Source of the DNA: Shigella phage vB_SboM_Phaginator
Reading direction: 5' to 3' (one strand)
Sequence record: OL615012
Length of the DNA: 64,000 nucleotides
Below, piece after piece: positions 1-64,000 of this stretch. The notes below the pieces were generated by a model, which had not been told where the DNA came from, did not search any database, and worked only from the letters and a program-made list of their open reading frames with translations. Within the stretch, counting starts at the first letter, position 1. Each line of letters begins with the position of its first letter. The position numbers were made by a program, and so were the translations under genes.

Positions 1-11
1 AATTTTCCTTA

Positions 12-2189
12 TTAGGCCGCAAGGGCCTTCATAGTTTTAGCGATTTGGGAAACTTCATCATCACTTAAAGAGTTGCGATAACCGATGAAGTCAGAAACAA
101 TACGGAATTTCTTGGTAAACTCAGCAACCATTTTATCACTATTTTTTGAAGCATTACGTGATAATTCATCAAAGAGATTAGTTACTGTCCAGATATCATG
201 ACCGATGGTATCTTTTCCACCGTTGAAATATACACCCTGTAATGAACTAACCATATTAGCGAGTCGTGTATATTCTTCAGAAACTTCATCTACACTGAAG
301 TACTTCATCATAAAATCTAACTCAGGATACTTGATAATTTTATCAATATATCGTTTAGCTGAACTTGAATAACCTACATACTTATCATAATCTACATCAT
401 CAAAAGCATCTACATATAAATCACGCAAAGCTTCAAAAATACATTGGCACTGACCGAGTTCTTTTACCTTTTTCTGTAAAAGCGGACGAATAACATAAAA
501 TTCATTAATGCCAATAAGATTAGCCATACGAATCAAAATATTCATAGATGGATGACAAAGCGATGTAGTACCATCCATAGAGAAAATATCAGAACGATGC
601 ATATACGCTACATAACCAGTAATTTCATCTGCTTCTGATGTGAGAGTAAACAGTTCCTCTTTTTCCCAGCGCCCGTCTTTAATTTCAAACTTAAATGCAG
701 TAGCAGCTTTAGGACGAGGAGCTGCACTTTTTACTACCTTTGGAATATAACTTTTAACTAAAGCTTCGATTTCTGACAAATAATGTATGTTAACTTCATC
801 ACTTTCAAACATTGCCATAATATCAGGAAGCAAATCAATCTGCGATTCTACTTCCGGATTAATAAACAGAAGACGCTCATTATGATGAATATTCAAAGTG
901 TTATTAAATTCACTATCATCTAATGCACGTGCTAATCCACGGACAATATTAACACGATTTTTAATATTATCAATAACAATATTAATTTTTGTCGTATTAA
1001 TACCAAACAGACGATAGCTTGACGCAACGGCTGAAGTTTCATGACTTTGCTTAATGCGTTTCAGTCGAGGGTCAAGATTTACTTCATACACCACGCCTGC
1101 ATTACATAACTTACTGTCAGGTTCAAACATGCTCTGCATCTTTTTATATGACAGATTTTTAGTCGTGAATTTGACTGAATTACTAATCATATAATCTCGA
1201 GCAGAATACCCCATCTTCATCAATTCACGATATGTGTGACGGGGAGATGTAGATTCTTTAAATCGTTTTACATCTTCATTAAATGCTTTCTCACTAAGCT
1301 CTTTAACTCGTTCAATAATATTTTTACGAGTACGATCATCCAATGAAAGAGCTTCACGTGATGGAGCAATATCAAGTGAACCCATTGGAAATTTAATGTA
1401 ATTCACTTCATTGCGAATGCTTAGCCAGTTACGGTCTCTAATAACACCATCGATAGGATAAACGATACCGCCGTAGATAGCATATAATCCACCACGATCA
1501 GGCCAGTATCTTTCTGGATTTACACCGTAATAATCATCAAAATCCGGAAAATAATCAATTTCGCGGTCAAGACCATTAATGATAGCCAAATCTTTGAACG
1601 GTCGCATGATATAAGAAACTTCATAAGCAAAGTTTCTAAAGTCTTTTTCTTCAACTGGAACTACGATTTCAATGCCAGTTTTATCATCTGGACCCATTTC
1701 TTTCACGAATGTAGGTTTAATTTGTGGACCATCACCATCCATGTAAGCTACATAACCACGAATTTCACCTTTATGATACGAAGTAATACTAAATGTATCA
1801 GTATAACTAAACGGAGATTTAGAACCTAAACCAAATCCGCCAATGAAATCGTTAGATTCAGCCTTAGATGAACTGAAGTATGAATTATACAAACCAGGAG
1901 AATTATCATCACCCTGAATATCAAAATCACTCATACCCGGACCAAAATCTCGGCAAACAAATCGTGGATCTAAACGTCCAGGAACTTGTATGATAAATTT
2001 TTCAGGATTTCCATTGAGAGCATGGGCATCAATCATGTTGGTAATCAATTCACGAACAACTGCGCGAATTTTGTTTGTATACAAATCAGATGACAGAATT
2101 TTAAATACTTTAGGAGATGCTGTGATGCTAAATGCTTTTGATTTAGAACCATTACCAAGAATTGTTTCTTTTTCAGTGGTGATAATCAT
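12..2189 (-). CDS. rIIA: rIIA protein (725 aa), GHKL-ATPase-like N-terminus
   Basis: 725-aa ORF at the same coordinates and length as T4 rIIA; motif [10 protein letters not shown] resembles a GHKL ATP-binding fold. Confidence 0.9.
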
Positions 2190-2199
2190 AATTTCCTCA

Positions 2200-2403
2200 T
2201 TAATTCATATTACGCTTAATAACTTCAGCAACTTCTAGTAGTTCATCTTTAGTTGCGGTGTCGGATTGAATTTTATCTCTAATATCTTTAAAGCGGTTTT
2301 TAAATTCTTCGGCTTCTCCCATATCGAAAAAACGTTGAATGATTCTATATTCTCGATGAACTGCTTTATCAAAAAGTTCTAAATTTACTTTATATGATTT
2401 CAT
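2200..2403 (-). CDS. rIIA.1: small acidic protein at the rIIA.1 position
   Basis: 67-aa ORF directly upstream of rIIA; ATG preceded by GAGGA; position matches T4 rIIA.1. Confidence 0.65.
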
Positions 2404-2428
2404 TTCAATATCCTCATTTGCCCAATTA

Positions 2429-2458
2429 ATTATACCACATCCTTGTGGTAAAGTAAAC
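2429..2458 (-). promoter_or_regulatory. T4-type early promoter
   Basis: Minus strand reads GTTTAC-18 nt-TGGTATAAT; leader then GAGGA and the rIIA.1 ATG. Confidence 0.7.
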
Positions 2459-4278
2459 TACTGGCTCATCCATTCTTTACGAAGGTCAGCATTATCTCCC
2501 ATGAGCATTTCAAAAAGCTCTTTCCAATTCTCAGGAAGTTTAACAACATCATATACTGGGTTCTGAATCATCTCACGATATTCAGATTTTTCCAAAGAGC
2601 CAAGTCCCTTAATATAACGGATGCTATGTTTAGGTAGAGCATCTTTGGCACTCTCATATTCAGCGACTGTATAAAACCATTCTTGTTTTTTACCGACCTG
2701 AGCGATGATTACAGGAGTTTTGACAAAGCGAATTCGTCCTTGCTCAAACAGTTCTGGCCAATTACTAAAAAATCCGAGCAGAGAAGGATAAATGCTTCCT
2801 AAACCATCATGGTCAGCATCGGTCATAATAGCAATATTATGATAATTCAAGTTTTCAGCTTTTTCACCAAGAACTAATCCAGTGATTGCGCAAATATCAA
2901 ATAGTTCTTTGTTTTTAAGCATATCAGCATATGACATACCCCAACTGTTGAGAACTTTACCACGCAATGGATAACCACCATGAAGTTCTTTATCACGAAC
3001 ATCAATAAGATATCCGATAGCAGAATCACCCTCAGTCAAGAAAAGAGTAGTATCAGCATCTTTACCGCAAAGATTAGCTTTAATATGTTTATGAACCTTT
3101 GCCTTAGAAGCCTTTTTAGCTGCTTTAGTTTCTGCTGCTTTTTCTGCCGCTAATTTACGGGCCAAAGCAGCTTCAATAATCGGCATTAAAATTGCTTCAT
3201 TATTTAGAATAGCGCGTGAAATCTTTTTAGCATCAAGCTGAATATGACTACGAATTTCACCAAATGGAGAAGTCAAACGCTCTTTAGTTTGAGAATCAAA
3301 TCGCATGTTTTTCATATCACGAACAAACATAACGATAGTTAAACATTCTTTAACACGTGCTTTAGTCACATCAATTTTGAACTTACGTTTGATTTGTGGA
3401 ATAAGGTCTTCACAAATATCATCCATCACACAGTCAATGTGATGGCCACCATTCTTAGTGTGAATGTTATTCACATAAGTTAATTGGCGAAATCCATCCG
3501 GTGAACGACCAACCGCAATAGAACAATTTTCTTGTTCTTGAACAATAGCATGTTCATCATACTGTCGTGCATATTTCTTAAAATTGCCCTGAACCTTTTT
3601 ACCATTAAAGGTAAATTGAATATCAGGATAAACAACAGCAAGTGTCTGGAGACGATCTAGTGTAATGTCAAGATAAACTTGGGACAGCTCATTAGTTTCA
3701 AATGACATAAAATCAGGAATGAAAGTAACACGGGTTCCTTTCCATTTTCCAGGAATATCTTCCCATGATTTATTTTCCATGCCATTTGAACAACGAACTA
3801 CAATATTATTTTGACCGTCGCCAGTTTCACCGACAAACATCACAGAAAAAATGTTTGTCAAACTAGAACCAACACCGTTCATACCGCCGGTGACGCGTTC
3901 TTTATCATCACCAAAGTTACCACCTGCTTTTGGAATAGTCCACGCAGCAACAGGACCAGGAATTTCTTCACCGGTAGGTGTTTTAACCATCGCTTGTGGA
4001 ATACCACGACCGTTATCTTCAACTGTTACTTGATTGTTTTTGATAGTAACATTAATTTTATTCGCGAATTTAAACTTAGTACGAATACCTTCATCTACTG
4101 AGTTATCGATAATTTCATCAATAAGCTTAACAAGACCAGGTACATACTGAACACTTTCCCATTTACCAAACAGAAAGCGCTCATGCATTTCATTAGCAGA
4201 AGAGCCAATGTACATGCCACTACGCTTTTTGATATGTTCAATATCGCTCAGAATTTTAATTTCATTCTTAATCATCAC
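2458..4278 (-). CDS. 39: DNA topoisomerase II large subunit, single ORF covering T4 gp39 plus gp60
   Basis: 606-aa ORF with GyrB-like N-terminus (GMYIG, EDNGRGIP); T4 splits this into 39 and 60, T2-type phages have ~605-aa fused form. Confidence 0.9.
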   Translation of the reverse strand: MMIKNEIKILSDIEHIKKRSGMYIGSSANEMHERFLFGKWESVQYVPGLVKLIDEIIDNSVDEGIRTKFKFANKINVTIKNNQVTVEDNGRGIPQAMVKTPTGEEIPGPVAAWTIPKAGGNFGDDKERVTGGMNGVGSSLTNIFSVMFVGETGDGQNNIVVRCSNGMENKSWEDIPGKWKGTRVTFIPDFMSFETNELSQVYLDITLDRLQTLAVVYPDIQFTFNGKKVQGNFKKYARQYDEHAIVQEQENCSIAVGRSPDGFRQLTYVNNIHTKNGGHHIDCVMDDICEDLIPQIKRKFKIDVTKARVKECLTIVMFVRDMKNMRFDSQTKERLTSPFGEIRSHIQLDAKKISRAILNNEAILMPIIEAALARKLAAEKAAETKAAKKASKAKVHKHIKANLCGKDADTTLFLTEGDSAIGYLIDVRDKELHGGYPLRGKVLNSWGMSYADMLKNKELFDICAITGLVLGEKAENLNYHNIAIMTDADHDGLGSIYPSLLGFFSNWPELFEQGRIRFVKTPVIIAQVGKKQEWFYTVAEYESAKDALPKHSIRYIKGLGSLEKSEYREMIQNPVYDVVKLPENWKELFEMLMGDNADLRKEWMSQ

Positions 4279-4328
4279 TTATCCTCGTTTGGTTTCGGGA
4301 ATATTATACTCCGGCAATCATAAAGCTA

Positions 4329-4347
4329 AAGGCCCGAAGGCCTTTTA
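4329..4347 (-). terminator. stable tetraloop hairpin (AAAGGCC-CGAA-GGCCTTT)
   Basis: Perfect 7-bp stem with tetraloop immediately 3' of the interrupted ORF; T-run on plus side, so strand assignment uncertain. Confidence 0.45.
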
Positions 4348-4605
4348 TTTAAAACGAATAGTTGAATCCTTAAAGAACAGCCCAGAACATACTGTTCCTT
4401 CTACTTTCTGCCCAGTAGGTCCAATAGCACGAAATCCAGTATGTTGGAAATCATTTTCAGAGCAACCGAACTAGTTATATCCAGTGATTTCAATATTCGT
4501 AAAACCACTTGATGATAAAATTTTAGTTGCATTATCAGCATCAGTACATCCTACTAAAGATACTGCTAATACTAATGCTGCGATAGAACGATTAACATAT
4601 TTCAT
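4345..4605 (-). pseudogene. small lipoprotein-like ORF interrupted by an in-frame TAG
   Basis: ATG at 4605, MKYVNRSIAALVLAVSLVGC lipobox signal, 44 codons, TAG at 4471..4473, then 41 more codons in the same frame to TAA at 4345. Confidence 0.45.
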
Positions 4606-4610
4606 AATTT

Positions 4611-4982
4611 TCACTTAAATTTAATGGCTTGAAGGAGACTAATAATTCTTAAACGGCTTCTTTCATCTTTAACTGTAAAAGAAAGAGGGTCACCAGATTT
4701 CATAGTAATAGTACATTCAAAATCAAAATCTTCGGAAACTTCTTTGAAGAAGTCAAATTCTTCATCATAAATTAGAACATTACTCTGACAACTATGAAGA
4801 ATTTTTCCATCATTTCCAGATGCTGTACTAATCATTGTAACATTATGACCTTTCATATCTTCAACGATAAATTCACTAGTCAATATTACAGCATTAATAG
4901 AACTATTCCTATTACTAGCAGAAAGTAGATATTTCTGTTCTTCACCTTCACGAATGCGATATTTCTTACCAATTTTAAACAT
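4611..4982 (-). CDS. hypothetical protein (123 aa)
   Basis: ORF-track ORF co-directional in the early array between gene 39 and dexA. Confidence 0.6.
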   Translation of the reverse strand: MFKIGKKYRIREGEEQKYLLSASNRNSSINAVILTSEFIVEDMKGHNVTMISTASGNDGKILHSCQSNVLIYDEEFDFFKEVSEDFDFECTITMKSGDPLSFTVKDERSRLRIISLLQAIKFK

Positions 4983-4984
4983 AA

Positions 4985-5161
4985 TTACCCTTTAAGTAAG
5001 TCGTAAAAACCACCATTCACATGCTTAGGAGCAGAAGGCCGACGAGTAGACAAACGATGACATTTAGGGCAAACATCATTTTCTCGTTCAGAAATCTTTT
5101 TAATTTTTTCATATTCATGCCCACAATCTTCGGATTGGCATTTATAATCATACATTGGCAT
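4985..5161 (-). CDS. small zinc-ribbon protein (FmdB-like)
   Basis: Hand-translated 58-aa ORF MPMYDYKCQSEDCGHEYE...CPKC with two Cys pairs; fills the gap between two ORFs; below the 60-aa track cutoff. Confidence 0.5.
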   Translation of the reverse strand: MPMYDYKCQSEDCGHEYEKIKKISERENDVCPKCHRLSTRRPSAPKHVNGGFYDLLKG

Positions 5162-5163
5162 AA

Positions 5164-5571
5164 TTATTCCTTAAAGTGTGCTTTCAACATCTGATACAAG
5201 GACCATGCCTGTTCATTATTTTCAATAGTAACTTTCATTAAAGGAAAATCAGATGTATCAGTTACTGGTGCAGGTTCTTCAACTTCATCAACGATTGCAT
5301 TTGGGTCTTCAACTTCATCAAAAAACTGTGCATCATCTGCTAAAAGACAAATATAATTTTCACTTAAGATGTCTTCATATAAAAATAGTGTTCCACTAGA
5401 TGTCATAATTTTAGTTGGACTTTGAAGAGAATCAACATCCAAGATTTTAAAAGGATGCATACCTAAGCGCTGTGCATAAGTTCCATTCTCAATGTGGTCT
5501 TTAATAAAAGCTTCTTGGGCTTGTTTATTTTTGAATTGATACCATTTATTAACTTCAAATTTAATAGCCAT
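5164..5571 (-). CDS. hypothetical acidic protein (135 aa), at the T4 goF position
   Basis: ORF-track ORF; position relative to 39 and motB matches goF but sequence not recalled. Confidence 0.55.
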
Positions 5572-5786
5572 TAATAAATTTCCTTCCAGTAAGTTGTACC
5601 GTCTTCAGTGATTTCACGGAATACACCATAAATCGGTTGTTTATCACCAACCTTTTCATACACATAAACCGAAGTCAAGTGAGTAAACTTAATGGTGTGT
5701 TCCTTTTGAACTACTACCAAATCTGGATCGAATAATACATCTTCAAATTCGTCATTAGTACAATTCTGAACAATTTTACGTTTCAT
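5571..5786 (-). CDS. hypothetical protein (71 aa), at the T4 cef position
   Basis: 71-aa ORF, same length as T4 cef as I recall; ATGA-type overlap with the upstream gene. Confidence 0.55.
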
Positions 5787-5799
5787 TACAATTTCCTCA

Positions 5800-6069
5800 T
5801 TAATTGAACAGTGGAGCGATGCGTTTCAGAAGAGTAGCAGCACCTTTGGCGAATTTTACATCATGAAAAACAGTTTCTTCTTCCGTTACAACACGAGCTT
5901 TAATGTTTTCACAATCCCAATTTTTACGAACAATCTTTAAAAGCTGCAGTAAATCTTTACATTCAGCAATATCGATAACACATCCACGAGAATCTTCCAT
6001 TATTGCACGATAACCGTAAGCCATACCATAATCGTTGAAAGATTGTTCGATGATGATTAAGTTTTCCAT
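5800..6069 (-). CDS. hypothetical protein (89 aa)
   Basis: ORF-track ORF trimmed to the ATG after GGAGAATAAA; the track start is a TTG inside the leader. Confidence 0.6.
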   Translation of the reverse strand: MENLIIIEQSFNDYGMAYGYRAIMEDSRGCVIDIAECKDLLQLLKIVRKNWDCENIKARVVTEEETVFHDVKFAKGAATLLKRIAPLFN

Positions 6070-6093
6070 TTTATTCTCCAAGTTGTTTTCTGT

Positions 6094-6136
6094 ATCAGTA
6101 GTTGATATTGATATAGTACCATAATCAACTACTGAT
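6094..6136. repeat. perfect 13-bp inverted repeat (ATCAGTAGTTGAT / ATCAACTACTGAT, 17-bp spacer) over a promoter -10
   Basis: Arms at 6094..6106 and 6124..6136 are exact reverse complements; spacer contains TGGTACTATAT. Confidence 0.6.
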
Positions 6137-6166
6137 GTATATAGTTTTATGAAAAAATTTTAAACT

Positions 6167-6655
6167 TTATGCATAGAGAGCATTGCTATAGTGTTTAATC
6201 CAACTTTCAGGAACGACTTTGTATGTTCCTAAAAATACCACGTTGTACAACTTAACGCCATCTTCTACCCATTGATCGGTAATGTATCCACACATAGCGC
6301 GAGTATAAACAGCCTTTCCATCATCTTTGATAAATTTAAATTCGCAAGGAGCAATGAACTTAATAGCTTGACCGAGTTTCCACTTAAAGTCTACACCTAC
6401 ATGCGAAGTATCAATCGTTTCAATTCCTTTAGCAGGAACAGCTTTCAAAAACGCAGATTCAAGAAATTTCGCACGAACATAGCCAAACTGGGGTTTAGAC
6501 TTTCCATCTTTAGGAATGATACGCACTTTTACTTCAGAATCTTCATCTTTAACACCGTGTTTAAGCTGAATGCTTACAACTTCGACCAATTTTCCTGCTG
6601 CTTTAGAGCGGGATTTATCAGATACACGAGCTAATTCACCAATATTAATAATCAT
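6167..6655 (-). CDS. motB: MotB-like protein (162 aa)
   Basis: 162-aa ORF at the T4 motB position and length; shares a C-terminal motif with the next ORF. Confidence 0.55.
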   Translation of the reverse strand: MIINIGELARVSDKSRSKAAGKLVEVVSIQLKHGVKDEDSEVKVRIIPKDGKSKPQFGYVRAKFLESAFLKAVPAKGIETIDTSHVGVDFKWKLGQAIKFIAPCEFKFIKDDGKAVYTRAMCGYITDQWVEDGVKLYNVVFLGTYKVVPESWIKHYSNALYA

Positions 6656-6699
6656 AGTTATCTCTCACTTGTTAAAAAGATTTTATACTCCACGGGACC

Positions 6700-6729
6700 A
6701 TTATACTCTGGTCCCAAGAGTTTGTAAAC
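6700..6729 (-). promoter_or_regulatory. T4-type early promoter
   Basis: Minus strand GTTTAC-18 nt-(GAG)TATAAT upstream of the motB-like ORF. Confidence 0.6.
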
Positions 6730-7166
6730 TAGCTTACACGAACATTAATCACTGCGCTGCGAGGAACTACAGAGTACTCTCCAGCATGAACTACGTTCAG
6801 AAGTTCAACACCATCTTCAATCCACTGATCAGTCACCCATCCACCCACAGGATTCGCGAATGGACGACGAATATAAACTGCCTTACACAGTAGATCAGTT
6901 GGATCTTCAGGTTTTTCAATTTCTGTCAATAGACTAAAATCTTTTTCATAAATAATAAGCGGTGATACCATTCCATAATAGTTTCTAATTTCAATATACA
7001 TCATACCGATAAGAATTCCGCTATTAACACTAATAACAGTAAAAGGATATCCGCCAGTTAAACCAAGAAGTTCACAAAACTTATTATGAGCTGTATTAGA
7101 CAGTACCGAAAAATTCTTAATTTCATCAAATTTTTTCAATTGATAAACAGCATTATTTTTAATCAT
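6729..7166 (-). CDS. hypothetical protein (145 aa) with MotB-like C-terminal motif
   Basis: C-terminus GGWVTDQWIEDGVELLNVVHAGEYSVVP parallels motB GYITDQWVEDGVKLYNVVFLGTYKVVP. Confidence 0.6.
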   Translation of the reverse strand: MIKNNAVYQLKKFDEIKNFSVLSNTAHNKFCELLGLTGGYPFTVISVNSGILIGMMYIEIRNYYGMVSPLIIYEKDFSLLTEIEKPEDPTDLLCKAVYIRRPFANPVGGWVTDQWIEDGVELLNVVHAGEYSVVPRSAVINVRVS

Positions 7167-7176
7167 AATTTTCTCT

Positions 7177-7680
7177 TTAATCTAAGGTAATAAAGCCTTT
7201 TAATTCGGCATGTGACTTGCGGAACATTACTTGATGCCCACCAATGATAACTTTATCTTCAGGTACTTCGTATACAGCGAGATAAAATCCTTTAGAAGCT
7301 AATTCTTCACGCTCTTCTCGTGTGAACCATCTCATCATATCATATTCACTAGCAAAAGCAAAATGATAAAGAGCTATAAACCATCCTGGAATATAGTGAT
7401 CTACGCCTACATATTCTTCTTTCTCAAAATTAGTATTAATTGTTATATTAGCATTTTTAACTAATAGTTTGTCTTCGTGCGGAAGAGGAATTCTTTTATT
7501 ATCATTACTATGATGCATAAAATTAGGTTTATCATAACCTACGTGTAATAACCACTCTTCGCTCCATGAATCTATTATACTCCTGTATGGCGTTATTTGA
7601 ACACAAAGATCTCGACGTATTGTTATAGCATCTTCATAATTAAGAATACTAAATGATGATTCAACACGATAAATTTTCAT
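7177..7680 (-). CDS. hypothetical protein (167 aa)
   Basis: ORF-track ORF trimmed to the ATG after GAGGATAATAAA; track start is TTG inside the promoter. Confidence 0.6.
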   Translation of the reverse strand: MKIYRVESSFSILNYEDAITIRRDLCVQITPYRSIIDSWSEEWLLHVGYDKPNFMHHSNDNKRIPLPHEDKLLVKNANITINTNFEKEEYVGVDHYIPGWFIALYHFAFASEYDMMRWFTREEREELASKGFYLAVYEVPEDKVIIGGHQVMFRKSHAELKGFITLD

Positions 7681-7707
7681 TTTATTATCCTCAGTAGCTA
7701 TGGTGTT

Positions 7708-7737
7708 ATAATACCACAACTAACCGAGGAAGTAAAC
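7708..7737 (-). promoter_or_regulatory. T4-type early promoter
   Basis: Minus strand GTTTAC-18 nt-TGGTATTAT. Confidence 0.6.
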
Positions 7738-7743
7738 AACTTT

Positions 7744-8427
7744 TTATCGTTTTGTTGGAAGAGATAGAGGATCGCATTCTTCCTCTGATGGAGCGTCTTC
7801 AAGACCCATAGCATAGCGCAAAGCATACTTCATCATCAGGATGTCTTTCGCACAGTCATGAATAGAATCATGCGCAACGAATCCATCTAAAGTTCCTTTT
7901 GGAAGAGGACACGTGGTCATATCACGAACAAGGAGAAGTGCTTCAATTCTGGTACGAATATCACGCTGATTCCAGAATTTACACGGTTCTAACTTAAATG
8001 TATCAAGCTCATTCTCGGAAACGCCGTTAAGACGTTGAATATCGCGAATGAGATCGACTAAAATTGGAAAATCAAACGACATTCCACGGCACCAACCCTG
8101 AGATTTCCAAGGATCGATATTATGCGCATTGATGTAATCATTAAATTTTGCAATACCGTCGATAGTGCTTACATCTTCATCTGATGGTGCAATATTTTTT
8201 CGAGCTTCAGGAGATTGATTTTTCCACCATTCGATAGTGCTTTTAGTAAAAAGACGATGTCCTTTTTGGCTTTTTAAATCAAATTTGATTTTAATGCCAC
8301 GTGAAACTAATTCATCAAATGTTTCAACTACTTCTGGATTAGGGTCAAAGGCAATAACAGCCAAATCAATAACAGCTGCCTTTTCACCGCTTCCCATTGT
8401 TTCAAAATCTATAATAAAATCAAACAT
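7744..8427 (-). CDS. dexA: exonuclease A (DexA)
   Basis: 227-aa ORF, same length and position as T4 DexA; DEDD-like N-terminus MFDFIIDFET. Confidence 0.85.
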   Translation of the reverse strand: MFDFIIDFETMGSGEKAAVIDLAVIAFDPNPEVVETFDELVSRGIKIKFDLKSQKGHRLFTKSTIEWWKNQSPEARKNIAPSDEDVSTIDGIAKFNDYINAHNIDPWKSQGWCRGMSFDFPILVDLIRDIQRLNGVSENELDTFKLEPCKFWNQRDIRTRIEALLLVRDMTTCPLPKGTLDGFVAHDSIHDCAKDILMMKYALRYAMGLEDAPSEEECDPLSLPTKR

Positions 8428-8702
8428 TAAATTTTCCTTGCTAAATCGCGAATTTGACCTACAGTATAATCTTGGATATAAACTTTATTAATAGGCTCAT
8501 CAATAAATTTTGCCATAGATTCAATATCTTTTTGCATCTCTTCAAGACTGTATATTATCTTTAAAGCTTTTTCGCGAATAGTAATATTTTCAGGACCAGA
8601 ATTTTTCTCAATGACAGCTTTAACATTTGTCATAAGAGATTTAAACTGATGCAAACTTAATTCAATCATTAATAACCGCCTTATAAAGATGGCTAATTTC
8701 AC
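8427..8702 (-). CDS. hypothetical protein (91 aa)
   Basis: ORF-track ORF between dexA and dda; start may be an internal Met. Confidence 0.5.
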   Translation of the reverse strand: MKLAIFIRRLLMIELSLHQFKSLMTNVKAVIEKNSGPENITIREKALKIIYSLEEMQKDIESMAKFIDEPINKVYIQDYTVGQIRDLARKI

Positions 8703-8922
8703 CTAAAACATAATCACTGATTGTGACAGTTTTCACTTCACCACAAAAGAATTCTAACGCAATTAAATCTCGTTCAATTTCTTCTAATTGAAGAATTAAC
8801 TTGCCAGATTCAACTTTTACATTTCTACGATTTTTACTATAAGCTATTTCATAAATTTCGCTCACTTTATCTTGAAGCAGATAAAACTGGTCTTTAGTTA
8901 TTTCCACGAATAGCTTCCTCAA
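8662..8922 (-). CDS. hypothetical protein (86 aa)
   Basis: ORF-track ORF between dexA and dda. Confidence 0.5.
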   Translation of the reverse strand: MRKLFVEITKDQFYLLQDKVSEIYEIAYSKNRRNVKVESGKLILQLEEIERDLIALEFFCGEVKTVTISDYVLGEISHLYKAVIND

Positions 8923-9154
8923 ATTTAATTAGTAATTTACAGACACTTTCATCTAGTGTAATTACCGTATCTGTATTACTGTGATATGATTGTTTTTCAA
9001 TTCGTTTAATTGCTAATATAGTATCACTTATAAGATAAAGCTTATGAAGGAGCTCAGCTCCTGTTACCATAACATCGAGATTATCTTGCTTATTAGTATG
9101 CTTCCTTATACCATCTATTAGACGATTTAAATATTTTGAATTGATGTTAATCAT
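8894..9154 (-). CDS. hypothetical protein (86 aa)
   Basis: ORF-track ORF immediately downstream of dda. Confidence 0.5.
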   Translation of the reverse strand: MININSKYLNRLIDGIRKHTNKQDNLDVMVTGAELLHKLYLISDTILAIKRIEKQSYHSNTDTVITLDESVCKLLIKFEEAIRGNN

Positions 9155-9160
9155 ATAGCC

Positions 9161-10480
9161 TCACACATAAAACACATCATAACGACCACGTGTTACACCA
9201 ACATAAAGAAGCTGCTGAGCTAGTTCAGCATCTGCATAATGAATACAAGGCGTATAAATGAAAGCACGGTCTACAGACATACCCTGAGCTTTATGGAATG
9301 TTGATGCAGGAAGTGCTTTCACTTTACTAAACTGTGATTTAGCATCCCAAAAATCACTCCACGGAGCTTTTCCGCCTTTGTTCCAATTTTTATAAGTTTC
9401 TGCCGTTTTACCTAAAAACAGGTTAAACTTATATAGCTCTTCATCAGATGAAATTATTTTAATCTTTTCACGATAATATTCATCATCGCCGTAAGTTTCT
9501 ACTGTTAAATCCCAATGACGAATTAGATATTCTCCAGGAACACCACGAGCTTTAACAAAGGTTGATGTATACTCTGCTTCTATAATACGAACTAATTGTC
9601 CGTTATTAAAAATAATTTCTGATACAGGCTTTCCATCAATTTTATATGTTTTAATTAATGGTTCCTGCATTACAATAATTTCACCGACAATAAAATCTTT
9701 ATCAGTTTCAAAAATTTTTTTACGAATAATGCTATTTAACTTGTCAACAGATTTATTCGTAAATGCCATTACGCGATTTTCAAACAAATCATCTAGTGAT
9801 TTGACGATTGAAAAATAATTTACCATAAAATCGCGTAAAGCGGTATCACCAGTAAATCCACGTACTCCATGCCCGTCAACAACTTTATCATAAATCCATT
9901 TACCGTTGCGAACATCAGTAGCTACATCAATAATAGGAGCATTACTGCGTTTAACTTCAGTAAGTTCACACTGATAAAAATCTTTGTGCGTAAAGAATGG
10001 ACTGATATAAGCAGTATTTTCTCCTGGATCAACAGGTCTAATTTGCTTATTATCACCTATTCCAATTATAGTACACCAAGGTGGAATAGTTGAAAGCAGA
10101 ATTTTAAATAGCTTTCTATCATACATTGACACTTCGTCGCAGATTAATACCCTACATTTAGCTAAATCTGGTACTTCCTTCTGCTCAAAGAGGACATTTT
10201 CTTCATATGTTACCGGGTTAATTTTAAGAATACTATGAATAGTACTCGCTTCTTTCCCCGACAGTTTTGAAAGAATCTTTTTAGCTGCATGTGTAGGAGC
10301 TGCTAAAATAATACCAGTTTCACCTGTAGATATTAAAGCTTCAATGATGAACTTAGTAAGAGTAGTCTTACCAGTACCAGCAGGTCCATTAATAGTTACA
10401 TGATGTTTCTTTTCTTTAATAGCCCTCATAACAATGTTAAAGGCATTTTTCTGGCCTTCGGTCAAATCATCAAATGTCAT
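9161..10480 (-). CDS. dda: Dda DNA helicase (SF1B)
   Basis: 439-aa ORF, T4 Dda length; Walker A GPAGTGKT. Confidence 0.9.
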   Translation of the reverse strand: MTFDDLTEGQKNAFNIVMRAIKEKKHHVTINGPAGTGKTTLTKFIIEALISTGETGIILAAPTHAAKKILSKLSGKEASTIHSILKINPVTYEENVLFEQKEVPDLAKCRVLICDEVSMYDRKLFKILLSTIPPWCTIIGIGDNKQIRPVDPGENTAYISPFFTHKDFYQCELTEVKRSNAPIIDVATDVRNGKWIYDKVVDGHGVRGFTGDTALRDFMVNYFSIVKSLDDLFENRVMAFTNKSVDKLNSIIRKKIFETDKDFIVGEIIVMQEPLIKTYKIDGKPVSEIIFNNGQLVRIIEAEYTSTFVKARGVPGEYLIRHWDLTVETYGDDEYYREKIKIISSDEELYKFNLFLGKTAETYKNWNKGGKAPWSDFWDAKSQFSKVKALPASTFHKAQGMSVDRAFIYTPCIHYADAELAQQLLYVGVTRGRYDVFYV

Positions 10481-10788
10481 CGTAAATTCCCTGCAATTGG
10501 TATACTAACAATACGCCCAGTATCTAAAATTCGCTGATACAATCTTTGTGTGTCTACGTCAGGCTTAACATGTTTAACTTCTATTTTATTAAACCAAAAT
10601 TTACGTGGAGTCTCAACTAATCTTGGAATTCCCTTACCTAAAGCTAGTTGATACTGCTCTTTAAGAGTGGTAAATACTTTATCAGCAATATTCCATTCAA
10701 AAAATACAGCAGGACGATGTTCATCAAGTGGAACTGGCGCCGTAAATCCGTCTTTGTCTCGGTAAACTATCGCATATACATAAACCAT
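10477..10788 (-). CDS. dda.1: Dda.1-like protein (103 aa)
   Basis: ORF between dda and srd as in T4; ATGA overlap with dda. Confidence 0.6.
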   Translation of the reverse strand: MVYVYAIVYRDKDGFTAPVPLDEHRPAVFFEWNIADKVFTTLKEQYQLALGKGIPRLVETPRKFWFNKIEVKHVKPDVDTQRLYQRILDTGRIVSIPIAGNLR

Positions 10789-10789
10789 A

Positions 10790-11536
10790 TTATCCTCGGA
10801 TAAGTTTAAAAATTGAACAATTCAGCGGGTATCCTCTTTTTAATTTGAGTTTATCAATAAATGATAAGTTTTGAAACCGCTCTACACCTTGGATAATTTT
10901 ATCACACATATCATATTGCATTTCTGCTTCTGACAACTTTTTCACAGTTTTCCAATCCGAGCCTTTAAGAAGAACGTTCAATTTAACAACTTCAGCGCCT
11001 TCTGCTATACGAGAACCATCAATACGAGCTTTAAGTGCTACAATAGTTAATTTAATATCAGCGGTTTGTTTTGATTTAGAAAGCTGAGAAATGTGTTCAA
11101 TTCGGTTTTCACGTTTTTTCTGTATAGCTTTAATTTGATTATAAGTCTTTTTGATTTTAGCCCATTTCTTTTCATCTAAATTTAGTTTATGAACTTTTTT
11201 CGCAGATGAACGACCAATTCGCAAAGCAAATAAATCACGCTTTTCAATCAACTCTTCTAAAGTATAATCAGAACGAAATGTATTATACTTTTTCTTTACT
11301 GCAATAACGTTCCCTTTAATGTATCCAATGTTATTATCAAAACGTTCTAATGATAATTTCTCTCCTTCAATACGATTATCAAAAGGTTCTCCCGAGTAAG
11401 CACAAACTTTTTGATCTAAAATGTTCTTAATGTAATTGAAGTCTAAGTTAAAATCTTTAGAACGTCTTTTTGCAGATGCCTGAGTGTGCTCTAAACGACG
11501 TTTAATTTTACGAATTTGATTATTAGACAGTTTCAT
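10790..11536 (-). CDS. srd: Srd-like protein (248 aa)
   Basis: Length and position match T4 srd, upstream of modA. Confidence 0.6.
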   Translation of the reverse strand: MKLSNNQIRKIKRRLEHTQASAKRRSKDFNLDFNYIKNILDQKVCAYSGEPFDNRIEGEKLSLERFDNNIGYIKGNVIAVKKKYNTFRSDYTLEELIEKRDLFALRIGRSSAKKVHKLNLDEKKWAKIKKTYNQIKAIQKKRENRIEHISQLSKSKQTADIKLTIVALKARIDGSRIAEGAEVVKLNVLLKGSDWKTVKKLSEAEMQYDMCDKIIQGVERFQNLSFIDKLKLKRGYPLNCSIFKLIRG

Positions 11537-11571
11537 ATTTTTCTCACATCTTACGGACGGTTGACTACTAT

Positions 11572-11601
11572 ACTATAACATTTTTACTTCAGCTTGTAAA
11601 C
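11572..11601 (-). promoter_or_regulatory. T4-type early promoter
   Basis: Minus strand GTTTAC-18 nt-TATAGT upstream of the srd-like ORF. Confidence 0.55.
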
Positions 11602-11657
11602 AACTTTATGAAAAATGCTTTAAAACTTTTATGGTATAATGAATCTAAGTCCTTCCA

Positions 11658-12260
11658 TTATAGATTAAATCCTTCAAAGTCAAGAGTATAGATAGTGTAT
11701 GTTGAATACTTTTTATATTCATATCTATCTGCAATTCTAAATACACTTCCAGCTGGTATCATTACTTCTTGTTCATCTGAAACTAATTCCATATTACGAT
11801 AACGATGGCTATCCGGAAACTTAAAGTTTGGATTGTATTCTTTACAGCGTAGAGCTTTTATAGCATACTCCTGGAAATTGAATACCATAGGAGCTTTGAA
11901 TTCAAAAATAACCTGTGTGTTATACTCTAAACCGGAAGCAAAATGTAGAGCTATATTTTTATCATATGAAGCTGATACGACTTTATCAAATGTAATAATA
12001 TCAATTCCTTGATTTAACTCCTGCTTAGTCTCAACTGGAACACCTCTCCAAAGAGGTTTATCGTTTGGAACCAAACGAGATTTGATTATTTCATTTAACC
12101 AAGTATGGTCATCTGGCTTATTAGTAATACAATGAATTAAAAGTTCAATTTCAGATAAATTAAACCCTTCAGAAAGCAATTCTTCACGAATAGAAGCACG
12201 CACCGATGCATCCATTGATTTTATTTTAAAATCTTTTAGTTGCATTACTGAGTATTTCAT
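11658..12260 (-). CDS. modA: ADP-ribosyltransferase ModA
   Basis: 200-aa ORF, T4 ModA length; R-S-E triad context (PLWRG, SAS, EQEVMIP). Confidence 0.85.
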   Translation of the reverse strand: MKYSVMQLKDFKIKSMDASVRASIREELLSEGFNLSEIELLIHCITNKPDDHTWLNEIIKSRLVPNDKPLWRGVPVETKQELNQGIDIITFDKVVSASYDKNIALHFASGLEYNTQVIFEFKAPMVFNFQEYAIKALRCKEYNPNFKFPDSHRYRNMELVSDEQEVMIPAGSVFRIADRYEYKKYSTYTIYTLDFEGFNL

Positions 12261-12880
12261 TCAACTACCTCAATATCATACACTTTAAATGTTCCAAACG
12301 AATCGTGTAATTTTTCTTTTGAAATAGAAGTTATTTTATACTTTCCAATTGGAATCATCCATTCTTGTTCACGCACAATCATCATTAAGTTATCAGTACG
12401 CTCTGAATCTAGCCCATCAGTATCTTCATACGTGTACTTAAACTCAGTATTAGGAGAAGAAAGTATAATATCGCTGATATGGTCAGAATAATTAAAAGCT
12501 TTATCAGTTTTTAAACGAAGTATTGTTTCAGTGAAATATTCAGCATAAGAAAAAGAACACGCTGTATGCAAACTAGTAGTAAATGAATCTACCCTGTTCG
12601 TTGAAAACACTTCTCCAACCTGTAAATCTTTAATAAGTTCTTTTGTCGATTTTGATATACCGCGATATAACTGATAAGGTGATTTAGTTAAATGCTTTTT
12701 AACGATTTTATTCAACTGCCGATGAAGAGCTTCATTCTTTTTAGCTTCCATACATTGCCAAAGAATTGACTGCTCAAAGTCAGTAAATTTTTCACAGACC
12801 TTTTTATACATATCATATTGAAAATCAACGCTTTCAGCTTTTATAGATAACTGTTCAACATCTGCAAGATTAATAATCAT
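12257..12880 (-). CDS. modB: ADP-ribosyltransferase ModB
   Basis: 207-aa ORF, T4 ModB length, adjacent to modA; YRGIS and EQEWMIP motifs. Confidence 0.85.
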   Translation of the reverse strand: MIINLADVEQLSIKAESVDFQYDMYKKVCEKFTDFEQSILWQCMEAKKNEALHRQLNKIVKKHLTKSPYQLYRGISKSTKELIKDLQVGEVFSTNRVDSFTTSLHTACSFSYAEYFTETILRLKTDKAFNYSDHISDIILSSPNTEFKYTYEDTDGLDSERTDNLMMIVREQEWMIPIGKYKITSISKEKLHDSFGTFKVYDIEVVE

Positions 12881-12906
12881 GATAGCCTCCGTATATTTCA
12901 GAAGCT

Positions 12907-12936
12907 ATCATATCATCGTTAGGAAGGAAAGTAAAC
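12907..12936 (-). promoter_or_regulatory. T4-type early promoter
   Basis: Minus strand GTTTAC-18 nt-TATGAT, then GGAGG and the modB ATG. Confidence 0.6.
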
Positions 12937-12947
12937 AACTTTTTGAA

Positions 12948-13130
12948 TTATTTTGCCCAGGGAGCCCAAGGCGGAGGGTCAAGATGGTATGAAGCTAGTT
13001 CTTCTAGAAGAGCATCTGGGGCTTCAATTCCATAATTTTGTAATACTATACGGTACTCTTTCTTATAATCACTAGAATCATTCTGGATATTCGTAGAATG
13101 ATTATCTTCTAACATCTCAAATAAATCCAT
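12948..13130 (-). CDS. hypothetical protein (60 aa)
   Basis: ORF-track ORF in the modB-soc interval. Confidence 0.5.
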   Translation of the reverse strand: MDLFEMLEDNHSTNIQNDSSDYKKEYRIVLQNYGIEAPDALLEELASYHLDPPPWAPWAK

Positions 13131-13138
13131 ACTAATTC

Positions 13139-13609
13139 CTAGCGATAAAAACCAAATTGACGATTAGCTTCAATAATCTTTCTTTCTTCTTCGGACATTC
13201 TCCAGCGTAGTCCAACATCAAAATGAGCCCAGACCATCCTAACAAATGCATTTATATCTTTAATATCTTCAATAATGAATGTTTTACTTTTAGAAGGTTG
13301 ACTCGCTAATTTAACTTTATCGTCTTCAAACATGTCAAAAAGACCATATTCATGAGCTCTTTTATAGCCTTTAATAGTTAAAGCTTCAGAAGAAGAAAAT
13401 GGTGAATCTGTATTCTGCAAAATATCTTCAGTATGCTTTATAATTAGAATAACATTTTCTGGATATTTTCTTTCTTTTATATCTTTAATTAAAATATCCG
13501 GATTTTCTGCTAAAGGAATAATTAACGAGCATTTTTTATCAAGTGTATTTACTGATTTACCTTCTTTAGACATAAATTCTATTGAATAATGTTTTGCTAC
13601 TTCAATCAT
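13139..13609 (-). CDS. hypothetical protein (156 aa)
   Basis: ORF-track ORF. Confidence 0.6.
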
Positions 13610-13766
13610 GTGATTTCCTCTTGCCTACTAATGGGCCGTCAGGAATTTTGTTTTCCTGGATATATTTCTCATTTTCTTCCATCATTTTACTGCCAATTTT
13701 AAGAAGCAAATCCAAGGCTTCATTTGCTTTAGCCTTTGCCTCTTCTAACGTCATATCTTTGGTCAT
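13605..13766 (-). CDS. small hypothetical protein (53 aa)
   Basis: Hand-translated [30 protein letters not shown]...; ATGA overlap with upstream ORF, 5-nt overlap with downstream ORF. Confidence 0.4.
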
Positions 13767-13966
13767 GATTTATCACCATAGATGTCTCTCATCAATTTAA
13801 GCGCTGAGCGCTCTAATTTCTTTTCTTTCTCAGCACTAATCATTGATTTCATCCATTCTTCTGACTCGTTCTGTATTTCTTTATTTGCCTGTTCAACCCA
13901 ACCATCATCAATATACATTGAGTTTGGTCTATTGAACCATTCAAGCATTTTCTTCAGAACTTTCAT
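13763..13966 (-). CDS. hypothetical protein (67 aa)
   Basis: ORF-track ORF. Confidence 0.55.
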
Positions 13967-14438
13967 TTATTTTACCTAAAACGATAGTATGGACACCGTC
14001 AAATTCATGAATTTTTAGCAAATTTGGATTTAAATTATTCCATAAAGAGGTAATAAAATATGATAGCGCACTTTCGTCCGTAATTATAAATTTATTTCCC
14101 TTATCAATTTTCCAGTCATATATTGAATCATATGAATAGAAGGATAACGGTTTATTATTATAGTATGCTTCAGCAACATCAATATAGTTAGATTTAGTAA
14201 ATGCTTGAATTGCCATAAATGGAGAATTTTGTACAGTTTCAATAATTCCGATCTTTTTAAGTTTTATTTCAACATCTTCTGGAACTGGCATTGAAATAAA
14301 ATCTTCTACTAGATACATGTCATTGTCATATCTTTTATCAATCATTACTGCTACTGTAATTGGAACATCCTTGACAAACGCCATACTAATACTATTGATA
14401 GACATTTCAAACAAAATCGCTTCCATAATTTTCCTCAA
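13941..14438 (-). CDS. hypothetical protein (165 aa)
   Basis: ORF-track ORF; roughly the size and position of T4 mrh. Confidence 0.55.
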
Positions 14439-14776
14439 TCACAAGATGTAGATGAACAACTAGAATCACAAGAACTTCCACATGAATCGCCCGTCCATAC
14501 ATGAACAGGAACATTAGTATCATATGAATCAGAACTAGACTGTGTATTCTGCGTATTAGATGATGTAGTAGGTGTTGACCAGCGCCAAGGATTTTTATAA
14601 TATTCTTGGGCTTCTTCATAAGTCATAGTAACTGCTTCTACTGTTCCATCTCCCATATAAACATACTCAACTACAGTTAAAGGAAGATAGTCATTTGAAA
14701 TAGGAACTACACCTTCTCCGGGAGTTGTAGAGAAAAAATCCGTAAAGAAACTTTTAAACCAATTAAAGATAAACAT
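14435..14776 (-). CDS. hypothetical protein (113 aa) with Cys/Ser-rich tail
   Basis: C-terminus [18 protein letters not shown]. Confidence 0.6.
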
Positions 14777-14982
14777 TACAAAAAGCCTCTCTTGAATTCG
14801 ACTTGCTTTTCGCCATAATCATATCGAATCTCTGCATTAAATTCAACAGAACCATCTGCGTACATCATAAATGAGTGCACAACAACTTCTGTAGACCATG
14901 ACTGCAGTTCATATTTCTTCATTACATGCCGTGAAATGATAATATCTAAATCTTCATTTGGTTTAATCCAACGATTTAACAT
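14776..14982 (-). CDS. hypothetical protein (68 aa)
   Basis: ORF-track ORF; ATG preceded by GAGGAG and an early promoter. Confidence 0.6.
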   Translation of the reverse strand: MLNRWIKPNEDLDIIISRHVMKKYELQSWSTEVVVHSFMMYADGSVEFNAEIRYDYGEKQVEFKRGFL

Positions 14983-15008
14983 AGTGCTCTCCTCTATAAG
15001 ATAATTCT

Positions 15009-15038
15009 ATTATACCATACTCATTTTGGAAAGTAAAC
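15009..15038 (-). promoter_or_regulatory. T4-type early promoter
   Basis: Minus strand GTTTAC-18 nt-TGGTATAAT. Confidence 0.7.
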
Positions 15039-15046
15039 CAGTAAAA

Positions 15047-15073
15047 TGAAAAAGGACTCCCGAAGGAGTCCTT
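15047..15073 (-). terminator. intrinsic terminator after soc
   Basis: Minus strand AAGGACTCC-UUCG-GGAGUCCUU followed by a U-run. Confidence 0.7.
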
Positions 15074-15077
15074 GAAT

Positions 15078-15323
15078 TTATTCACCAGTTACTTTCCACA
15101 AATCTTCGTTTGCAGTAATCCATTCAGTACGTTGATTTTCTTCATATACTGTAGAATATGCTGCTTTTTCTGAAGGGAATATCTGATAATGAGCGCCAGA
15201 AATTTTGTGAACGTCAGAATAAAGAGGGAAAGCGACAGAAATTTCCTTTCCTTCAATTTTCTTATTTCCATCTAATTTCTGCTCAAATGTTTTGATATTA
15301 ACATAACCGCGAGTACTAGCCAT
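15078..15323 (-). CDS. soc: small outer capsid protein Soc
   Basis: 81-aa ORF MASTRGYVNIKTFEQKLDGNKK..., near-identical to T4 Soc as recalled. Confidence 0.95.
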   Translation of the reverse strand: MASTRGYVNIKTFEQKLDGNKKIEGKEISVAFPLYSDVHKISGAHYQIFPSEKAAYSTVYEENQRTEWITANEDLWKVTGE

Positions 15324-15339
15324 GTAATTCTCCTTTTAT

Positions 15340-15549
15340 TTAAATTACATGATTATTTATAATAAATTCTCGCGGAACGTTAAAATACCCAATTTTAGTT
15401 AATATAACAATATCGCCGTTAATAATTACCGGAGAATAATCTTCTGGAGCATTAAATTTCCAATGGGCTCTAATATTATATCCATCAGAACCAAATGCTC
15501 GAGTAGCCGGTCTCCCGGCTTTTTGCCACGCGTAGAAATCAAATTTCAT
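15340..15549 (-). CDS. hypothetical protein (69 aa)
   Basis: ORF-track ORF between soc and gene 56. Confidence 0.5.
   Translation of the reverse strand: MKFDFYAWQKAGRPATRAFGSDGYNIRAHWKFNAPEDYSPVIINGDIVILTKIGYFNVPREFIINNHVI
15354..15361 (-). promoter_or_regulatory. late promoter (TATAAATA)
   Basis: Exact TATAAATA on the minus strand ~45 nt upstream of the soc ATG. Confidence 0.7.
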
Positions 15550-15740
15550 TTTGAATGATCTATAATTAATTTTAAATCTTCTTCACTGACAAAAATTTCG
15601 TCAGGACCTTCTATAACTTCAACCATACGAAGTTGATTAGTTAAGAGCTCACATACGAGCTCCTTGTTATAATCTTTAAATAGCTGGTCAATACGTTTCT
15701 TATGGGCTTTCTTAAGCTGACGCTTATTTAAACGAGTCAT
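15546..15740 (-). CDS. hypothetical protein (64 aa)
   Basis: ORF-track ORF; ATGA overlaps at both ends. Confidence 0.5.
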   Translation of the reverse strand: MTRLNKRQLKKAHKKRIDQLFKDYNKELVCELLTNQLRMVEVIEGPDEIFVSEEDLKLIIDHSK

Positions 15741-16258
15741 TAATAACCTCGGTCTTGACGAGCGAAGTTTTCAGCATTTTTCAGGTAATAAAGTTTAAAG
15801 ATTTCTTCAGCTGACATTCCAAGAGCAATAAATTTATTCATGAAAAAGTGAAATTGGTCAATCAGTTCAAATTTAATTTCAAGCTGATCTTCGGGAGATA
15901 AATCTTGAATTTTCTTGGATTGCATTTCAGAATAACGTTTCTTCCAAGGTTTCCATACAGCAGAAGCTTCTTTTTCACCATTACTCATACCACCAAGAGA
16001 AGTATATAGTTCGCGAGTTTCATCTGCGATATAATCGTCTTGGTTTCGCAACCAAGCAAGAACTTCTCCTGCAGTTTCAAGTGAATCAGGATGACGATTT
16101 GTTTCTGGTTTATCATTAGCCAAACGAATCTGTAAATGCCGCTGCATATCAAGCATAACCTGCAGTGGGTCAATATTGTGCATAATATTCTCAGCATATG
16201 CACGATTTGCTTTATCAACGCCTTCGATCAAATGAGCACATTCATTAAAGTAAGCCAT
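15740..16258 (-). CDS. 56: dCTPase/dUTPase (gp56)
   Basis: Start trimmed to MAYFNECAHLIEG..., giving 172 aa (T4 gp56 ~171 aa). Confidence 0.85.
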   Translation of the reverse strand: MAYFNECAHLIEGVDKANRAYAENIMHNIDPLQVMLDMQRHLQIRLANDKPETNRHPDSLETAGEVLAWLRNQDDYIADETRELYTSLGGMSNGEKEASAVWKPWKKRYSEMQSKKIQDLSPEDQLEIKFELIDQFHFFMNKFIALGMSAEEIFKLYYLKNAENFARQDRGY

Positions 16259-16292
16259 TATTTTTCCTTTCAATTCATGGGTTAGTAGATTA

Positions 16293-16317
16293 ATTATACA
16301 ATAAATATATAAAGCAA
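16293..16317 (-). promoter_or_regulatory. MotA-dependent middle promoter candidate for gene 56
   Basis: Minus strand TTGCTTTA (MotA box), 11 nt, TATAAT, ~35 nt upstream of the gene 56 ATG. Confidence 0.5.
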
Positions 16318-16329
16318 TAAGGAGGACAT

Positions 16330-16530
16330 ATGGTACAAAAATTAATGGCACTTGTTAATGCCATAAAAGGTAATAAAAAACGTATAGCTTTTACTATTTC
16401 TGCTATGGTAGGAATTTTACTCTGGAACTTTATTCTATCACCTGTTGCAATTGCACATGGTATTAATATTCCAGTAGTTACTCTTGATACATTTGTAGAT
16501 TTAGCATTTGCTTTAGTTGGGTTAATTTAA
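16330..16530 (+). CDS. small hydrophobic protein (66 aa) on the opposite strand
   Basis: Plus-strand ORF after AAGGAGG; hydrophobic sequence; stop overlaps the gene 61 stop; lies where T4 has dam as I recall. Confidence 0.35.
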   Translation: MVQKLMALVNAIKGNKKRIAFTISAMVGILLWNFILSPVAIAHGINIPVVTLDTFVDLAFALVGLI

Positions 16531-17555
16531 ATCTTAGCATATTTAGATAACCGCATTTTAGCCATCAACCCCTGGGCAATATTATTTTTCATATATTCCA
16601 TAATTTGTTCAGGGGTTGCACCTTCCTTTCTAATCATATCATTGACATCTTTTGATTTCCAGGGAGATTTATCCCAAAACATAACCCTTTCTCCTGCATC
16701 AACTAATTTAGTCATTCGCTTGATAGTGTCAGGGTGACGAGGTTCATTATCTAAAACCCACACTCGTCTATCTTTAAATGGAACAACTTCTAGGTCTAAT
16801 TGACCGCCAGTAATGGCTATACCATTTTCAATAAAAAGTGAATCGATGGGTCCTTCTAGAACATATACATCACCATCTTTAACTCGTTCAACACCGTAAA
16901 TTTTTGTTGCCTCAGGATAAGCTTTGATGGTGATATACTTTTGTGGAGCATCTTTCTTTAATGCACGTCCTTGAAAAGACTCAGCTTTTCCATTAGCATT
17001 ATAAATTGGAATAACAAGACGAGGCTCAGAAATTTCCTTTTTGTATGTTCCCGGTGCTATGCTATTAACTAATTTAGGCCATTCGGTTGTAAACCAAAGA
17101 TATTTCCATTTATCCTTTGGAATACAACGAGCTTTTACATATTTTATAATTGGATGGTCTTCCGCCAGTTTATCTAATCTAACACATGACGGAAGAGATT
17201 TAATTATTTTCTTCTCAGGTTGCTTAGGAAGTTCTTTAGGTTTTTCTACTGGACGACTTTTACCTTTTTCTTTTCTTATTTCAAAGATATACTCACGATA
17301 TAAATCAGGTTCAAACTCCTTTAAATATATTCCGATTGGTGCATGATAATTACAGTTATAACAATGAATATTTCCTTCATTATTATCGCCATAATACCAT
17401 CCACGGGCTTTATTTTGATCGGTTTTTGAATCTCCACAAACAGGACATCTAAACCGTAATTTAAAAGTTGAACTATTATTTACTTGTGTGAATTTAGGTA
17501 AATGAGCTAATGCACGGTATGCAAACTCATTATCAATCCAAGGTATTGATGACAT
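16527..17555 (-). CDS. 61: DNA primase (gp61)
   Basis: 342-aa ORF, T4 gp61 length; zinc ribbon CPVCGDS...CYNC. Confidence 0.9.
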   Translation of the reverse strand: MSSIPWIDNEFAYRALAHLPKFTQVNNSSTFKLRFRCPVCGDSKTDQNKARGWYYGDNNEGNIHCYNCNYHAPIGIYLKEFEPDLYREYIFEIRKEKGKSRPVEKPKELPKQPEKKIIKSLPSCVRLDKLAEDHPIIKYVKARCIPKDKWKYLWFTTEWPKLVNSIAPGTYKKEISEPRLVIPIYNANGKAESFQGRALKKDAPQKYITIKAYPEATKIYGVERVKDGDVYVLEGPIDSLFIENGIAITGGQLDLEVVPFKDRRVWVLDNEPRHPDTIKRMTKLVDAGERVMFWDKSPWKSKDVNDMIRKEGATPEQIMEYMKNNIAQGLMAKMRLSKYAKI

Positions 17556-17557
17556 TT

Positions 17558-17722
17558 TTACTCTTCTTTTTCTTTAGATTCCTCTTTTTTCTTTTTAGGA
17601 ATCTGTTCAGGACCTTTATTTACTACAGCACCTGACGTTGTTCCAGTAGAGATATTTTCAGGATTACCACCTGAATCTCCAGCGACCATATCTTCTTTAA
17701 TAAATTCTTTATATGTTTTCAT
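17558..17722 (-). CDS. small charged peptide with internal-protein-like N-terminus (54 aa)
   Basis: Hand-translated MKTYKEFIKEDMVAGDSGGNPENISTGTTSGAVVNKGPEQIPKKKKEESKEKEE; GAGGT SD; below the 60-aa track cutoff. Confidence 0.45.
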   Translation of the reverse strand: MKTYKEFIKEDMVAGDSGGNPENISTGTTSGAVVNKGPEQIPKKKKEESKEKEE

Positions 17723-17723
17723 A

Positions 17724-18080
17724 TTAACCTCTATTCATAAAAGCATTAAAAATTTGGTCATCAATAGATGGCGCAGTAATATTTTCTGCATCATTTAGCA
17801 AATCATTAATTTCATCAGATAGCATAACACATGTACCTTTATTTCCTGTAATTGTTACTGCACAATTACGAACGTTTTCTTTATCAAATTTTAGGTTAAT
17901 ATTTTCGTAGTGAAAATCCTTTAATGCCGAATATATCTTTAAAATGAAATTGTCTTTTACTACAATAAACCCAACCTCACTATTAAAACGCGGTTCATGG
18001 AAACTGTAATAAACCTTTTCATCTATAAAATCGTATGAAATTTTTTCCATTTTTAAATATGAAAATTCAGAACTATACAT
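17724..18080 (-). CDS. hypothetical protein (118 aa)
   Basis: C-terminus IDDQIFNAFMNRG and its 3' DNA repeat the end of the next ORF. Confidence 0.6.
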   Translation of the reverse strand: MYSSEFSYLKMEKISYDFIDEKVYYSFHEPRFNSEVGFIVVKDNFILKIYSALKDFHYENINLKFDKENVRNCAVTITGNKGTCVMLSDEINDLLNDAENITAPSIDDQIFNAFMNRG

Positions 18081-18081
18081 A

Positions 18082-18714
18082 TTAACCTTTATTCATAAAA
18101 GCATTAAAAATTTGATCGTCAATAGAAACTTTTACTTTAGGCTGTTCTTCAAACGGTAATTCATATCCACATATTACAATTTTGTGATCGATACCAAAAT
18201 ACACAGAAGCAATATTATTAATATTATTTTCAGTGAAATCTAAATCAACATCAATATCTTTTTGACTAACGCTCAAAGGATAATTAATACGAATAATTCG
18301 ATTATCTTTAACAAAGATTCCACCGACATACTCTGTGCTGCGTTTAAAGTTTACACGTTTCCTAAATGAAAAATATTCAGGTTCTTTATGGGCTCGACTC
18401 ATAGGGCTTAAAGTGTATTCCGAATATGAAATATCAAATCCTACACCTTCAATATGAGCCAAAGTGTCATGATTAAACCAATTATAATCGTATGCCAAAT
18501 CCATTAAATTGTAATATGTGAAAGGCACCGGATTAACATCATATGTTGTACCTTTAAAATCTGCCCAGGCAACGATTTCGTTATCTTTAACAATTACAAA
18601 AATTGTGCCAATAAGATATCCACGGTTATTTTCATCAGGCGTTATATTATAACATTGTGCATCAGGAAATTTACCGTATTTAAACGGTGGATTTTTGTGC
18701 ATATAATAAATCAT
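18082..18714 (-). CDS. hypothetical protein (210 aa)
   Basis: C-terminus IDDQIFNAFMNKG; T4 61.2-like position. Confidence 0.6.
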   Translation of the reverse strand: MIYYMHKNPPFKYGKFPDAQCYNITPDENNRGYLIGTIFVIVKDNEIVAWADFKGTTYDVNPVPFTYYNLMDLAYDYNWFNHDTLAHIEGVGFDISYSEYTLSPMSRAHKEPEYFSFRKRVNFKRSTEYVGGIFVKDNRIIRINYPLSVSQKDIDVDLDFTENNINNIASVYFGIDHKIVICGYELPFEEQPKVKVSIDDQIFNAFMNKG

Positions 18715-18715
18715 A

Positions 18716-19009
18716 TTATTCGCCTGTGATTTCGGTTACGATATTTTTGTTATTAAAGTTTTTATCGCAATACAGAACATAATTATACTGCATTACACCA
18801 TCAGACTTAAGTTGTTTTTGCACTTCAGCTTTCATTTCAGGACGATCGCGCTCAACGATATTCATAATATCCGCTTCAATTTGAGTTTCAACTTCAGTCT
18901 GATCTGCAGTCATAGACCATTCACACAAGTCTTTATCATATCCTGCCATAGAAGGCTGAGCAGCACAAGAAGCCAAAGTAAAAATTGTAGCAAAAATAAA
19001 TTTTTTCAT
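18716..19009 (-). CDS. sp: Spackle (periplasmic, signal peptide)
   Basis: 97-aa ORF with signal peptide MKKFIFATIFTLASCAAQP; same length and position as T4 sp. Confidence 0.8.
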   Translation of the reverse strand: MKKFIFATIFTLASCAAQPSMAGYDKDLCEWSMTADQTEVETQIEADIMNIVERDRPEMKAEVQKQLKSDGVMQYNYVLYCDKNFNNKNIVTEITGE

Positions 19010-19037
19010 GATAATCTCCTCAGTAGTTTATGTTTAT

Positions 19038-19067
19038 ATAGTATATCAATTTCCAACAAAAGTAAAC
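19038..19067 (-). promoter_or_regulatory. T4-type early promoter
   Basis: Minus strand GTTTAC-18 nt-TACTAT, then GAGGAG and the sp ATG. Confidence 0.55.
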
Positions 19068-19069
19068 AG

Positions 19070-19327
19070 CTATTTTAAAACTTCTGCATAATCACATGTT
19101 ACAAACTGTTTCTCTAACTTGACGATTTTACGAAAGTATCTTTTGCATTGGCGAATCTGTCGCTTCGTAGGGCGCACAGCAAACTTAATAAATTCCACTC
19201 GACCAAATGGAGGACTTTCTTCTGCTGGAATATCTAACACCAATTCCCACGTATCCGCAATAAGTGCCTTGAATTGAGTATTTTTCCTAACATTATACGG
19301 AGTAGGTTTAAATAAAACAATATGCAT
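19070..19327 (-). CDS. hypothetical protein (85 aa), T4 61.4 position
   Basis: ORF-track ORF between dmd and sp. Confidence 0.55.
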   Translation of the reverse strand: MHIVLFKPTPYNVRKNTQFKALIADTWELVLDIPAEESPPFGRVEFIKFAVRPTKRQIRQCKRYFRKIVKLEKQFVTCDYAEVLK

Positions 19328-19328
19328 A

Positions 19329-19511
19329 TTATCCTCTGCAATCTACTTCACACACTTGCTTGTCATCAATGAAAGCTTTAACTAATGCTTTATTAACTTC
19401 AGCATATTGAGTAGTAGCCCATTGAACGTCATCTTTCATCATTGTGATTTCTTTAGTAAACATGCTTTCATTCTTAAACCACCCCATAAAAACTACCTTT
19501 ACTAATTCCAT
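19329..19511 (-). CDS. dmd: Dmd antitoxin (inhibitor of host RnlA/LsoA)
   Basis: 60-aa ORF MELVKVVFMGWFKNES... matches T4 Dmd as recalled; directly downstream of gene 41. Confidence 0.85.
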   Translation of the reverse strand: MELVKVVFMGWFKNESMFTKEITMMKDDVQWATTQYAEVNKALVKAFIDDKQVCEVDCRG

Positions 19512-19540
19512 AACAATCTCCTCATTTAACCAACAAGACT

Positions 19541-19570
19541 ACTATACCATAGTCTTGCCAGCTTGTAAAC
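19541..19570 (-). promoter_or_regulatory. T4-type early promoter
   Basis: Minus strand GTTTAC-18 nt-TGGTATAGT, then GAGGAG and the dmd ATG. Confidence 0.65.
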
Positions 19571-20997
19571 TAAAATTTTAATTCATTTGCCAAAGCATCT
19601 AACTGAGCTCGAGTGGATTCATTTCTTTGATAGCGATTCTGTTCAGCCTGAATCTGCTGTGAACCTGCTACTTCACTCACTTCAGTTGGAGTAGAATCTT
19701 GTTCAATTTCTACCCATTTCTGATTTCCCTTTTGAACACCCATCAAAAACTTATTCCACTTATTTTTATCACCATATCGTGATTTGATTTGCTTAATGAG
19801 TTGCTGTTCAGCAGCTGCTAGCTCCTCGGTTTCAATGACCGCAAGCATAAAATCGGCTGTTGCTGGAAGACCGGCAGATTCTGCAATATCGCTCATGTTA
19901 ACATCAGAAGAATCCCAAGCTTGTTTACCAACCTGTGCTGCGGTCCAAAGAACAGTTTCGGTTTCAACAGCAAGAGCACGCAATTCTTCTGCGATGGCTT
20001 TAACAGTTGTGTAACTATTTTCTGAATAAACTCTGATGCGGCAAGATTTACAAATACCTAGATAGTCAACAATAATGATTGTTGGAACAAAATTCTTCTT
20101 GAGCTTTAATTCGTTTAAAAGCGATCGAAATGTATTAGCGTCTGCTCCACCAGTAGGATACTGTTTAACGATTAAACGGCCGAGAGTAGATTTCTCACGC
20201 CATTTTTCCATTTTTCCTTTATATTCAGCGTAAGAAATATGCCCATCATCAATGTCATCAAGAGAAACGTCAAGCATATTAGCATCAATACGTTTAGCAC
20301 AGACTTCTTCTGCCATTTCCATGGAAATGTAAAGAACGTTATGTCCGAGCTGCAAATAATCTGCTGCCAATGAACACAGACCTAATGACTTACCAACGTT
20401 AACACCAGCCATTAAAACGTTCAGTGTTCCAGTTTCAGCTCCGCCTTTAGTAATTTTATTTAGAATTTTGAGTTTAAATGGAACTTTACGAGCTTTATTC
20501 ATATAAGATAGCCAACGTGCTTCATAATCATCCATCCAATCATGACCAACGTAGCTATCAAATGAAATTGACAATGCTTGTCGCATGATGTCAGGAATAG
20601 CACCAACATCCGGCATTTTCTTATTTCGTTTTTCCGGAGGAAGCTCAGCATTAGTTTGAATTTCAATTATTTTAGATGTGGCGTTAAACATCGCCCTTTG
20701 CTGAACATATTTTTCTGTTTCTTTTACTAACCAGCTATGGTCTTCCGGAGAATCGGCCAGTTTTGAAATAAGTGTTTTTACACCAGAATATTCTGTTTCA
20801 GTAAATGAACTATTTTCTAACGCAACATTTAACGCATTAATAGATGGAACGCTATGGTACTCATTAACATGAGATTTAATTAATTTGAATGTATTTTTAG
20901 CTGGACCACTTTCAAAATATTCTGAATCCATATATGGCCAAACTTTTGAAAAATAAGCTTGATCAAATATGAGATGAGAAAGAATAATTTCTACCAC
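19570..20997 (-). CDS. 41: replicative DNA helicase (gp41)
   Basis: 475-aa ORF, T4 gp41 length; DnaB-like Walker A GVNVGKS. Confidence 0.9.
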   Translation of the reverse strand: MVEIILSHLIFDQAYFSKVWPYMDSEYFESGPAKNTFKLIKSHVNEYHSVPSINALNVALENSSFTETEYSGVKTLISKLADSPEDHSWLVKETEKYVQQRAMFNATSKIIEIQTNAELPPEKRNKKMPDVGAIPDIMRQALSISFDSYVGHDWMDDYEARWLSYMNKARKVPFKLKILNKITKGGAETGTLNVLMAGVNVGKSLGLCSLAADYLQLGHNVLYISMEMAEEVCAKRIDANMLDVSLDDIDDGHISYAEYKGKMEKWREKSTLGRLIVKQYPTGGADANTFRSLLNELKLKKNFVPTIIIVDYLGICKSCRIRVYSENSYTTVKAIAEELRALAVETETVLWTAAQVGKQAWDSSDVNMSDIAESAGLPATADFMLAVIETEELAAAEQQLIKQIKSRYGDKNKWNKFLMGVQKGNQKWVEIEQDSTPTEVSEVAGSQQIQAEQNRYQRNESTRAQLDALANELKF

Positions 20998-21006
20998 ACT
21001 TACTCC

Positions 21007-21369
21007 TTAAAAGAATTTAAACTTTTTCTTTGACCTTTTATTAAATGCATCTTGTAGTTGCATTGTAATACATTTTTCTACATGAGGAGCTAACTCAGCT
21101 TTTCTTTCTTGGTCAAGAACAGCAAAGTCCATTACAACCTTTCCATCAACCCAATCCAGTTTAGTTACATACACTATATGTGTAGAACCATCTTCTAGTT
21201 TAATGACAATCTCCTGGATAACATTTTCCATGGCAGATTTAATTATCTTAAGAGATTCATTAAAAAGACGTTCTTTTCTTTCTTCTTCCCCCTCCGAAGA
21301 GGGGGATTCGTCGATAATTTCTAGATCTAAATCTAAATCATCTTTATTCATTAAATTCTTCCATATCAC
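21007..21369 (-). CDS. 40: gp40-like protein
   Basis: 120-aa ORF between uvsX and 41 as in T4; start may be the internal Met at 21351. Confidence 0.65.
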   Translation of the reverse strand: MIWKNLMNKDDLDLDLEIIDESPSSEGEEERKERLFNESLKIIKSAMENVIQEIVIKLEDGSTHIVYVTKLDWVDGKVVMDFAVLDQERKAELAPHVEKCITMQLQDAFNKRSKKKFKFF

Positions 21370-22525
21370 TTAACTGTTCGAGGTCAGTTTCTAAATCAGC
21401 TGCTGATTTACTTTTACTTTCTGGAGATTTAAATTTTTCAACCTTTGAGTTAATCAATTCATCAACTTCAGCTTCAACAATTTCATTACTATCAATAGCA
21501 CCTAATTGATAAGCACGTTTAATAGCATCTCGGAATGGTTGATGCTTAAATAAAGGACCCCAGAATGTAGTGCAGTTGGTATCTTTTGCACGCCAAGATT
21601 TTTCTTCGCGAATCATCTCGCCGGTTTCTTCGTCAAGAAATTCACGAGCATACCAACCATTTTTAGGTTTTACTACAAATCCTAATTCAAGAGCCATATC
21701 TAGCAATCCAGAATAAGGATCAATACCACCGTCAAATTTAACATCAATAAAGAATTTACTTTTTTCTTTAACGGTACGAGATTTTTCTACATTTAGAACA
21801 AATTGATACCCCTGAAGATCAGAACCATCTTTAATCTGACGCTTACCGATAATGAATACTGTATCAGCCGAATACATTACGCCTGTACCACCTGTCATCA
21901 CGGTTTTACTAAACATTTCAATTGTTTCAATTGTATGGTTAACCGCAACGCACGGAATATTTTTAATGCTAAAATAAGGAGTAACAATACGGAATAATGA
22001 CTTCAGTGATTTAGCACGAGTCATATCTGCCACAGATTTTTCATTTAAGGCATCTTCCGTTTCTTTCTTAGAAGCCATATTACCGATTGAGTCGATGAAT
22101 ACAATAACCTTTTCACCACGCTCAATAGCTTCAAGCTGGTTCACCATATCAATTTTCAGCTGTTCAACTGACTGAATCGGCGTATGAATTACTCGTTCCG
22201 GGTCAACTCCCATGGATCGCAAATAAGCTGGAGTAATACCAAATTCACTATCATAGAATAGACAAACCGCGTCAGGATATTTGTTCAAATATGCCGCAAC
22301 CATAGTCAAAGACATATTTGATTTAAAGTGTTTAGAAGGCCCTGCGAAAATAGTTAAACCAGACTGCATGCCGCCATCAATCGCACCAGAAATAGCAATA
22401 TTAAGCATTGGGATTTTTGTACGGATTACATCCTTTTCATTAAAGAATTTAGATGTAGTCAGTTCAGCAGTCATTTTAGAAGTGGAAGCTTTAATCAAAC
22501 GGGATTTTAAATCTGCAATAGACAT
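21344..22525 (-). CDS. uvsX: UvsX recombinase (RecA-like)
   Basis: 393-aa ORF MSIADLKSRLIKASTSK...; near-identical to T4 UvsX as recalled. Confidence 0.95.
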   Translation of the reverse strand: MSIADLKSRLIKASTSKMTAELTTSKFFNEKDVIRTKIPMLNIAISGAIDGGMQSGLTIFAGPSKHFKSNMSLTMVAAYLNKYPDAVCLFYDSEFGITPAYLRSMGVDPERVIHTPIQSVEQLKIDMVNQLEAIERGEKVIVFIDSIGNMASKKETEDALNEKSVADMTRAKSLKSLFRIVTPYFSIKNIPCVAVNHTIETIEMFSKTVMTGGTGVMYSADTVFIIGKRQIKDGSDLQGYQFVLNVEKSRTVKEKSKFFIDVKFDGGIDPYSGLLDMALELGFVVKPKNGWYAREFLDEETGEMIREEKSWRAKDTNCTTFWGPLFKHQPFRDAIKRAYQLGAIDSNEIVEAEVDELINSKVEKFKSPESKSKSAADLETDLEQLSDMEEFNE

Positions 22526-22602
22526 TCATTTTTTCCATAGGCATCATTATATTTTCCTCACTGGTTAAAGATAGGGTAATTATAACACAATAAATTTAGG
22601 CA

Positions 22603-23451
22603 TTAATCGACTGCTATTGGATGAATAGCATTAAACTTATGAAACGCTTCTGATTTTTCTTTGCGCGAAACACACATGCGAAGAACCTTTAATGGCTCGT
22701 CTTCTTCACCCAACGATTTTCGTTTTTCAATATTCGACGTTTTCCAACGAGCTTGCTCTGGAAACTCTCTATTGATTTGCTCAAGCGCTCTATTATGTTT
22801 AGAATTACTGCGAATTGAACTGCACCCGCCAGGAGCTTGTGCTTTTCCAGATACAACCAGATATTTGAACAAGGCCAAATGCGGATAACCTTGATTAATT
22901 AAATTGAGAAATGCATACATATCTTCGCATAAATCAATTTTTCCATACCCAATTTGTTCTGTCGTAAGTTTTCCGAGGTCATACCATGTATTCGTGAATC
23001 CATATGAATTTTCACGATAATTACCCCAAGATGAAGTAATTTTAAAAATAGGTAGACGAGCATGGCCATGATAATACCCACAATCCATGGCATCCTCAAC
23101 ATATTGAATCAATTCATAGAACTGTTCACGAGTCAATTGATTGACTTTATCTACGCAACGACGATCATCTCTTTTTCGCATTGAACTCATACGAATAGTA
23201 GTATCATCGTCAATCATCCAGATTCGTTGACCTGCATACATATCAGTAATTGCTTTACGAGTACCGGCAATTCCGTTTACATCATCAGGAATAGTTATAA
23301 TTTTAGCTCTAGACCCATAAGCGTCATGATAAGCTTTTTCTTCATGTTCACGCACTACAATATGTGGTTCATAATCAGTCGGAAACATATCAAGGGCAGA
23401 AACTGCCCCTACGCGTTGATAGCTTGGAATTACGAATTGAATCATTTCCAC
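22603..23451 (-). CDS. glycosyltransferase at the beta-gt locus, putatively beta-glucosyl-HMC alpha-glucosyltransferase
   Basis: 282-aa ORF between uvsX and 42; not the ~351-aa T4 beta-gt; IDDDTT looks like a GT-A DxD motif. Confidence 0.6.
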   Translation of the reverse strand: MEMIQFVIPSYQRVGAVSALDMFPTDYEPHIVVREHEEKAYHDAYGSRAKIITIPDDVNGIAGTRKAITDMYAGQRIWMIDDDTTIRMSSMRKRDDRRCVDKVNQLTREQFYELIQYVEDAMDCGYYHGHARLPIFKITSSWGNYRENSYGFTNTWYDLGKLTTEQIGYGKIDLCEDMYAFLNLINQGYPHLALFKYLVVSGKAQAPGGCSSIRSNSKHNRALEQINREFPEQARWKTSNIEKRKSLGEEDEPLKVLRMCVSRKEKSEAFHKFNAIHPIAVD

Positions 23452-24182
23452 TCACCGTTATAATCTTTTTTCACAATATGAGTTTCGCCAGTATTCCACC
23501 AATGATCAACCAAGTAAAAATGACGAGAATATACATGAAGACTTCCAACATTCCATATAATAGAACCTGCTTTATACTGACGAGTTGAATCGCCGGCATT
23601 CAAATCAGATACTAATTTATCTAATACGTATTTTTGCCATGCATAATCATTACGGAATCCGAAGACCACATCATTTGAGCGCATGCTTACTACTGCATTG
23701 ACTTTCTTATCACGAATCAGGTACTGTACTGTATTAGTACACATGAAATCTGACATACCATCTTTATTGTAATCAAATTGCATGGATGGACGAGTATAAA
23801 TCATGATACCACGTCGAGAATCAGGATTTTGACCAAGTTCAGCTAAACACATATCATACTGGGCATAGTTATCTTCTGACCAAATAGCCCAACCATAATT
23901 CGAGTTAATTTCGCCTTTAGAAGATGCTACCTGCTGCCAAATCTTTGGTGTTTCACCTGGAATATCTTTAACAAACAAGCTCTTAGATTTATACCATTCA
24001 AGTTCACGCTGAATGTATTCATCATTAAGAGCGCCAAAAATAAACGGTTCATCTGCTACAAATGATGCGCCAATAATTTCAATAGTTTTAACACCAGTTT
24101 TATCAACTACGAAATCTTTTTCTTTTAATGCAAGCCCCAAATGAAGACGGATTTCTTCAACTGTCATAGAGTCACTAATCAT
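23442..24182 (-). CDS. 42: dCMP hydroxymethylase (gp42)
   Basis: 246-aa ORF, T4 gp42 length; thymidylate-synthase-like fold. Confidence 0.9.
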   Translation of the reverse strand: MISDSMTVEEIRLHLGLALKEKDFVVDKTGVKTIEIIGASFVADEPFIFGALNDEYIQRELEWYKSKSLFVKDIPGETPKIWQQVASSKGEINSNYGWAIWSEDNYAQYDMCLAELGQNPDSRRGIMIYTRPSMQFDYNKDGMSDFMCTNTVQYLIRDKKVNAVVSMRSNDVVFGFRNDYAWQKYVLDKLVSDLNAGDSTRQYKAGSIIWNVGSLHVYSRHFYLVDHWWNTGETHIVKKDYNGEWK

Positions 24183-24189
24183 TTAAACC

Positions 24190-24339
24190 TCAATTGATGC
24201 ATTCATATTTAAATTGTAACAGTAATAAACCCCACCCTATGATAAGAGTTGGAATCATAGCAGGAACTGTTACGCTATAGTATATACTTATTATAACCAT
24301 CAAGATTAAAAGCAACACTGCTATAATTTTGCTTTTCAT
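24190..24339 (-). CDS. small membrane protein (49 aa)
   Basis: Hand-translated MKSKIIAVLLLILMVIISIYYSVTVPAMIPTLIIGWGLLLLQFKYECIN; ATGA overlap with the imm stop. Confidence 0.45.
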   Translation of the reverse strand: MKSKIIAVLLLILMVIISIYYSVTVPAMIPTLIIGWGLLLLQFKYECIN

Positions 24340-24587
24340 TCTTTCTCTCTGATGATAATTACCTGATTTGGCTGTGCAGACTTTTTAGTTTCACCAGCAA
24401 TTGACCAAATAAATGTAATAAACCAACCAATAATTGACCAGTTAAACAGTAAAGATGTGAAAAAGATTCCTACTGTCGATTTTGACCCACGCATCAAGGC
24501 GATAAACCATGGAAGCATGTATATAATAATAGCCAACACACCTGAAACTAAAACCATAAAAATTGAACCTGCTACTAAAGTTTCCAT
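24336..24587 (-). CDS. imm: Imm superinfection-immunity membrane protein
   Basis: 83-aa hydrophobic ORF between 43 and 42, T4 Imm length. Confidence 0.8.
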   Translation of the reverse strand: METLVAGSIFMVLVSGVLAIIIYMLPWFIALMRGSKSTVGIFFTSLLFNWSIIGWFITFIWSIAGETKKSAQPNQVIIIREKE

Positions 24588-24594
24588 GTTTTCC

Positions 24595-24975
24595 TCACTT
24601 AGTCAAATTTTTTACACATGAATTATAAGAATTCACTACATACTCCATCGGAGCATTTTTACCAGTACGCCATTGGTAATTATTAGCCCAATTAGCCCAA
24701 AGCTCGGCGCAGTAGTTTTCAATTTTTTCTTCGCGTGTAATTACATCCGAATTACGATATGCTTGAGCAGATTCATCTGGACGAATAGCTTCGTCAAAAT
24801 TCGCCTGCATTTGTTCTACTGTTTGCTTTGGAGCTTCTTTATAACACTTGACATTAGGATTATAAAATTTGCTTGAACAGTTTACAATTTTTCCTACATC
24901 AGACTGATTTACTACCGGTCCTTGAGCTACACAACCAGTAAGACTTAATGCAATAACCAAAATAGCGATTTTCAT
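24595..24975 (-). CDS. predicted lipoprotein (126 aa)
   Basis: Signal peptide with lipobox MKIAILVIALSLTGC. Confidence 0.65.
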   Translation of the reverse strand: MKIAILVIALSLTGCVAQGPVVNQSDVGKIVNCSSKFYNPNVKCYKEAPKQTVEQMQANFDEAIRPDESAQAYRNSDVITREEKIENYCAELWANWANNYQWRTGKNAPMEYVVNSYNSCVKNLTK

Positions 24976-24985
24976 AATAATTTCC

Positions 24986-25222
24986 TCAAATGCAAGTAGT
25001 AATTACTCCAGTAGTGCTTATGCAGGTATTACCCATTTGCACACCTAAAGATCCATTTGTATTCACATGAAGATTATCATCAATTTTAACTGATATTTTA
25101 CCATTAGTGTGAATAACGGTGCTAGATTCAATCACAGGTTGAGTATCATTTTCAACACTAACAAATGGAACTGCTGCTAATGCAACTAAACAAACTGCTA
25201 AGCATCCCATAACAATTTTCAT
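24986..25222 (-). CDS. secreted small protein (78 aa)
   Basis: Trimmed to the ATG after GGAGAATAAA; signal peptide MKIVMGCLAVCLVALAAVPFVS. Confidence 0.6.
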   Translation of the reverse strand: MKIVMGCLAVCLVALAAVPFVSVENDTQPVIESSTVIHTNGKISVKIDDNLHVNTNGSLGVQMGNTCISTTGVITTCI

Positions 25223-25259
25223 TTTATTCTCCAAATCTGTATCAGTAGTTGATAGTTGT

Positions 25260-25289
25260 ATAGTACCATGGAAGAACAGTCTTGTAAAC
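25260..25289 (-). promoter_or_regulatory. T4-type early promoter (TACTAT -10) with conserved leader
   Basis: Minus strand GTTTAC-18 nt-TGGTACTATA then leader CAACTATCAACTACTGATACAGATTTGGAGAATAAAATG. Confidence 0.6.
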
Positions 25290-25371
25290 AGTTTTGTGAA
25301 AATTTTTTAGGGAATTCTAAAGGTCCAGAATCATCTGTTTTTCATAAGTATAGATTTATATTACTTGTATG

Positions 25372-25392
25372 AAAAAGGGACCCGGAGGTCCC
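25372..25392 (-). terminator. intrinsic terminator after gene 43
   Basis: Minus strand GGGACC-UCCG-GGUCCC followed by UUUUU. Confidence 0.7.
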
Positions 25393-25405
25393 TAGATTTG
25401 TTCTA

Positions 25406-28102
25406 TCAGCCAAACAGGAAGTCTAACGAAGCTTTTTCTTCATAGTCCATACCAGCCGATTCACACATGCCTGCAAGCGGTTTAACAAACGATTTTTGGA
25501 ACAAAGTCGAGTAGTCAATCCAAGACAGTACGTCAGAACGAATTTCTTTTGGAAGTTCTGTACCCGACGGCCAAGCAATGCATTTGTCACCAAATGGATT
25601 TCCTTCACGCAATGGAAGAACCATTACTTTATTTCCATCCAAAATTGGAGCTACACCTAAACCGTTAACAGCTCGACGATAAGTTAGCACCCCACGAATA
25701 TGGAACGGGCATTTAAATCCTGGCCAACCTTTATCGTCATATTTCGCTATATCGTTCGCGGTTTTTACTTCAGCAATAACTTTATAGTCAAGTTGACGAT
25801 ATTCTTTCTCAAAGTTCTTATAGTATTCTTGAACAGACTCTTCACCTTCCTGAAGAATACGACGAATACTTTCTTCGAGAGCTTCTTGCACTGCTTTTGG
25901 TGTTGAACTCTGCTGAGTTTCCATACCCATGATTTTTAGATGTGGTTCAGCAAAACGCTTATCTTCCATATCATAAACGTTCAGAGCATAACGCTTTTTC
26001 GCTTTCCAAAATCCACCAACGCCCTTTGAACCAAGTGGAGGGCAAGAAATAGCTTCACGGTCCATATGCATCAGATGCTCGCGGTTATTCATATAATCAC
26101 ATAACTCACGATATGCAACATCAATCATAGGTTCCATCTTTTTCTTACCGAACTGATTCATGAATTCAACTAAATCGTTCTGCTCTTTGAATCGGTCAAG
26201 ACCAACTTTTTCAATAACTTTATCTACACAAACATATACCGAATCAGTATCACCTGCTGCAATGAAATCTTCGTCATTAGTTCCGCATACTTTATTCAGA
26301 TATTCATTAATTTTACGAGCAATCCACTGAATACCAACTTGGCCGAAAATTGTGATAGCAGTAGCATTTCGCAAATCATAGTAACGGAAATGAATATTAC
26401 CAAGAGCACCATAAAGACTGTTAATAAGAATTTTACGGTTCAGCTGATTTGTATTAGCAAGTGTAGCTGCTTTTTCACATTCCTCAATCAGACTATTGAG
26501 AACAGATTCAGTATAATTCGATAGTTCATTTAAGAAATCATCATTGAACTTAACATATCGTTCAACTTCTGGTTTAGTTGAACAAGACCCTGCGCCTTTC
26601 ATAATAATCTTTTTAATAGCTTCGGCATTCATTTCTTCAGCGAACATTTTCTTTTTCCAATCTTTACGCTGGAAAAATACTTTAGCGATTTCCTTTGGAA
26701 TGATACCTTCTTGATGCTTATCATACATCCATCCATTCGGAGAACAAGAATATTCATCACTCGGTTTAGGAGCTGTTCCTGCGATATATTCATGAATTGG
26801 ATGAACTTTAAACTGACCACGAATAGTCTCAGGACTAATGTTAACCTGACGAATAATGCTCGGATACAGAGACGTCAAGTCAAAACTCATAATATATCGA
26901 CGAGCAATTGGTTTAGGTTCAAATACGAATGCACCCGGAAAACTCTGTTTAACGTGCGAACCTTGTTGAGGAATAACCTTATGTTCACCTTTCAATGAGT
27001 TAAAAATAATAGCATCCCAGGTTTTAATAGGACTCATTACACCGGAAAAAGGCATTTTAGCGTAATAAGACATACTTAAAACTAGATCGATAAACCCGCG
27101 AATTTTATCAATTGCTTGAACTGATTCTACGTCAATGATGTTATAACTAATGTATCGTTGATGATTAGTCTCACGAAGTTTATTAATAGGACCGTCGTAT
27201 GGTAATTTACCTTTTTTGGTTTCATGCTGAGCAACTGATTCCAAAGAGAATGACGGCAAATTAGTAAAAGCGAATTTCTTGTACAAATCTAAATAATCAA
27301 GAATAGATACGCCATCAATAGAATAAATTTCTTTGCTACCGTACATATTTTGAATTAGTTTAGATTTTACTCGACCGATTGGAGAGAAGCGTTTCATACT
27401 ACGTTCACCGAGAACCATTTTAACGCGATTCATGATATACGGAACGTCAAACCCCTCAATATTCCAACCAGTAAAAATAGCAGGTCGTTTCTGTTCCCAG
27501 AGATTGATATATTCCATGAGCATATCACGCTCATTATCGAATGGCATATAAATTACTCGGTCAAGAATTTCTTGAGGAACTTCATCACCACCTTCACAGT
27601 CAAGCTTAGCAGCTAACTTTGCATCCCATTTTGATACTGAACCATACATTGAATTCAAAAGGTCGAAAACATAAAAACGATCATCAATTGAATCGTAATG
27701 AGTGATAGCATCAATTTCATATTCAGCTTTCATTGGGTCAGGAAATTTATCACCAGTAACCTCAATGTCACAATTAGCTACACGAACAAATTTTCGGTCA
27801 TAAACAATTTCTGAACCGTATGTATCACTGATATAAGCGAGTTTAAAATCGTTCATACCGAGAGCTTCGAGACCGATGTCTTCCATTCGTTTCATCCAAT
27901 CTCGGGCATCTTTCATTGATGGAAATTTTTGAGGAGCACAGTTTTTACCGTAAATGTCTTTGTATTTTGATTCTTCCTTACAGTGTCTAAACATAGTTGG
28001 AAGATATTCTACTTCACGAGTACGTTCCTTTCCGTTTTCATCAATATAACGTTCAACAATGTTATTTCCGACTGTTTCAATAGAGATATAAAATTCTTTC
28101 AT
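25406..28102 (-). CDS. 43: DNA polymerase (gp43, family B)
   Basis: 898-aa ORF, T4 gp43 length; exonuclease and polymerase motifs (YGDTDS). Confidence 0.95.
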   Translation of the reverse strand: MKEFYISIETVGNNIVERYIDENGKERTREVEYLPTMFRHCKEESKYKDIYGKNCAPQKFPSMKDARDWMKRMEDIGLEALGMNDFKLAYISDTYGSEIVYDRKFVRVANCDIEVTGDKFPDPMKAEYEIDAITHYDSIDDRFYVFDLLNSMYGSVSKWDAKLAAKLDCEGGDEVPQEILDRVIYMPFDNERDMLMEYINLWEQKRPAIFTGWNIEGFDVPYIMNRVKMVLGERSMKRFSPIGRVKSKLIQNMYGSKEIYSIDGVSILDYLDLYKKFAFTNLPSFSLESVAQHETKKGKLPYDGPINKLRETNHQRYISYNIIDVESVQAIDKIRGFIDLVLSMSYYAKMPFSGVMSPIKTWDAIIFNSLKGEHKVIPQQGSHVKQSFPGAFVFEPKPIARRYIMSFDLTSLYPSIIRQVNISPETIRGQFKVHPIHEYIAGTAPKPSDEYSCSPNGWMYDKHQEGIIPKEIAKVFFQRKDWKKKMFAEEMNAEAIKKIIMKGAGSCSTKPEVERYVKFNDDFLNELSNYTESVLNSLIEECEKAATLANTNQLNRKILINSLYGALGNIHFRYYDLRNATAITIFGQVGIQWIARKINEYLNKVCGTNDEDFIAAGDTDSVYVCVDKVIEKVGLDRFKEQNDLVEFMNQFGKKKMEPMIDVAYRELCDYMNNREHLMHMDREAISCPPLGSKGVGGFWKAKKRYALNVYDMEDKRFAEPHLKIMGMETQQSSTPKAVQEALEESIRRILQEGEESVQEYYKNFEKEYRQLDYKVIAEVKTANDIAKYDDKGWPGFKCPFHIRGVLTYRRAVNGLGVAPILDGNKVMVLPLREGNPFGDKCIAWPSGTELPKEIRSDVLSWIDYSTLFQKSFVKPLAGMCESAGMDYEEKASLDFLFG

Positions 28103-28140
28103 AGATATTCCTTAGTTTATAGCCCGAGTTATTAGGCTCT
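28103..28140 (-). promoter_or_regulatory. gene 43 translational operator
   Basis: Leader AGAGCCUAAUAACUCGGGCUAUAAACUAAGGAAUAUCU-AUG matches the T4 gp43 autoregulatory hairpin plus RBS as recalled. Confidence 0.65.
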
Positions 28141-28160
28141 TGATATATTATACTCCAAAT

Positions 28161-28178
28161 AAGGGGCCGAAGCCCCTT
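28161..28178 (-). terminator. tetraloop hairpin (AAGGGGC-UUCG-GCCCCUU)
   Basis: 7-bp GC stem with UUCG loop between the small ORF and the gene 43 leader; weak U-tract. Confidence 0.45.
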
Positions 28179-28180
28179 GC

Positions 28181-28402
28181 TTAAATTAGTACTATTTGTC
28201 GGTGAAAAATTGTCATTCCATCTGCATTAATTGACTTAACGACTGCGGTAAAGTGTTTTTGTTCTGGATGAATTAATTTTTGAAATTCTACCTGAAATTT
28301 TAGTTGGAGGTTTTCTGGTAAATCAAAAAGTGTTTCTGTTGCAGAAAGATTATATTTTTCTTTAAGAGACGCCATGTATTCTTGTGGAGTTATAGCAGTC
28401 AT
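28181..28402 (-). CDS. small hypothetical protein (73 aa) between regA and 43
   Basis: Trimmed to MTAITPQEYMASLKEKY... starting 1 nt after the regA stop; I do not recall a gene here in T4. Confidence 0.4.
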   Translation of the reverse strand: MTAITPQEYMASLKEKYNLSATETLFDLPENLQLKFQVEFQKLIHPEQKHFTAVVKSINADGMTIFHRQIVLI

Positions 28403-28403
28403 A

Positions 28404-28772
28404 TTAATTACCAATCGTATATTTAGGAACGAGTTTCCATTCATGTTTTTGTTTAAAAGAAATAACTCGGAAGTTATTAGTTAAATCTTTCATAAAAGTT
28501 CTTTGACCAGGAACGATTTCAATCAGTCCCCAATCTTCTAATAGCCATGCAATCGAATCACGACGAACTTCATCTTCTTCTGTCATTTCAACTTGACGAC
28601 CATCCATACGAAGCATTTCTTTAAAATGAACGATATAATATAGTCCTTTTTTCTGAAGAATATGACAGGACTGATACAGAACTTTATCTTTATTATTAGC
28701 AATTCCCATACGAGTCAAAGTTTCTTTTACTTTCAGAAAATCTTCAGGTTTTTTAAGAGTAATTTCAATCAT
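28404..28772 (-). CDS. regA: RegA translational repressor
   Basis: 122-aa ORF MIEITLKKPEDFLK... matches T4 RegA as recalled. Confidence 0.95.
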   Translation of the reverse strand: MIEITLKKPEDFLKVKETLTRMGIANNKDKVLYQSCHILQKKGLYYIVHFKEMLRMDGRQVEMTEEDEVRRDSIAWLLEDWGLIEIVPGQRTFMKDLTNNFRVISFKQKHEWKLVPKYTIGN

Positions 28773-28773
28773 T

Positions 28774-29337
28774 TTACCATTCCAATGCTAGTTTTTTGAG
28801 TTGTTTCTGTTCTTTTACGTTCTTAGTCACTTCTTTCAAAAAATCATCCGTGACTAAACCTTTTAGTTCTTTTAATACTAAAGGAAGTTTTCCATTTTTA
28901 GTAAGAATTGATTTATAGTTAATTGCATCATTTGTGTTAACTTGATACCGCTTAGCAAGTAACTTAATAATCAATACTTCGGTGGAATCTTCAACTAGTT
29001 TTGCCCATTTACCATATCTTTTACCACGAGGAACTGCAGCCATTAGATAATTAAAATGGGCTTCATCACTTAAGCCTGATCCAATTAAATTCATTGCATA
29101 CACTGCCGGCATGCACTCCGGAAATTGTGACAATGCATTTTCAACCATGAATTTTGAATAATCTTTTTGAGCAATAGAGCATTTAGTTTTATTATTAATA
29201 GCTCCAATTATTTCAAAAAATTCATTTTCAGCTTTTTCCTTGAAAGAATCAGCAGCAGATTGGACAGCTGTCCAATCTTTTGAATACCAAGCAACTTGAT
29301 GCTCGTTTAATTGAATATCATCTTCAAATAAGCTCAT
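28774..29337 (-). CDS. 62: clamp loader small subunit (gp62)
   Basis: 187-aa ORF, T4 gp62 length, between regA and 44. Confidence 0.9.
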
Positions 29338-29338
29338 A

Positions 29339-30313
29339 TCACTTCCACTGCATTTCGCATGCCAATTGAATGAAAAGATATGCTAAATGTAATTCCGTAT
29401 TAGCCGCAATTCCATGATACTGGTTATTTTCACCAACAATTTCATACATACGAATAATACTCTGTGGAGTTACACGTGAATAGATTTCTTCGGCAAGTTT
29501 ACCCACGAACCACGAATAATCGGCTGCATATTTTGGTGCTAAAGCTCTGAGTTGTTTAACATCTTTATTTTTGAGAGACTCAAGAACATCATCAATAGCA
29601 CCACGATCGTTAGTAACCAGTGATAAAATACCAGCATCCAAAACACCTTTAGATGAATAACTATCGAGCTCGCCAATAGTTTTACGAAAATCAGGAAAAT
29701 TCTTTTTAACCAAAGCTGCTACAACTTTCATATCAGCTATAGCAATTCCTTCATGTTTACAGATTTCAGTCAATCGACGAATCATCTGCTTCATCATTTC
29801 AATTTTATCTTCATCGGTCGGTTGACCGAACGTAATAACTCGGCAGCGTGACTGAAGTGGTTTAATAATACCATCAATATTGTTAGCAGTAATAATAATA
29901 CTACAGTTTGAACTATAAGCTTCCATAAAGGAACGAAGATGTCGCTGAGACTCTGCTAATCCTGAGCGGTCAAATTCATCAATAACGATTACTTTTTGAC
30001 GACCATCAAATGAAGCGGCGCTGGCAAAATTAGTCAAAGGACCACGAACGAAATCAATTTTACAATCTGATCCATTCACAAACATCATATCAGCATTTAC
30101 ATCATGACACAATGCTTTTGCTACAGTTGTTTTACCTGTTCCTGGAGAAGGAGAATGAAGAATAATATGTGGAATCTTACCTTTACTTGTAATAGATTTA
30201 AAGGTTTCTTTATCAAAGGCGGGAAGAATACATTCATCGATAGTAGATGGACGATATTTCTGTTCAAGAATGTGTTCTTTTTCATTTACGGTAATCATAA
30301 TTTCCTCATTCAA
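29339..30313 (-). CDS. 44: clamp loader ATPase subunit (gp44)
   Basis: 324-aa ORF; Walker [14 protein letters not shown] Walker B. Confidence 0.9.
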
Positions 30314-30332
30314 GTTTTAGTGTAAATTATAA

Positions 30333-30346
30333 AGGGCCGAAGCCCT
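30333..30346 (-). terminator. tetraloop hairpin after gene 45
   Basis: AGGGC-UUCG-GCCCU immediately 3' of the gene 45 stop. Confidence 0.45.
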
Positions 30347-30349
30347 CTA

Positions 30350-31036
30350 TTAAAAATCGTGGGTAGAATCAGCTTCAAGAGCTACTACATAATTCGCGTG
30401 TTCACCTTCAAATTTAGCAGCACCTTGTTTACCTTTTGCCCAAAGCAGAAGTTTATAATTTCCTGGTTGCATTTTCATATTTGCCATATTGATAATGAAA
30501 TTAAATGTATTTTCACCATCATAATCACCAAGAGTCAAAGAATATTTAACACGAGTCAAAGCAGAATCTTCTACTTTATTAAAACCGTTAATTACGATTT
30601 TACCTTCTTTTACTGTGATAGCAATTGTATCAATCTGCAGACCACGAGATACACGCAACAGCTGTTGAAGGTCTTCAGCTTTAATTTCAGTAACAACAGA
30701 TGCTACCGGGAATGGAATTGGTTTATTAGGAGCAACTACTGTACTCGGATCGGCTGCTGGCCAAAAAATTGTTGAGCGGGCATCAGCAATTTTAATATTT
30801 CCATCTTCTGACTGAGAAATTTCTGCATCATCATTAACTAAAGACAGAATACCGAGAAAACCGTTCAAATCGTAAATTGCTACATCAAAATCAATAACGT
30901 CAGAAATATTTGCTTCCGCATAAGTTGTACCATTAACTGCACGAGTCATAATAAATTGACCTGATTTAAGCATAATGCCAGAGTTAATAGTAGCGAAATT
31001 TTTAAGCAGAGCAGTAGTATCTTTAGACAGTTTCAT
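30350..31036 (-). CDS. 45: sliding clamp (gp45)
   Basis: 228-aa ORF MKLSKDTTALLKNFATINSGI...; T4 gp45 length. Confidence 0.95.
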   Translation of the reverse strand: MKLSKDTTALLKNFATINSGIMLKSGQFIMTRAVNGTTYAEANISDVIDFDVAIYDLNGFLGILSLVNDDAEISQSEDGNIKIADARSTIFWPAADPSTVVAPNKPIPFPVASVVTEIKAEDLQQLLRVSRGLQIDTIAITVKEGKIVINGFNKVEDSALTRVKYSLTLGDYDGENTFNFIINMANMKMQPGNYKLLLWAKGKQGAAKFEGEHANYVVALEADSTHDF

Positions 31037-31067
31037 GTAATTTCCTTCAATTCAAATGAGATTTAAT

Positions 31068-31091
31068 TTTATAACTAATTTAATAAAGCAA
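31068..31091 (-). promoter_or_regulatory. MotA-dependent middle promoter candidate for gene 45
   Basis: Minus strand TTGCTTTA, ~10 nt, TATAAA upstream of the gene 45 ATG. Confidence 0.45.
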
Positions 31092-31481
31092 TTAACGATT
31101 AAAATCAGCCGCAATTGTTTCCGCAACAATTTGAGCAGCAACAATTAGGCGTTCATCTGCATTACCGCAATATTCATCTTCAAGGCGTTCACCACATGAA
31201 GTCATAATAAACTTAGCACCGGCGTTTAAGGATTCTGTAGTATGTTTGCGCATTAGTTCAATCCATTTATTACTTACTTCACGATCGATAGCTTCATAAT
31301 ACGCATGACGAGCAGGTGCAGATTTAATTTTGTTCTGAATAACTTCCATTGCGTTATCAGAAAGAGACAAAACCCATGCGCGACGAATTTTATTTTGGTT
31401 TTGCGGATTTGAGTCAGAACGCACGTGTTTTGGCTGAATATCTTTTACATCAACAGTATAATTCACAGTAATTTTAGTCAT
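31092..31481 (-). CDS. rpbA: RNA polymerase binding protein RpbA
   Basis: 129-aa ORF upstream of gene 45, T4 RpbA length. Confidence 0.8.
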
Positions 31482-31490
31482 AATACACCT

Positions 31491-31679
31491 TTAGTCATAA
31501 TAATCAGTAACAGTCCAAGATTCATTTCTATTGGACATTATTTTTGTATATTCTGCTTTAAATGCATTCCTAAGCATAGATTCAGTAACTATATGCTCTT
31601 CATTAGAAAAATTATTTCTCAGAATATATCGTTTTATTTCAGGAAAAGTTAATAGATGCTGTCCAGTTGAATATTCCAT
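31491..31679 (-). CDS. 45.2: hypothetical protein (62 aa), T4 45.2 position
   Basis: ORF between 46 and rpbA, same size as T4 45.2. Confidence 0.6.
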   Translation of the reverse strand: MEYSTGQHLLTFPEIKRYILRNNFSNEEHIVTESMLRNAFKAEYTKIMSNRNESWTVTDYYD

Positions 31680-31734
31680 GTTTTTCCTCCATAGAGATTA
31701 TACTCTAATAAATTAAAGCATAATCTCTTATAAA

Positions 31735-33417
31735 TTAAACCATTACAGTAAATCGACCAACTTTCTTCATTTGAAGATGCTGACCATATGCTTGTGGGTC
31801 ATGGTCTCTATGTGAAATAACAAAAACATTAGTATTTTTTAAACTATCTAAAATAGTTGAAATAGCTTTTACACCTTCAACGTCGGTCGCTGAATCAAAA
31901 ACTTCATCAAGAATTAGTGTGTTTATTTTAACACCTGAAACTTTTTCAGCAATATCACGCCAAGTAAATAAAAGAGCAATATCAATTCGTGCTTTTTCAC
32001 CTTGACTGAATGAAGCATAACTAAAATCTTCACGACCACGGGATTTAATTGTCTCATTAAATTCTTCATCTAATGTAAACACATAATCCGCTTCCATTAT
32101 TTTAAGATAATGGTTAATCTGCTTATTAAATAATGGAATGTACTTTTTAATAATAGCACCTTTAATACCAGAATCTTTGAGCATATCAGTCAAAATTCCT
32201 CGGTGGTATTTTTCCATTACTAAATTAGTTTTTGTCTTAACAATTTTATCAAGTTCTTCTTGAAGCAGTGCTATTTCATCAGCATGGTCAATAAACTCAG
32301 AAGATGCTTTTTCTATAGCTGCTTTAACTTTTTTAGCTTTATCTACCGTCGTGATTAGAGATTGCTTTTTATTGCGAATATCATTTGCCAACGACTGCTG
32401 AGTTTTAATATTATCTCGGTATTCATCAACAAGAACTTTTAAATTATCACGGTGCGTTGAAAGCTGTTCAAACGAATGCGTACATTCAGAAACTTTATCT
32501 TTAATTTTAGAAACAACTTTATCACCGGAACTTAATTGTGACAAGCAGGTTGGACATAATCCACCTTCGTGATACATATTAATGACTTTATTATACGAGT
32601 CAATTTTTGATTTAATTAAAACTGCTTCTTGACCGATTTTATTAAATGCATCAGTCGGGTCTTCATCCAAAACAATATTAACTAATCTTTCATTAGCTTC
32701 TTCTATTTCCGATTTTAGCGTTCTAGCTTCTTTTGCCAAATCATCATACATATTTTGTAGACGAGTAAGGTTGTCACCCGTTAATTTTTTCTGGCGTTCA
32801 ACGTTATCATTATATATTTTAATTTGTTGGATAATACTATCTTTTTTAACATCAAGCACTTGGTTTTGTGAATTTAATTCACGTATTAGTGCTTTATTAA
32901 GCTTATCCATTTCAGCTAATGTTCCTACCTCAAGCAGGTCTTCCACAAGCTTTCTTCGTGCAGGGGTCGACAAACCCATGAAAGGGGTATACCCTGCTGT
33001 ACCAAGGACAACAATCTGCTTGAAACTGGCATATGACATTCCGATAAGCTGTTCAAATTCTGCTTGGAAATCTTTACTGCTGGCAGATTCATTAAGACGT
33101 GTACCGTTAACGGTGATTTCGAAAACGTTTGGTTTTTGTCCTCTTTTGATATAGTACTTTTTCTCATCATATTCCATCCACAGTTCAACTAAAAGTTCTT
33201 TCTTATTTGTGCTGTTTATTAATTGACCTTTCTTTACATCACGAAATGGCTTGCCAAAAAGCCCAAATGTGATGGCTTCTAACATAGTAGACTTACCACC
33301 GCCATTTCGTCCAGTAATAAGAGTTTTTTGAACCTTATCTAATTGAATGTCAATAGGATTTCCACCTACTGACATTATATTTTGATACCTAACTCGGTTT
33401 AGTTTAAAATTCTTCAC
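31735..33417 (-). CDS. 46: recombination nuclease subunit gp46 (Rad50/SbcC-like)
   Basis: 560-aa ORF, T4 gp46 length; Walker A GRNGGGKST, zinc hook CPTC, D-loop LILDEVFD. Confidence 0.9.
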   Translation of the reverse strand: MKNFKLNRVRYQNIMSVGGNPIDIQLDKVQKTLITGRNGGGKSTMLEAITFGLFGKPFRDVKKGQLINSTNKKELLVELWMEYDEKKYYIKRGQKPNVFEITVNGTRLNESASSKDFQAEFEQLIGMSYASFKQIVVLGTAGYTPFMGLSTPARRKLVEDLLEVGTLAEMDKLNKALIRELNSQNQVLDVKKDSIIQQIKIYNDNVERQKKLTGDNLTRLQNMYDDLAKEARTLKSEIEEANERLVNIVLDEDPTDAFNKIGQEAVLIKSKIDSYNKVINMYHEGGLCPTCLSQLSSGDKVVSKIKDKVSECTHSFEQLSTHRDNLKVLVDEYRDNIKTQQSLANDIRNKKQSLITTVDKAKKVKAAIEKASSEFIDHADEIALLQEELDKIVKTKTNLVMEKYHRGILTDMLKDSGIKGAIIKKYIPLFNKQINHYLKIMEADYVFTLDEEFNETIKSRGREDFSYASFSQGEKARIDIALLFTWRDIAEKVSGVKINTLILDEVFDSATDVEGVKAISTILDSLKNTNVFVISHRDHDPQAYGQHLQMKKVGRFTVMV

Positions 33418-33677
33418 AAAAGATTCCTTTTAATGTATCTTTTAGACCATTCTATCATATCATCATAATCTAAAAAGTATTCATCAAATTCAGCCATGCA
33501 AACAACGCCTTGTGCTGCTTTTGATGTGATATAAATTATTCCAACATATCTAGAATCTTCTTCGGTGTAATCAATGTTTGCTATGAATTCATCATTAATG
33601 TCAAATGTCGAAAACTTCACAGTATGCATCCTTAATACAAGATACAGCCATATCTCGTAATGATTTAGGTGTGTCAT
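33414..33677 (-). CDS. hypothetical protein (T4 46.1/46.2 region)
   Basis: ORF-track ORF; true start may be the internal Met near 33629. Confidence 0.5.
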   Translation of the reverse strand: MTHLNHYEIWLYLVLRMHTVKFSTFDINDEFIANIDYTEEDSRYVGIIYITSKAAQGVVCMAEFDEYFLDYDDMIEWSKRYIKRNLL

Positions 33678-33864
33678 TATCTAAAATGTTGAAGTTAAAA
33701 GATACAGCCCAGTCAGTGCAGACCGTGACCTTTTTAATACAATTATCTTCAACTTCTAGTGGTTCAAACCAGTATTCAATAATTTCTTTATGCCCAATAT
33801 CATCTTTTACTTCGCATTCAAAATGCTGACTCATCATAACATTTTTAAATTCATCAAAAGTCAT
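33601..33864 (-). CDS. hypothetical protein (T4 46.1/46.2 region)
   Basis: ORF-track ORF overlapping the previous ORF. Confidence 0.5.
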   Translation of the reverse strand: MTFDEFKNVMMSQHFECEVKDDIGHKEIIEYWFEPLEVEDNCIKKVTVCTDWAVSFNFNILDNDTPKSLRDMAVSCIKDAYCEVFDI

Positions 33865-34880
33865 TGTGTTGCCTCTACATATAGCTGATTTGCATATTGA
33901 ATAAGTGCTTCACGGTCAGAATCAGTGATGTCTGGAATTGCATTAATATACTCTTCCATTAATGTCTGAAGCGATTGAACTTCAACTTCTTCACTGTCAT
34001 CTGACTCGACAGAGTTATCAATCTTTGACACAACTCGTAATGAATGCACAACTTTTTCTAGTTCAGATTCGAACTTCGTCAGATTTTTGTCTACTTCAGT
34101 TACTATAACACGTACTGATAGATTTGTAAAATCTTTATAGTCAATTTTTCCTTTAAATGGATAATGAATTCTACGATGCCAGGTAGTATTATTTGGAATA
34201 AATTCCATTCGTTCTGTTTCTGTATCAAACACCCAGAACCCACGAGGGTCATTCTCGTCACCTGCAGTTAGTGTCCATGGTGTCCCAATATATCTGACGT
34301 TTGCAGCCTCAGAGATAGTATGGAAGTGACCAGACCACACTTCTTTATAAGTCTTAAGGAAATCAGGTTCAAGACCATGAGATTTCATTCCTTTATAAAA
34401 ATAAAATCCGTTCAGTTCCCAGTGACCAACACAAAAAGAAGCAGATGAAGTTTTGATGTGCTCAAGAATTTCACCAGTATTTTCTTCACACATCCAAGGA
34501 ATTAAATCAATTAAACATCCGTCAAAATCTACCGTAGTAGGCTTATCATATACTTTAACATTAGGATATTTAGCCAAAAGCTCAGTAGAGGCATTTGGAT
34601 GCATTACATTTTTGTAGTGGAGATCGTGATTTCCTACAATAGTATGTAATGTGATTCCAGCGTCATCAAGCATTTGAACTATTTCGCGAGCGAACTCCAT
34701 AGTTTTATGCGTGATTGCTTTTCGCACATCAAAAATATCGCCGTATTGAATCCATGTAGTAATTCCATTTTTCTTAGAATATTCTATTGCTTGTTTAATT
34801 CCATCAATTTGAATACCGCGAATCCACTCATCATCGGCTTTAACACCTAAATGCCAATCACCTAAATTTAAAATTTTCAT
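33861..34880 (-). CDS. 47: recombination nuclease subunit gp47 (Mre11/SbcD-like)
   Basis: 339-aa ORF, T4 gp47 length; calcineurin-like phosphoesterase motifs (GDWH, GNHD). Confidence 0.9.
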   Translation of the reverse strand: MKILNLGDWHLGVKADDEWIRGIQIDGIKQAIEYSKKNGITTWIQYGDIFDVRKAITHKTMEFAREIVQMLDDAGITLHTIVGNHDLHYKNVMHPNASTELLAKYPNVKVYDKPTTVDFDGCLIDLIPWMCEENTGEILEHIKTSSASFCVGHWELNGFYFYKGMKSHGLEPDFLKTYKEVWSGHFHTISEAANVRYIGTPWTLTAGDENDPRGFWVFDTETERMEFIPNNTTWHRRIHYPFKGKIDYKDFTNLSVRVIVTEVDKNLTKFESELEKVVHSLRVVSKIDNSVESDDSEEVEVQSLQTLMEEYINAIPDITDSDREALIQYANQLYVEATQ

Positions 34881-35017
34881 ATATCAAGAACCGTCATTGA
34901 AATGCAAAATAAAATTATTGAAATAAACCCATCTGGTGTGCTAAAGAACCCAATCCAACACGCTCTAGTGAATAGATAAAACGCTAGAAAAAGTATCACA
35001 TATCCAAGAAATATCAT
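34877..35017 (-). CDS. small membrane peptide (46 aa)
   Basis: Hand-translated MIFLGYVILFLAFYLFTRACWIGFF...; ATGA overlap with the gene 47 start. Confidence 0.4.
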   Translation of the reverse strand: MIFLGYVILFLAFYLFTRACWIGFFSTPDGFISIILFCISMTVLDI

Positions 35018-35040
35018 TATATCAAACTCCGTATAAAGCT

Positions 35041-35058
35041 AAAGGGCCGAAGCCCTTT
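35041..35058 (-). terminator. tetraloop hairpin at the alpha-gt 3' end
   Basis: AAAGGGC-UUCG-GCCCUUU overlapping the alpha-gt stop. Confidence 0.5.
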
Positions 35059-36259
35059 ATTTTGTAATAATGTCAAACTGTTCTTTAAAGCAGAAGCTTG
35101 AATCTTGGTGCTGATACAAAAATTCATATGCTTTTTCTCGCTCACGGTCATAAAGAGCTCGGTCAGATGACAGTTCTTTAATACGCTCAAATGTTGATTC
35201 CATGTCATTTTCATCAAACCAAATGATACCGCTATCATGAGAAATTAACGGAGTATTATCAACACGGAATTTTAAATTTTCGCCAGTAGATTTCCAAAAT
35301 ACCGGAATTGTTCCGCATGCACCAAGCTCGAGATGAGTATATTCTAAAGAACGTTGTAAATATTTTTTGTCCAACTTACTCAGTTGATAACCAAATCCGG
35401 ATTTACTCATGCGTTCAAGCATTTCGCTATTTACATAACGGTCAAGAATTTGCGTTGGCAAATTAGGAGCAATTTTAATTTGGTCTACTTGATGAAGACG
35501 ATAATACTCGTATGGAATTCCTTTTTCTTTAATGGGAATGAACGCTGGAGAACGTTCCAGACCTTCCATAATAGTACTTAGTCCTGCAGGTTTAAGATGT
35601 TTTTCGTGAAAATCAAACATCTGATAAAAGCCTTTCCATGTAGTAGTACGACCAATCCAACGGTTGATATTCATGTTAATTTCAGAAACATCTTTCCAGT
35701 AGGTTGATCGAACTTTCGCAATATCCATAGGAGGCTGAAAGTTATATACGGTCGGTGCTTCTTCAATATCATCAAACAGAGAAACAGTTTCTGGATACCA
35801 TTCTTTCATCAGAACTTTATTAAAATCACCATTATCAGAATGGCTAAAAATAACATCAGCTCGACGAACAGTTTCTTCTAATCCCAAATTTCGACGCAAA
35901 GAAAGAGAAGAATGGTCATGCTGATAAACTACAACACGAACAGAAGGTTTAATGTTATCAATAATTTTTTTATAGTTATTAATAGTGTCTTCTTCAACAG
36001 AAGTAGCAGGAACTGAATTGATAATTAGAATATCACAATCATTTACCAGCTTAAGTGTTTTATCGTATTCTTTTGCCAATAAAACTGGAATTGAAAATGA
36101 CTTATAATCATGCGCGCAATTACGAGTAAATGATTTATCTTTAGCATAAACCAAAGTTACTTCATGACCATTTTTAATAAACCAATCACGTTGCTCGAGT
36201 GAGAATTTTGTTACACCACAACCTTCAAGACCTCGAGCCATAAAAATACATACTTTCAT
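35057..36259 (-). CDS. agt: DNA alpha-glucosyltransferase
   Basis: 400-aa ORF M(K/R)ICIFMARGLEGCGVTKFSLEQRDWFIKNGHEV...; near-identical to T4 alpha-gt as recalled. Confidence 0.95.
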   Translation of the reverse strand: MKVCIFMARGLEGCGVTKFSLEQRDWFIKNGHEVTLVYAKDKSFTRNCAHDYKSFSIPVLLAKEYDKTLKLVNDCDILIINSVPATSVEEDTINNYKKIIDNIKPSVRVVVYQHDHSSLSLRRNLGLEETVRRADVIFSHSDNGDFNKVLMKEWYPETVSLFDDIEEAPTVYNFQPPMDIAKVRSTYWKDVSEINMNINRWIGRTTTWKGFYQMFDFHEKHLKPAGLSTIMEGLERSPAFIPIKEKGIPYEYYRLHQVDQIKIAPNLPTQILDRYVNSEMLERMSKSGFGYQLSKLDKKYLQRSLEYTHLELGACGTIPVFWKSTGENLKFRVDNTPLISHDSGIIWFDENDMESTFERIKELSSDRALYDREREKAYEFLYQHQDSSFCFKEQFDIITK

Positions 36260-36283
36260 TTAATATCCTCTTTGTTTTGGTTT

Positions 36284-36308
36284 ATTTTACCAAAAATTTA
36301 TAAAGCAA
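36284..36308 (-). promoter_or_regulatory. MotA-dependent middle promoter candidate for alpha-gt
   Basis: Minus strand TTGCTTTA, 11 nt, TAAAAT, ~25 nt upstream of the alpha-gt ATG. Confidence 0.5.
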
Positions 36309-36325
36309 TATAGGAGCCGAAGCTC

Positions 36326-36499
36326 CTATCCGCATAATACGCCATACAGAGGCTCGTTAGAACTTTTAAATTTTATGCGCTTATATTTTATAGTTCCTTC
36401 TGCTTTAGCTTTATCATGAGACTCTTTAAAGCGTCTCATCATTTCCTCTTTAGAGGAACGAATTTTATTATAATCTATTTCAGAAGTCTGGGTGTTCAT
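36326..36499 (-). CDS. small basic protein (57 aa)
   Basis: Hand-translated MNTQTSEIDYNKIRSSKEEMMRRFKESHDKAKAEG...; stop lies in a GGAGC-CGAA-GCTCC hairpin. Confidence 0.4.
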   Translation of the reverse strand: MNTQTSEIDYNKIRSSKEEMMRRFKESHDKAKAEGTIKYKRIKFKSSNEPLYGVLCG

Positions 36500-36502
36500 C
36501 TT

Positions 36503-36709
36503 TCATAGTTGCCACCATTTTTTGACTTGATAGGAATCAACCCACACTTTCATATTAGGGTCTGCTCTTACAATAGGAGGATTAACTTCTTTAATTGAAC
36601 TATCATGGTATTCTTTTTCAGAAATTTTCACACAAAGATGACCATTCAAAGATTCAGTAAATCCTGCATTAATTTTAAGACGCTTGAATTTTACGTGTGT
36701 AAGCATCAA
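36503..36709 (-). CDS. hypothetical protein (68 aa)
   Basis: ORF-track ORF between 55 and alpha-gt. Confidence 0.5.
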   Translation of the reverse strand: MMLTHVKFKRLKINAGFTESLNGHLCVKISEKEYHDSSIKEVNPPIVRADPNMKVWVDSYQVKKWWQL

Positions 36710-36992
36710 TCATATCCTCAATTTGCGATCTAGTAGTCTTCCAAAGAATACTGATGAGTTCATCGTTATATGGCTGTTTTAGAATATCCCGACTTTTCTT
36801 GATAGCATATTCGTATTGAGCAAAATTATTGTTTTCAGCTGCAATCTGAGCGTGCTTATAAAGACGATTCAGTTCGCGTTTGTTTTTAGACAATAACTTA
36901 TTTGCTTTTCTTTCTGCTTCAAGACGGTTCTTTTCTTCAATAGAAGAAATAAGCTTTTCCACTTCATCATTAATTTCGGGTTTATCAGTCAT
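36675..36992 (-). CDS. hypothetical protein (105 aa)
   Basis: ORF-track ORF. Confidence 0.55.
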   Translation of the reverse strand: MTDKPEINDEVEKLISSIEEKNRLEAERKANKLLSKNKRELNRLYKHAQIAAENNNFAQYEYAIKKSRDILKQPYNDELISILWKTTRSQIEDMIDAYTRKIQAS

Positions 36993-36993
36993 A

Positions 36994-37212
36994 TTATTTC
37001 TCTAATATAAAATAAAAATCATCATCTGTTAAATGATACCGATAGTTTAATTCTACACCATTAGATTTAAAAGCGGTATCATACGGATTTTCTGGATCAA
37101 TATCAATGTCAAGAGCTAAAACTTCCCTGAGATACATTTTAAGTAAATAGGGAATAGCTTCAACTTCAGGTATTTCTTCCAAGAATCCGGAGAGGTTAAT
37201 CGTTAGCCTCAT
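36994..37212 (-). CDS. hypothetical protein (72 aa)
   Basis: ORF-track ORF directly downstream of gene 55. Confidence 0.55.
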
Positions 37213-37753
37213 ATAAAAAATCCAAACTAGGAGAATCGTCTACAACACTTTTCTTTTCAGCCCCCGGTGTTCTATAGGTTGATTCTTCGTAATGCGTCAT
37301 TTTATCGTAGATGTCTTGAATAAAAGTTTCATCTACTAACGCAACCATATCGTCGTCACGACTGTCATAGACATTGTGAACGAAGTAACTATATTTCTTT
37401 GCAACTTCCTTACGTTCTTTTTTAATACGCTGGACGAATGCATTAAAACAAGCTTGAGTTATATATGCATGTGGGTTTTTATATTTCGTTTCATCAAAAT
37501 TATGAAGCCCCTTAATAGAAGCTTCTATACCATCTGCAATCATTTCTTGTTTCCAAGACTGGGTGTATCCTGAAAAGTTGAAACGTTTAGATAAGCCTTC
37601 TGCAATAAGCATAATGGCTAATCCGATAGTATCATTCTGACGAACTACTTTATTTGGGTCTTTATTATTTGCTAATTCTGTTTTCCAATCAATAATAGCT
37701 TGTAAAAGCTCTTTATTGTTTACGTAATTATATTTAGGCTTAGTTTCTGACAT
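37196..37753 (-). CDS. 55: late sigma factor gp55
   Basis: Trimmed to [23 protein letters not shown]... (185 aa); matches T4 gp55 as recalled. Confidence 0.95.
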
Positions 37754-37831
37754 TTTCACCTCTTAGCTCAATTCATAGATCTATTATATCATAATATTTG
37801 AAGATCTATCTTAAAGCATAGAGGATATCAG

Positions 37832-38101
37832 TTATCTAAGTAAGCAGTATGCTTGGAACACTTTCTCCATCATCTTTTTAAATTCATGAATATCTATATA
37901 ATGACTAGTTAGATCAGCATGATATAAAAAGTCTAAAAACTTTTCATGTGTACTAGCATATTCACTTTCATTTAATTCAGAAACATGGCTTTCCCAATAT
38001 CCAACACCAGTCTTATTTGGGAAAAATGAAATTTTCATGTATTGGTCAACATAGAAAATGCCATAATTTTCAATAGTAATAGAAATATTAATAAATTTCA
38101 T
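37832..38101 (-). CDS. hypothetical protein (89 aa)
   Basis: ORF-track ORF in the 55-nrdH interval. Confidence 0.5.
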   Translation of the reverse strand: MKFINISITIENYGIFYVDQYMKISFFPNKTGVGYWESHVSELNESEYASTHEKFLDFLYHADLTSHYIDIHEFKKMMEKVFQAYCLLR

Positions 38102-38313
38102 ACATTCATCAACTTAGCCGCTTCAAGAGCTGCATCTAGTGAATCAAATTGGTCAACGTATTCAATCAATTCGCCGTAATTGGCATATAACCACCATTGG
38201 CTAAATTCATACTCAAGGATGAATCCATTTCCCTCAATTTGAGTTAAACCATTGCCGTTTGTATTTACTTCATATCCGGCAAGACGTAAATCGTTAATAA
38301 GAGCTTCGTTCAT
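38098..38313 (-). CDS. hypothetical protein (71 aa)
   Basis: ORF-track ORF; ATGA coupling. Confidence 0.5.
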   Translation of the reverse strand: MNEALINDLRLAGYEVNTNGNGLTQIEGNGFILEYEFSQWWLYANYGELIEYVDQFDSLDAALEAAKLMNV

Positions 38314-38315
38314 AA

Positions 38316-38642
38316 TTATACCTTAGTAATTTTCAGGTCTGCAAATTTTTTCTTGCGTTGATTTTTCATGCGACGAATAGTTTTATCGGAAATTTCATGC
38401 TTTTGATAAGCTTTAGATTCTACACCAAAAGCTTTAACATCAAATTCTGACAAGATATATTGAACCAACAATTCACGGACAGTATTGCGTCCAATCTTCT
38501 GATCATTCTGTTTCATCGTCTGATGAAGCTCTTTTTCCCATTTATCCAAAATTTGAGGAGTTACAATATCGCCTTTTTCTAGCAAAGAAACTACTTTATC
38601 ATATGCGTAAGAATTGATGGCGTTTTTAATTTGAATAGTCAT
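38316..38642 (-). CDS. hypothetical protein (108 aa)
   Basis: ORF-track ORF. Confidence 0.55.
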   Translation of the reverse strand: MTIQIKNAINSYAYDKVVSLLEKGDIVTPQILDKWEKELHQTMKQNDQKIGRNTVRELLVQYILSEFDVKAFGVESKAYQKHEISDKTIRRMKNQRKKKFADLKITKV

Positions 38643-38675
38643 ACATTATCCTCAATTACGTTAAAATTTTATTAT

Positions 38676-38696
38676 CCAAAAAGGGCCGAAGCCCTT
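38676..38696 (-). terminator. intrinsic terminator
   Basis: Minus strand AAGGGC-UUCG-GCCCUU followed by UUUUU. Confidence 0.6.
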
Positions 38697-38895
38697 AGCT
38701 AAACTTTTTGGCACCCTTCCAGCCTTCATACATCATTGCGGCTGATATTAATATTGCTCCTGAGCAACTTGAATATTTGTGATTCCAAAACCAGTTTAGA
38801 AAAACTTCATCGTCAATACCTTGGGCTATCATATTTTCAAAGAACTGACGACGAGATTCGGCAATTCGTTGTGATAATTTAGATTCAGGATTCAT
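38695..38895 (-). CDS. hypothetical protein (66 aa)
   Basis: ORF-track ORF. Confidence 0.5.
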   Translation of the reverse strand: MNPESKLSQRIAESRRQFFENMIAQGIDDEVFLNWFWNHKYSSCSGAILISAAMMYEGWKGAKKFS

Positions 38896-39027
38896 TTAAA
38901 TTTTCCAGTTACCGTTTTCATCAATAAATTTAATCCAGTCATTTACTGACCACTTAGTTGTATCACCTTTTGGAGTAACATTTAAAGTGTATAACCCCTG
39001 CTTAAAAAGCATTCGTTTGATATTCAT
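38896..39027 (-). CDS. small hypothetical protein (43 aa)
   Basis: ORF-track ORF 38896..39111 trimmed to an internal ATG to avoid 77-nt overlap with the upstream gene. Confidence 0.35.
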   Translation of the reverse strand: MNIKRMLFKQGLYTLNVTPKGDTTKWSVNDWIKFIDENGNWKI

Positions 39028-39034
39028 ATTTTCC

Positions 39035-39328
39035 TCAGCTGTAACGATAACACTCGTTTGATTTACGTTTAGCAACTCGTTGAGAAGTATTATAATCAAA
39101 ATCATCGTCAATGTAAACTGATTTTTTCAACTTTCTTACTTCACCACGTAATTGGCGATTTAGCTCATCTTTAACTTCTGAATCAATGCCTTTCATTCTA
39201 CGCCATTTATCTGAGCGAAAAATGTTTTCAACCATATCTTTATGACTTACCCCATCAGGAGCTTTACGCTTTCCGAAATAGTCATAATCACGAACTTTCA
39301 AGTCTTTACGACGATACGTTTTACCCAT
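39035..39328 (-). CDS. basic hypothetical protein (~97 aa)
   Basis: ORF-track ORF trimmed to MGKTYRRKDLKVRDYDYFGKRK... Confidence 0.5.
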   Translation of the reverse strand: MGKTYRRKDLKVRDYDYFGKRKAPDGVSHKDMVENIFRSDKWRRMKGIDSEVKDELNRQLRGEVRKLKKSVYIDDDFDYNTSQRVAKRKSNECYRYS

Positions 39329-39503
39329 GGAGTTTAATTTCCTTAGCAACTGAACTAAATACAGCACGATCGCAAATCATGCGTTTATGTAACTTGAGTA
39401 TAATATAGCAAACTTCAAAACTATTTACATGAATAACACGAACAGCATTACCATTAATGAGATAATACTGTCCCTTTTTAATTTCTTTATCAACCATAAC
39501 CAT
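39321..39503 (-). CDS. hypothetical protein (60 aa)
   Basis: ORF-track ORF downstream of nrdH. Confidence 0.5.
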   Translation of the reverse strand: MVMVDKEIKKGQYYLINGNAVRVIHVNSFEVCYIILKLHKRMICDRAVFSSVAKEIKLHG

Positions 39504-39635
39504 ATCAATTCCTCAAAGGTAATTCATATGTTAATAATACCACGGTTTGAACTTGTTGTAAACAACTTTGTGAAAAATATTTTAGGGAATGACAAGAAGG
39601 GAACGATAGCTTAGAATGGTAATATACAGAATGTA

Positions 39636-39658
39636 AGAAAGAAAGGCCCAGAGGGCCC
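39636..39658 (-). terminator. candidate terminator after nrdH
   Basis: GGGCC / GGCCC hairpin followed by a U-rich run on the minus strand. Confidence 0.45.
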
Positions 39659-39661
39659 GTC

Positions 39662-39970
39662 TTAGTCTTCTATGATATCTCTATTATATCCAAGTGAAAT
39701 GAGAGTTTCTTTGAAGTGTTTAATGTTCTTTTGTCTAGAATCATTAATGAAAATGACTGGATAACGAATGTTAAGAGATGTGAATCCAGCGCGTTTAGCA
39801 AGAGATACAATCAGCGGACGATCATACTCAATCTTACCATTATTTGTAAGAACTTTATAGAAAGTAAAAGGAGCATTAAGCTCCTTTAGAAGTTTTGTAA
39901 CTGATTGACATCCAGGACAACGACCTACTTCATCTGGAATTCCATAGACTTCAATCTTATTTTGTTTCAC
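39662..39970 (-). CDS. nrdH: glutaredoxin-like protein NrdH
   Basis: 102-aa ORF with CPGC redox motif; T4 NrdH length and position. Confidence 0.85.
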   Translation of the reverse strand: MKQNKIEVYGIPDEVGRCPGCQSVTKLLKELNAPFTFYKVLTNNGKIEYDRPLIVSLAKRAGFTSLNIRYPVIFINDSRQKNIKHFKETLISLGYNRDIIED

Positions 39971-39972
39971 AA

Positions 39973-40185
39973 CTATTCCTTACTAAGAGCAGCATTCAGC
40001 TTGTTAGTAATTTTATCCAGACGCTTATTGAACTCACTAGAAGATAAGCCCTTTTCTGGAGAAATTAAACTAATCACGAAAAATATAGCAATAAAAGGAA
40101 TAAGGAAAATAGCTCCAACTGCCATAAACAGAAAGAATGTTACGGTTGTAAGAAAATCAGCTAAACCTTTACGAAATTTATACAT
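39973..40185 (-). CDS. small membrane protein (70 aa)
   Basis: Hydrophobic stretch FLFMAVGAIFLIPFIAIFFVISLI. Confidence 0.55.
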   Translation of the reverse strand: MYKFRKGLADFLTTVTFFLFMAVGAIFLIPFIAIFFVISLISPEKGLSSSEFNKRLDKITNKLNAALSKE

Positions 40186-40299
40186 ATTTACCCTTAATTA
40201 ATTAACCAAGCATTGATAAGCACTAAACTATATTGTGAATAAAATTCTGGACCAAAATGAAAAATCATATCATTTATAGTATCCATAATGTAATTCAAT

Positions 40300-40770
40300 T
40301 TAATCATGTGTCCACACCCCATCGGTATTTGACCAAAGTCGCTGATTATCTGATCCTCGCCACAGCTTTTTAGTCGGAAGATTTTTCTCATACTTCCCAT
40401 CAATAATAACATCAACATATTTAAGCATTTCTAGTTGTTTAATATCTTCAAACTTATATCCTGTCCACAACCAAATGCTTTTATTGGGATAAAGATTTTT
40501 TACTGTTTGAACAATGCAATGAATAACATCTCGGTTATCAGGATAGAGAGGGTCACCTCCGGTTATAGTCAATCCTTCTATATAATCATTATTCAAACAT
40601 TCAATTAATTGTTCTAGTGTTTCACTAGTGAATGGAATACCATTTCTAGCATTCCATGTTGATTTATTATAACACCCTTCGCATTTATGCAAACAACCTG
40701 TAACGAAAAGAACGACCCTGCAACCAGGGCCATTCACAAAATCGCAAGGATAAAATCTATCATAATTCAT
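40300..40770 (-). CDS. nrdG: anaerobic ribonucleotide reductase activase NrdG (radical SAM)
   Basis: 156-aa ORF with CLHKCEGCYN cluster; T4 NrdG length. Confidence 0.9.
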   Translation of the reverse strand: MNYDRFYPCDFVNGPGCRVVLFVTGCLHKCEGCYNKSTWNARNGIPFTSETLEQLIECLNNDYIEGLTITGGDPLYPDNRDVIHCIVQTVKNLYPNKSIWLWTGYKFEDIKQLEMLKYVDVIIDGKYEKNLPTKKLWRGSDNQRLWSNTDGVWTHD

Positions 40771-42584
40771 TGGTGTTTAACCCTATGCATGATTTCTTTA
40801 TTTTTACCGAGATTAAATCCGCGCTCGTTCGGATTTCCCAAATAACCGCATGTTCTTCTTATGGTATTCATCTTTTTAGGATCAGTTTCTCCACAAATAG
40901 AACAAACAAATCCGTTTTCAGTAGGAGTCATTTCATGGGTACTTCCACACGTAAAACATTTATCTACTGGCATGTTAACACCAAAATAATCTAAATGCTG
41001 TGCAGCATAATCCCATACGGCCTCAAGACCTTTTAGATTATTTTTCATATCAGGAAGTTCAACATAAGAAATGTGACCACCTGTCGCAATGAAATGATAT
41101 GGCGCTTCACGAGAAATCTTTTCAAACGGAGTAATATTTTCTTCTACTGAAACATGGAAACTATTAGTGTACCAGCCTTTATCAGTAACATCTTTTACGC
41201 TTCCATATTTTTCTGTATCAAGTTTACAGAAGCGATAACAAAGGTTTTCAGCAGGAGTAGAATACAAGCTAAAAGCAAATCCGGTTCTTTCAGTCCACTG
41301 TTTAAGACGAGCATTCATTTTAGTTAAAATTTCTTGTCCAATATCACGACCGACAAGAATATTCAATTCGTGAATACCAATGTATCCTAGAGACACTGAA
41401 CTTCTGCCATTTTTAAATAACTCAATTATATCGTCATCAGGTTTAAGACGAACCCCGAATGCACCTTCTTGGTAAAGAATAGGAGCAACAGTCGCTTTAA
41501 CTCCTTTTAAGGAACTAATTCTACACATCAAAGCTTCAAAACATAAATCCATTCGTTCATTGAATAATTCAACAAATTTCTGTTCATTGAATTGTGTTCC
41601 AATATAAGAATCTAATGCGATACGAGGAAGATTCAGTGTTACAACACCGAGATTATTACGTCCATCAAGAATTTCATTGCCAGTCGAATCTTTCCATACA
41701 CTCAAGAAACTGCGGCAACCCATTGGAGAAACAGGAATAGATGAACCAGTGATAGCTTTATTGTTCTTAGCTGAAATAATATCAGGATACATCCTTTTGC
41801 TTGCACACTCTAGAGCAAGCTGTTTAATATCATAGTTCGGATCGTCTTTGTAAAGATTAACACCTTCTTCAACGAACATAACAAGCTTAGGGAAAATAGG
41901 AGTTATCCCATCACGACCAAGACCTTTAATGCGATTTTTCAGAATTGCTTTCTGAATCATTCGTTCAGTCCAGTCAGTTCCCGTACCAAATGTAATTGTT
42001 ACAAAAGGCGTTTGTCCGTTTGAACTAAAGAGAGTATTTACTTCATATTCATAAGCTTGGAATGCATCGTATACGTCTTTTTCTGTTTTAGATTGAGCAT
42101 AATTCAACGCATCAGCGATTTGCCATTTTTCTGCATCCTCAATATGTTTTGCATAGGTGCGTTTAACATAAGGAGAAAGTACTTTATCTACATTCGCAAA
42201 AGTCGTTCCGCCATATTGATGGGAAGCAACTTGCGCAGTAATTTGTGCCATAATTGCAGTAGCAACGCCAATTGATTTAGGAGTTTCAATCTGCGCATTA
42301 CCAAGCTTAAATCCGTTCTCAAGCATTCCTTTTAAATCTACTAAACAGCAATTAGTAAATGGAAGAGCAGGGGAATAATCAATATCATGGAAATGAATAA
42401 TTCCGCTTTCATGCGCTTTCATAATAAAAGACGGGACCATATTTTTGGCAATGTGTTTAGACACAATACCAGCCATAAGGTCCCGTTGAGTTGGAAAAAC
42501 ACGAGAATCTTTATTAGCATTCTCGTTTAAAAGGTCTTTATTAGTTTTATGAATCAATCCTTCAATTTCTTTTTCAATTGTCAT
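40767..42584 (-). CDS. nrdD: anaerobic ribonucleoside-triphosphate reductase NrdD, uninterrupted
   Basis: 605-aa continuous ORF with C-terminal zinc ribbon CFTCGS...CSICG; T4 NrdD is 605 aa from two exons. Confidence 0.9.
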   Translation of the reverse strand: MTIEKEIEGLIHKTNKDLLNENANKDSRVFPTQRDLMAGIVSKHIAKNMVPSFIMKAHESGIIHFHDIDYSPALPFTNCCLVDLKGMLENGFKLGNAQIETPKSIGVATAIMAQITAQVASHQYGGTTFANVDKVLSPYVKRTYAKHIEDAEKWQIADALNYAQSKTEKDVYDAFQAYEYEVNTLFSSNGQTPFVTITFGTGTDWTERMIQKAILKNRIKGLGRDGITPIFPKLVMFVEEGVNLYKDDPNYDIKQLALECASKRMYPDIISAKNNKAITGSSIPVSPMGCRSFLSVWKDSTGNEILDGRNNLGVVTLNLPRIALDSYIGTQFNEQKFVELFNERMDLCFEALMCRISSLKGVKATVAPILYQEGAFGVRLKPDDDIIELFKNGRSSVSLGYIGIHELNILVGRDIGQEILTKMNARLKQWTERTGFAFSLYSTPAENLCYRFCKLDTEKYGSVKDVTDKGWYTNSFHVSVEENITPFEKISREAPYHFIATGGHISYVELPDMKNNLKGLEAVWDYAAQHLDYFGVNMPVDKCFTCGSTHEMTPTENGFVCSICGETDPKKMNTIRRTCGYLGNPNERGFNLGKNKEIMHRVKHQ

Positions 42585-43054
42585 TTTAAACTCTTTCTAA
42601 GCTGCTTCTTAAATGAAGCTATTAACTGTGTTTTAGTGTCAGATTCATTATATTCAAATCCTCTTTGAAGCATCTCAGCCATCATTTCCTCTTTTCCTAA
42701 ACGAGAAAATTCCTTTGATTTATCTCCAACAAAGTTAGGGTGAATATTATTTTGGGTGTAATCGGATTTTAAATAAGTAAGTAAATTTTCTAACCATTCA
42801 AGATAATCAACACCTTGTCCCTTTAAGCCAGAACGATTAAATTTGTGCTTCATTTGACCTTCCGTAGCATTGCAGAGATTACAAAGCAATCCACGCACCT
42901 TTCCTGCTTTTGGTCCATTTAATTCATGGTCATGGTCGAGGTGATTAGCTTGAACATCAGGATTTAGTTCTCGTTGGCAAATTAAGCATTTACCGTTTTG
43001 TGCATCATAAAATTTCTGTTTTTCTTCTTTATATAATTTGCCAGTCAATAACAT
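42581..43054 (-). CDS. 49: endonuclease VII (gp49)
   Basis: 157-aa ORF MLLTGKLYKEEKQKFYDAQNGKCLICQREL...; matches T4 gp49 as recalled. Confidence 0.95.
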   Translation of the reverse strand: MLLTGKLYKEEKQKFYDAQNGKCLICQRELNPDVQANHLDHDHELNGPKAGKVRGLLCNLCNATEGQMKHKFNRSGLKGQGVDYLEWLENLLTYLKSDYTQNNIHPNFVGDKSKEFSRLGKEEMMAEMLQRGFEYNESDTKTQLIASFKKQLRKSLK

Positions 43055-43095
43055 AATAAACCCTTACCTTAAATAGATAAGGGTATTTATTATTT

Positions 43096-43599
43096 TCAAG
43101 TATTGTAAAACATTTGATTCAATCGCTTATATTGCCGAATCTTTTGGTCAGAAAAAGAAATTTGGGTTTCAAGCCATTCAATATATTCTGCCGCAGCTTG
43201 CATCAAATTTCCTTCATAGCCATCGTTATTTTCTTGTGCAGCTAATTTAGCTAATGCATATGAAATACGTTCACCTTGAAAATCAGCTTTAGGCTTCTGA
43301 ACAACTTGATTAGTTCGCTCTACAACTTCTTCAATTTCGCCATTTTCGACTGATTCAGTATTCCACAAGCACCAATACGTAATTGGCTTATCGTAGATGT
43401 TAATAATCTTTCCATCATAAAGTTCAATTTCAATAATTCCAGTGTCAGGCTCTATATCATCTTCACATTCTTTTGCAAGTTCACGAACTTTAAAGACAGT
43501 ACCTGCACTAAGTTCCGGCCAGTAATTACACAGCCCTGTATCAGCACGATTAATTCTAAACCACTTATCTACTGTAATCATGTCCCATCTCCATATCAA
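43096..43599 (-). CDS. pin: Pin-like protein (protease inhibitor position)
   Basis: 167-aa ORF directly downstream of gene 49 as T4 pin. Confidence 0.6.
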   Translation of the reverse strand: MIWRWDMITVDKWFRINRADTGLCNYWPELSAGTVFKVRELAKECEDDIEPDTGIIEIELYDGKIINIYDKPITYWCLWNTESVENGEIEEVVERTNQVVQKPKADFQGERISYALAKLAAQENNDGYEGNLMQAAAEYIEWLETQISFSDQKIRQYKRLNQMFYNT

Positions 43600-43704
43600 T
43601 TAAGTCATTTATCGTTGGTTCATTATATACTGTTTCTTCATCAGTGTAAACCGGTTCTTCCGGCTCTGGCTCTACAGTTTCCCATCTAGCCGCCCACCAA
43701 GGTT

Positions 43705-44025
43705 TTATAGCGTAATCCATTCTCGTACTGTCTGAGTTACTACACGTTCACGGGGCTCGACTAGTTCAACAGTCGGAACTGCATAATACCAGTCAGAATG
43801 ATAAGAACCTGACCGAGATTCATTTACAGCCACATGTACATTATGTTTTGGACTAAAGTAAACACACTGACGATATTGACATTTACCATCTTGCACCCAG
43901 TCTTCTATTTCGACAGGTTTAAGATAATCGGAAAAATCGAAATCATAGTTTTCCGAAAATGCATCATGGTCTTCAATGATTTCGCTCAGAACTGCATCAA
44001 CATCTAATTTATTTTCAATAGTCAT
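43705..44025 (-). CDS. hypothetical protein (106 aa)
   Basis: ORF-track ORF between nrdC and pin. Confidence 0.55.
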   Translation of the reverse strand: MTIENKLDVDAVLSEIIEDHDAFSENYDFDFSDYLKPVEIEDWVQDGKCQYRQCVYFSPKHNVHVAVNESRSGSYHSDWYYAVPTVELVEPRERVVTQTVREWITL

Positions 44026-44208
44026 TTTTCACCAATTAATTTCGCAATTTATTAAGTTCTTCATCATCAATCCAGGATTCTAGTCCTGATGGCAGGGCAC
44101 ATTCAATTTCCCAAAGAAGTTCTTCAATTTTATGAAGACGATCTAGTTCTTCAGCAGGAATAGTAACCATTGACGGAGCTCGTGATACATTAATATCGTA
44201 AATCATAT

Positions 44209-44424
44209 TTACCCCAATTTAACCATACAATCGCCGTATTTCCACTTAGAAATAGACTTTTCACCATTAGAATAATAAACTTCGAGTTTAGCACGATTAT
44301 TTTTAATTTGAATAACCTTGGCTGTCATCAAAGTTCCATACCCATAATAAACTGCAACTTCATCACCTACATATACCGCGCTTCCGCGATAATCATGAAT
44401 ATAATCAGTTCCTTCGAGCATCAT
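44209..44424 (-). CDS. hypothetical protein (71 aa)
   Basis: ORF-track ORF; ATGA overlap with nrdC. Confidence 0.55.
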   Translation of the reverse strand: MMLEGTDYIHDYRGSAVYVGDEVAVYYGYGTLMTAKVIQIKNNRAKLEVYYSNGEKSISKWKYGDCMVKLG

Positions 44425-44684
44425 TTAAAATATTCTCGCAGTTGGTCAAATCCACCAATATGACTTCCATCAGGAGCAAATATCTGGGGCATTGTTAAGC
44501 CGATTTGAGTATCACGACCTAGTTTAGTCAGAAGCTCAGCGATTTTCTCATCATCAAAAACACCTTTTTCCGGCATAATGTTGATAAATTCAAACGGCTG
44601 TTTCTTCACAGTCAAAAGACGTTTTGCATTATCGCAATACACGCATTTATGAATGTTGCTATCATAACCATATACTTTAAACAT
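44421..44684 (-). CDS. nrdC: thioredoxin/glutaredoxin NrdC
   Basis: 87-aa ORF with CVYC active site; T4 NrdC length. Confidence 0.9.
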   Translation of the reverse strand: MFKVYGYDSNIHKCVYCDNAKRLLTVKKQPFEFINIMPEKGVFDDEKIAELLTKLGRDTQIGLTMPQIFAPDGSHIGGFDQLREYFK

Positions 44685-44685
44685 A

Positions 44686-44943
44686 TTATTCCTTAATTCC
44701 TAGTACTTGTTTAAAAGTCTCATCGTAATCAAGACTTTGGCCTGTTTGTTCTTTATGTTTGTATATAATATCACTTACTTCTAATAGCATATTTTTGTAT
44801 GAACGAGTTAAAGCAGATTTAAGCACGCTGTATCTATCAGGAAATTTACCATGTTCATTATAATAAGCTATTGCTAATTCACGGACTGCCTTTTCAGCAG
44901 CCTCCATATATTCTTTACGCTTGGTCATTTTCTTCTCGGTCAA
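44686..44943 (-). CDS. hypothetical protein (85 aa), 1st ORF after nrdC
   Basis: ORF-track ORF; positional equivalent of T4 nrdC.1. Confidence 0.55.
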
Positions 44944-45211
44944 ATCGGTGTTTACAATGGCGACATTTATAACGAAGATTACTAGTCTGCCAATGAACTA
45001 ATTGTACCTGTTCAGTACCGCATTCAGGGCAATTAGGAACGTTTTTAGAAGCCCTTTCGCGACGCTTAACCATAGCCATAATGGCATCCCATGCTGGAGG
45101 TTTAAAATCTAAATCGTCAGTAACTAGCAGTCCTTTATCAAACCCAGCGCATGGAGTCCATTCAGGAAAATCTGAAGCTTCGGCAATATCTTCTAATAAA
45201 CGCTTTTTCAT
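44915..45211 (-). CDS. zinc-ribbon protein (98 aa), 2nd ORF after nrdC
   Basis: CPECG...CRHCKHRF four-Cys ribbon. Confidence 0.6.
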
Positions 45212-46134
45212 TTCAGTACCTCAATAGCATCACGTAAACCATTTGCTTTGGCGGTTAAAGCCTTAAGAACTTTAGTATGCTCTTCAATCTGTTTTTCAAC
45301 TTCAATCAAACGAGCACTGAGATATTCGCGTTCTTCTTTCATAGTATCATTCCCACGATTGGGCTTTGGCGTAGGTTTAAATTTACTAGGGTCCTTTAAC
45401 TTAATAACAACTTTAGTTTCAAACAGTGAAAGACCATAATTCGTATTATCATCAAAGGATTCAACTACGTCCATTTTAGACAATAACGTACGAAGATTAT
45501 AAGTCAAAGAACGAATCGTTTTATTATGTTTATTAGCTTCACATGGTTTCATATATGGAAGATTTTTATATATTTCATGTGGAGCACAAACAATAATTGA
45601 CAATTCAAATAGTCCATTCTGTGATGATGGAATGAATTTAGCCGTAACCCAATCTTTTACATTTACATTAATAGTACGGTCATCGCCATGACAAAACAGT
45701 CTACGAGAATGCTTAAAAAGCATATTCACATTATTATTAAATTCGTGTGAAAACTCACTAGCAAATTTTTCTTTACTATTTTTAGAAAACCATTCTTCTA
45801 AATAAGTTCTTTTCACGTCATTAATAATATTAAATGTAACAACATTAGCATTTGATACATTAGTCTCAATATAGCTTGGATACATAAATTTTTTAACATT
45901 ATTAACAGCTATCACAGAAGATAGTAATCGGGAACGTTTAAACCATTCAAGCAAATTACCTAACGAATGAGAATAAGCGTTTTGAGTATCTTTACAAATA
46001 TGGTTTTCCCATCCAATATAGTCTAAAAAATCACGAAGAATATTATTGATTACTGCTCTGTGTCCGATTTGATAATTACGGTGTTTAGTAATAAGACTGT
46101 CAAAATAATCAATATAATGCTTACGAGTTTTCAT
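45208..46134 (-). CDS. hypothetical protein (308 aa) with C-terminal coiled coil, 3rd ORF after nrdC
   Basis: Globular N-domain, Pro-rich linker KPTPKPNRG, heptad-rich C-terminal ~50 aa. Confidence 0.65.
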   Translation of the reverse strand: MKTRKHYIDYFDSLITKHRNYQIGHRAVINNILRDFLDYIGWENHICKDTQNAYSHSLGNLLEWFKRSRLLSSVIAVNNVKKFMYPSYIETNVSNANVVTFNIINDVKRTYLEEWFSKNSKEKFASEFSHEFNNNVNMLFKHSRRLFCHGDDRTINVNVKDWVTAKFIPSSQNGLFELSIIVCAPHEIYKNLPYMKPCEANKHNKTIRSLTYNLRTLLSKMDVVESFDDNTNYGLSLFETKVVIKLKDPSKFKPTPKPNRGNDTMKEEREYLSARLIEVEKQIEEHTKVLKALTAKANGLRDAIEVLK

Positions 46135-46186
46135 GTTCTTCTCACTTGGTTAATGATTTATACTCCGAGCCATCCTTGGCTTTAAA

Positions 46187-47188
46187 TTACTTAATTAACT
46201 GTAAAGCTTGTTCAAGACGATCCAAGCGATTGACAGATTCTTCCCAAATCTTTTTAGCCTGCTCATATTCTTTCTGCGCTTTATTAGAAATTTCTAGAAC
46301 TTCTTTATAAGCTTTTTCTAGTGCAATAACTTCTGGACGAATTTCTGCCGGTTCAGGCGAATCATCAAGATTATCCATTAGTTCCTCAAGGGTAGTTTCT
46401 TCTTTAGGAGTATTCACAATTTCATCACATTTTTGTTGGTAAATTTCTTTACTAGTAGGTGAATAAGTACATTTCACTTCACGAAGACTAATTACAATTT
46501 TATATCCTTCCCAGCCGCATATATTCTTAAAAGGATATGTATGAATATTTTCTACTGTTTCCATACAAAGTAATGCGGTCTCTAATTGACGAGTTATAGT
46601 GCTAGCAATTGAGAAAAATTTATTAATGTTCTTTTGGTTAGTTTCTGGTGTAAAAAATCCATAATTCACAAAAATAGATACTTTATTTTTATCAAGTTCA
46701 TATTCTTTTATGATAATCATATCAGAAGCCAAAGGATGAATTTGACGATAATCGCCATAACATAATTTAGAAGCTGATTTTAGAATCTGTCCTTTGAAAA
46801 GTCTGAAATTACTAATCCAACGACGAGTAAAAATATTCTCAGGGTCTTCTTTATTATTAAGATGATAAGAATTAACATCACCGAACCAATTATATCCTAC
46901 TACATCTTTGGTTCGTTTAATTTCTTTCCCAAAATTACCAAGAATATCCCGATTAACCAAATATGAAAGAAGACGAGACTCTTTAAAGGTTTTCTTGATA
47001 ACATCTTTATCTACACGGCTAGAAATTTTACGAATTTCATGAATAAATTTAGTAGAAGAAACAATACTTGCATCAACACTATTGAGCCATTGATTGATAA
47101 TAGAAAGAACGATATTTTGACCAAACATCGGTATAGCTTTATCATCAATAACGCTATTGAATGATTTGATATATTCGTTACGAGTCAT
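46187..47188 (-). CDS. hypothetical protein (~333 aa) with C-terminal coiled coil, 4th ORF after nrdC
   Basis: Trimmed to MTRNEYIKSF... after GAGGAG; Pro-rich linker then coiled-coil tail. Confidence 0.65.
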   Translation of the reverse strand: MTRNEYIKSFNSVIDDKAIPMFGQNIVLSIINQWLNSVDASIVSSTKFIHEIRKISSRVDKDVIKKTFKESRLLSYLVNRDILGNFGKEIKRTKDVVGYNWFGDVNSYHLNNKEDPENIFTRRWISNFRLFKGQILKSASKLCYGDYRQIHPLASDMIIIKEYELDKNKVSIFVNYGFFTPETNQKNINKFFSIASTITRQLETALLCMETVENIHTYPFKNICGWEGYKIVISLREVKCTYSPTSKEIYQQKCDEIVNTPKEETTLEELMDNLDDSPEPAEIRPEVIALEKAYKEVLEISNKAQKEYEQAKKIWEESVNRLDRLEQALQLIK

Positions 47189-47216
47189 AATAATCTCCTC
47201 AGTAGAAAGTAAGAAC

Positions 47217-47246
47217 ATTATACCACATCCTTGTGGCAATGTAAAC
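47217..47246 (-). promoter_or_regulatory. T4-type early promoter
   Basis: Minus strand GTTTAC-18 nt-TGGTATAAT. Confidence 0.7.
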
Positions 47247-48265
47247 TAGTTCAGTGCATTTAGTGCATTGTTCAGTTTAGAACGTTGCTTCGTAAGATTT
47301 TTGACTTTTTCTTGAGCTTTTTCCAACATCTTTTCAGCTTCTAGCACTTCATTGGTCGCTTTAACGAGTTCATCATCTACTGCCTTAAGAGACTTCTCAA
47401 TCGCGTCAGCGTGCCATTTTTCTACAGGTTTAAAATTTGAATTTTCAGTAGGAAGAAAATTCACTTTATTAAGTTTACATGCATCTATATTGCTTGAGCT
47501 ATACATCCAAAATTTAGGATCGTTTGATAAGTAATTGGATAAATTTAAGTTATCTTGCACTTCCTGCTTTTTCTCTTGCGGGACTTCGTCCTTTCTCAAA
47601 AAATCGTATTTAAATGAAACGATCATATCAAGTTCATATGATGTTGTATCTAACTTAAATCGTTCAAAACGAGGTAAAATCTTAGATTGAACAGCAGCAA
47701 CAACATCCATATACTTAAATGCTTCTGTCAACTGTGATTTAAGACATTCACAAATTGAAAGAGAATTTTTTGTATTAGGTTTAAAGCTAATTCGTGCAGT
47801 TCTATTATTTTCTTTTAACGGTCTTACTTCCATCTGAAGAGTATAACCATCAAATTTCAGGTTCTTTAAGTTAATATCAGAGCCTTTTAATCGACTAGCA
47901 GTAGACAAAATTTGCTTTAATTGTCTACGGAACAGAGCAATAAATCTCCATTCAATACGATAATGATTCGGATTGAAAAATCCAGATGATAAATCGACCT
48001 TACTTTGACCAACGCCTTGAACAAATAGAGGATTTTTATAATCAATAGTTTTACAGAAATCGGTGAGCTGCTCACGAGCAGTCATTTGTGTAATATATCC
48101 CGCTTTACTAAAATGACGTAACCATTCACTGCTATTCATATACTTAAAGTGAATATCACGATTAACTTTATCAGGGTCTAAATTATTTTGGCACAAAAAT
48201 GTCATAACATCACGAGTATAGCTGGCATTACGAACCATATCTTCAATTTGAGAACGAGTTTTCAT
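47246..48265 (-). CDS. hypothetical protein (339 aa) with C-terminal coiled coil, 5th ORF after nrdC
   Basis: Coiled-coil tail ...LEAEKMLEKAQEKVKNLTKQRSKLNNALNALN. Confidence 0.65.
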   Translation of the reverse strand: MKTRSQIEDMVRNASYTRDVMTFLCQNNLDPDKVNRDIHFKYMNSSEWLRHFSKAGYITQMTAREQLTDFCKTIDYKNPLFVQGVGQSKVDLSSGFFNPNHYRIEWRFIALFRRQLKQILSTASRLKGSDINLKNLKFDGYTLQMEVRPLKENNRTARISFKPNTKNSLSICECLKSQLTEAFKYMDVVAAVQSKILPRFERFKLDTTSYELDMIVSFKYDFLRKDEVPQEKKQEVQDNLNLSNYLSNDPKFWMYSSSNIDACKLNKVNFLPTENSNFKPVEKWHADAIEKSLKAVDDELVKATNEVLEAEKMLEKAQEKVKNLTKQRSKLNNALNALN

Positions 48266-48273
48266 GGTGTTCC

Positions 48274-49182
48274 TTAAGATTTAAGTAAATCAATAATTTT
48301 AATTAACTTTTCACGCTCAGATTTAGCTTTACTACTCAATCCAGATAGTCTGAAAATTTCATCATCATATTGTTGAATAGAAATATTCAGCTCTTCAATT
48401 TGCTTATTAAAATAATCAATTTGTTCAGAATGTTTTTCGTTACTACGAACTGGTACAGGTTTTGTAGGCAATTTAGTTGAACTGGATTCATCCGGGCGAT
48501 AAATTAAAATACAACTTGAACCAATTGGACATTTTGCACCAGATGAATATTCTAATGTTCCAGCTTCTTTTAAAACTTCAAAAGCTAAACAGAGATGATG
48601 CCCCATATTAACATAATCTGTAGAGCGAGCTCTGATGTAATAATCATCTCCGCGAATACTAAATTTAAAGCATTTAAGGTCTTCTGTATTATTGGTCTTA
48701 AAAATCATTTGTTTATCTAGACCTTTAGCTAATCGAGCGCCTAATGCTAATAATCGTCGTTGATTTTCCCACAAATCCGCAATCATTTGGTCAAATGATA
48801 ATTTCGGCATTAGTCGACCATAAAGGTCGTATCCTTTATTATAATTGCGAAGGATTTCACTCGCGTTAATACGAGACAATGCTCCAATTTTATTAAGGGC
48901 TTTCATGATGCGATTAGATAAACCCATTCCAGACCCGTTTGTTCGCTGTAAATGTTTTTCTAATCCAAATCCAATATCAACTTTAAACTTATCTAAAATT
49001 TCTGCATGAACATCTCTGTCAATAACATTCAAATCCAAAGTTGGGTTAAATCTATGAAAAAATTTATCTGGCTCTCCACGACGAAGTACAGTCCATTCAT
49101 TCAATTTTTTATTAACTAAAGATTTAATTACTGCATTGACATTATTAATTACTACTGACATATTTTCCTCACTCAATTTCAA
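48274..49182 (-). CDS. hypothetical protein (302 aa) with C-terminal coiled coil, 6th ORF after nrdC
   Basis: Pro-rich linker KLPTKPVPV then coiled-coil tail. Confidence 0.65.
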   Translation of the reverse strand: MKLSEENMSVVINNVNAVIKSLVNKKLNEWTVLRRGEPDKFFHRFNPTLDLNVIDRDVHAEILDKFKVDIGFGLEKHLQRTNGSGMGLSNRIMKALNKIGALSRINASEILRNYNKGYDLYGRLMPKLSFDQMIADLWENQRRLLALGARLAKGLDKQMIFKTNNTEDLKCFKFSIRGDDYYIRARSTDYVNMGHHLCLAFEVLKEAGTLEYSSGAKCPIGSSCILIYRPDESSSTKLPTKPVPVRSNEKHSEQIDYFNKQIEELNISIQQYDDEIFRLSGLSSKAKSEREKLIKIIDLLKS

Positions 49183-49576
49183 TTTTACTAAATACGCAGA
49201 ATATGATGGAAAAGACTATATAAGCACCGCATACAGATTGAACTAATACCATTCCAAAGAACCAAACAATATTATCAAACAATGTCTGTTTTACGTCGAA
49301 AGGACGTAAACTTACAGTAATATTATCGTCTTTTTCTATTGATGAATACATCTCTGGGGAAATATATTCGCTAAATCTATAACCGTCTTTGAGTTCATAT
49401 ACGGCAATAAACGATAAACTAGACCCCTTTCCTTGAGTTCCTGTAAGGGTATTAACTACAGTAACATCATAATCTTTATAATGCATATAATCATTAATTG
49501 CGTAATAACCATATGCAATTACTATACATAAACAACATATCAATAAATTCAATCTTTTAATTATCAACTGTTTCAT
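49169..49576 (-). CDS. membrane protein (135 aa), 7th ORF after nrdC
   Basis: N- and C-terminal hydrophobic helices. Confidence 0.6.
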   Translation of the reverse strand: MKQLIIKRLNLLICCLCIVIAYGYYAINDYMHYKDYDVTVVNTLTGTQGKGSSLSFIAVYELKDGYRFSEYISPEMYSSIEKDDNITVSLRPFDVKQTLFDNIVWFFGMVLVQSVCGAYIVFSIIFCVFSKIEIE

Positions 49577-49631
49577 AATAATCTCAATTAAAAGGGCTTA
49601 GAACCATTATACCATCCTTGGTATAAAGCGG

Positions 49632-50159
49632 TTATGCGAGTACCGTCTTTAACCGTTCTTCAAACTTCCGAAGAGTATTTTGGCGTTCAGCTCTTTGCTT
49701 TTTGTAAGTTTCAATACGCTCTGAAATGAGAGTGTATCGTTCATTTACTGATTCTTTCATAAAATCAGGAATTTCACGAGAAGCTTTAATCTCGTCAAAT
49801 TTATCAATAACAGCTTGCTCTTCAGCAATTAAGTTATCATACATCAAAATATCTTTCTTGATGAACTCAATATCTTCTTGAGTTACACGAGATAATTTAG
49901 ATGCTTTATCCTTTTTGTACTGTTCGTTAGTATCACGAGACCAGTGTAATGTACGATTTTTATTCGTATTTTTGTAAATTTCTACAATACCAATCTCATC
50001 GATAATAACGATCCAATTCCAACGGGATTTGTAAATTTGTCCTCCATCAACCGTGATTTCACCTCCGATTGAGATGTCATTAAAGAACTTGCTTTGTGCT
50101 TCTGATTTAAATTTACCATCGTTGTAATTTACCAGGTTGAAAATATCTTTAGCGTTCAT
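49632..50159 (-). CDS. hypothetical protein (175 aa), 8th ORF after nrdC
   Basis: Trimmed to MNAKDIFNLVNY... after GGAGGA; the track N-terminus is translated promoter. Confidence 0.6.
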   Translation of the reverse strand: MNAKDIFNLVNYNDGKFKSEAQSKFFNDISIGGEITVDGGQIYKSRWNWIVIIDEIGIVEIYKNTNKNRTLHWSRDTNEQYKKDKASKLSRVTQEDIEFIKKDILMYDNLIAEEQAVIDKFDEIKASREIPDFMKESVNERYTLISERIETYKKQRAERQNTLRKFEERLKTVLA

Positions 50160-50187
50160 TTTGTGTTCCTCCGTAGTTGATAGTTGT

Positions 50188-50217
50188 ATAGTACCACAGA
50201 GGAACAGTCTTGTAAAC
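50188..50217 (-). promoter_or_regulatory. T4-type early promoter (TACTAT -10) with conserved leader
   Basis: Minus strand GTTTAC-18 nt-TGGTACTATACAACTATCAACTAC. Confidence 0.6.
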
Positions 50218-50219
50218 AA

Positions 50220-50534
50220 CTAAAAGAAACTTCTTTCACAATTTTTTCCACTGAACCATGCACTGACCGCTTTCTTAGTCTCAGGAGCAGTGTTATCCAT
50301 AAACCATTCAAAGGCAGCCTTTTTATGATTCTGGAGGGCTTCTCGGGCTTTAATCTGCTCACGGTCTATTAACACTAATACGTGAGCCTTTCTTGTCACC
50401 ATGGGCTTCTTATGATTTTTTGAATACTCCCAATCATTTGTCCATCGCATCGTTGTTGCGAACTGATGAACCGCGTCTTTAATTTTAGTTTCATAAATTT
50501 CACGAGCCTTTGAGTATAACATCATTACCTCCAT
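50220..50534 (-). CDS. hypothetical protein (104 aa), 9th ORF after nrdC
   Basis: ORF-track ORF. Confidence 0.55.
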   Translation of the reverse strand: MEVMMLYSKAREIYETKIKDAVHQFATTMRWTNDWEYSKNHKKPMVTRKAHVLVLIDREQIKAREALQNHKKAAFEWFMDNTAPETKKAVSAWFSGKNCERSFF

Positions 50535-50623
50535 TTACCAGTTTAATTCTAGTCATCTTTTTAATGGCAGTCCATATAATCTATTTCTGAACTGCCTTTT
50601 TGTCATAGAAGTCCTCTTATGAA

Positions 50624-51592
50624 TTATTTCAGAAGAGTAACCTCAGCAATTTCTTCCCAACCGTTTTTGTCGGTCATAATAAAGTCAGCAAGATAAAGTG
50701 CAGTACGCAGTGAAACATTGCGTAAACGATTAACATTAACTTTCATCCATGATAATGCTTTATAAGTTTCTTCATCAGAAAGACCGCGCTTTTGCATCAT
50801 GTCAGTTGAAAGAATAACATCTTCAACCCTGACCATAATTTCTTCATTAGTGTGAACACCCAAATCTAAATAAACTGAGCGGGACACTAATGCTTGTAAA
50901 TGTGGAGCAAGTTTAGTACCACGGTCTAATTCGCGGTCAATGTCAACGTTTGTGATAAAAACAATCGTTCCTTTAAATTCAAACTCACGCTCAATGCCTT
51001 TTTCTTCTAAGTAAGAAGATGCAGTGCTCCAGCAGACTTTACGGGTCTCTCCAGTGTCCAGAGCAGCTTTCAGAAGATTAAGAATGTCCATATCAGAGAA
51101 AACATCCACATCATCAATCAAAAGGACAGAATTCTCTTCACGATTATTCCAAAGTTGTTCATAAAGACCGATACCGGAGATTTTACCGTTAATGCTTTTA
51201 TATTCAATGTATCCAATATCATTTGCTTTATTTAAAGCTTTATCTAAAGAATACGTTTTACCAATACCCGCCGCACCAGAGATAATTAATGAACGAATGT
51301 TTCCGTTAATAATACCATTCGTCATCATTCCCATAACATTAAATCTTTTATTAATGCGGGTTTTCATATCTTCATATGATTCTTTAACTTCTTCAACTTT
51401 TACACCATCATATGAAATGTCTGATTTGTAAACCCAAACACCGCGACGCTTACCGTCAATTTCAACAAAAACTTTACCATCTCCTTGTGCATCCACCGGA
51501 GCATTATCTGGGAACCATTCGCCTAAGAGCTCAAAAGTTCCAGAGATTTCTTTACCGAAGTAGATACCCTTATTGATAGTTACAGTTTTCAT
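50624..51592 (-). CDS. P-loop ATPase (AAA-like), 10th ORF after nrdC
   Basis: Trimmed to MKTVTINKGIYF... (322 aa); Walker A ISGAAGIGKTY, Walker B VLLIDDVDVF. Confidence 0.7.
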   Translation of the reverse strand: MKTVTINKGIYFGKEISGTFELLGEWFPDNAPVDAQGDGKVFVEIDGKRRGVWVYKSDISYDGVKVEEVKESYEDMKTRINKRFNVMGMMTNGIINGNIRSLIISGAAGIGKTYSLDKALNKANDIGYIEYKSINGKISGIGLYEQLWNNREENSVLLIDDVDVFSDMDILNLLKAALDTGETRKVCWSTASSYLEEKGIEREFEFKGTIVFITNVDIDRELDRGTKLAPHLQALVSRSVYLDLGVHTNEEIMVRVEDVILSTDMMQKRGLSDEETYKALSWMKVNVNRLRNVSLRTALYLADFIMTDKNGWEEIAEVTLLK

Positions 51593-51626
51593 TTTATTCT
51601 CCAAATCCGTATCAGTTGATAGTTGT

Positions 51627-51656
51627 ATAGTACCATAAAGCTTTATGCTTGTAAAC
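51627..51656 (-). promoter_or_regulatory. T4-type early promoter (TACTAT -10) with conserved leader
   Basis: Minus strand GTTTAC-18 nt-TGGTACTATACAACTATCAACTGATACGGATTTGGAGAATAAAATG. Confidence 0.6.
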
Positions 51657-51680
51657 TGTTTTGTGAAAAATTTTTGAAAT

Positions 51681-51705
51681 AAAAAAAGGGAGCCCGAAGG
51701 CTCCC
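51681..51705 (-). terminator. intrinsic terminator
   Basis: Minus strand GGGAGCC-UUCG-GGCUCCC followed by UUUUUUU. Confidence 0.75.
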
Positions 51706-51707
51706 TA

Positions 51708-52721
51708 TCATTTATAATAACTTCGGTGGTTTTCAAGATAGACCTTCTCAAGGAAGTCATCCCAGAAACTCATGTCTACTTTTTGCTGCATACCGTTCTT
51801 AGAAGCTTCAGTAGATGCTGCTTCTACTTGATCGACCACATCTTCCAAAAACTCTTGAACCGTTTTAAATGGATGCTTACCCAACTTCACGTCAAGAATA
51901 AATGGAGCATCTTTGAGTGGATAAACCAAGTCACCAGTTTTGTAAATTTCCAATAGTTGGAGTCCACCACGGCAAGCATGACTCAGAGCTTTCCAGTCAA
52001 TACCTTCATTGGCTTCGGCCTTACGAGCACGTTCACCATATTCAGCATCTAATTTGTTCAGTGACTGCTTAAGCTCAATAAGAGAAAGCGTTGTCTGATA
52101 TTTACGACCCAACACAGTGTAGAACGTTTGTGGGCCTGTTTTCTCATGATTATGGAACACCCATTCACAGAATTCGTTTTCTGGAAGACGATGCTTAATA
52201 TCTTCAACTTTAGTGCGACGCTGCTTAATGGAACCGTCTTCTTGGTAATCAACCCATTGCTCGGGGATTTGATTAACTACTTTCAATACATCACGTAATG
52301 CAGCCAAACGAGAACCCTTGACACCGTATTTAGAAGCTTGCTTGCGGACATATCCTAAATAGGATTTCATGTTAGTCGTATAAAAACGAGAACGGTTGTC
52401 TTGAATAAACTTCCACACATCAGGCAAATCAGATTTAACCACTAGTTCAGGTGGAGTGTGAAGCATATCCAATGCTACAGTTTCACCATCTGCTGCTAAT
52501 TTAAAGAAATATTTAAGACTGTATAGTTCATGGTCAATATCATCTTTAGTGTTTTTAGATGATGTGTTGTTAGTGTTTTTACTCATGTGCTCTTTAACGT
52601 TTCCGATAAGAATATCACGAGCAGGAGGAACAAAGATTTCTTTAAAATCTACATCAGATTCTGGAGTAGAAGTTCCATAAAGATGACTACCAAAATAGCT
52701 TTTCATTACTGTTTTCATCAT
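51708..52721 (-). CDS. predicted nucleotidyltransferase (Pol-beta superfamily-like), 11th ORF after nrdC
   Basis: 337-aa ORF; N-terminal GSHLYGTSTPESDVDF fits the G[GS]-x9-13-DxD signature. Confidence 0.6.
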   Translation of the reverse strand: MMKTVMKSYFGSHLYGTSTPESDVDFKEIFVPPARDILIGNVKEHMSKNTNNTSSKNTKDDIDHELYSLKYFFKLAADGETVALDMLHTPPELVVKSDLPDVWKFIQDNRSRFYTTNMKSYLGYVRKQASKYGVKGSRLAALRDVLKVVNQIPEQWVDYQEDGSIKQRRTKVEDIKHRLPENEFCEWVFHNHEKTGPQTFYTVLGRKYQTTLSLIELKQSLNKLDAEYGERARKAEANEGIDWKALSHACRGGLQLLEIYKTGDLVYPLKDAPFILDVKLGKHPFKTVQEFLEDVVDQVEAASTEASKNGMQQKVDMSFWDDFLEKVYLENHRSYYK

Positions 52722-53179
52722 TCAGCCTTATATTCAATAACAGGACATACTTTAGCTTTACGAGCTTTTAAAAATTCAACGATAATCGATTTCTTGGGTT
52801 GAATAGGAGGTAAACCTTTATACGCTCTATCAATATTTTCTACGTGTAAAGCATAGTCCTTTTTCCATTTATAATCTTTATATTTTTCACGCAGTTGTGC
52901 AGGAATAACAAATGAACCGATAATAAGTAAAACAACCAAAAGCGCAAGTATAAATGCTGATGGAAGAAGAGTCCATAAACTACCGAAAATAAGCCAACGT
53001 TGTAGGCTTTCTGCACAAATAATTGTTAGCCCTACGAGTATAGTACACCCAAAAATAGAAACGAAAAATGTAGGAATGGCAATAGACCAAAAATATGCGC
53101 ATAGTGTCTTAGGTCGTTGCCATTCATCGTTAAACAATTTGAATAATTTATAGTGCCAAGAGTTTTCATTAATAATCAT
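52718..53179 (-). CDS. multi-pass membrane protein (153 aa)
   Basis: Three to four hydrophobic helices. Confidence 0.6.
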   Translation of the reverse strand: MIINENSWHYKLFKLFNDEWQRPKTLCAYFWSIAIPTFFVSIFGCTILVGLTIICAESLQRWLIFGSLWTLLPSAFILALLVVLLIIGSFVIPAQLREKYKDYKWKKDYALHVENIDRAYKGLPPIQPKKSIIVEFLKARKAKVCPVIEYKAE

Positions 53180-53181
53180 AA

Positions 53182-53703
53182 TTATCCTTTCATTGAAGGC
53201 GTAACGGTTGTTAAATACTTAATCATCGCTTCAGCTTCTGATTTTGATAATGAAATTTCTCCATTGTTTTGACGAATAGAAATAAAATCCGGATGACGGT
53301 CACCACCAGCTTTTAAAACACACATATAAGTATCAGTTTCATCTTCAATATTTGAAATGATTGAAGCAGTTCCACATGAATGCGGTTTTTGATAAATCAA
53401 TACAGCTTTTCTTCCGCCATTTGACTGTTCATAAACTTTTAATACATCAAACAAATCACTTCTTTTATCAATAGCTAAAATGTTATTTTCATCTTCAATG
53501 TTAAATCCTTCGGATACTTCATAAAGTGTTACCCATAAATCACCGATGTCAATAACAGCATTTACTTTTCCACGGCTTTCAAGAGTATGACAAATTTTCT
53601 TGATTTCGTCATAACTCATTTTAATAATATCATCTCCTTGACTAAGAAAGATGTCATTTTTAAATTCAACACGAATTAAACCGCTTTCACTTGAAATAAA
53701 CAT
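53182..53703 (-). CDS. hypothetical protein (173 aa), paralog of next ORF
   Basis: C-terminus SKSEAEAMIKYLTTVTPSM parallels TKDEAIALKTYLDSVIPTM of the neighbour. Confidence 0.6.
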   Translation of the reverse strand: MFISSESGLIRVEFKNDIFLSQGDDIIKMSYDEIKKICHTLESRGKVNAVIDIGDLWVTLYEVSEGFNIEDENNILAIDKRSDLFDVLKVYEQSNGGRKAVLIYQKPHSCGTASIISNIEDETDTYMCVLKAGGDRHPDFISIRQNNGEISLSKSEAEAMIKYLTTVTPSMKG

Positions 53704-53709
53704 ATTTCC

Positions 53710-54252
53710 TCACTTTGAAATCATAGTTGGAATAACAGAATCAAGATAAGTCTTTAGTGCAATAGCTTCGTCTTTGGTAAATGTGACAATATGCGATCGA
53801 AAATCATCAATTTGACGAATAGTTAAGACATCTCCATCTTCATAACATTTTGATACGTTTAAAACAGTTTCATCATTCTGATTGCAAGCGTTAGTAATAA
53901 TAGCATTGCAATTTTTAAACCATTTTAAACTATGTTTTCTTTCATTAGAATAATAAAAATATTTAATCTTAGTTATAAAATTATCCCAATTATTAATTGA
54001 TAAGCATATTGACTCGCTTTCAATATTAAATCCTGGGCATAAAGAATAGAAATGAATTTTATGCTCATCATTAATGCTTACAATTTTATCAGTATAAGAA
54101 TTTTCAATTTGGGTTAAACGAACAATTTCGTTAGGCGTAAAATATAGCATATCGTCTTCTTGTGTCAAACGATACATATTATTTACTTTTTCTATAGCCA
54201 ATTCACCAAAAAGTGAACTAACTTCTAATACTAATCGTTTCGCCTCACTCAT
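53710..54252 (-). CDS. hypothetical protein (~180 aa), paralog of previous ORF
   Basis: ORF-track ORF trimmed from GTG to adjacent ATG; shared internal GFNIE and C-terminal motifs. Confidence 0.6.
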   Translation of the reverse strand: MSEAKRLVLEVSSLFGELAIEKVNNMYRLTQEDDMLYFTPNEIVRLTQIENSYTDKIVSINDEHKIHFYSLCPGFNIESESICLSINNWDNFITKIKYFYYSNERKHSLKWFKNCNAIITNACNQNDETVLNVSKCYEDGDVLTIRQIDDFRSHIVTFTKDEAIALKTYLDSVIPTMISK

Positions 54253-54359
54253 CACTGTATACTCCTCTGAATCATATCAATAATGTTGTTCACCAGATTA
54301 TAAGTAAACATTGGGTAATTATATTGAATCATCACATACACAACAAACAAAATTTTCAT
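54252..54359 (-). CDS. small hydrophobic peptide (35 aa)
   Basis: Hand-translated MKILFVVYVMIQYNYPMFTYNLVNNIIDMIQRSIQ; stop overlaps the next start. Confidence 0.3.
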   Translation of the reverse strand: MKILFVVYVMIQYNYPMFTYNLVNNIIDMIQRSIQ

Positions 54360-54386
54360 TCTCTTCTCCTTGACAGTTGACAAGAT

Positions 54387-54416
54387 TACTATACCATAAC
54401 CTTGCCAACTTGTAAA
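54387..54416 (-). promoter_or_regulatory. T4-type early promoter
   Basis: Minus strand GTTTAC-18 nt-TGGTATAGT. Confidence 0.6.
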
Positions 54417-54419
54417 CCA

Positions 54420-54593
54420 TTAAATGACGTTTTCAATAAAATTCTGAAGCTTTGTGTGAGCATCAACCATGATTTTCATTTCTTCCTTTGCGAAAGCTGT
54501 ACCTCTTTCCCGAGCAGAATACTCATAGTCAGAAACTGCATTAGCATATTCTTCAATTAGTTTCATTAAAAACATCTGCTTTTCAGTTTTCAT
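54420..54593 (-). CDS. small hypothetical protein (57 aa)
   Basis: Hand-translated MKTEKQMFLMKLIEEYANAVSDYEYSARERGTAFAKEEMKIMVDAHTKLQNFIENVI; overlaps upstream stop. Confidence 0.4.
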   Translation of the reverse strand: MKTEKQMFLMKLIEEYANAVSDYEYSARERGTAFAKEEMKIMVDAHTKLQNFIENVI

Positions 54594-54777
54594 TATTCCA
54601 CCTAATCATTTCAAGATATTGAACTAACTTAGCTTTAGATTTATCCAAATCCTTTTTAGCTGCTTCTATACCGTCGTATGAATATCCTTCACAATGCTCA
54701 ACTGCTAATTGATATGAATCTATTTCAATATCACGTGCTAATTTAATGATTTTTTCAAACTGTTCGCGTGTTAGCAT
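54583..54777 (-). CDS. hypothetical protein (64 aa)
   Basis: ORF-track ORF. Confidence 0.5.
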   Translation of the reverse strand: MLTREQFEKIIKLARDIEIDSYQLAVEHCEGYSYDGIEAAKKDLDKSKAKLVQYLEMIRWNNEN

Positions 54778-54779
54778 AC

Positions 54780-55019
54780 TTAAACTCTCGTATTATGATC
54801 GATAATTTCATCAAGAAACATATCTAACGCTTCTAAAGCATTATCAACTTTAGCTTCAAGTTCATCAATACCTTTATTTGCAATGCCTGACGAAAACCAA
54901 GCAAAGTCACTAAGTTCCTCATCTGCTTTACGAATTGAAGCCACTAATTCCTTGATTTTATCTGCTTGCTCTATACTAATCATTATTCCACCACATATGA
55001 AAGAGAGAATATTGCACAC
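54780..55019 (-). CDS. hypothetical acidic protein (up to 79 aa)
   Basis: ORF-track ORF; true start probably an internal Met ([13 protein letters not shown]...). Confidence 0.5.
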
Positions 55020-55171
55020 GCCATGTGAGTTGCAACTTCATCACACATATTATAACGTTTCTTAAGAAGTTCTACAAGTTCTTCACTAGTAACTTCATCC
55101 ATGTTGACGAAAAAATCACCATTAATGATGACGTAGATATTTCCTTCTTGATTGAGTGCTTCAATTTTCAT
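54983..55171 (-). CDS. hypothetical protein (62 aa)
   Basis: Trimmed to [14 protein letters not shown]... after GAGGAG; the track N-terminus is translated promoter. Confidence 0.55.
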
Positions 55172-55199
55172 GATGTTCTCCTCTTTATCCGATGGTTGT

Positions 55200-55229
55200 A
55201 TAGTACCACGGCTCAAACAGAAAGTAAAC
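55200..55229 (-). promoter_or_regulatory. T4-type early promoter (TACTAT -10)
   Basis: Minus strand GTTTAC-18 nt-TGGTACTATACAACCATCGG. Confidence 0.6.
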
Positions 55230-55240
55230 CGGTAAAATGA

Positions 55241-55261
55241 AAAAAGTCTCCCGAAGGAGAC
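55241..55261 (-). terminator. intrinsic terminator
   Basis: Minus strand GUCUCC-UUCG-GGAGAC followed by UUUUUU. Confidence 0.7.
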
Positions 55262-55266
55262 TAATG

Positions 55267-55653
55267 TTATTCGAGGGAAAGAAGATACTTACTCTGGTAA
55301 AACATCCCAGTAATATCATCTATCGTGCTTTGAATGGCTGGAGGCATTTCTTTATAAATGCTGTTAGATTGGTCTAGTATGCGATCAATCATTTTAATTG
55401 TGTCGGTAGGAAGTTTACTGGCATCTGGAATTGAAGGTGTGTATTTTCTACCAGAATACCCCAAATATTGCTCACCAAATTTATCAATCAAATCTGGCAA
55501 CTCGGAGAAAATAAAATCGTATGCTTTGTGTCTAGCATAACTTTTAGTTTCAAAATGTGCAGAATGAAAATAAGCTTGTGCAGCCATTAATAAACCTAAG
55601 TATTCATCTGCCTTTGAAGGTTTTCCACTTTGTGAAAAGTCGCTGAATTTCAT
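55267..55653 (-). CDS. hypothetical protein (128 aa), T4 rI.-1 position
   Basis: ORF directly downstream of rI. Confidence 0.6.
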
Positions 55654-55943
55654 TCAGTCTCCAATTTAATGTTCATAATTCTAGCGTATGATTGTGCCAT
55701 CTCCGCGCCTCGTTCTATACATTCAAAATCAGAAGAGCACGGGTCATTTTTATAGGTCGTTCTCATAAAACTATAGAACTGTTCAGATGATTCTACGCTT
55801 TTATTTTCAAAAAGCATATAAACATGTCTAATACCAGATTCCATAAATTTATCAAAATGAGGATCGACATTCGCTTCAATCGATGGAGATAAAACAAATG
55901 ACAATCCTAGCATGGCAAATAGTGCCGTTGCTTTTAAGGCCAT
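55650..55943 (-). CDS. rI: antiholin RI (lysis inhibition)
   Basis: 97-aa ORF MALKATALFAMLGLSFVLSPSIEA... with signal-anchor N-terminus; matches T4 RI as recalled. Confidence 0.85.
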   Translation of the reverse strand: MALKATALFAMLGLSFVLSPSIEANVDPHFDKFMESGIRHVYMLFENKSVESSEQFYSFMRTTYKNDPCSSDFECIERGAEMAQSYARIMNIKLETE

Positions 55944-55955
55944 AAAGGCCTCCTA

Positions 55956-56168
55956 TCATTTTTGTCCTGTATTTACTTTATGCCGATGCACGGCCTTAAC
56001 TTTATCAAGGTATTTTTCAAAATTTCGCAATCTAGTATAGTCTGCCGGAGATTGGTTGAGTGATACTTCTCGACGCAAAGCTGAAATGATATTTCCAACT
56101 TCCCTACGAATTTCATCTAATTGAAGCACAGTAAGATTGCGAAGTTGCTTTTCAGTTAATTGTAGCAT
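55956..56168 (-). CDS. hypothetical protein (70 aa), T4 rI.1 position
   Basis: ORF between tk and rI. Confidence 0.55.
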
Positions 56169-56210
56169 ATATACCCCTTTAGTTAGATAAACCTATTTAT
56201 AACTTTTGCA

Positions 56211-56792
56211 CTAACCGAGCTTTTTAGTTAATTCATTCCAATGTTTTCTGCACAAAGAAACATAAATTTCATCACCAATACAGATTTGATTACCTTCTTT
56301 AACTGGTGTTCCATCTTCCATTAATCGAGCTGTCATAATCGCTTTTTTGCCGCAATGACAGACTGCTTTCAGTTCAATAAGTTTATCTGCAATCGCTAAA
56401 AGTTCTTTAGAACCTTCAAACAATTTTCCAGCGAAATCAGTCCTTAATCCATAAGCCATAACAGGAACATTATATGTATCAACAATTCGGCTCAATTGAT
56501 GCACTTGTTCAGTTTTTAAAAACTGAGCTTCATCTACAAATACGCAATGAATATCTTTTTGTGCTTCGGCCCATTTATAGAATTCGAAAATGTCCATATC
56601 ATCTGTAATAATATTCGCTTCCTGCTTAATTCCAATGCGAGAAACGACTTCACAGACAGAATCGCGAGTATCAATAGCAGGCTTAAGAACTAATACACCC
56701 ATTCCACGTTCTTTATAATTATGTGCAGCAGTCAAAAGAGAAGCAGATTTTCCAGCATTCATTGCTGCATAAGTAAAAATTAAACTCGCCAT
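56211..56792 (-). CDS. tk: thymidine kinase
   Basis: 193-aa ORF, T4 Tk length; P-loop AAMNAGKS and Cys cluster CHCGKK...C. Confidence 0.95.
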   Translation of the reverse strand: MASLIFTYAAMNAGKSASLLTAAHNYKERGMGVLVLKPAIDTRDSVCEVVSRIGIKQEANIITDDMDIFEFYKWAEAQKDIHCVFVDEAQFLKTEQVHQLSRIVDTYNVPVMAYGLRTDFAGKLFEGSKELLAIADKLIELKAVCHCGKKAIMTARLMEDGTPVKEGNQICIGDEIYVSLCRKHWNELTKKLG

Positions 56793-56801
56793 ATCACCTT
56801 C

Positions 56802-56987
56802 TTAAAGCGTATTCACATAAGCTATTAATTCGTTTTCTTTCTTATCAAACCGATCAGCAAATTCTTCCTGCTGTTCGGGAGATAGCGGGCCATATTCATC
56901 ATAAAAGGTGTTTGCTTCTGTATGCTCATCTAGAAGTTCATGGATAAGCTCAAACAATTTATCTTTTTGTTCTTTACTCAGACTCAT
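56802..56987 (-). CDS. small acidic protein (61 aa)
   Basis: ORF-track ORF upstream of tk. Confidence 0.55.
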   Translation of the reverse strand: MSLSKEQKDKLFELIHELLDEHTEANTFYDEYGPLSPEQQEEFADRFDKKENELIAYVNTL

Positions 56988-57153
56988 ATATTAATTTCCA
57001 GGAGTTTTAAAATAATTCGCTTTTGCTTAAATATTTCCATAGTTAAATGACCAGTATCTTTTTGACCGATTCCAATGGCAAAACCTTTATTAACAGCGAG
57101 TTCAATTAAATTATCAAGCTCACGTAACACTTCGTATTGTAACTCAAAACTAT

Positions 57154-57381
57154 TCATTTTGGTTTACCTTCTTTAACGAAATCAGGATAAGGATAAAATC
57201 CCGAATAAAATCCTTCACCTTTATGATTGATGCATCCTTTATTAGAACAATAGCACCAATAATCGAAATCACAAGCCATTTCATCATTACATAAAGCAAA
57301 AACAACAGGCCATTTACACTTTTCGCAATGGGCATTTTTAAGAATACTAGTTTGGCTCATAACCATGTAACCTTTAAGCAA
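57154..57381 (-). CDS. small Cys-rich protein (75 aa)
   Basis: Eight Cys including CEKCKW and CYCSNKGC. Confidence 0.5.
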   Translation of the reverse strand: MLKGYMVMSQTSILKNAHCEKCKWPVVFALCNDEMACDFDYWCYCSNKGCINHKGEGFYSGFYPYPDFVKEGKPK

Positions 57382-57569
57382 TATTCTTCTACATGTTGTT
57401 TACGACCTTTCTTATCAATAAAGGTATATTCAACGAATGTTCCAATGTAGTCTTTATCTACATCATGTGGACTATTAATTGGACATTTAGTACGGCAAAT
57501 GCGTTCCCATTGACGAATAATTTCCACTTTGTTTTTAGGATCAAACGGATGTGGGTAATGTACTTTCAT
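57357..57569 (-). CDS. hypothetical protein (70 aa)
   Basis: ORF-track ORF. Confidence 0.5.
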   Translation of the reverse strand: MKVHYPHPFDPKNKVEIIRQWERICRTKCPINSPHDVDKDYIGTFVEYTFIDKKGRKQHVEEYCLKVTWL

Positions 57570-58020
57570 AATCCACCACTATTAAATCAATATCAGGAGT
57601 AAACATGTCGATTAATTTAGAAACTTTATCCCAATCGCCGCCAGCAATACCACAACCTATGCGTGGAATGTAAATTATCGGTTTAAACAAAAGGGTTTCT
57701 GCCTGTAGATTTAATTCTATCATGCAGTTTACTAAAGCACCATAATCAAGATTAGGACCTGGTTCGTATTGCGTATACAAGTTATAACATATGCCAAAAC
57801 CATTAGGTTTATGTTTAAAAACAATAGACATATCACCGAGTTTTTCACGCGAACCATATTCAGTTGTGGTCTTATCTATTTCTAAAATTTTGGGATAGGC
57901 TCTTGCTAATTGACCAGCTACACCACTGCCCATTGTATGAAAACAATTGCACCCGTGCGCAATAATATTACCTTGAAGAAATAGGGCGACAATATCGCCC
58001 TTGATATATTTTACAATCAT
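57541..58020 (-). CDS. macro-domain protein (predicted ADP-ribose binding/hydrolase)
   Basis: 159-aa ORF; IKGDI...GNIIAHGCNCFHTMGSGVAGQLA and IGCGIAGGDW resemble macro-domain signatures. Confidence 0.6.
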   Translation of the reverse strand: MIVKYIKGDIVALFLQGNIIAHGCNCFHTMGSGVAGQLARAYPKILEIDKTTTEYGSREKLGDMSIVFKHKPNGFGICYNLYTQYEPGPNLDYGALVNCMIELNLQAETLLFKPIIYIPRIGCGIAGGDWDKVSKLIDMFTPDIDLIVVDYESTLPTSV

Positions 58021-58364
58021 CTAGTACTCAATCCTCGATTATAAGAATCTACCAAACGGTCAACCATTGAATGACAAGCGGCTTTATCTTTCTCCTCCGC
58101 AACTGAACATTCTAAGGTATTCCACTTTTTAGCATATCGTTTTAATAATGTATCGTTTTTGTATCTGCTTGATTTATCTCTTTCTCCGTCTTTATATGCA
58201 TATATTAATTTCTGTGCAAATTCAGCTTGGCATGCTTTATTTTTCCCACAATAATCTGCCGCAGTGCGGTTTACATATTCTCTAATTTCAGTATATGATG
58301 TATCTGCTGACGCAGAAGCAGAAAATGAAATTAATCCTATACATAAAACCAAAATTTTAGTCAT
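58017..58364 (-). CDS. secreted protein (115 aa)
   Basis: Signal peptide MTKILVLCIGLISFSASASA; four Cys. Confidence 0.6.
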   Translation of the reverse strand: MTKILVLCIGLISFSASASADTSYTEIREYVNRTAADYCGKNKACQAEFAQKLIYAYKDGERDKSSRYKNDTLLKRYAKKWNTLECSVAEEKDKAACHSMVDRLVDSYNRGLSTR

Positions 58365-58902
58365 TTACTATTTCCAAAAGTTTATTATTTTTAAGGTAAT
58401 TAGCCTTTTCTAGGACTTCAGAAGCATATTTAGAACCAGCTTTAACATTCCATCCCGAATTATAAGAGGATATTGCTTTTCTTATATCGCCCTTATGTAT
58501 ATTTAACCAATAAGAAAGTTCAATGTACGCCCAGGAAGCTGAATTGGATCGTTTATTCAACATTCTTTTTATTTCAGCATCGGTCATATTATAACCAAGT
58601 TCCTTAACTCTTGCTCGCATAGTAGGCAAATAATTTTGGAACATTCCGTAGGCGTGATGCTTTGGTTTAGATTTTAAATTAACTCCGCCAGAGCTTTCTT
58701 GCCATAAAATAGCAGCCATTATATGACCTAATCCGCTCTTGTGGATATTTTTGTGTGTTTTATATTTTCCATCCTTAGAAAATTGTTCCCCGAATTGATA
58801 CGCGTAACGCATGTTATCGAGTTGGACATTACTGAAAGTATGCTCGGAGCTATGTGCCATCATTGAAATGGCCAATAGACCAGCGAGTAGTGCTTTTCTC
58901 AT
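58357..58902 (-). CDS. secreted lytic transglycosylase-like protein (SLT domain)
   Basis: Signal peptide MRKALLAGLLAISMMA; motifs WQESSGG, YGMFQ, SSYNSGW fit the SLT E-S/GLMQ/AYNxG pattern. Confidence 0.6.
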   Translation of the reverse strand: MRKALLAGLLAISMMAHSSEHTFSNVQLDNMRYAYQFGEQFSKDGKYKTHKNIHKSGLGHIMAAILWQESSGGVNLKSKPKHHAYGMFQNYLPTMRARVKELGYNMTDAEIKRMLNKRSNSASWAYIELSYWLNIHKGDIRKAISSYNSGWNVKAGSKYASEVLEKANYLKNNKLLEIVND

Positions 58903-58909
58903 GCTTACC

Positions 58910-59371
58910 TCATTGAGTTTTAATTACTGCTTTAGAAGCCTTTCCTGGTAAACGACGACTGTTGATAATTGCCATCCTACATTGAAGTGACGGGTCTTTG
59001 AACTTCTCATTAGGCTTACAAACTGTAAATCCAAGCCAAAGATTTCCATCTGTGATTTCTAAACGTCCAGGACGATATTCAACCCCATCAATAAAATCCT
59101 CGTCAATGTCAGGACGCGGAGGCATACTCAGGAATTCATTAACTTCTAAAACATGGTCTTTTATTTTATGGAATAATTCAAAAACATATGTCTCATCAAT
59201 CTCCCGTTGAATTGCACGATCAAGAAGATGTTGAGAATATTTTAGATGAAACGATGAGACCCCTGCTGCTTTTGATGCCTCACGAATCTCATTGTTAATT
59301 TGACGAAACTCCGACTCAAAGTGACGACGAAGCTTATTTCGACGGATAAAAACTTCTGTGTTGATAGTCAT
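58910..59371 (-). CDS. regB: RegB endoribonuclease
   Basis: 153-aa ORF MTINTEVFIRRNKLRRHFE...; T4 RegB length and sequence as recalled. Confidence 0.9.
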   Translation of the reverse strand: MTINTEVFIRRNKLRRHFESEFRQINNEIREASKAAGVSSFHLKYSQHLLDRAIQREIDETYVFELFHKIKDHVLEVNEFLSMPPRPDIDEDFIDGVEYRPGRLEITDGNLWLGFTVCKPNEKFKDPSLQCRMAIINSRRLPGKASKAVIKTQ

Positions 59372-59399
59372 GTTATTCTCCTCTTAACTGATAGAAAAA

Positions 59400-59429
59400 T
59401 TATACCACAGTCAAGAGGAAAAGTAAACA
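59400..59429 (-). promoter_or_regulatory. T4-type early promoter
   Basis: Minus strand GTTTAC-18 nt-TGGTATAAT, then GAGGAG and the regB ATG. Confidence 0.7.
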
Positions 59430-59430
59430 A

Positions 59431-59709
59431 TTATTCTTTAAATCTAATCAATTTATTCATAGACTTTGAAACTTCTGCACGAACCTCATGTAGGTTTTTA
59501 AGCTGTTCAAGACGCTGCTCATAGTAAGCAATTTCATCTTCTTCGAGACAGTCCTGCGAATCTTCTTTAAGATAACGTGCATAGTCCTGGAAAGCTTTAC
59601 GGACTACTTCCTGGAAGTCATCAAGACTTTGAATTTTCTTAGGAGCAACAGATACACGACGAGGGGCAGTATAATACTCATAACCAAACCCTGCGCTTAA
59701 TTGAGCCAT
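59431..59709 (-). CDS. hypothetical protein (~92 aa)
   Basis: ORF-track ORF trimmed to [13 protein letters not shown]..., abutting the upstream ORF's stop. Confidence 0.5.
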
Positions 59710-60011
59710 TAATATTTTTCCTCTGGTTGGAACACAGCACGACAAGCCCACATACTGGCTTCTTTGAGTTTCGTTTTAGCAATAGTTAACTGATCGAGGC
59801 TTTCAGCATAATTCTTCGCGAATTCACAGTCTTCACAATTATCTAGTGCTTCCCAGAATTCATCATATAAAGCGTCAAAGATAAGTCCTAAACGAACTTC
59901 AGCGTCTTTGATAGCATTCACTTTACCGATTTTCTCTTCAGTATGTGGCTTATAACCCTTAATATCTTCAATCATATTTGACTTCCTCACCAGTACATAA
60001 ATCATATTCAA
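59709..60011 (-). CDS. hypothetical protein (88-100 aa), 2nd ORF after regB
   Basis: ORF-track ORF; start ambiguous (MNMIYV... or MIEDIKG...). Confidence 0.5.
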
Positions 60012-60189
60012 CTAAACGAATAGGTTCATGAATGCCATATCCTTGAACAGAAATTTCTGTCGTAGGATAAATTCCATCAATATCACCCATATTCCATGCT
60101 TCATTAAATTGTTGTTCGCCTGAATTACTAAACCATTCGGCGAAAGCATTTAGCACATCTTTAGAACCTTCAATAATTATCTTTGCCAT
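59968..60189 (-). CDS. hypothetical acidic protein (73 aa)
   Basis: ORF-track ORF; ATGA-coupled to the GrcA-like gene. Confidence 0.5.
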   Translation of the reverse strand: MAKIIIEGSKDVLNAFAEWFSNSGEQQFNEAWNMGDIDGIYPTTEISVQGYGIHEPIRLVEYDLCTGEEVKYD

Positions 60190-60551
60190 TACAAACTCTC
60201 AGTAAAGGTACGAGCGATAACGTCGCGCTGCTGTTCCGGAGTCAGAGAGTTAAAGCGAACTGCATAACCGGATACACGGATGGTCAGCTGCGGATATTTT
60301 TCCGGATGCTTAACTGCATCTTCCAGAGTTTCGCGACGCAGAACGTTAACGTTCAGGTGTTGACCACCTTCAATTTTAACTGTAGGCTGTGGTTCAATTT
60401 CAATTTCACGGGCATGCAAACCGTAGAAAATTTCTGGGTCTACAAAAGAGTCCTCTTTAAAGGTTTTAGAGACAATAATTCGTGCTTGAATACCATCTTC
60501 AAAATAAATAGTACCTTTGTGTGTGCCTTCAAGAATTTGATATGCTTTCAT
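60189..60551 (-). CDS. GrcA/YfiD-like autonomous glycyl radical cofactor
   Basis: 120-aa ORF; C-terminus ...[60 protein letters not shown] carries the RVSGY glycyl-radical motif and matches E. coli GrcA as recalled. Confidence 0.7.
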
Positions 60552-60558
60552 ATAAACC

Positions 60559-60888
60559 TCAATTAGAAAATAAATTTATCCAAGATTGTTCTTTAATTAA
60601 AAATGGCTCAGAATCATATGCCATTAAACTCTGTGTGATTAGTCCTTTAAAAGGCCCATCAATAAATTCCATGGTAAAATATGGAATTTTATTCATTAAC
60701 CGTGCATTAGGAGCCGTACACAAAACTCTGCATCCTTTGAATACGCCTTTTTGTAATTTGTATTGCTTGGGATAAAATTCGCTCAAAATGTTATTATTTG
60801 CTAAAATTTCAAAATGATTCACCAATTTATTTTTAATAGTTTTTGGCGAAAAATAAAGATATTCGAAAAGCTGAGTGTCTGTCATCAT
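60559..60888 (-). CDS. hypothetical protein (~109 aa)
   Basis: ORF-track ORF trimmed to an internal Met to give ATGA coupling. Confidence 0.5.
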
Positions 60889-61427
60889 TGCATTCCGATT
60901 ATGAAAAACTGTGGACGAGTAATACCACCAATGCAGCATTTACTATTGCAACAGTGGTGCACAGTTTCAATATGAATATCGTAAATTTTATCCATATCAG
61001 GAGATTTAACAGGCTCATCGATTATATACAAAATCCGCGAAAGCGATAAACCTCTGAACTTGCTACCTCTATTACCAACAAAACTACGGACAGAAACAGT
61101 AAATAAACGGAATCGAATATCATCATTAGAATAGCGTGAAAATTCTTTTTTAATGTGGCCCGCAGAAATTTTAGCGTAAGCTGAAGTATTAGAAAGAACA
61201 ATAACTGTTCCACCGTCATACAACCAATTAGCGGCAAAATTAGTTACTGCAGTTGATTTACCGGATTGACGTCCACCATCTAGTCGAAGTGTGCAGTATT
61301 CTTTAAATAAATGTGGCGAATCAGGTACATAAAATCCACTATTACAAATTTCTTCTACTCTAGCATCAGAATGGTGTGTAAAAGCATTCATCAGGGATAG
61401 ATAAGGACCAGTTAAAAATGTTCTCAT
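60885..61427 (-). CDS. small P-loop NTPase with C-terminal Cys cluster (~180 aa)
   Basis: Trimmed to MRTFLTGPYL... after AGAGAGAATAAA; Walker A GGRQSGKST, Walker B ILYIIDEP, tail HHCCNSKCC. Confidence 0.55.
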   Translation of the reverse strand: MRTFLTGPYLSLMNAFTHHSDARVEEICNSGFYVPDSPHLFKEYCTLRLDGGRQSGKSTAVTNFAANWLYDGGTVIVLSNTSAYAKISAGHIKKEFSRYSNDDIRFRLFTVSVRSFVGNRGSKFRGLSLSRILYIIDEPVKSPDMDKIYDIHIETVHHCCNSKCCIGGITRPQFFIIGMQ

Positions 61428-61593
61428 TTTATTCTCTCTAAATTTGGGCCATTCCATGGCGCGTGAATTGTCCATTTCTGTATTTACCCATTACCGCACT
61501 TGGGCTCGACCTTATTACAGGTTGGCTGGAATCCCTCACAGAATCATGAGGTCCAGCTTGTTCCCATTTTATTTGAATGTAAATAGATCTGAG

Positions 61594-62172
61594 TTAGGAA
61601 TTACGGGCTGCATTAGCAACGGCGTAAGCGTACTGGACATTAGCGTCTTTAAACGTACCTTTAGAGGTATCTATTTCTGCCTTAAAGCCGCCTTTAGCCA
61701 TAACATCGGCAAATTCTTTACGGAAAGCCATTGCATCAAGACCTTTCCATGATGATTTATGCTTGGCAAATTCAAGACCAGCGTAGTTGACAGCCTTAGC
61801 TAATTTATTATCAATAACCCATTTACCGGCTTTAGGCACAAACTTCGGGCCTTTTTGTTTAGAGAACAGTTTTAAATTCCAGCGACGAAGGTCACTGTCG
61901 GCTTTAACAAAAGCTGCGTCTAAGTTACTAGCAACAACATCTTCAATATGAGCAAATTTAAGTCCGTCAACTTCAATATTTAGATCGTTACGCCAGCGAA
62001 GTCCTTCCCAAGCGAAGGCTTTAAAGTCGGAAGCCTTTGTAGCTAAGTACCGTTCAATAGGAGCTGTTTTAGGGTCAAAGCCGTTTCCCGATCGGTAGGT
62101 CCACTCATCTTTATTAATGCCTTTGGCCTTTACTATAGAAGCTTCGGCAATAAATTCTTGATAGGTTTTCAT
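61594..62172 (-). CDS. ipIII: internal protein, IPIII-like (capsid targeting sequence)
   Basis: 192-aa basic ORF beginning MKTYQEFIAEA, the T4 internal-protein targeting sequence; T4 IPIII ~194 aa. Confidence 0.75.
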   Translation of the reverse strand: MKTYQEFIAEASIVKAKGINKDEWTYRSGNGFDPKTAPIERYLATKASDFKAFAWEGLRWRNDLNIEVDGLKFAHIEDVVASNLDAAFVKADSDLRRWNLKLFSKQKGPKFVPKAGKWVIDNKLAKAVNYAGLEFAKHKSSWKGLDAMAFRKEFADVMAKGGFKAEIDTSKGTFKDANVQYAYAVANAARNS

Positions 62173-62200
62173 GTGTTTCCTTGTTTGTTTTGATAGAGTA

Positions 62201-62230
62201 ATTATACCATATTAATACTTAAGCGTAAAC
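62201..62230 (-). promoter_or_regulatory. T4-type early promoter
   Basis: Minus strand GTTTAC-18 nt-TGGTATAAT upstream of the IPIII-like gene. Confidence 0.7.
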
Positions 62231-62233
62231 CGT

Positions 62234-62494
62234 TTAAGCTTTACCGCCAGAAATAATTCCGAAGTTGTTAAAATCATATCCAATATCGTCAACATCTACT
62301 TTAGGACTTGCTACAGCATAAGCAATTTCACTACGTTTTGCACAGGTGTTGATTTCTTTACCATCGCCACCTAAGAAAGAATACCCATTACGTTTTAATG
62401 AGCCAAAGTCTTCCGCATCACCAATGAAAGCTTTAACTTTAAATTTAGAACCTTTGGCATCTGCTTCAACGATAAATTCTTGATACATTTTCAT
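62234..62494 (-). CDS. internal protein, IPII-like (capsid targeting sequence)
   Basis: 86-aa ORF beginning MKMYQEFIVEA. Confidence 0.65.
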   Translation of the reverse strand: MKMYQEFIVEADAKGSKFKVKAFIGDAEDFGSLKRNGYSFLGGDGKEINTCAKRSEIAYAVASPKVDVDDIGYDFNNFGIISGGKA

Positions 62495-62500
62495 TTTTCC

Positions 62501-62604
62501 TTAGTAAATTGATTTACCAAAGTATTTGTACCAAGTCGGACGTTGATCAATTTTTTCATCTAAGCGTGCTTGATTTATCGCAATGGACGCTTCGGACGGG
62601 TCAT
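62501..62604 (-). pseudogene. denV: denV (endonuclease V) deletion remnant
   Basis: ATG after GGAGG encodes MTRPKRPLR then stop; a second frame reads [30 protein letters not shown], matching the T4 endonuclease V C-terminus as recalled. Confidence 0.6.
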
Positions 62605-62631
62605 AATTTCCTCCAAGTAGTTGATGAATGT

Positions 62632-62661
62632 ATAGTATCAAAACCCTTGGAGGAAGTAAAC
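62632..62661 (-). promoter_or_regulatory. T4-type early promoter upstream of the denV remnant
   Basis: Minus strand GTTTAC-18 nt-TACTAT, then GGAGG and the remnant ATG. Confidence 0.55.
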
Positions 62662-62662
62662 A

Positions 62663-63465
<803 letters not shown>

Positions 63466-63466
<1 letters not shown>

Positions 63467-63921
63467 TAAAAGAGGCTGTTCATTATTCGGTAAAGTGAAG
63501 GACCCATCACATATTGCCACTGAGTACGAGGAATAAGAGCAAAAGCATCCATCTCTGGAATCATAACACCATCTTTATTTTCAAAATAAGACTCGCAATG
63601 GCAATTTCTAAACATCTCATGCTCTACTGGAATCGTATAATAAAACAGCTGTAAGTCTTTATTACTAGAATATTTAAATACACCTAGGTCTTCTAGAAGG
63701 TCTGGATTATAATTGCTAAAACCGGTCTCTTCTAAGCATTCTCTTCGTGCTGCATCTAGTGCGCTCAAATCAGAATTTTCTACACGGCCTTTTGGAATAT
63801 CCCAGCGATGTGCCATCATTCCAGGCTTACGAGAACCAGTAACCCGTCCCATGAATAAATCTTTATCTTCTGTCATAAAGATAATACCAGCTGATAATGT
63901 TTTCATTTTAATTTCCTGCAT
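63466..63921 (-). CDS. nudE: Nudix hydrolase NudE
   Basis: 151-aa ORF with Nudix box RECLEETGF; adjacent to e as in T4. Confidence 0.85.
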
Positions 63922-64000
63922 TCGGTGATAAAATTATTTAAATTTTGAGTATATTTCTTTTCATCAAAAATCTTTTGCTGCCTACGTAAACGCCATGGCA

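What the first reader, a model, noticed from the sequence alone, without database searches (positions are those of the whole stretch)
45208..49182. Four consecutive 300-350-aa ORFs sharing a globular-domain, Pro-rich linker, C-terminal coiled-coil architecture
The 3rd to 6th ORFs after nrdC (308, ~333, 339, 302 aa) each end in a ~50-residue heptad-rich tail (for example LEAEKMLEKAQEKVKNLTKQRSKLNNALNALN) preceded by a Pro-rich linker (KPTPKPNRG, PEPAEIRPE, NFKPVEK, KLPTKPVPV). Two begin MKTR. Primary sequence similarity of the N-domains is weak by eye. This looks like a diverged tandem paralog family, possibly with swapped binding domains on a common oligomerisation tail.
Basis: inference. Interest (0 to 1): 0.45.

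Follow-up and report, generated by a model that had tools for sequence, protein, structure and literature searches.

The report
Tandem paralogs of a phage anti-defence gene
Four neighbouring early genes of a T4-like phage (nrdC.3 to nrdC.6) are diverged copies of one gene, and because one copy (nrdC.5) is already known to disarm the bacterial immune protein Dsr1, the other three are good candidates for disarming other host defences.

Summary
The window is a Tequatrovirus (T4-like) genome. On the minus strand lie nrdC.3 (308 aa), nrdC.4 (333 aa), nrdC.5 (339 aa) and nrdC.6 (295 aa from its likely ATG).

Each protein has three parts:
- a globular region of about 230 aa;
- a proline-containing linker that is predicted disordered;
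- a C-terminal heptad helix of about 50 residues.

The N-domains are diverged homologues, not unrelated swapped modules. The support is:
- motifs shared in register across all four;
- profile comparisons, a leave-one-family-out HMM test with a permutation control, and bridging single-copy relatives;
- AlphaFold2 models of nrdC.4 and nrdC.5 with the same order of secondary-structure elements;
- Foldseek matches from those models to nrdC.3, to nrdC.6 and to a common set of T4-like phage proteins.

Databases split the four into three families (PF26897, PF23882/DUF7235, PF26899). The superfamily is very small: 33 hits among 1.84 billion representative proteins. Every member whose genomic context I fetched lies at the nrdC locus of a T4-like phage, in one, three or four copies.

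T4 nrdC.5 has been shown experimentally to counteract Dsr1. The flanking genes 49.2, nrdC.1 and nrdC.8 are reported inhibitors of OLD, Septu and Druantia III.

Best reading: a paralogous set of non-enzymatic anti-defence binders. This is a new member of a known kind and of moderate interest.

The parts
45208..46134 (-). nrdC.3 (308 aa), c3/c4 lineage; the extra Tequatrovirus copy
   Evidence: ORF. phrog_1435, E 1.7e-100. hhalign to the c4 family 96%. Identical to a protein of Shigella phage vB_SboM_Phaginator. Three allele classes in GenBank phages.
46187..47188 (-). nrdC.4 (333 aa), PF26897 Phage_T4_Y04OP lineage
   Evidence: ORF with GAGGAG before the ATG. Homologues at 88-96% identity carry PF26897. 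AlphaFold2 pLDDT 83.6, pTM 0.69.
47246..48265 (-). nrdC.5 (339 aa), DUF7235; syntenic counterpart of the T4 gene shown to counteract Dsr1
   Evidence: PF23882, E 4e-117, full length. 93% identical to T4 NrdC.5 at the same position. Function reported in PMC9391042. AlphaFold2 pLDDT 69.
48274..49161 (-). nrdC.6 (295 aa from ATG 49161; the ORF extends to a TTG at 49182), PF26899 Phage_T4_Y05B lineage
   Evidence: ORF. Start context. phrog_2257. Homologues at 96-99% identity are 295-296 aa and carry PF26899. The c4 model hits the BFVD model of JS10 nrdC.6, E 1.6e-4.
45211..45351 (-). C-terminal heptad helix of nrdC.3 (residues 262-308)
   Evidence: Heptad score z 4.4; 11/14 a/d positions hydrophobic.
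46190..46336 (-). C-terminal heptad helix of nrdC.4 (residues 285-333)
   Evidence: AlphaFold2 helix 285-332. 10/14 a/d positions hydrophobic.
47249..47419 (-). C-terminal heptad helix of nrdC.5 (residues 283-339), preceded by the conserved KPVEKWH motif
   Evidence: AlphaFold2 helix 283-338. 15/16 a/d positions hydrophobic. Top heptad score in the window.
48277..48435 (-). C-terminal heptad region of nrdC.6 (residues 243-295 of the 295-aa protein), with a Gly-containing break
   Evidence: Heptad score z 3.4; 10/15 a/d positions hydrophobic.
47217..47245 (-). Near-consensus sigma-70 (T4 early-type) promoter directly upstream of nrdC.4
   Evidence: TTTACA-17-TATAAT, 11 of 12 matches plus an extended TG; the best site in the 9-kb scan. 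Sequence.

Best explanation
nrdC.3, nrdC.4, nrdC.5 and nrdC.6 are four paralogues of one small protein superfamily. Every member whose genomic context I fetched lies at the nrdC locus of a T4-like phage.

**Origin (inferred from copy number and synteny).** More distant T4-like phages carry a single copy. Mosigvirus and the Dhakavirus/Gaprivervirus-type phages carry three copies. Tequatrovirus carries a fourth, from a c3/c4 duplication.

**Architecture (shown by sequence and models).** Each protein has an N-terminal helical bundle and an alpha/beta subdomain. A flexible, proline-containing linker of 25-60 residues follows. A C-terminal amphipathic helix of about 50 residues ends the protein.

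**Function (one member shown, three inferred).** The genes are dispensable, polymorphic accessory genes. T4 nrdC.5 is an experimentally shown counter-defence gene against the SIR2 NADase Dsr1. The most likely function of the whole array is therefore counter-defence, with each paralogue neutralising a different host immune protein or variant.

**Mechanism (inferred).** They act as stoichiometric binders, not enzymes. The diverged globular region recognises the target. The heptad helix oligomerises the protein, which would give avidity against multimeric defence proteins. The flexible linker lets the heads reach their sites.
For: **Identity and locus**
- The region matches 502 phage records, nearly all named as phages of Escherichia, Shigella, Yersinia or Salmonella; T4 is a Tequatrovirus and its copies are annotated NrdC.4 and NrdC.5.

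**Paralogy**
- hhalign c3 to c4 family: 96%.
- Colinear hhalign alignments: c3/c4 vs c5 P 1.3e-4, c5 vs c6 P 9e-4, c3/c4 vs c6 P 0.03.
- Four motifs in register across all families.
- Leave-one-family-out HMM: 49 bits for c4, against at most 11 bits in 8 column-permuted controls. All 16 c3/c4 members rank above 797 decoys.
- The N-domain alone gives 40.8 bits, with 16/16 members above background.
- Single-copy P0244 and P0247 hit both the c3/c4 and the c5 N-domain HMMs.
- Same secondary-structure order in the two AlphaFold2 models.
- The c4 model hits a 308-aa protein of Yersinia phage fPS-65, taken to be nrdC.3 (8e-8), and JS10 nrdC.6 (1.6e-4). The c4 and c5 models share the targets Cronus, Mineola, PM2 and fHe-Yen9-01 at probability 1.0.

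**Copy number and synteny**
-.

**Non-enzymatic character**
- The only columns at least 90% conserved across 69 sequences are F, L, A and P.
- No Pfam, PDB-sequence or PADLOC enzymatic match.

**Counter-defence context**
- nrdC.5 expression restores T4 infection on cells carrying Dsr1 (PMC9391042).
- gp49.2 inhibits OLD (PMC13096335).
- nrdC.1 inhibits Septu, and bas37_0203 inhibits Druantia III (bioRxiv 10.1101/2025.11.20.689424). bas37_0203 is in the same 90% cluster as the window's nrdC.8.

**Accessory behaviour**
- T4 lacking nrdC.1-6 is viable (PMC9825161).
- nrdC.4 is truncated in phages G8 and T2, and a c5-c3 deletion chimera exists.
- nrdC.3 has three allele classes, with divergence concentrated in the middle domain.
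- nrdC.3 to nrdC.5 are less conserved than most flanking genes.

**Early expression**
- Near-consensus promoter in front of nrdC.4.

**Coiled coil**
-.
Against: - Only nrdC.5 has an experimental phenotype. Nothing is known for nrdC.3, nrdC.4 or nrdC.6, and paralogues can differ in function.
- How nrdC.5 blocks Dsr1 (direct binding or something indirect) is not established in the papers I read.
- Cross-family sequence statistics are modest. hhalign probabilities are 54%, 22% and 2% without secondary structure, and single-family HMMs do not find the other families significantly.
- nrdC.3 and nrdC.6 were not modelled here. Their fold rests on Foldseek hits of the c4 model to BFVD models, with low TM-scores (0.2-0.5) because of the floppy tail.
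- The c5 model is only of medium confidence (pLDDT 69).
- The oligomeric state of the tails is untested. The c4 and c6 tails have weaker heptad occupancy.
- nrdC.6 is highly conserved among Tequatroviruses (94-99%), which does not look like a fast arms race.
Confidence: 0.6

Rival explanations
1. The paralogues are subunits of one hetero-oligomeric complex. Their related C-terminal helices would pack into a mixed coiled-coil bundle, and the complex as a whole would carry out one function (anti-Dsr1 or another), rather than each protein acting alone on its own target.
For: - The tail is a conserved, cross-recognisable module. Tail HMMs cross-hit between families, and the tail of P0234 scores 37 bits on the c5 tail.
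- The c6-c5-c4 trio always occurs together and in the same order in the Tequatrovirus, Mosigvirus and Dhakavirus/Gaprivervirus-type loci examined.
Against: - nrdC.5 expressed alone from a plasmid restored infection of a deletion mutant on Dsr1 cells. I did not establish whether the other paralogues were still present in that mutant.
- More distant phages carry a single copy.
- nrdC.4 is truncated in phages G8 and T2 while its neighbours stay intact.
- nrdC.3 alleles vary independently of the other three genes.
Confidence: 0.15
2. nrdC.3, nrdC.4 and nrdC.6 are host-takeover or regulatory accessory proteins that bind host proteins unrelated to immunity. Only nrdC.5 was recruited to counter-defence.
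For: - There are no experimental data for the three.
- Many T4 early non-essential proteins modulate host physiology (general T4 knowledge).
- nrdC.6 is strongly conserved, at 94-99%.
Against: - They are homologous to a shown anti-defence protein and lie among four genes reported as anti-defence.
- nrdC.3 shows polymorphism, mosaicism and loss typical of arms-race genes.
- T4 lacking nrdC.1-6 is viable on laboratory hosts.
Confidence: 0.2
3. The four are not homologous. The shared layout (globular head, linker, heptad tail) is convergent or due to chance.
For: - Pfam and PHROGs keep three separate families.
- Pairwise BLASTP is insignificant except for c3-c4.
- Single-family HMMs do not cross-detect the other families.
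Against: - Motifs are in register and the alignments are colinear over the full length.
- The permutation-controlled HMM test is positive.
- Bridging sequences link the families.
- The models share their secondary-structure order and their Foldseek targets.
- The genes have the same length, locus and order across genera.
Confidence: 0.04
4. They are structural or assembly proteins related to tail terminator or tail completion proteins.
For: - Both models give weak Foldseek hits to tail completion or terminator proteins.
Against: - Z stays below 8, with 5-12% identity and about 100 aligned residues of a small alpha/beta fold.
- No sequence-level link was found in a Pfam scan of 69 members.
- The genes lie in the early region behind a sigma-70 promoter and are dispensable.
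- nrdC.5 acts when expressed in the host cytoplasm.
Confidence: 0.02

Closest known systems
T4 NrdC.5 (DUF7235, PF23882), the anti-Dsr1 counter-defence gene of Srikant et al. 2022 (PMC9391042)
   Same: The window's nrdC.5 is its syntenic counterpart: 93% identical, same position, full-length DUF7235 match. nrdC.3, nrdC.4 and nrdC.6 share its architecture and, by the evidence here, its fold and ancestry.
   Different: The three other paralogues are only 15-23% identical to it, are filed in other Pfam and PHROG families, and have no known target. The molecular mechanism of NrdC.5 itself is not described in the papers I read.
DSAD1, the SPbeta-phage inhibitor of the sirtuin defence protein DSR2 (e.g. 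PMC11263360, PMC11087589)
   Same: It is a phage protein reported to suppress a SIR2-domain NADase defence protein. This is the working model I propose for NrdC.5 and Dsr1.
   Different: It comes from a different phage group and acts on a different target (DSR2, not Dsr1). No similarity of sequence or fold to DSAD1 was tested here. The resemblance is functional only.
T4 internal proteins IPI, IPII and IPIII
   Same: They are a set of T4 accessory proteins that share one short common module and have otherwise diverged bodies. Members counteract different host defences: IPI against GmrSD, IPIII against an unknown ECOR17 system.
   Different: Their shared module is an N-terminal capsid-targeting sequence, and they are injected with the DNA. 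The nrdC.3-6 proteins share a C-terminal heptad helix and a homologous globular domain, and are made early in the cell.
Tail terminator / tail completion proteins (lambda gpU 3fz2, T5 p142 8bcp, GTA 6tba, phage 812 8q01_M)
   Different: Z stays below 8 and identity is 5-12%. There is no sequence-profile link. Expression time, dispensability and domain context (extra helical bundle, linker, coiled-coil tail) all differ. This is fold resemblance only; membership is not claimed.

Membership tests
PF26897 Phage_T4_Y04OP (nrdC.3/nrdC.4 family) | Match to the family profile | tested here: met
   **nrdC.4:** 64 homologues down to 33% identity all carry a precomputed PF26897 hit. The model is absent from the local Pfam copy, so nrdC.4 itself gave no hit. 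**nrdC.3:** the same PHROG (phrog_1435, E 1.7e-100), hhalign 96% to the c4 family and a c4 HMM hit of about 1e-15. A direct PF26897 score for nrdC.3 could not be computed.
PF23882 DUF7235 (nrdC.5 family) | Match above the gathering score over the full profile | tested here: met
   nrdC.5 scores 391.5 bits against a cutoff of 30 (E 4e-117), covering profile positions 1-307 of 307.
PF26899 Phage_T4_Y05B (nrdC.6 family) | Match to the family profile | tested here: met
   All 105 homologues of nrdC.6, including those at 96-99% identity, carry PF26899. nrdC.6 also matches phrog_2257 at E 6e-153. The model is not in the local Pfam copy.
Anti-Dsr1 counter-defence protein (T4 NrdC.5) | Same gene as the tested T4 gene by sequence and position | tested here: met
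   The window's nrdC.5 is 93% identical to T4 NrdC.5 and lies between nrdC.4 and nrdC.6, as in T4.
Anti-Dsr1 counter-defence protein (T4 NrdC.5) | Relieves Dsr1-mediated restriction | not testable with these tools
   Shown only for the T4 protein, by plasmid complementation (PMC9391042). Nothing is known for nrdC.3, nrdC.4 or nrdC.6.
Coiled-coil oligomerisation module | Continuous heptad periodicity of hydrophobic a/d positions in a long helix without Pro | tested here: met
   The heptad score exceeds all 200 shuffles for each protein and lies in the C-terminal quarter of each protein. a/d occupancy is 15/16, 11/14, 10/14 and 10/15. AlphaFold2 gives single helices of 48-56 residues. Pfam gives weak coiled-coil-type hits such as CENP-F_leu_zip and V-SNARE_C.
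Coiled-coil oligomerisation module | Actual self-association and its stoichiometry | not testable with these tools
   No multimer prediction or experiment was available.
Tail terminator / tail completion proteins (gpU-like) | Shared fold at a convincing level | tested here: inconclusive
Tail terminator / tail completion proteins (gpU-like) | Sequence-profile relationship to terminator families | tested here: not met
   A Pfam scan of all 69 aligned members at E up to 5 lists no tail terminator or completion family among the 25 most frequent of 60 families. The PDB sequence-profile search returns none.
Tail terminator / tail completion proteins (gpU-like) | Late expression and presence in the virion | not tested
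   The genomic position in the early nrdC cluster, the sigma-70 promoter and dispensability all argue against it.

The most novel reading that the evidence does not exclude
The globular region of this family may be an exapted tail-terminator/tail-completion-like fold that the phage makes early as a decoy. Under this reading, oligomers held together by the C-terminal coiled coil occupy the sensor domains of host immune proteins that recognise conserved virion proteins. They would do so before the real late proteins appear. One such sensor is the TPR sensor of Dsr1, reported to sense major capsid protein (PMC12803255). Gene duplication would then have produced one decoy per sensor class.
Probability: 0.12. 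Interest if true: 0.75.

Novelty: new member of a known kind. Interest (0 to 1): 0.5.

Why it matters
T4 is the best-studied lytic phage, yet nrdC.3, nrdC.4 and nrdC.6 have no assigned function. They are often mis-annotated as "thioredoxin" by proximity to nrdC.

- **Testable prediction.** If they are paralogues of the anti-Dsr1 protein NrdC.5, each should neutralise a defence system. The polymorphic nrdC.3 alleles should differ in target specificity.
- **An anti-defence cluster.** The result joins three database families into one superfamily. It also extends the run of reported inhibitors at this locus (49.2 against OLD, nrdC.1 against Septu, nrdC.5 against Dsr1, nrdC.8 against Druantia III) into a contiguous cluster.
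- **A system for studying diversification.** A family with one, three or four copies in related phages shows how counter-defence repertoires grow by duplication.
- **Practical use.** It bears on predicting the host range of T4-like therapeutic phages.

Tried and rejected
- **Spurious c3-to-c5 link.** The c5 HMM appeared to hit class-2 nrdC.3 alleles at 1e-8. Inspection showed non-colinear alignments with huge inserts, so I discarded this as an artefact.
- **nrdC.8 as a fifth member.** It has a C-terminal heptad stretch (rank 3). It matches neither the superfamily profile search nor the tail HMM (E 12), so I rejected it.
- **The 258-262 aa ORF next to the single-copy members in L017 and L018.** It gives no HMM signal and is not a member.
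- **Sequence searches for a known fold or enzyme.** A PDB profile search gave nothing below E 0.5. PADLOC gave only a coiled-coil-type BrxC stretch. A Pfam scan of 69 members gave only coiled-coil-like or noise hits.
- **DNA-level tandem duplication.** Only 19-23 nt chance matches turned up; the best is the shared SD-ATG-AAAACTCGT start of c3 and c5.
- **IMG/VR scans.** They added few loci, 2 and 7. The family is rare outside sequenced coliphage relatives.
- **P0120 as evidence for homologous recombination between paralogues.** It is a deletion chimera joined at non-equivalent positions (c5 residue 271 to c3 residue 134). It shows only gene flux.
- **Literature.** No paper in the library mentions DUF7235, PF23882 or PF26897. 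Only four papers mention any of nrdC.3 to nrdC.6.

Full report
**What the region is.** The window is a T4-like phage genome. The 3,975-base stretch matches 502 phage records, nearly all named as phages of Escherichia, Shigella, Yersinia or Salmonella; the best is Shigella phage ESh18 at 97%. T4 itself is a Tequatrovirus. The nrdC.3 and nrdC.5 proteins are identical to those of Shigella phage vB_SboM_Phaginator.

The minus strand reads nrdD, 49, pin, 49.x, nrdC, nrdC.1, nrdC.2. The four ORFs of the finding follow, and then nrdC.7 to nrdC.11.

| Gene | Coordinates | Length | Note |
|---|---|---|---|
| nrdC.3 | 45208-46134 | 308 aa | starts MKTR |
| nrdC.4 | 46187-47188 | 333 aa | ATG behind GAGGAG; a TTG further upstream gives the 350-aa ORF |
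| nrdC.5 | 47246-48265 | 339 aa | starts MKTR |

The homologue lengths that favour the 295-aa form of nrdC.6 are.

**Check of the observation.**
- *Heptad tails.* An ad hoc heptad score ranks the four ORFs 1st, 4th, 5th and 6th of the 67 minus-strand ORFs of at least 100 aa. The best window lies in the C-terminal quarter of the protein in each case. None of 200 shuffles per protein reaches the observed score.
- *Register.* A single register places L/I/V/M/A at 15/16, 11/14, 10/14 and 10/15 of the a/d positions for nrdC.5, nrdC.3, nrdC.4 and nrdC.6.
- *Models.* AlphaFold2 gives one unbroken helix at 283-338 in nrdC.5 and 285-332 in nrdC.4. The segment before it has pLDDT below 50: 224-281 in nrdC.5 and 263-287 in nrdC.4.
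- *Linkers.* They hold 7-15% proline, against about 2% elsewhere. One proline just before the helix is nearly invariant across 69 sequences of all families.
- *N-regions.* BLASTP sees only nrdC.3 to nrdC.4, at 23% identity and E 5e-4. There is no DNA repeat.

**Are they paralogues?** Databases split them into three families:
- nrdC.3 and nrdC.4: phrog_1435. nrdC.4 homologues carry PF26897 "Phage_T4_Y04OP".
- nrdC.5: phrog_2351 and PF23882 (DUF7235).
- nrdC.6: phrog_2257 and PF26899 "Phage_T4_Y05B".

Several independent lines join them.

1. *Profile comparison.* Full-length colinear alignments give P 1.3e-4 (c3/c4 vs c5), 9e-4 (c5 vs c6) and 0.03 (c3/c4 vs c6). These are modest values.
2. *Shared motifs.* A joint alignment shows the same motifs in register in all families:
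   - a helix pair "F-K-x-s-r-L-L-S-x-h-h-A-x-x-x-L-x-N-F-x-K";
   - a second helix pair "F-x-x-N-x-x-x-h-L-x-x-A-s-R-L-x-x-G-D";
   - a long helix "L-x-x-A-L-x-x-M";
   - a tail that starts at a conserved P-x-h-x-x-E-K-x-[HY] and ends "K-L-x-x-A-L-x-L-L-K".
3. *Leave-one-family-out test.*
   - An HMM built only from the c5 and c6 rows scores nrdC.4 at 49 bits and ranks all 16 c3/c4 members above 797 decoys.
   - Column-permuted c3/c4 families put through the same procedure reach at most 11 bits in eight trials.
   - When the c3/c4 family is kept out of the alignment altogether, its members still score 18-20 bits, against about 8 bits for the best decoys.
   - The globular region alone gives 40.8 bits. 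The short tail alone gives less.
4. *Bridging sequences.* A superfamily profile search of 1.84 billion representative proteins returned only 33 hits.
   - P0244 and P0247 match both the c3/c4 and the c5 N-domain HMMs.
   - P0241 and P0248 match the c6 HMM strongly and the c5 HMM more weakly.
   - P0234 joins a c3/c4-type body to a c5-type tail.
5. *Structure.* The nrdC.4 model (pLDDT 83.6) and the nrdC.5 model (pLDDT 69) have the same succession of elements:
   - an N-terminal helical bundle;
   - a helix pair, a beta-hairpin, a long helix and a second beta-hairpin;
   - the linker and the long terminal helix.

   Against BFVD, the nrdC.4 model hits a 308-aa protein of Yersinia phage fPS-65, taken to be nrdC.3 (E 8e-8). 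It also hits the nrdC.6 of phage JS10 (E 1.6e-4). Both models hit the same 300-370 aa proteins of phages Cronus, Mineola, PM2 and fHe-Yen9-01 at probability 1.0.

I regard paralogy as about 90% secure. The N-regions are diverged copies, not swapped unrelated domains.

**History of the locus.**
- More distant T4-like contigs carry one copy at the same place, between nrdC-side genes such as Y04M and nrdC.9/nrdC.11-type genes.
- Phages NC-G, MN01, VR20/25/26 and Mosigvirus SF carry three copies, in the order c6-like, c5-like, c4-like.
- Tequatroviruses add nrdC.3.
- The genes are accessory:
  - T4 lacking nrdC.1-6 is viable (PMC9825161).
  - nrdC.4 is truncated in phages G8 and T2.
  - One contig carries an nrdC.5-nrdC.3 deletion chimera.
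- nrdC.3 exists as three allele classes: over 90% identity in 137 records, about 61% in 359 and about 56% in 155. Its first 60 residues and its tail stay 83-100% identical while residues 76-255 fall to 23-73%.
- nrdC.2 to nrdC.5 diverge more between close relatives than nrdC, 49, nrdC.8 or nrdC.10 do.

**Function.**
- T4 nrdC.5 expressed from a plasmid restores plating of a T4 deletion mutant on cells carrying Dsr1 from ECOR17 (PMC9391042). Dsr1 is a SIR2-domain protein thought to deplete NAD+.
- A 2026 preprint reports that the Dsr1 sensor is a TPR domain shared with Avs7 and that it responds to a phage major capsid protein (PMC12803255).
- Neighbouring genes are reported inhibitors: 49.2 of OLD and nrdC.1 of Septu.
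- bas37_0203, reported as an inhibitor of Druantia III, is in the same 90% cluster as the window's nrdC.8.
- Across 69 superfamily sequences, the only nearly invariant residues are F, L, A and P. No enzymatic family is matched.
- A near-consensus sigma-70 promoter sits directly upstream of nrdC.4.

I therefore infer that all four are early-made, non-catalytic binders of host immune proteins. On this model the globular region gives specificity and the heptad helix gives oligomerisation. What is shown: the architecture, the paralogy, the accessory and polymorphic behaviour, and the anti-Dsr1 role of the T4 counterpart. What is inferred: counter-defence roles for nrdC.3, nrdC.4 and nrdC.6, binding as the mechanism, and self-association of the tails.

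**Limits.**
- Only two structures could be modelled, and no multimers.
- The coordinates of the models were not available for direct superposition.
- Cross-family sequence statistics are individually modest.
- The heptad score is home-made.
- The functional inference for three of the four genes rests on homology and context.

**Verdict.** The finding is real and its main interpretation is right. The genes are known hypothetical ORFs of T4-type phages. The new element is their union into one superfamily with the anti-Dsr1 protein NrdC.5, which gives clear and testable predictions. It is a new member of a known kind, with interest 0.5.

Noticed in passing
window 49632-50159 (-), nrdC.8: This 175-aa protein is in the same 90% cluster as bas37_0203 of phage KarlGJung, which a 2025 preprint reports as an inhibitor of Druantia type III. 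It also ends in a heptad-rich stretch (3rd best heptad score in the window) but matches neither the superfamily profile nor the tail HMM.
   Followed up: yes
window 44915-46134 (-), nrdC.2 and nrdC.3: These genes are strongly polymorphic among phages that are otherwise 98-100% identical: 61-66% amino-acid identity to some of T4, G8, L009 and ZN18 and 94-98% to the others. In nrdC.3 the first 60 residues and the tail stay conserved while residues 76-255 diverge. Megablast coverage of many records starts at query base 438 or 676, which suggests recombination boundaries inside nrdC.3.
   Followed up: partly
P0120 (167-kb contig); BFVD A0A482N302 (phage G8) and A0A2Z5WKJ2 (phage T2); L008: P0120 is a deletion chimera that joins nrdC.5 residues 145-271 to class-2 nrdC.3 residues 134-308, with nrdC.4 lost. 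nrdC.4 is present only as fragments of about 155 aa in phages G8 and T2. Both point to ongoing gene loss at the locus.
   Followed up: partly
window 47217-47245 (-) and 47221-47238: The near-consensus early promoter in front of nrdC.4 contains a 7-bp-stem hairpin (TGCCACAAGGATGTGGTA) in its spacer. The terminator scan also flags this hairpin. Its significance is unknown.
   Followed up: no
window 40767-42584 (-), nrdD: nrdD is a single uninterrupted 605-aa ORF here. In T4, nrdD is split by the group I intron that carries I-TevII, and mobC lies between nrdD and nrdG.
   Followed up: no
L017 2898-3686, L018 4151-4927, L016 103-858: A conserved ORF of 251-262 aa (N-terminus IEENRxAxxxHRAKVEKRAEELN) sits immediately upstream of the single-copy family member in distant T4-like contigs. 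It has no Pfam hit and is unrelated to the family.
   Followed up: partly
window 51687-51706: A strong GC-rich hairpin (8 pairs, 6 of them G-C) followed by a T-run lies on the minus strand at the junction of nrdC.11 and nrdC.10. It is the best terminator-like site in the 9-kb scan.
   Followed up: no
GenBank annotations under the match: In many phage records, nrdC.1 to nrdC.8 homologues are annotated "thioredoxin". This appears to be name propagation from the nrdC.x gene symbols. None of the four proteins has a thioredoxin or glutaredoxin match.
   Followed up: yes

What the first reader, a model, noticed from the sequence alone, without database searches (positions are those of the whole stretch)
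53182..54252. Tandem paralogs of ~175 aa where T4 carries the mobD homing endonuclease region
The two ORFs share length, an internal (P/E)GFNIE(D/S) motif and a near-identical C-terminal segment (SKSEAEAMIKYLTTVTPSM versus TKDEAIALKTYLDSVIPTM). They follow a multi-pass membrane protein and precede a run of very small ORFs. No GIY-YIG or HNH endonuclease ORF is present in this region.
Basis: partly seen in the sequence, partly recalled or inferred. Interest (0 to 1): 0.4.

Follow-up and report, generated by a model that had tools for sequence, protein, structure and literature searches.

The report
MobD.1 paralog pair in T4-like phage
Two neighbouring early genes of a T4-like phage are real, anciently diverged paralogs of the catalogued but uncharacterised MobD.1 family; one is T4's own mobD.1, and the other, with the adjacent membrane-protein gene, is the common allele that T4's mobD homing-endonuclease cassette has replaced, so the finding is real but ordinary.

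Summary
ORFs 53182-53703(-) (A173) and 53710-54252/54255(-) (B181) align over their full length (27% identity, E 1e-12). Both hit Pfam T4_y05I_N and T4_y05I_C above threshold.

B181 is the ortholog of T4 MobD.1, which T4 also has. Only A173 and the membrane-protein gene M153 (52718-53179) occupy the T4 mobD slot. T4 keeps the first 19 nt of A173 and then diverges into mobD. A173+M153 occurs in about 422 phage records at 90-100% identity. T4-type mobD occurs in 54, and 47 of them are at least 99% identical. It is 99.7-100% identical between T4 and G28, whose flanks are 89-95% identical. This is the usual mark of homing-endonuclease spread.

Function is unproven, and the acidic pI (4.2-5.1) argues against plain nucleic-acid binding. 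The family and the arrangement are already catalogued. Interest is low to moderate.

The parts
54388..54416 (-). Early-type sigma-70 promoter (TTTACA-17-TATAGT, with TG) upstream of mobD.2 and mobD.1
   Evidence: Consensus scan scores 10 of 12 with an extended -10. The sequence is conserved in T4. The equivalent site is annotated 'predicted early promoter' in phage fPS-90. Activity was not tested.
54252..54359 (-). mobD.2 ortholog, a 35-aa hydrophobic peptide and the first ORF of the operon
   Evidence: ORF list and sequence, PP01 and T4 annotation. Its stop overlaps the ATG of the next gene (TGATG). The ortholog in contig L014 carries Pfam Phage_T4_Y05J.
53710..54252 (-). B181: ortholog of T4 MobD.1 (Y05I). 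Pfam N domain about 53944-54234, C domain about 53722-53931
   Evidence: Synteny and DNA alignment with T4 and PP01. Pfam T4_y05I_N E 7e-41 and T4_y05I_C E 1e-20. AlphaFold model pLDDT 87.5. dN/dS median 0.22.
53182..53703 (-). A173: second, divergent paralog of the MobD.1 family, absent from T4. Pfam N domain about 53419-53700, C domain about 53191-53400
   Evidence: BLASTP against B181 E 1e-12. Pfam E 2e-33 and 4e-23. Together with M153 it is found in about 422 phage records. dN/dS median 0.12. It forms a separate clade in the neighbour-joining tree.
53685..53703 (-). First 19 nt of A173 (ATGTTTATTTCAAGTG(A/G)AA), retained in T4 as a remnant at the left edge of the mobD cassette
   Evidence: Alignment with T4. 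T4's 19 nt are identical to the majority A173 allele. In T4 they open a 23-codon remnant ORF.
52718..53179 (-). M153: membrane protein (phrog_944), coupled to A173 (TAATTATG) and to nrdC.11 (ATGA overlap). Absent from T4
   Evidence: PHROG hit E 8e-50. Homologs sit in the same position in Gaprivervirus (E 1e-22), Marfavirus (E 1e-7) and Gelderlandvirus (E 4e-26). dN/dS median 0.14.
51708..52721 (-). nrdC.11 ortholog: RlaP-family (PF10127) nucleotidyltransferase, the last gene of the operon
   Evidence: Pfam RlaP 44.6 bits against a cut-off of 23. phrog_388 E 6e-137. T4 NrdC.11 is named as an RlaP member in PMC12776372.
51687..51706 (-). Intrinsic terminator-like hairpin (8-bp stem with 6 GC pairs, then a T run) directly after nrdC.11
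   Evidence: Terminator scan. A terminator is annotated at the same place in phage G28.

Best explanation
The window comes from a Tequatrovirus (T4-like phage). The two ORFs are anciently diverged paralogs of the MobD.1 family (T4 Y05I; Pfam T4_y05I_N plus T4_y05I_C).

They lie in one tightly coupled early operon: promoter, mobD.2, MobD.1 (B181), A173, membrane protein M153, the RlaP-type nucleotidyltransferase NrdC.11, terminator.

Shown:
- B181 is T4's own mobD.1 ortholog.
- A173 and M153 are the majority allele of the slot. In T4 and about 50 other phages this slot holds a nearly invariant cassette of about 945 nt carrying the HNH homing endonuclease gene mobD. The cassette replaced A173 and M153 and left 19 nt of A173 behind.
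- All three genes are under purifying selection.

Shown on a confident model:
- Each family protein has three beta-beta-beta-beta-alpha units. The first two form a PUR/Whirly-type (PC4-like 'type I') domain.

Inferred:
- The C-terminal unit is a third PUR-like repeat that pairs with the same unit of a second molecule, as repeat III of Pur-alpha does. It would give homodimers, or B181/A173 heterodimers.
- The dimer binds single-stranded nucleic acid, most likely RNA, and works with the co-transcribed RlaP RNA-repair enzyme and the membrane protein as a dispensable early accessory module.

My confidence is about 0.9 for the identity, evolution and locus parts, about 0.75 for the fold assignment, about 0.5 for dimerisation through the C-terminal unit, and about 0.35 for RNA or ssDNA binding as the activity.
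For: Paralogy: BLASTP E 1e-12. Both Pfam domains are hit above threshold in both proteins, and both hit phrog_1502.

Orthology and replacement:
- PP01 and T4 annotation.
- DNA alignment with the 19-nt remnant.
- 422 records carry A173+M153 at 90-100% identity. 54 carry T4-type mobD, 47 of them at 99% or more.
- G28 against T4: 2 mismatches between G28 locus positions 1400 and 2343, a stretch covering the nrdC.11 start, mobD and the spacer. The flanks are 94.8% and 89.0% identical.

Ancient divergence: A173 and its relatives form a clade outside the MobD.1 orthologs. Mosigvirus and Gaprivervirus have a single MobD.1, then the membrane protein, then the nucleotidyltransferase.

Selection: dN/dS 0.12, 0.22 and 0.14.

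Fold:
- The B181 model has pLDDT 87.5 with bbbba, bbbba, bbbbba units.
- The weaker A173 model gives the same top hit.

C-terminal unit as a repeat:
- hhalign of repeat 1 against the C domain gives E 6.7e-5.
- The C domain exists alone as 68-87-aa proteins in other genera. This resembles single-repeat PC4-like proteins, which are obligate dimers (PMC7549692).

Interchangeability: some phages carry only an A173-type gene or a MobD.1-N/A173-C chimera.

Operon: promoter, overlapping stops and starts, terminator.

RNA link: NrdC.11 is an RlaP family member. RlaP enzymes add 1-2 nucleotides to the 3' ends of damaged RNA (PMC12776372).
Against: - No experiment exists on any family member. Literature searches for mobD.1 and y05I gave nothing functional.
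- The proteins are acidic, with pI 4.2-5.1 and net charge -7 to -20 across the family. The conserved motifs (Q-E-D-D, GFNIExE, IRQ, FTKxEA) contain few basic residues. This is atypical for nucleic-acid binders.
- No sequence-level match to PurA or Whirly Pfam models, or to any PDB sequence. The PUR relationship rests on a predicted structure.
- Dimerisation could not be modelled.
- T4 lacks A173 and M153, and a T4 deletion spanning nrdC.11 to mobD.3 is viable (PMC9825161). The module is therefore dispensable in the laboratory.
- The link to RlaP is guilt by association in genomes that are syntenic anyway.
Confidence: 0.55

Rival explanations
1. The proteins use the PC4-like scaffold for protein binding, not nucleic-acid binding. 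They would be acidic early proteins that bind, or mimic nucleic acid towards, a host or phage protein. Candidates are a host nucleic-acid-binding or defence protein, the basic cytoplasmic tail of M153, or NrdC.11. This would be a host-takeover or counter-defence role, and the two paralogs would address different targets.
For: - pI 4.2-5.1 and net charge -7 to -20 in all family members examined.
- The conserved motifs are rich in acidic residues.
- A y05I C-domain gene sits directly next to the basic (pI 9.4) M153-type membrane-protein gene in five genera.
- The genes are early, non-essential and variable in copy number, as accessory and counter-defence genes typically are.
Against: - The strongest fold matches (Pur-alpha, Whirly, MRP1/2, PC4) are all single-stranded nucleic-acid binders.
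- No match to PADLOC models, and no known anti-defence family was matched.
- No partner has been identified.
- T4 keeps MobD.1 without M153, so M153 cannot be an obligatory partner.
Confidence: 0.3
2. They are transcription factors, as the Pfam name ('y05I-like putative transcription factor') suggests. They would bind phage or host promoter DNA and regulate early or middle gene expression.
For: - Pfam family names.
- Fold neighbours Pur-alpha, Whirly p24/PBF-2 and PC4 were first described as transcription regulators (PMC7549692).
- The genes are expressed early.
Against: - The label appears to derive from fold resemblance only.
- There is no helix-turn-helix or other dsDNA-binding motif, and the proteins are acidic.
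- The T4 transcription programme is well accounted for by AsiA, MotA, gp33, gp55 and related factors (established knowledge).
- The region is deletable.
- No literature was found on this point.
Confidence: 0.08
3. A173 is a recent, redundant tandem duplicate of mobD.1 that is drifting towards loss. Alternatively, the similarity is chance or low-complexity.
For: - The two genes are adjacent and of similar length.
- Some phages carry only one copy or a chimera.
- Truncated copies exist in fPS-90 and ECO4.
Against: - Only 27% identity, although the similarity itself is significant (E 1e-12).
- A173 falls outside the clade of MobD.1 orthologs from four genera.
- dN/dS is 0.12, the lowest of the three genes.
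- A173 is intact in about 420 genomes.
Confidence: 0.03

Closest known systems
T4 MobD.1 (Y05I; Pfam T4_y05I_N PF24449 plus T4_y05I_C PF24448; phrog_1502)
   Same: B181 is its ortholog, with the same position and roughly 93% DNA identity. A173 has the same two-domain architecture and matches both Pfam models above threshold.
   Different: A173 is only 27% identical to B181 and forms its own clade. It is absent from T4. No member of the family has a tested function.
Eukaryotic Pur-alpha (three PUR repeats: I-II form an intramolecular domain, III dimerises)
   Different: - No detectable sequence similarity.
- The phage proteins are much more acidic.
- The C-terminal unit has five strands in the model.
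- Dimerisation and nucleic-acid binding are untested.
Whirly proteins (p24/PBF-2, StWhy2) and trypanosome MRP1/MRP2
   Different: Whirly and MRP proteins are basic, form tetramers through an extra C-terminal helix, and have no third repeat. There is no sequence match.
Single-repeat PC4-like proteins (Borrelia Bpur, PC4, phage T5 PC4-like protein)
   Different: There is no sequence relationship. Which unit of the model gives these matches is not known from the output.
Free-standing homing endonuclease loci of T4 (mobD between nrdC.11 and mobD.1; PMC2988022)
   Same: The window shows the endonuclease-free allele of exactly this site. The T4-type cassette is near-identical across diverged backgrounds.
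   Different: The published table gives the insertion site as nrdC.11/mobD.1 and the target as unknown. Here the endonuclease-free allele is not an empty intergenic site. It holds two functional genes of about 960 nt that the cassette displaces.

Membership tests
Pfam T4_y05I family (MobD.1-like) | Match to PF24449 (N domain) above the gathering score | tested here: met
   A173 scores 115.2 bits and B181 139.4 bits, against a cut-off of 24.9.
Pfam T4_y05I family (MobD.1-like) | Match to PF24448 (C domain) above the gathering score | tested here: met
   A173 scores 81.9 bits and B181 74.3 bits, against a cut-off of 27.
PUR family (Pur-alpha, PurA Pfam / PUR repeats) | Sequence match to PUR repeat or PurA models | tested here: not met
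   No PurA hit at E up to 1 in Pfam. phmmer and the family profile find no Pur-alpha among PDB sequences.
PUR family (Pur-alpha, PurA Pfam / PUR repeats) | bbbba repeats I and II packed into one intramolecular domain | tested here: met
PUR family (Pur-alpha, PurA Pfam / PUR repeats) | A third repeat that dimerises with the third repeat of a second molecule | tested here: inconclusive
PUR family (Pur-alpha, PurA Pfam / PUR repeats) | Binding of single-stranded purine-rich DNA or RNA | not testable with these tools
   This needs a binding assay. The acidic pI counsels caution.
PC4-like fold class (Janowski and Niessing 2020) | b-b-b-b-a-linker-b-b-b-b-a topology forming a pseudo-symmetric domain | tested here: met
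Whirly family | Sequence match to the Whirly Pfam model, and tetramer formation | tested here: not met
HNH or GIY-YIG free-standing homing endonuclease at this locus | An endonuclease ORF between nrdC.11 and mobD.1 | tested here: not met
   tblastn of T4 MobD against the window gives a best E of 5.8. Every CDS annotated in this stretch of the 99.1%-identical phage PP01 has a non-endonuclease assignment. GIY-YIG was not searched for directly.
RlaP nucleotidyltransferase (neighbour gene nrdC.11) | Match to PF10127 above the gathering score | tested here: met
   44.6 bits against a cut-off of 23. T4 NrdC.11 is placed in RlaP cluster 5 by PMC12776372.

The most novel reading that the evidence does not exclude
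The MobD.1 family would be the first non-eukaryotic group with the full Pur-alpha architecture: a type I PC4-like domain plus a dimerising third repeat. The two Tequatrovirus paralogs would form heterodimers that bind damaged RNA or tRNA and hand it to the co-transcribed RlaP nucleotidyltransferase NrdC.11, at a membrane site set by M153. That would make the operon a previously unrecognised phage RNA-repair or counter-defence module. T4 itself would have half lost it to the mobD homing endonuclease.
Probability: 0.12. Interest if true: 0.6.

Novelty: already known. Interest (0 to 1): 0.27.

Why it matters
The practical value is mostly in cleaning up annotation. RefSeq and other records label these genes 'molybdopterin-guanine dinucleotide biosynthesis protein MobD', which is a name-collision error. 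They are MobD.1-family proteins with a PUR/Whirly-like fold.

The locus is also a clear example of a free-standing homing endonuclease displacing two functional genes, rather than occupying an empty intergenic site. It therefore defines what the 'mobD-minus' allele is, and the MobD target is still listed as unknown (PMC2988022). The sequence MobD cuts should lie in or next to window 52722-53684.

If the Pur-alpha-like architecture and the link to the RlaP enzyme were confirmed, the family would give a simple phage model for PC4-like proteins. It would also be a candidate accessory of phage RNA repair. That part remains inference.

Tried and rejected
- I looked for further paralogs in the window and found none (phmmer against all six-frame ORFs).
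- I tested whether the nrdC.8/nrdC.7-type gene pair further downstream repeats the A173/M153 pair. There was no significant similarity, so I rejected the idea.
- I tested whether the extra 173-180-aa genes between the membrane protein and the nucleotidyltransferase in Marfavirus and Gelderlandvirus belong to the family. hhalign probability was below 1%, so they do not.
- Sequence searches against PDB gave no meaningful hit, with either the single protein or the family profile.
- NCBIfam and PADLOC gave no hits for any of the four operon proteins.
- Literature searches for 'mobD.1' and 'y05I' found only the insertion-site table.
- The word-indexed protein search found only 12 close relatives. 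The exhaustive profile search found 23 representatives with E up to 0.001; the strong and full-length ones are T4-like phage proteins, and a few long (682-1354 aa) weak hits were not examined. The family is therefore small.
- The afdb50 fold library was unavailable. BFVD returned essentially only family members.
- Repeat 2 showed no profile similarity to repeat 1 or to the C domain.

Full report
**What the window is.** All genes around the finding lie on the minus strand, and the region is 97-99.5% identical to hundreds of Tequatrovirus genomes. The order matches T4 and PP01. It runs tk (56211-56792), rI.1, rI, rI.-1, then the small ORFs mobD.5 to mobD.2 (54252-55216), then the two ORFs of the finding. 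After these come a membrane protein (52718-53179), nrdC.11 (51708-52721) and nrdC.10.

**Checking the observation.** The coordinates are exact.
- A173 (53182-53703) and B181 (53710-54255 from GTG, or more plausibly 54252 from the ATG overlapping the mobD.2 stop) align over their whole length. Identity is 27%, positives 52%, E 1e-12.
- Both match the two Pfam models T4_y05I_N and T4_y05I_C far above the gathering scores, and both match phrog_1502.
- GFNIE is invariant in the closest relatives, with slight variants in more distant full-length members.
- The C-terminal stretches share 9 of 19 residues. That is not 'near-identical', but they are the most conserved motif of the family, FTKxEAxALxxYLxxVIPTM.
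- No third copy exists in the 64 kb, and no MobD-like sequence either (tblastn best E 5.8).

**Relation to T4.**
- B181 is the ortholog of T4 mobD.1, which T4 has as well.
- In the alignment with T4, identity runs through the mobD.1 stop, the shared ribosome-binding site and the first 19 nt of A173 (ATGTTTATTTCAAGTGGAA in T4 and in the majority A173 allele). It then collapses and resumes about 12 nt before the nrdC.11 start.
- T4 thus keeps a remnant of A173. This opens a 23-codon ORF, followed by mobD.
- The segment A173+M153 (about 52722-53684) and the mobD cassette are therefore alternative alleles of one slot.

**Which allele is common, and how mobD spreads.**
- A173+M153 is found at 80% coverage or more in 422 phage records, with identities spread from 90 to 100%.
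- T4-type mobD is found in only 54 records, and 47 of them are at least 99% identical.
- In phage G28, mobD sits in the same place. Against T4, only 2 mismatches fall between G28 locus positions 1400 and 2343, a stretch spanning the first 100 nt or so of nrdC.11, mobD and the spacer with the A173 remnant. The rest of nrdC.11 is 94.8% identical and mobD.1 is 89.0% identical.
- This is the expected footprint of recent lateral spread of a free-standing homing endonuclease with a short co-conversion tract.
- The published table lists mobD as inserted between nrdC.11 and mobD.1, with target unknown (PMC2988022).
- The inference that MobD cuts window-type DNA in or beside this segment is not tested.

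**Age and constraint of the paralogs.**
- Mosigvirus ST0 and Gaprivervirus VR7 carry a single MobD.1 ortholog (48% and 35% identical to B181, 30% and 28% to A173). In both it is followed by an M153 homolog and the nucleotidyltransferase.
- In a neighbour-joining tree, A173 and its relatives (P0001, P0007, P0010) form a clade outside all MobD.1 orthologs.
- The split is therefore old, or A173 evolved fast after duplication, or it was acquired from an unsampled relative. It is not a recent tandem copy.
- Pairwise dN/dS medians are 0.12 (A173), 0.22 (MobD.1) and 0.14 (M153), so all three are maintained by selection.
- Copy number is nevertheless flexible. One metagenomic contig has only an A173-type gene. 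Six contigs carry a single chimera with the MobD.1 N-half and the A173 C-half. T4-type phages have MobD.1 only. Split or truncated copies occur in fPS-90 and ECO4.
- This pattern suggests overlapping functions.

**The family is small.** An exhaustive profile search of 1.84 billion representative proteins found only 23 with E up to 0.001. Several are stand-alone C-domain proteins of 74-83 aa. The strong and full-length hits, and the members located in the phage collection, are from Straboviridae and relatives; a few long weak hits were not examined. In Marfavirus, Winklervirus and Gelderlandvirus a C-domain-only gene is followed directly by a gene the size of the M153 membrane-protein gene. Homology to M153 was confirmed for Marfavirus and Gelderlandvirus but not tested for Winklervirus. 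In Tegunavirus another gene intervenes. In all four genera the nrdC.11-type nucleotidyltransferase lies further downstream.

**Structure.**
- With six sequences, the A173 model was mediocre (pLDDT 63.5).
- With 16 sequences, the B181 model was good (pLDDT 87.5, pTM 0.67).
- The order of elements is bbbba, bbbba, then bbbbba.
- The A173 model gave the same top hit.
- These all belong to the PC4-like fold class reviewed in PMC7549692. This is presumably the source of Pfam's 'putative transcription factor' label.
- Profile comparison of repeat 1 with the C domain gives E 6.7e-5 and probability 64%. It aligns the strand-Q-turn-strand-(T/S)xxE-helix parts. Repeat 2 shows no such similarity.
- The review states that Pur-alpha is the only reported protein with both a type I and a type II PC4-like domain. 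The MobD.1 family would be a second case if the C-terminal unit dimerises.
- That step is inferred, as I could not run a multimer prediction.

**Context.**
- A strong early-type promoter (TTTACA-17-TATAGT with TG, 54416-54388) precedes mobD.2. The site is annotated as an early promoter in fPS-90.
- The genes mobD.2, mobD.1, A173, M153 and nrdC.11 overlap or abut.
- A GC-rich hairpin with a T run follows nrdC.11 (51706-51687).
- NrdC.11 passes the Pfam RlaP threshold. RlaP enzymes add one or two nucleotides to the 3' ends of damaged RNAs and help restore tRNA function, and T4 NrdC.11 is named as a member (PMC12776372).
- A T4 deletion from nrdC.11 to mobD.3 is viable (PMC9825161), so the module is accessory.

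**How it most likely works.** I commit to the following, with stated uncertainty. The proteins are dimeric PUR/Whirly-like adaptors made early in infection. The most likely ligand is single-stranded nucleic acid, probably RNA. This follows from the fold neighbours and the RlaP partner. My probability for that activity is only about 0.35. The reason is that the whole family is acidic (pI 4.2-5.1, net charge -7 to -20) and the conserved motifs are poor in basic residues. The main rival (about 0.3) is that the scaffold binds a protein, either a host factor or the basic tail of M153. SsgA-like proteins and some chaperones and immunity proteins with related folds do this. A role as a classical transcription factor is unlikely, and recent duplication or chance similarity is excluded.

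**Novelty and verdict.** The family, its two domains and this exact arrangement are already in Pfam, PHROGs, UniProt names and more than 400 GenBank genomes. I therefore rate it 'already known' as a kind, with unknown function. The modest added points are:
- The mobD-free allele holds two selected genes.
- T4 carries a 19-nt scar of A173.
- The fold is Pur-alpha-like with three units.
- Many database records mislabel these genes as molybdopterin-guanine dinucleotide biosynthesis protein MobD.

Interest: 0.27.

Noticed in passing
window 54420-54593(-), 54583-54777(-), 54780-54983(-): Three of the 'very small ORFs' just upstream (T4 mobD.2a, mobD.3, mobD.4 equivalents) all match Pfam DUF7438 (E 3e-15 to 1.5e-17). 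They form a second tandem paralog array beside the MobD.1 pair. In related contigs a DUF7438 gene also lies upstream of tk.
   Followed up: partly
L002 (T4) about 9210-9283, equivalent to window 53685-53703: Between mobD.1 and mobD, T4 has a 23-codon remnant ORF (MFISSGTDMCYKCKAKLNETKNQ*). Its first six codons are the start of A173. The CxxC stretch after them may belong to the original 5' end of the endonuclease cassette.
   Followed up: partly
L015-L017 (metagenome contigs), protein P0011: A single 179-aa gene replaces the pair. Its N-half is MobD.1-like and its C-half A173-like, as expected from unequal recombination between the paralogs. It was seen on six contigs. P0029 is a fusion of the MobD.1 N-terminus to the nrdC.11 C-terminus, which looks like a deletion.
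   Followed up: partly
L010 (phage ECp13) 1497-1970, equivalent to window 52718-53179: The central part of the M153 gene is a very divergent allele (dN 0.37, dS above 1 against all others). Its last 90 nt or so and the neighbouring A173 are nearly identical to other phages. This indicates mosaic recombination inside the membrane-protein gene.
   Followed up: no
L008 (Yersinia phage fPS-90) 1789-2333; phage ECO4 proteins in BFVD: MobD.1 is annotated as split or truncated pieces (102 aa and 43 aa in fPS-90; N-domain-only proteins of 105 and 119 aa in ECO4). Some phages apparently carry disrupted copies.
   Followed up: no
RefSeq annotations of the homologous region (e.g. NC_054930, NC_019399, NC_054916, NC_000866 mobD.4): MobD.1 and several small mobD.x ORFs are named 'molybdopterin-guanine dinucleotide biosynthesis protein MobD'. 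rI.-1 is named 'starvation-inducible transcriptional regulator', and nrdC.11 is sometimes named 'thioredoxin'. These look like name-propagation errors.
   Followed up: no
window 54141-54168(-), inside B181: A near-consensus sigma-70 site (TTGACA-16-TATATT with TG, 11 of 12) lies within the mobD.1 coding sequence and is largely conserved in T4. Separately, the 3' end of mobD.1 contains GAAGCTATT-12 nt-TATCTT. This could be the MotA-type middle promoter that the literature places upstream of mobD in T4, and here it would serve A173.
   Followed up: no
window 50624-51760(-): The listed 378-aa ORF overlaps the nrdC.11 terminator. The real nrdC.10 gene probably starts downstream of it (T4 nrdC.10 is 325 aa). 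The protein shows weak AAA/STAND-type NTPase matches (E 7e-5 to 1e-3, all below the Pfam thresholds).
   Followed up: no
L014 1282-1536; L015 2733-2999; G28 L018 2873-3139: In some Tequatrovirus backgrounds an 84-88-aa 'Phage_tudor' (PF24144) gene sits directly upstream of the MobD.1-family gene, together with or in place of mobD.2. This adds another variable element to the operon.
   Followed up: no

Follow-up and report, generated by a model that had tools for sequence, protein, structure and literature searches.

The tk.4 (adfM) orthologue of a T4-like Shigella phage encodes a Gln-type macrodomain that probably reverses DarT2-dependent DNA ADP-ribosylation

The window analysed here is a stretch of 64,000 nucleotides from Shigella phage vB_SboM_Phaginator (sequence record OL615012). 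Many T4-like phages match its segment from 56000 to 59500 with 98-99% identity, among them three BASEL phages at about 98%, and the window is that of a T4-like phage, Tequatrovirus. The genes in this segment follow the order of the T4 reference annotation, i.e. rI.-1, rI, rI.1, tk, small ORFs, tk.3, tk.4, vs, vs.1 and regB, and the ORF under study takes the place of tk.4, with tk.3 and vs on either side (Table 1). It runs from an ATG to a stop codon, which is included in the end coordinates, and encodes a single macrodomain of 159 aa; the plus-strand frame over the same interval is riddled with stop codons. The protein and T4 Tk.4 share 57% identity across 155 aa (E=2e-69), and the ORF is an orthologue of T4 tk.4 (adfM). 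A tblastn search found Tk.4 homologues in 2,761 phage records.

Table 1. Coordinates of the features discussed in the text
Feature	Position in window	Strand	Basis
tk.4/adfM orthologue	57541..58020	-	ORF, Pfam Macro, PHROG 335, identity to T4 Tk.4, AF2, Foldseek
Overlap of vs stop and tk.4 start, ATGA	58017..58020	-	ORF coordinates and sequence
Overlap of tk.4 3' end and tk.3 start, 29 nt	57541..57569	-	ORF coordinates
GC-rich hairpin AGGGCGATATTGTCGCCCT, then T-rich tract	57983..58001	-	terminator-like scan; within tk.4 codons 7-13
Divergent allele island	57569..57982	-	30-87% nt identity to T4, flanks 93-100%; sliding identity profile
H22-G23-C24-N25 codons	57946..57957	-	conservation in 92 homologues and alignment
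Q84 codon, position of the catalytic Lys	57769..57771	-	invariant in 92 homologues; HMM alignment and multiple alignment
P119-W130 glycine-rich loop PRIGCGIAGGDW	57631..57666	-	conservation, HMM alignment, multiple alignment
ModA	11658-12260	-	98% identical to T4
ModB	12257-12880	-	98% identical to T4

Genes are tightly packed around tk.4 in the typical style of a phage operon. At its 5' end, the overlap of the tk.4 start with the vs stop suggests that the two genes are translationally coupled in one transcription unit. At its 3' end, the overlap with tk.3 is longer than the 4 nt found in T4, and tk.3 itself encodes 70 aa that are 93% identical to T4 Tk.3. The number of promoter-like sites between 56000 and 61500 was not in excess of expectation (18 found versus 21.2 expected from shuffled sequences). 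The hairpin near the start of tk.4 has a fold energy of about -13 kcal/mol and is identical in T4. In some GenBank records a 'terminator' feature is listed beneath the match to the tk.4 region.

The macro-domain nature of tk.4 has long been established, given that existing records already carry it in their annotations. T4 Tk.4 stands in GenBank as 'phosphatase; contains A1pp phosphatase motif', 'phosphatase' is also the name given to PHROG 335, and the homologue appears in other records as 'macro domain protein', 'Appr-1-p processing protein', 'Poa1p-like' or 'RNase III inhibitor'. The profile and fold data establish that the macro-domain resemblance of the window Tk.4 is not a matter of chance: (i) Pfam Macro (PF01661) matches with E=2.6e-8 and 34.2 bits, compared with a curated gathering cut-off of 22, in an alignment that spans profile positions 2-117 of 118, (ii) PHROG 335 matches with E=4e-71, and (iii) an AlphaFold2 (AF2) model built from an alignment of 92 homologues (pLDDT 93.9, pTM 0.89) and the Foldseek comparison both give the three-layer alpha/beta macro fold. 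In the Foldseek search against the PDB, the leading matches, with probability 1.0, are TARG1, Poa1p, BT1257 and DarG from Thermus aquaticus and Mycobacterium tuberculosis, and the top 50 contain nothing other than macrodomains and designed proteins. These designed proteins derive from TTHA0132 (PDB 2DX6), a macrodomain used as scaffold.

Before any of these searches, a sequence-only reading had pointed to a 159-aa ORF at this place with the motifs IKGDI, NIIAHGCNCFHTMGSGVAGQLA and IGCGIAGGDW and had likened them to macro-domain signatures. ORF and motifs were given exactly, all three motifs being present in the tk.4 translation, and the only omission was that the gene lies on the minus strand. 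The PF01661 match above cut-off, PHROG 335 and the AF2 fold bear out the signatures, and the wider structural call, a macro domain and probable ADP-ribose hydrolase, holds up in profile, fold and conserved residues. That reading would have been abandoned had structure prediction or profile searches returned no macro fold; the fold was found by both.

Within the macrodomains, profile and fold both favor TARG1, DarG, SCO6735, BT1257 and Poa1p over the MacroD, PARG and viral Mac1 types, and for this reason we place the window Tk.4 in the ALC1-like/TARG1-like class. Foldseek ranks 1-18 all fall within this class. Similarly, a profile built from the 92 homologues matches the PDB sequences of the class with E-values from 4e-20 to 2e-11, among them BT1257 (4e-20), SCO6735 (2e-16), TARG1 (7e-16), Poa1p (1e-14) and M. 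tuberculosis DarG (3e-13), compared with about 1e-3 (6e-4 or weaker) for the coronavirus and alphavirus macrodomains (nsP3/Mac1). Searches of NCBIfam and of PADLOC each put DarG first among their families. Membership of the DarG or the TARG1 family itself was considered and rejected on the basis of catalytic residues, domain architecture and score thresholds.

The putative active site was compared in an alignment of the window Tk.4, T4 Tk.4, BT1257, SCO6735, TARG1, two DarG macrodomains and PhiKZ gp104, together with HMM alignments. Three elements stand out: (i) H22, G23 and N25 are invariant among the 92 homologues and C24 is kept in at least 90% of them, (ii) Q84 stands where TARG1 (K84), DarG (K80) and PhiKZ AdfM (K78) have their catalytic Lys, a position at which Gln is likewise found in SCO6735 (Q85) and BT1257, and (iii) the glycine-rich loop, whose glycines are invariant in 92/92 homologues, is near-identical to PRIGCGLAGGTW of SCO6735 and probably binds the diphosphate of ADP-ribose. 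Each element has a counterpart with published data. N25 aligns with SCO6735 N27, DarG N22 and PhiKZ AdfM N23, and the equivalent residue is essential, SCO6735 N27S (PMC9411070) and PhiKZ N23A (PMC13309987) both being inactive. The Q85A mutant of SCO6735 has lost its activity towards DNA and protein alike, and Gly126 of this enzyme touches the diphosphate in molecular dynamics simulations (PMC9411070). In the same loop, A126 of the window protein stands at the position of the catalytic Asp125 of TARG1.

With Gln at the Lys position and a positioning Asn (Q84/N25, compared with Q85/N27 in SCO6735), the window Tk.4 is a macrodomain of the Gln type. For SCO6735 a Lys-independent mechanism has been proposed, in which a water positioned by the backbone performs the reaction while the Gln positions the distal ribose; this proposal is founded on mutagenesis and molecular dynamics, not on a transition-state structure (PMC9411070). 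SCO6735 and BT1257 both carry an insertion of 5-6 residues directly after the Gln, which the window Tk.4 lacks. This insertion may correspond to the extended mobile loop that has been credited for the high activity of SCO6735 on DNA, a loop that exceeds those of DarG and TARG1 by about 5 residues (PMC9411070).

What such a protein could do for a T4-like phage is indicated by genetic data on T4 itself. When a T4 mutant library was grown on a host expressing DarTG2 and analysed by transposon sequencing, tk.4 was the single significant hit; the fitness drop was specific to the presence of DarTG2, and a clean tk.4 knockout was sensitised to DarTG2 (bioRxiv 10.1101/2025.11.20.689424). The gene was accordingly renamed adfM (anti-DarT factor macrodomain), and removal of ADP-ribose from DNA was proposed as its activity; the support consists of genetics from a single unreviewed preprint and does not extend to enzymology (bioRxiv 10.1101/2025.11.20.689424). 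This result fills a gap left by earlier work, in which T4 lacking both AdfA (gp61.2) and AdfN (gp30.3) was still resistant to DarTG2, predicting a further factor, and in which 'these phages', apparently the T-even phages studied, were all DarTG2 resistant (PMC11257639). In DarTG2-sensitive T5, the portion scanned, i.e. the first 50 kb, gave no tk.4 homologue.

Biochemical data on related proteins point in the same direction. The macrodomain gp104 (AdfM) of the jumbo phage PhiKZ strips DarT2-installed ADP-ribose from ssDNA in vitro and shields PhiKZ from DarTG2 (PMC13309987). Reversal of thymidine-linked DNA ADP-ribosylation is described as an activity that unites DarG, TARG1 and SCO6735, the last of which rescues E. 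coli from DarT (PMC9411070). The class also acts on Glu/Asp-linked ADP-ribose in proteins (PMC9411070) and on uracil-linked ADP-ribose in RNA (PMC13036486), and by analogy with these other substrates, DNA may not be the sole substrate of the window Tk.4.

Given that the window ORF sits in the tk.4 slot and that T4 tk.4/adfM has a DarTG2 phenotype, removal of the DarT2 mark is the most likely function, and we suggest that the window Tk.4 is probably an orphan, antitoxin-like DNA ADP-ribosylglycohydrolase directed against DarT2. In this model, host DarTG2 releases the toxin DarT2, which places ADP-ribose on the N3 atom of thymidine in the phage's single-stranded DNA and in that way blocks replication. 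The free-standing macrodomain of 159 aa, made in the infected cell, would then grip the ADP-ribose moiety and cleave the base-ribose bond to restore normal DNA, thus taking the role of an orphan antitoxin. Gln84, held by Asn25, would position the distal ribose and water would probably do the chemistry, as in the Lys-independent type represented by SCO6735 and unlike the Lys-dependent chemistry of DarG and TARG1. The window allele would act like T4 Tk.4 and would use the Gln mechanism. Weighing against this model are the divergence of the window allele from the T4 protein on which the experiments were done, the two being just 57% identical, the absence of the Lys present in DarG and TARG1, and the lack of the insertion that follows the Gln in SCO6735 and BT1257.

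The legacy annotation leads to a different proposal, in which Tk.4 acts on small molecules, as an ADP-ribose-1''-phosphate phosphatase like Poa1p or as an O-acetyl-ADP-ribose deacetylase, and clears by-products of RNA repair or sirtuins or degrades ADP-ribose-derived molecules of NADase-type defences. Poa1p is a strong match by sequence and fold, the 'phosphatase' label is carried by GenBank (T4 Tk.4, A1pp motif) and by PHROG 335, and, according to a proposal in a comparative-genomics review, soluble ADP-ribose derivatives may be the preferred substrates of viral macro and NADAR domains (PMC9503650). Among the residues probed in Poa1p (H23, S30 and F152), H23 aligns with H22 and S30 with T29 of the window protein, where the offset in numbering is deduced and the C-terminal part is weakly aligned. 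The label, however, reflects transfer of a domain name and not an assay, the sole recorded phenotype of T4 tk.4 concerns a DNA-modifying toxin (bioRxiv 10.1101/2025.11.20.689424), and the activity that unifies this macrodomain class is reversal of thymidine-ADP-ribose (PMC9411070). We therefore regard a small-molecule function as very improbable and favor DarT2-mark removal.

The sequence-only reading had linked the macrodomain to the phage ADP-ribosyltransferases ModA and ModB. Both are indeed encoded in the window, but they lie about 45 kb from tk.4 with no association by gene neighbourhood. The proposal that follows from this link is that Tk.4 erases or reads the ADP-ribose or RNAylation marks that Alt, ModA and ModB leave on host RNA polymerase, ribosomal protein S1 and other targets, making the modification reversible or sensed. 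The presence of ModA and ModB in the same genome and the general ability of macrodomains to bind ADP-ribose speak for it, as do the activity of SCO6735 and TARG1 on ADP-ribosylated proteins (PMC9411070) and the existence of at least one arginine-specific macrodomain family, MavL (cited in PMC13036486). The chemistry argues otherwise: the ModA and ModB marks are arginine N-glycosides, which in a study of RNAylation were removed by ARH1 (DraG-type) and resisted NH2OH and ARH3 (PMC10468400, PMC8120803), whereas TARG1-like enzymes cleave O-linked esters (PMC8120803) and thymidine adducts (PMC9411070). An arginine-specific, MavL-like macrodomain was considered and rejected for lack of similarity, no MavL-named entry being present among the PDB sequence matches with E<=1, the profile matches with E<=0.01 or the Foldseek top 50, where entries were judged by name.

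The phylogenetic distribution of the two protein families also argues against a writer-eraser pair. Matches to the macro family were found in 2,761 phage records and those to Mod-type transferases in 1,017, a comparison limited by the sensitivity of tblastn, and many phages have the macrodomain family and no detectable Mod-type enzyme. The records with Mod-type transferases come predominantly from enterobacterial T4-like phages; the ten commonest groups include Pseudomonas, Vibrio, Acinetobacter and Aeromonas phages for the macro family and not for ModB. Combining these data with the 45 kb that separate tk.4 from modA and modB and with the DarTG2-specific phenotype of T4 tk.4 (bioRxiv 10.1101/2025.11.20.689424), we consider a role for Tk.4 on Mod marks extremely improbable. 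The earlier proposal of an eraser or reader of these marks thus finds no support, given the arginine N-glycosidic nature of the marks versus the thymidine-ADP-ribose activity of the class, the distance between the genes and the many phages that carry the macro family without Mod. A second proposal, that host ADP-ribose signalling is the target, came close in that it looked to the host side, but the host component would be a defence toxin that ADP-ribosylates DNA and not a signalling molecule.

Returning to DarT2 as the probable target, the tk.4 locus has a further property, namely that it is an allele-replacement hotspot. The proteins encoded by rI.-1, rI, rI.1, vs, vs.1 and regB are 100% identical to those of T4, Tk is 99% and Tk.3 93% identical, and Tk.4 is 57% identical. 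In a sliding nucleotide comparison, identity to T4 is 100% through vs and the first 58 nt of tk.4 and then falls abruptly, with the hairpin AGGGCGATATTGTCGCCCT marking the 5' edge of the divergent island; past the island, identity is back at 93-100% in tk.3. Both alleles are common: at an amino acid identity of at least 90%, the window type is found in about 318 phage records and the T4/T2 type in about 224. The window-type gene is 87.6% identical at the nucleotide level to its homologue in JS98, which is presumably a member of another genus, and this likeness suggests that the window-type allele has been exchanged between genera. The diphosphate loop of the window allele is closer to the family consensus and to SCO6735 than is the T4 loop, and we therefore see no sign of decay.

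The replacement raises the question of whether the two alleles act on the same target. The window protein could be a counter-defence hydrolase with a target that differs from that of the T4 allele, i.e. another DarT2 lineage, uracil-ADP-ribose in RNA or another nucleic-acid ADP-ribosyltransferase toxin, and it may in part bind and block the toxin. A divergent island with sharp borders, set in surroundings that are about 100% identical to T4, with both alleles common, is what this proposal would lead one to expect. Moreover, uracil-ADP-ribose on ssRNA is reversed by SCO6735, TARG1 and DarG (PMC13036486), catalytically dead SCO6735 still inhibits DarT (PMC9411070), and the authors of the AdfN study propose a layering of counter-defences by which T-even phages meet varying DarTG systems (PMC11257639). 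However, the two alleles share every invariant active-site residue, mosaic exchange of alleles is common in accessory regions of T4-like phages without change of function, and neither allele is tied by data to a distinct toxin. We consider a different target for the window allele distinctly unlikely. A more general form of the idea, in which the two tk.4/adfM alleles, 57% identical and carried by T4-like genomes that hardly differ elsewhere, are specificity variants picked by different toxins (DarT2 lineages or base-ADP-ribosylating enzymes, including those acting on uracil in RNA), both using Gln and water and possibly also binding the toxin, seems to us somewhat less unlikely and is still doubtful. 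If true, the tk.4 locus would serve as an exchangeable counter-defence cassette and not as a fixed eraser with a housekeeping role.

The macro domain of tk.4 and its counter-defence role in T4 were already known and published, and no evidence ties the window Tk.4 to ModA or ModB. In total, tk.4 is one layer in the multi-part answer of T-even phages to DarTG, with AdfA and AdfN acting against DarTG1 and Tk.4/AdfM against DarTG2. To this scheme the present analysis adds that (i) AdfM of the T4 type would not be DarG-like in its chemistry, with Gln in place of the catalytic Lys as in SCO6735, (ii) AdfM of the T4 type and the PhiKZ protein of the same name are separate lineages, and (iii) the tk.4 locus is a hotspot of allele replacement, and a writer-eraser pair with ModA and ModB is unsupported. 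The residual interest lies in a possible difference in toxin specificity between the two tk.4 alleles and in the putative Lys-independent chemistry of T4-type AdfM.

The closest known system is T4 Tk.4 itself, with which the window protein shares its slot, its PHROG family (335), its approximate size (159 aa compared with 155 aa in T4) and the invariant residues H22, N25, Q84, G122 and G124. The two differ in the diphosphate loop, which reads IGAGIGKGNW in T4 and IGCGIAGGDW, the family consensus, in the window allele, and in four extra residues at the C-terminus of the latter. Among proteins of known structure, the best sequence relatives are SCO6735 of Streptomyces coelicolor (PDB 5E3B) and BT1257 of Bacteroides (PDB 2FG1/2AFC), both orphan Gln-type ALC1-like macrodomains, of which SCO6735 hydrolyses thymidine-ADP-ribose in DNA (PMC9411070). 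They share with the window Tk.4 the Gln at the Lys position, the conserved Asn, a near-identical PRIGCGxAGGxW loop and a stand-alone single domain; however, they are only 26-27% identical to it and are cellular, whereas the window Tk.4 is viral. In addition, SCO6735 has V25 where the window protein has G23, the proposed role of V25 being mediated by its backbone.

DarG of the DarTG2 system (PDB 5M31, 5M3E and 5M3I; NCBIfam NF048014) is of the same macrodomain class and fold and opposes the same toxin that we suggest for the window Tk.4. The differences are substantial: the window protein scores 28.2 bits on the DarG model compared with a cut-off of 250 bits, aligning with model positions 2-142 of 338, which is the macro part; the catalytic Lys80 is replaced by Gln84; and the C-terminal DarT-binding domain and an adjacent darT are lacking, the neighbours being vs and tk.3. 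Human TARG1/OARD1 (PDB 4J5R), which reverses thymidine-ADP-ribose (PMC9411070), is the top Foldseek match (E=1.5e-9, target-normalised TM-score 0.82) and has the PRIGCG loop in common with the window Tk.4, whereas its catalytic dyad Lys84/Asp125 corresponds to Gln84/Ala126. Finally, PhiKZ gp104 (AdfM), from a chimallivirus, counters DarTG2 and resembles the window Tk.4 in that it, too, is a single macrodomain encoded by a phage, is of similar size and has the conserved Asn. In contrast to the window protein, gp104 is of the DarG type, matching M. tuberculosis DarG at 9e-25 and the DarG model with 138 bits, and has retained the catalytic Lys78; the two phage proteins are barely similar to each other (BLASTP E=0.001 over 33 aa). 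Given this marginal similarity and the DarG-like, Lys-type nature of gp104, we suggest that the two phage AdfM proteins are separate recruitments from the same macrodomain class.

The ModA and ModB ADP-ribosyltransferases that the sequence-only reading had placed in the window were confirmed as orthologues of the T4 proteins (Table); their ORFs overlap by 4 nt, and tk.4 is 45 kb away. The orthologue of T4 gp61.2 (AdfA), reported as an anti-DarTG1 factor, shares far less of its sequence with the T4 protein, whereas the rest of the genome is ~98% identical, and in the alignment Asn occupies the position of T4 His165 (motif ENIINHIAS). With tk.4, this makes two diverged anti-DarT loci in the window.

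Features of the window and the PhiKZ locus used for comparison
Feature	Coordinates	Strand	Description
ModA orthologue	11658-12260	minus	200 aa; 98% identical to T4
ModB orthologue	12257-12880	minus	207 aa; 98% identical to T4
T4 gp61.2 (AdfA) orthologue	18082-18714	minus	73% identical to T4
tk.1-tk.2 segment	56802-57381	minus	divergent from T4; three small ORFs (61, 57 and 75 aa)
75-aa ORF	57154-57381	minus	PHROG 2306, function unknown
Hairpin in tk.4	57983-58001	minus	GC-rich, 8-bp stem, then T-rich tract; within codons 7-13 of tk.4
Vs.1	58357-58902	minus	181 aa; 100% identical to T4
PhiKZ gp104 (AdfM)	L002 (PhiKZ sequence) 12518-13003		compared with window 57541-58020

Within tk.4, identity to T4 falls from 100% to ~50% exactly at a hairpin that, together with its T-rich tract, is identical in T4. 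A "terminator" is among the features beneath the match in some GenBank records. One possibility is that the hairpin acts as an internal attenuator after vs; alternatively, it could mark a recombination boundary or be a chance feature.

In the tk.1-tk.2 segment, the first of the three ORFs shares 54% identity with T4 Tk.2; for the 57-aa and 75-aa ORFs, T4 has no clear counterpart. The 75-aa ORF is rich in cysteine (CEKC...C...C...C.C...C) and its product may bind zinc. For Vs.1, annotated in T4 as hypothetical only, the PHROG matches are weak (E ~1e-5 to 5e-4); they are to lytic tail proteins and endolysins, which would fit a lytic-transglycosylase-like domain.

Phage T5 is reported to be DarTG2-sensitive, and tblastn over its first 50 kb (L004, positions 1-50000) detected no Tk.4-like macrodomain. 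The comparison with PhiKZ gp104 shows that one name, AdfM, now covers two barely related phage macrodomains, a PhiKZ type and a T4 type, which differ in a Lys/Gln substitution of which we found no mention in the consulted text of either AdfM paper: the PhiKZ type resembles the antitoxin macrodomain DarG and has the catalytic Lys78, whereas the T4 type resembles SCO6735 of Streptomyces coelicolor and has Gln84.

Follow-up and report, generated by a model that had tools for sequence, protein, structure and literature searches.

Two small proteins of phage T4 have been described as sponges for bacterial immune signals. The first is Vs.4, whose gene is equated in the literature with acb2 (PMC10097602, PMC12657218). 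T4 Vs.4 binds 3'3'-cGAMP with a Kd of ~30 nM (PMC10097602), the published values spanning ~30 to 84 nM over two studies (PMC10097602, PMC10312549). Its hexamer holds three molecules of 3'3'-cGAMP, which it sequesters and does not cleave, and keeps the signal from the CapV effector, and T4 is sensitized to CBASS by a vs.4 knockout (PMC10097602). The pocket residues were defined in the same study, in which the role of the hexamer interface was established by mutagenesis. Various cyclic dinucleotides are bound by T4 Acb2, but cA3 and cAAG are not, even after a D61R substitution, because D61 replaces an Arg and the pocket helix is shaped differently (PMC10312549). The distant Acb2 of Pseudomonas phage PaMx33 (p26; PDB 8H2J and 8IXZ), which shares 24% identity with the T4-type protein, also binds cyclic trinucleotides via R67 and T74, whereas cA3 is not bound by the T4-type protein, in which the corresponding residues are D61 and T68; Y11 and K26 of PaMx33 Acb2 are essential for dinucleotide binding (PMC10312549). 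The trinucleotide-binding subgroup is of the PaMx33/JBD67 type and is recognized by an Arg and a Thr at the pocket. T4 Vs.4 additionally binds the decoy 2',3'-c-di-AMP and thereby triggers the Panoptes defense, and T4 escapers of Panoptes carry mutations in acb2/vs.4 (PMC12657218).

The second sponge is T4 Vs.3, which was identified as TadIV-1 and as the only T4 protein that inhibits type IV Thoeris (Chen et al. 2026, PMC13243611). TadIV-1 has two helices and forms a dimer; N7-cADPR is bound, without being degraded, by its flexible N-terminal loop (Kd of ~216 nM for T4 Vs.3), and deletion of vs.3 sensitizes T4 (PMC13243611). Mutagenesis of the T4 protein showed that R17, R18, and K24 are required, and only the long homologues (~90 aa) are active, the short ones (~70 aa) being inactive (PMC13243611). 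The crystal structure PDB 9WIW is that of apo TadIV-1 from phage UPEC07; the binding pocket comes from modeling and mutagenesis only, as no ligand density was obtained (PMC13243611).

We analyzed a 64,000-nucleotide stretch of Shigella phage vB_SboM_Phaginator (OL615012), referred to here as the window. This DNA belongs to a T4-like phage (Tequatrovirus), and between 57.3 and 64 kb its genes are all carried on the minus strand. An initial annotation, made from the letters alone, had placed three small ORFs at 59431-60189 by regB and proposed that they occupy the slot in which T4 encodes Vs.4/Acb2. The placement and the proposal both held. The interval is filled exactly by three minus-strand ORFs, with regB on one side and vs.6 on the other, and the same gene layout is annotated in T4 (NC_000866, MT984581, and HM137666), AR1, and Kha5h. 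The features of the region are as follows.

58910-59371, minus strand: regB endoribonuclease, a landmark gene outside the sponge pair (Pfam REGB_T4, E 8e-69)
59399-59427, minus strand: sigma-70-type promoter-like site (TTTACT, 17-nt spacer, TG-extended TATAAT)
59431-59709, minus strand: ORF1, assigned as vs.3/tadIV-1 (ATG at 59709, 92 aa)
59709-59975, minus strand: ORF2, assigned as vs.4/acb2 (ATG at 59975, 88 aa)
59968-60189, minus strand: ORF3, assigned as vs.5 in its intact form (ATG at 60189, 73 aa)
60189-60551, minus strand: vs.6, GrcA-like autonomous glycyl-radical cofactor (Pfam Gly_radical, E 3e-18)

These data indicate, with a probability that we put at about 0.95, that the locus is the vs.5-vs.4-vs.3 run of a T4-like phage and that it would encode two adjacent immune-signal sponges. 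Sequence identities, residue conservation, and gene layout were computed here; ligand binding, oligomeric state, and anti-defense phenotypes are taken from published experiments on proteins that are identical or 98% identical. Two of the three genes are members of characterized sponge families, so that known biology is re-identified rather than discovered, and our additions are only the TadIV-1 assignment for ORF1 and a note on a frameshift in the T4 reference vs.5.

Although the three ORFs lie past regB in plus-strand coordinates, they are upstream of it in the direction of transcription. Inspection of the gene junctions revealed stop/start overlaps throughout: TAATG between vs.6 and vs.5, ATGATTGA (an overlap of 8 nt) between vs.5 and vs.4, and TAATG between vs.4 and vs.3. 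A GAGG-type ribosome-binding site precedes each of vs.5, vs.4, and vs.3. The overlaps of these three genes therefore argue for one translationally coupled run with vs.6, which is its upstream member and is annotated as vs.6/GrcA in T4 and AR1; Vs.5 would accordingly be cotranslated with Vs.4 and Vs.3. The 1.7 kb around the locus is 99.4% identical to phage Kha5h, and a megablast search with this stretch matched 817 phage records, 490 of which hold at least 80% of it. Conservation on this scale argues that the ORFs are real genes and not chance reading frames.

The mechanical ORF list also left open longer readings of two of these genes, in which ORF2 would start at a TTG (60011) and encode 100 aa and ORF1 would start at a GTG (59751) and encode 106 aa, giving products unlike those of T4 and of possibly altered function. 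The range of 88 to 100 aa that the initial annotation had given for ORF2 was accurate, as it corresponds to its ATG and TTG starts. We consider it very improbable that the extended forms are the ones made. In both ORFs the ATG start is preceded, at a distance of 7 to 9 nt, by a GAGG ribosome-binding site and falls within a stop/start overlap typical of translational coupling, whereas the TTG and GTG extensions lie entirely within the upstream genes. Moreover, the ATG starts are those annotated in T4, T4T, MT984581, and Kha5h, and for vs.3 also in AR1 (the longer vs.4 annotated in AR1 is the exception among the related records), and the Vs.4 that was crystallized and found to be active is the 88-aa form. 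The 106-aa reading of ORF1 is best regarded as an artifact of choosing the longest ORF.

The promoter-like site at 59399-59427 lies in the 59-bp gap between vs.3 and regB. It had the top scan score of the region, with 10 of 12 positions matching and an extended -10 element, and T4 and AR1 carry it unchanged. The site is probably the regB early promoter, a function that we infer from these features. The expression and timing of the sponge genes in Phaginator are predicted by analogy, from their synteny with T4.

Analysis of the product of ORF2 revealed that it is identical to T4 Vs.4 at 88 of 88 residues and to PDB 7UQ2 ("Vs.4") over 100% of positions (E 2e-57). It also matched Pfam family PF24729 (Acb2_Tad1_hairpin) at 71.4 bits (cut-off, 27; E 7e-20) and PHROG 717 (E 2e-32), the family by which Jenson et al. 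defined Vs.4 homologues (PMC10097602). Matches to the PaMx33 Acb2 structures (PDB 8H2J and 8IXZ) were weak (phmmer E 0.03). The second ORF had been proposed as the best Acb2 candidate and described as acidic and helical, and each part of this description was borne out: one of the three proteins does align with Acb2, this protein is ORF2, its pI is 4.66, and it is identical to a solved helical structure (7UQ2). That the Acb2 orthologue might instead be ORF1 or ORF3 has next to no likelihood, since ORF2 is the only one of the three that matches Acb2_Tad1_hairpin and PDB 7UQ2, 8H2J, and 8IXZ, while ORF1 matches 9WIW/TadIV-1 and ORF3 matches neither Acb2 nor TadIV-1.

The residues on which the published function depends are present in ORF2. 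All of the cyclic-dinucleotide pocket residues are kept, namely, Y8 and F82, which stack on the ligand, and H11, K23, and R79, which make polar contacts, as are the hexamer-interface residues L29, F33, A66, A73, and A77. ORF2 resembles T4 Vs.4/Acb2 (PDB 7UQ2; Jenson et al. 2023; Huiting et al. 2023) not only in its protein but also in its setting: it too is flanked by vs.5 and vs.3, lies upstream of regB, and shares the start/stop overlaps. The gene differs from that of the T4 reference only by eight synonymous nucleotide differences, each in a different codon; there are no nonsynonymous differences, which is consistent with purifying selection. PaMx33 Acb2 belongs to the same Pfam family, and its dinucleotide clamp residues align with those of ORF2 (in the HMMER alignment, Y8 falls on Y11 and K23 on K26). 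Unlike that protein, ORF2 has D61 and T68 at the cyclic-trinucleotide pocket and lacks the Arg (R67 in PaMx33) that marks the trinucleotide-binding subgroup. Because D61 replaces the Arg of the trinucleotide-binding homologues, the ORF2 product, by analogy with that of T4, should bind dinucleotides and should not bind cyclic trinucleotides. Judged by its sequence, then, ORF2 is the known hexameric cyclic-dinucleotide sponge Acb2, which blocks CBASS.

If it acts as its T4 counterpart does, Acb2 of Phaginator would assemble into an interlocked hexamer whose three pockets are each built by two protomers, and 3'3'-cGAMP and other cyclic dinucleotides would be clamped there between Y8 and F82 and contacted by H11, K23, and R79. 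Withholding the CBASS signal from its effector in this manner would prevent the infected cell from being killed before the phage has completed its cycle. The same property should expose the phage to the Panoptes decoy system.

ORF1 was 98% identical to T4 Vs.3, from which it differs only by N38K and T64E. It also matched PDB 9WIW (E 5e-38), with 75% identity to the crystallized UPEC07 protein, whose N-terminal loop, unlike that of ORF1, is longer by an insertion of 9 residues. ORF1 corresponds to the long form of the family: it is 92 aa in length, its N-terminal 24 residues are fully aligned to T4, and R17, R18, and K24 (T4 numbering) are all kept. It thus shares with T4 TadIV-1 the N-terminal loop and the residues within it that were shown to be required, and both of its substitutions fall outside the mutated binding residues. 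K38 and E64 are likewise found in Vs.3 of AR1, and other phages, e.g., PP01, encode a protein 100% identical to ORF1. The initial annotation had not recognized that ORF1 is itself a published sponge. We identify ORF1, on the strength of these alignments, as Vs.3, the TadIV-1 sponge for the type IV Thoeris signal N7-cADPR. A Pfam match of ORF1 to Tex_N reached 18.6 bits (cut-off, 32) and was set aside as below threshold.

As a two-helix dimer, Vs.3/TadIV-1 would bind N7-cADPR through its flexible N-terminal loop, with R17, R18, and K24 taking part, and so would keep the caspase-like effector of type IV Thoeris from being activated. Phaginator would therefore carry the standard T4 sponge pair, with Acb2 directed at cGAMP-type CBASS and TadIV-1 at type IV Thoeris. 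The presence of this pair would make it predictable which host defenses the phage evades and which decoy system (Panoptes) is able to detect it.

In databases, homologues of Vs.3 and Vs.4 are still called "hypothetical protein" or, wrongly, "endoribonuclease." The latter name is given to homologues of Vs.3/TadIV-1 and sometimes of Vs.4 (MN895434, OR757453, and OQ466432, among others) and appears as the molecule name of 9WIW as well. The label appears to be annotation spill-over from the neighboring regB and not functional evidence.

ORF3 differs from the Vs.5 of the T4 reference, a point that had escaped the initial annotation: it is an intact 73-aa form, whereas the reference product has 58 aa. 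Alignment of the window with NC_000866 revealed that the latter is without one base after vs.5 codon 17 (window position 60140), and its annotated 58-aa Vs.5 (at 5382-5558 of the NC_000866 locus, L002) is therefore out of frame past residue 17. The two proteins come from the same locus and have the first 17 codons in common. Among the matches listed, the short form of vs.5 was found only in the 1986 sequence X04567 and in two reference records derived from it, NC_000866 and AF158101, while the extra base is present in the other 10 T4-type genome records (T4T, KJ477684-6, MT984581, OL964735, OZ209023, OZ209057, OZ035787, and others). The base is also present in the window and in AR1, which, like every re-sequenced T4 isolate among the matches listed, encode the intact protein of 73 aa. 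In the two T4 records that we checked, MT984581 and T4T, a 73-aa Vs.5 is annotated that is 99% identical to that of the window. AR1 and Kha5h likewise annotate an intact 73-aa Vs.5, and in all four records its gene shares 8 nt with the start of vs.4. The comparison identifies ORF3 as the true Vs.5 and the 58-aa T4 reference product as a frameshift artifact of the 1986 sequence. Anti-defense screens of T4 small proteins that take their sequences from the reference annotation would include an incorrect Vs.5.

The intact Vs.5 is an acidic protein (pI 4.1, with 14 acidic and 4 basic residues), is restricted to T4-like phages, and belongs to PHROG 1986, a family of unknown function. It is full length in 986 of the 987 matching phage records, which are from T4-like phages, at identities down to ~43%, and it contains an invariant WFSxSGEQ motif. 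Searches of Pfam, NCBIfam, and the PDB gave no sequence match, a fold comparison gave no match to a known fold, and no sequence or fold likeness was seen to the sponges Acb2, Tad1, Tad2, Acb4, Sequestin, Lockin, and TadIV-1. A match to SurE (E 0.008) was below threshold and was dismissed. A word-index search recovered only five close relatives. Exhaustive HMMER searching of 1.84 billion representatives gave six matches, comprising five small phage homologues and one metagenomic protein of 895 aa (P0007). Seven tandem FG-GAP/VCBS-like repeats of the latter each match the region of Vs.5 residues 13-62 (summed E 2e-12), the repeat AWFENNGSQSFTE aligning against EWFSNSGEQQFNE of the Vs.5 motif. 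This was the sole similarity outside phages. As it arises only via the motif WFENNGSQSF summed over repeats, it is probably a motif or compositional coincidence, and we do not regard the protein as a Vs.5 homologue.

The position of vs.5 raises the possibility that its product is a third anti-defense protein, either a sponge or a protein inhibitor, which would make the run a three-gene counter-defense cassette. Indeed, the gene is translationally coupled between vs.6 and both sponges; the protein is small and acidic; it is conserved in all 987 of the T4-like phage records noted above; and its motif is invariant while it matches no known fold. In distant genera vs.5 adjoins acb2 or stays near it: Enterobacter phage CIP9 keeps the order vs.5-acb2-short vs.3-regB, whereas in Klebsiella phage Roth80 vs.6 separates a vs.5 fusion gene from acb2, which comes after vs.6, and the annotation shows no vs.3 ahead of regB. 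The Roth80 protein (1501-1992 of locus L006) has 163 aa; its N-terminal domain is Vs.5-like, and its C-terminal domain of 85 aa (PHROG 17468) had no match in Pfam or the PDB. A fusion of Vs.5 to Acb2 in the longer homologues (~160 aa), if found, would imply a sponge role for Vs.5; the C-terminal 85 aa of the Roth80 protein, however, are not Acb2, and the Vs.5 domain is joined there to an unknown domain and not to a sponge. Vs.5 also is without similarity to the known sponge families. The early regions of T4 are rich in small genes with unrelated roles, and position is therefore weak evidence for the role of Vs.5. When Chen et al. assayed Vs.3 to Vs.8 singly, only Vs.3 inhibited type IV Thoeris (PMC13243611). 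On balance, a third anti-defense gene in the run is unlikely, and the position, size, and charge of Vs.5 make an anti-defense role for it plausible, though tentative at best. Slightly more doubtful still is the fuller proposal, in which Vs.5 would be a third counter-defense factor representing a new fold family, its true sequence having been masked by the frameshift in the T4 reference.

Several neighboring genes were also noted. The slot between vs.8 and e (lysozyme) contains three minus-strand ORFs, at 61594-62172, 62234-62494, and 62663-62959, all of which begin with MK(T/M)Y(Q/S)EF, the third only if it is read from an internal ATG. A leader of this kind is typical of T4 internal head proteins, and two of the three ORFs match PHROG internal-protein families. 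Judged from the ORFs alone, there is no leftover ORF of at least 60 aa in this slot for denV. The content of the slot is unlike that of T4 (denV, ipII, and ipIII) and of Kha5h (ipIV and denV).

On the other side of the sponge genes, the vs.1 orthologue (58357-58902, minus strand) encodes a protein of 181 aa that has a signal-like sequence at its N terminus and weakly matches the SLT lytic-transglycosylase domain of Pfam (E 1e-5). The early region that contains both sponges also includes the tk.4 orthologue (57541-58020, minus strand), two genes past regB; its product is a macro-domain protein of 159 aa (Pfam Macro, E 3e-8; PHROG 335, "phosphatase"). Because macro domains process ADP-ribose derivatives, a link between the tk.4 protein and ADP-ribose-based defense signaling is conceivable.
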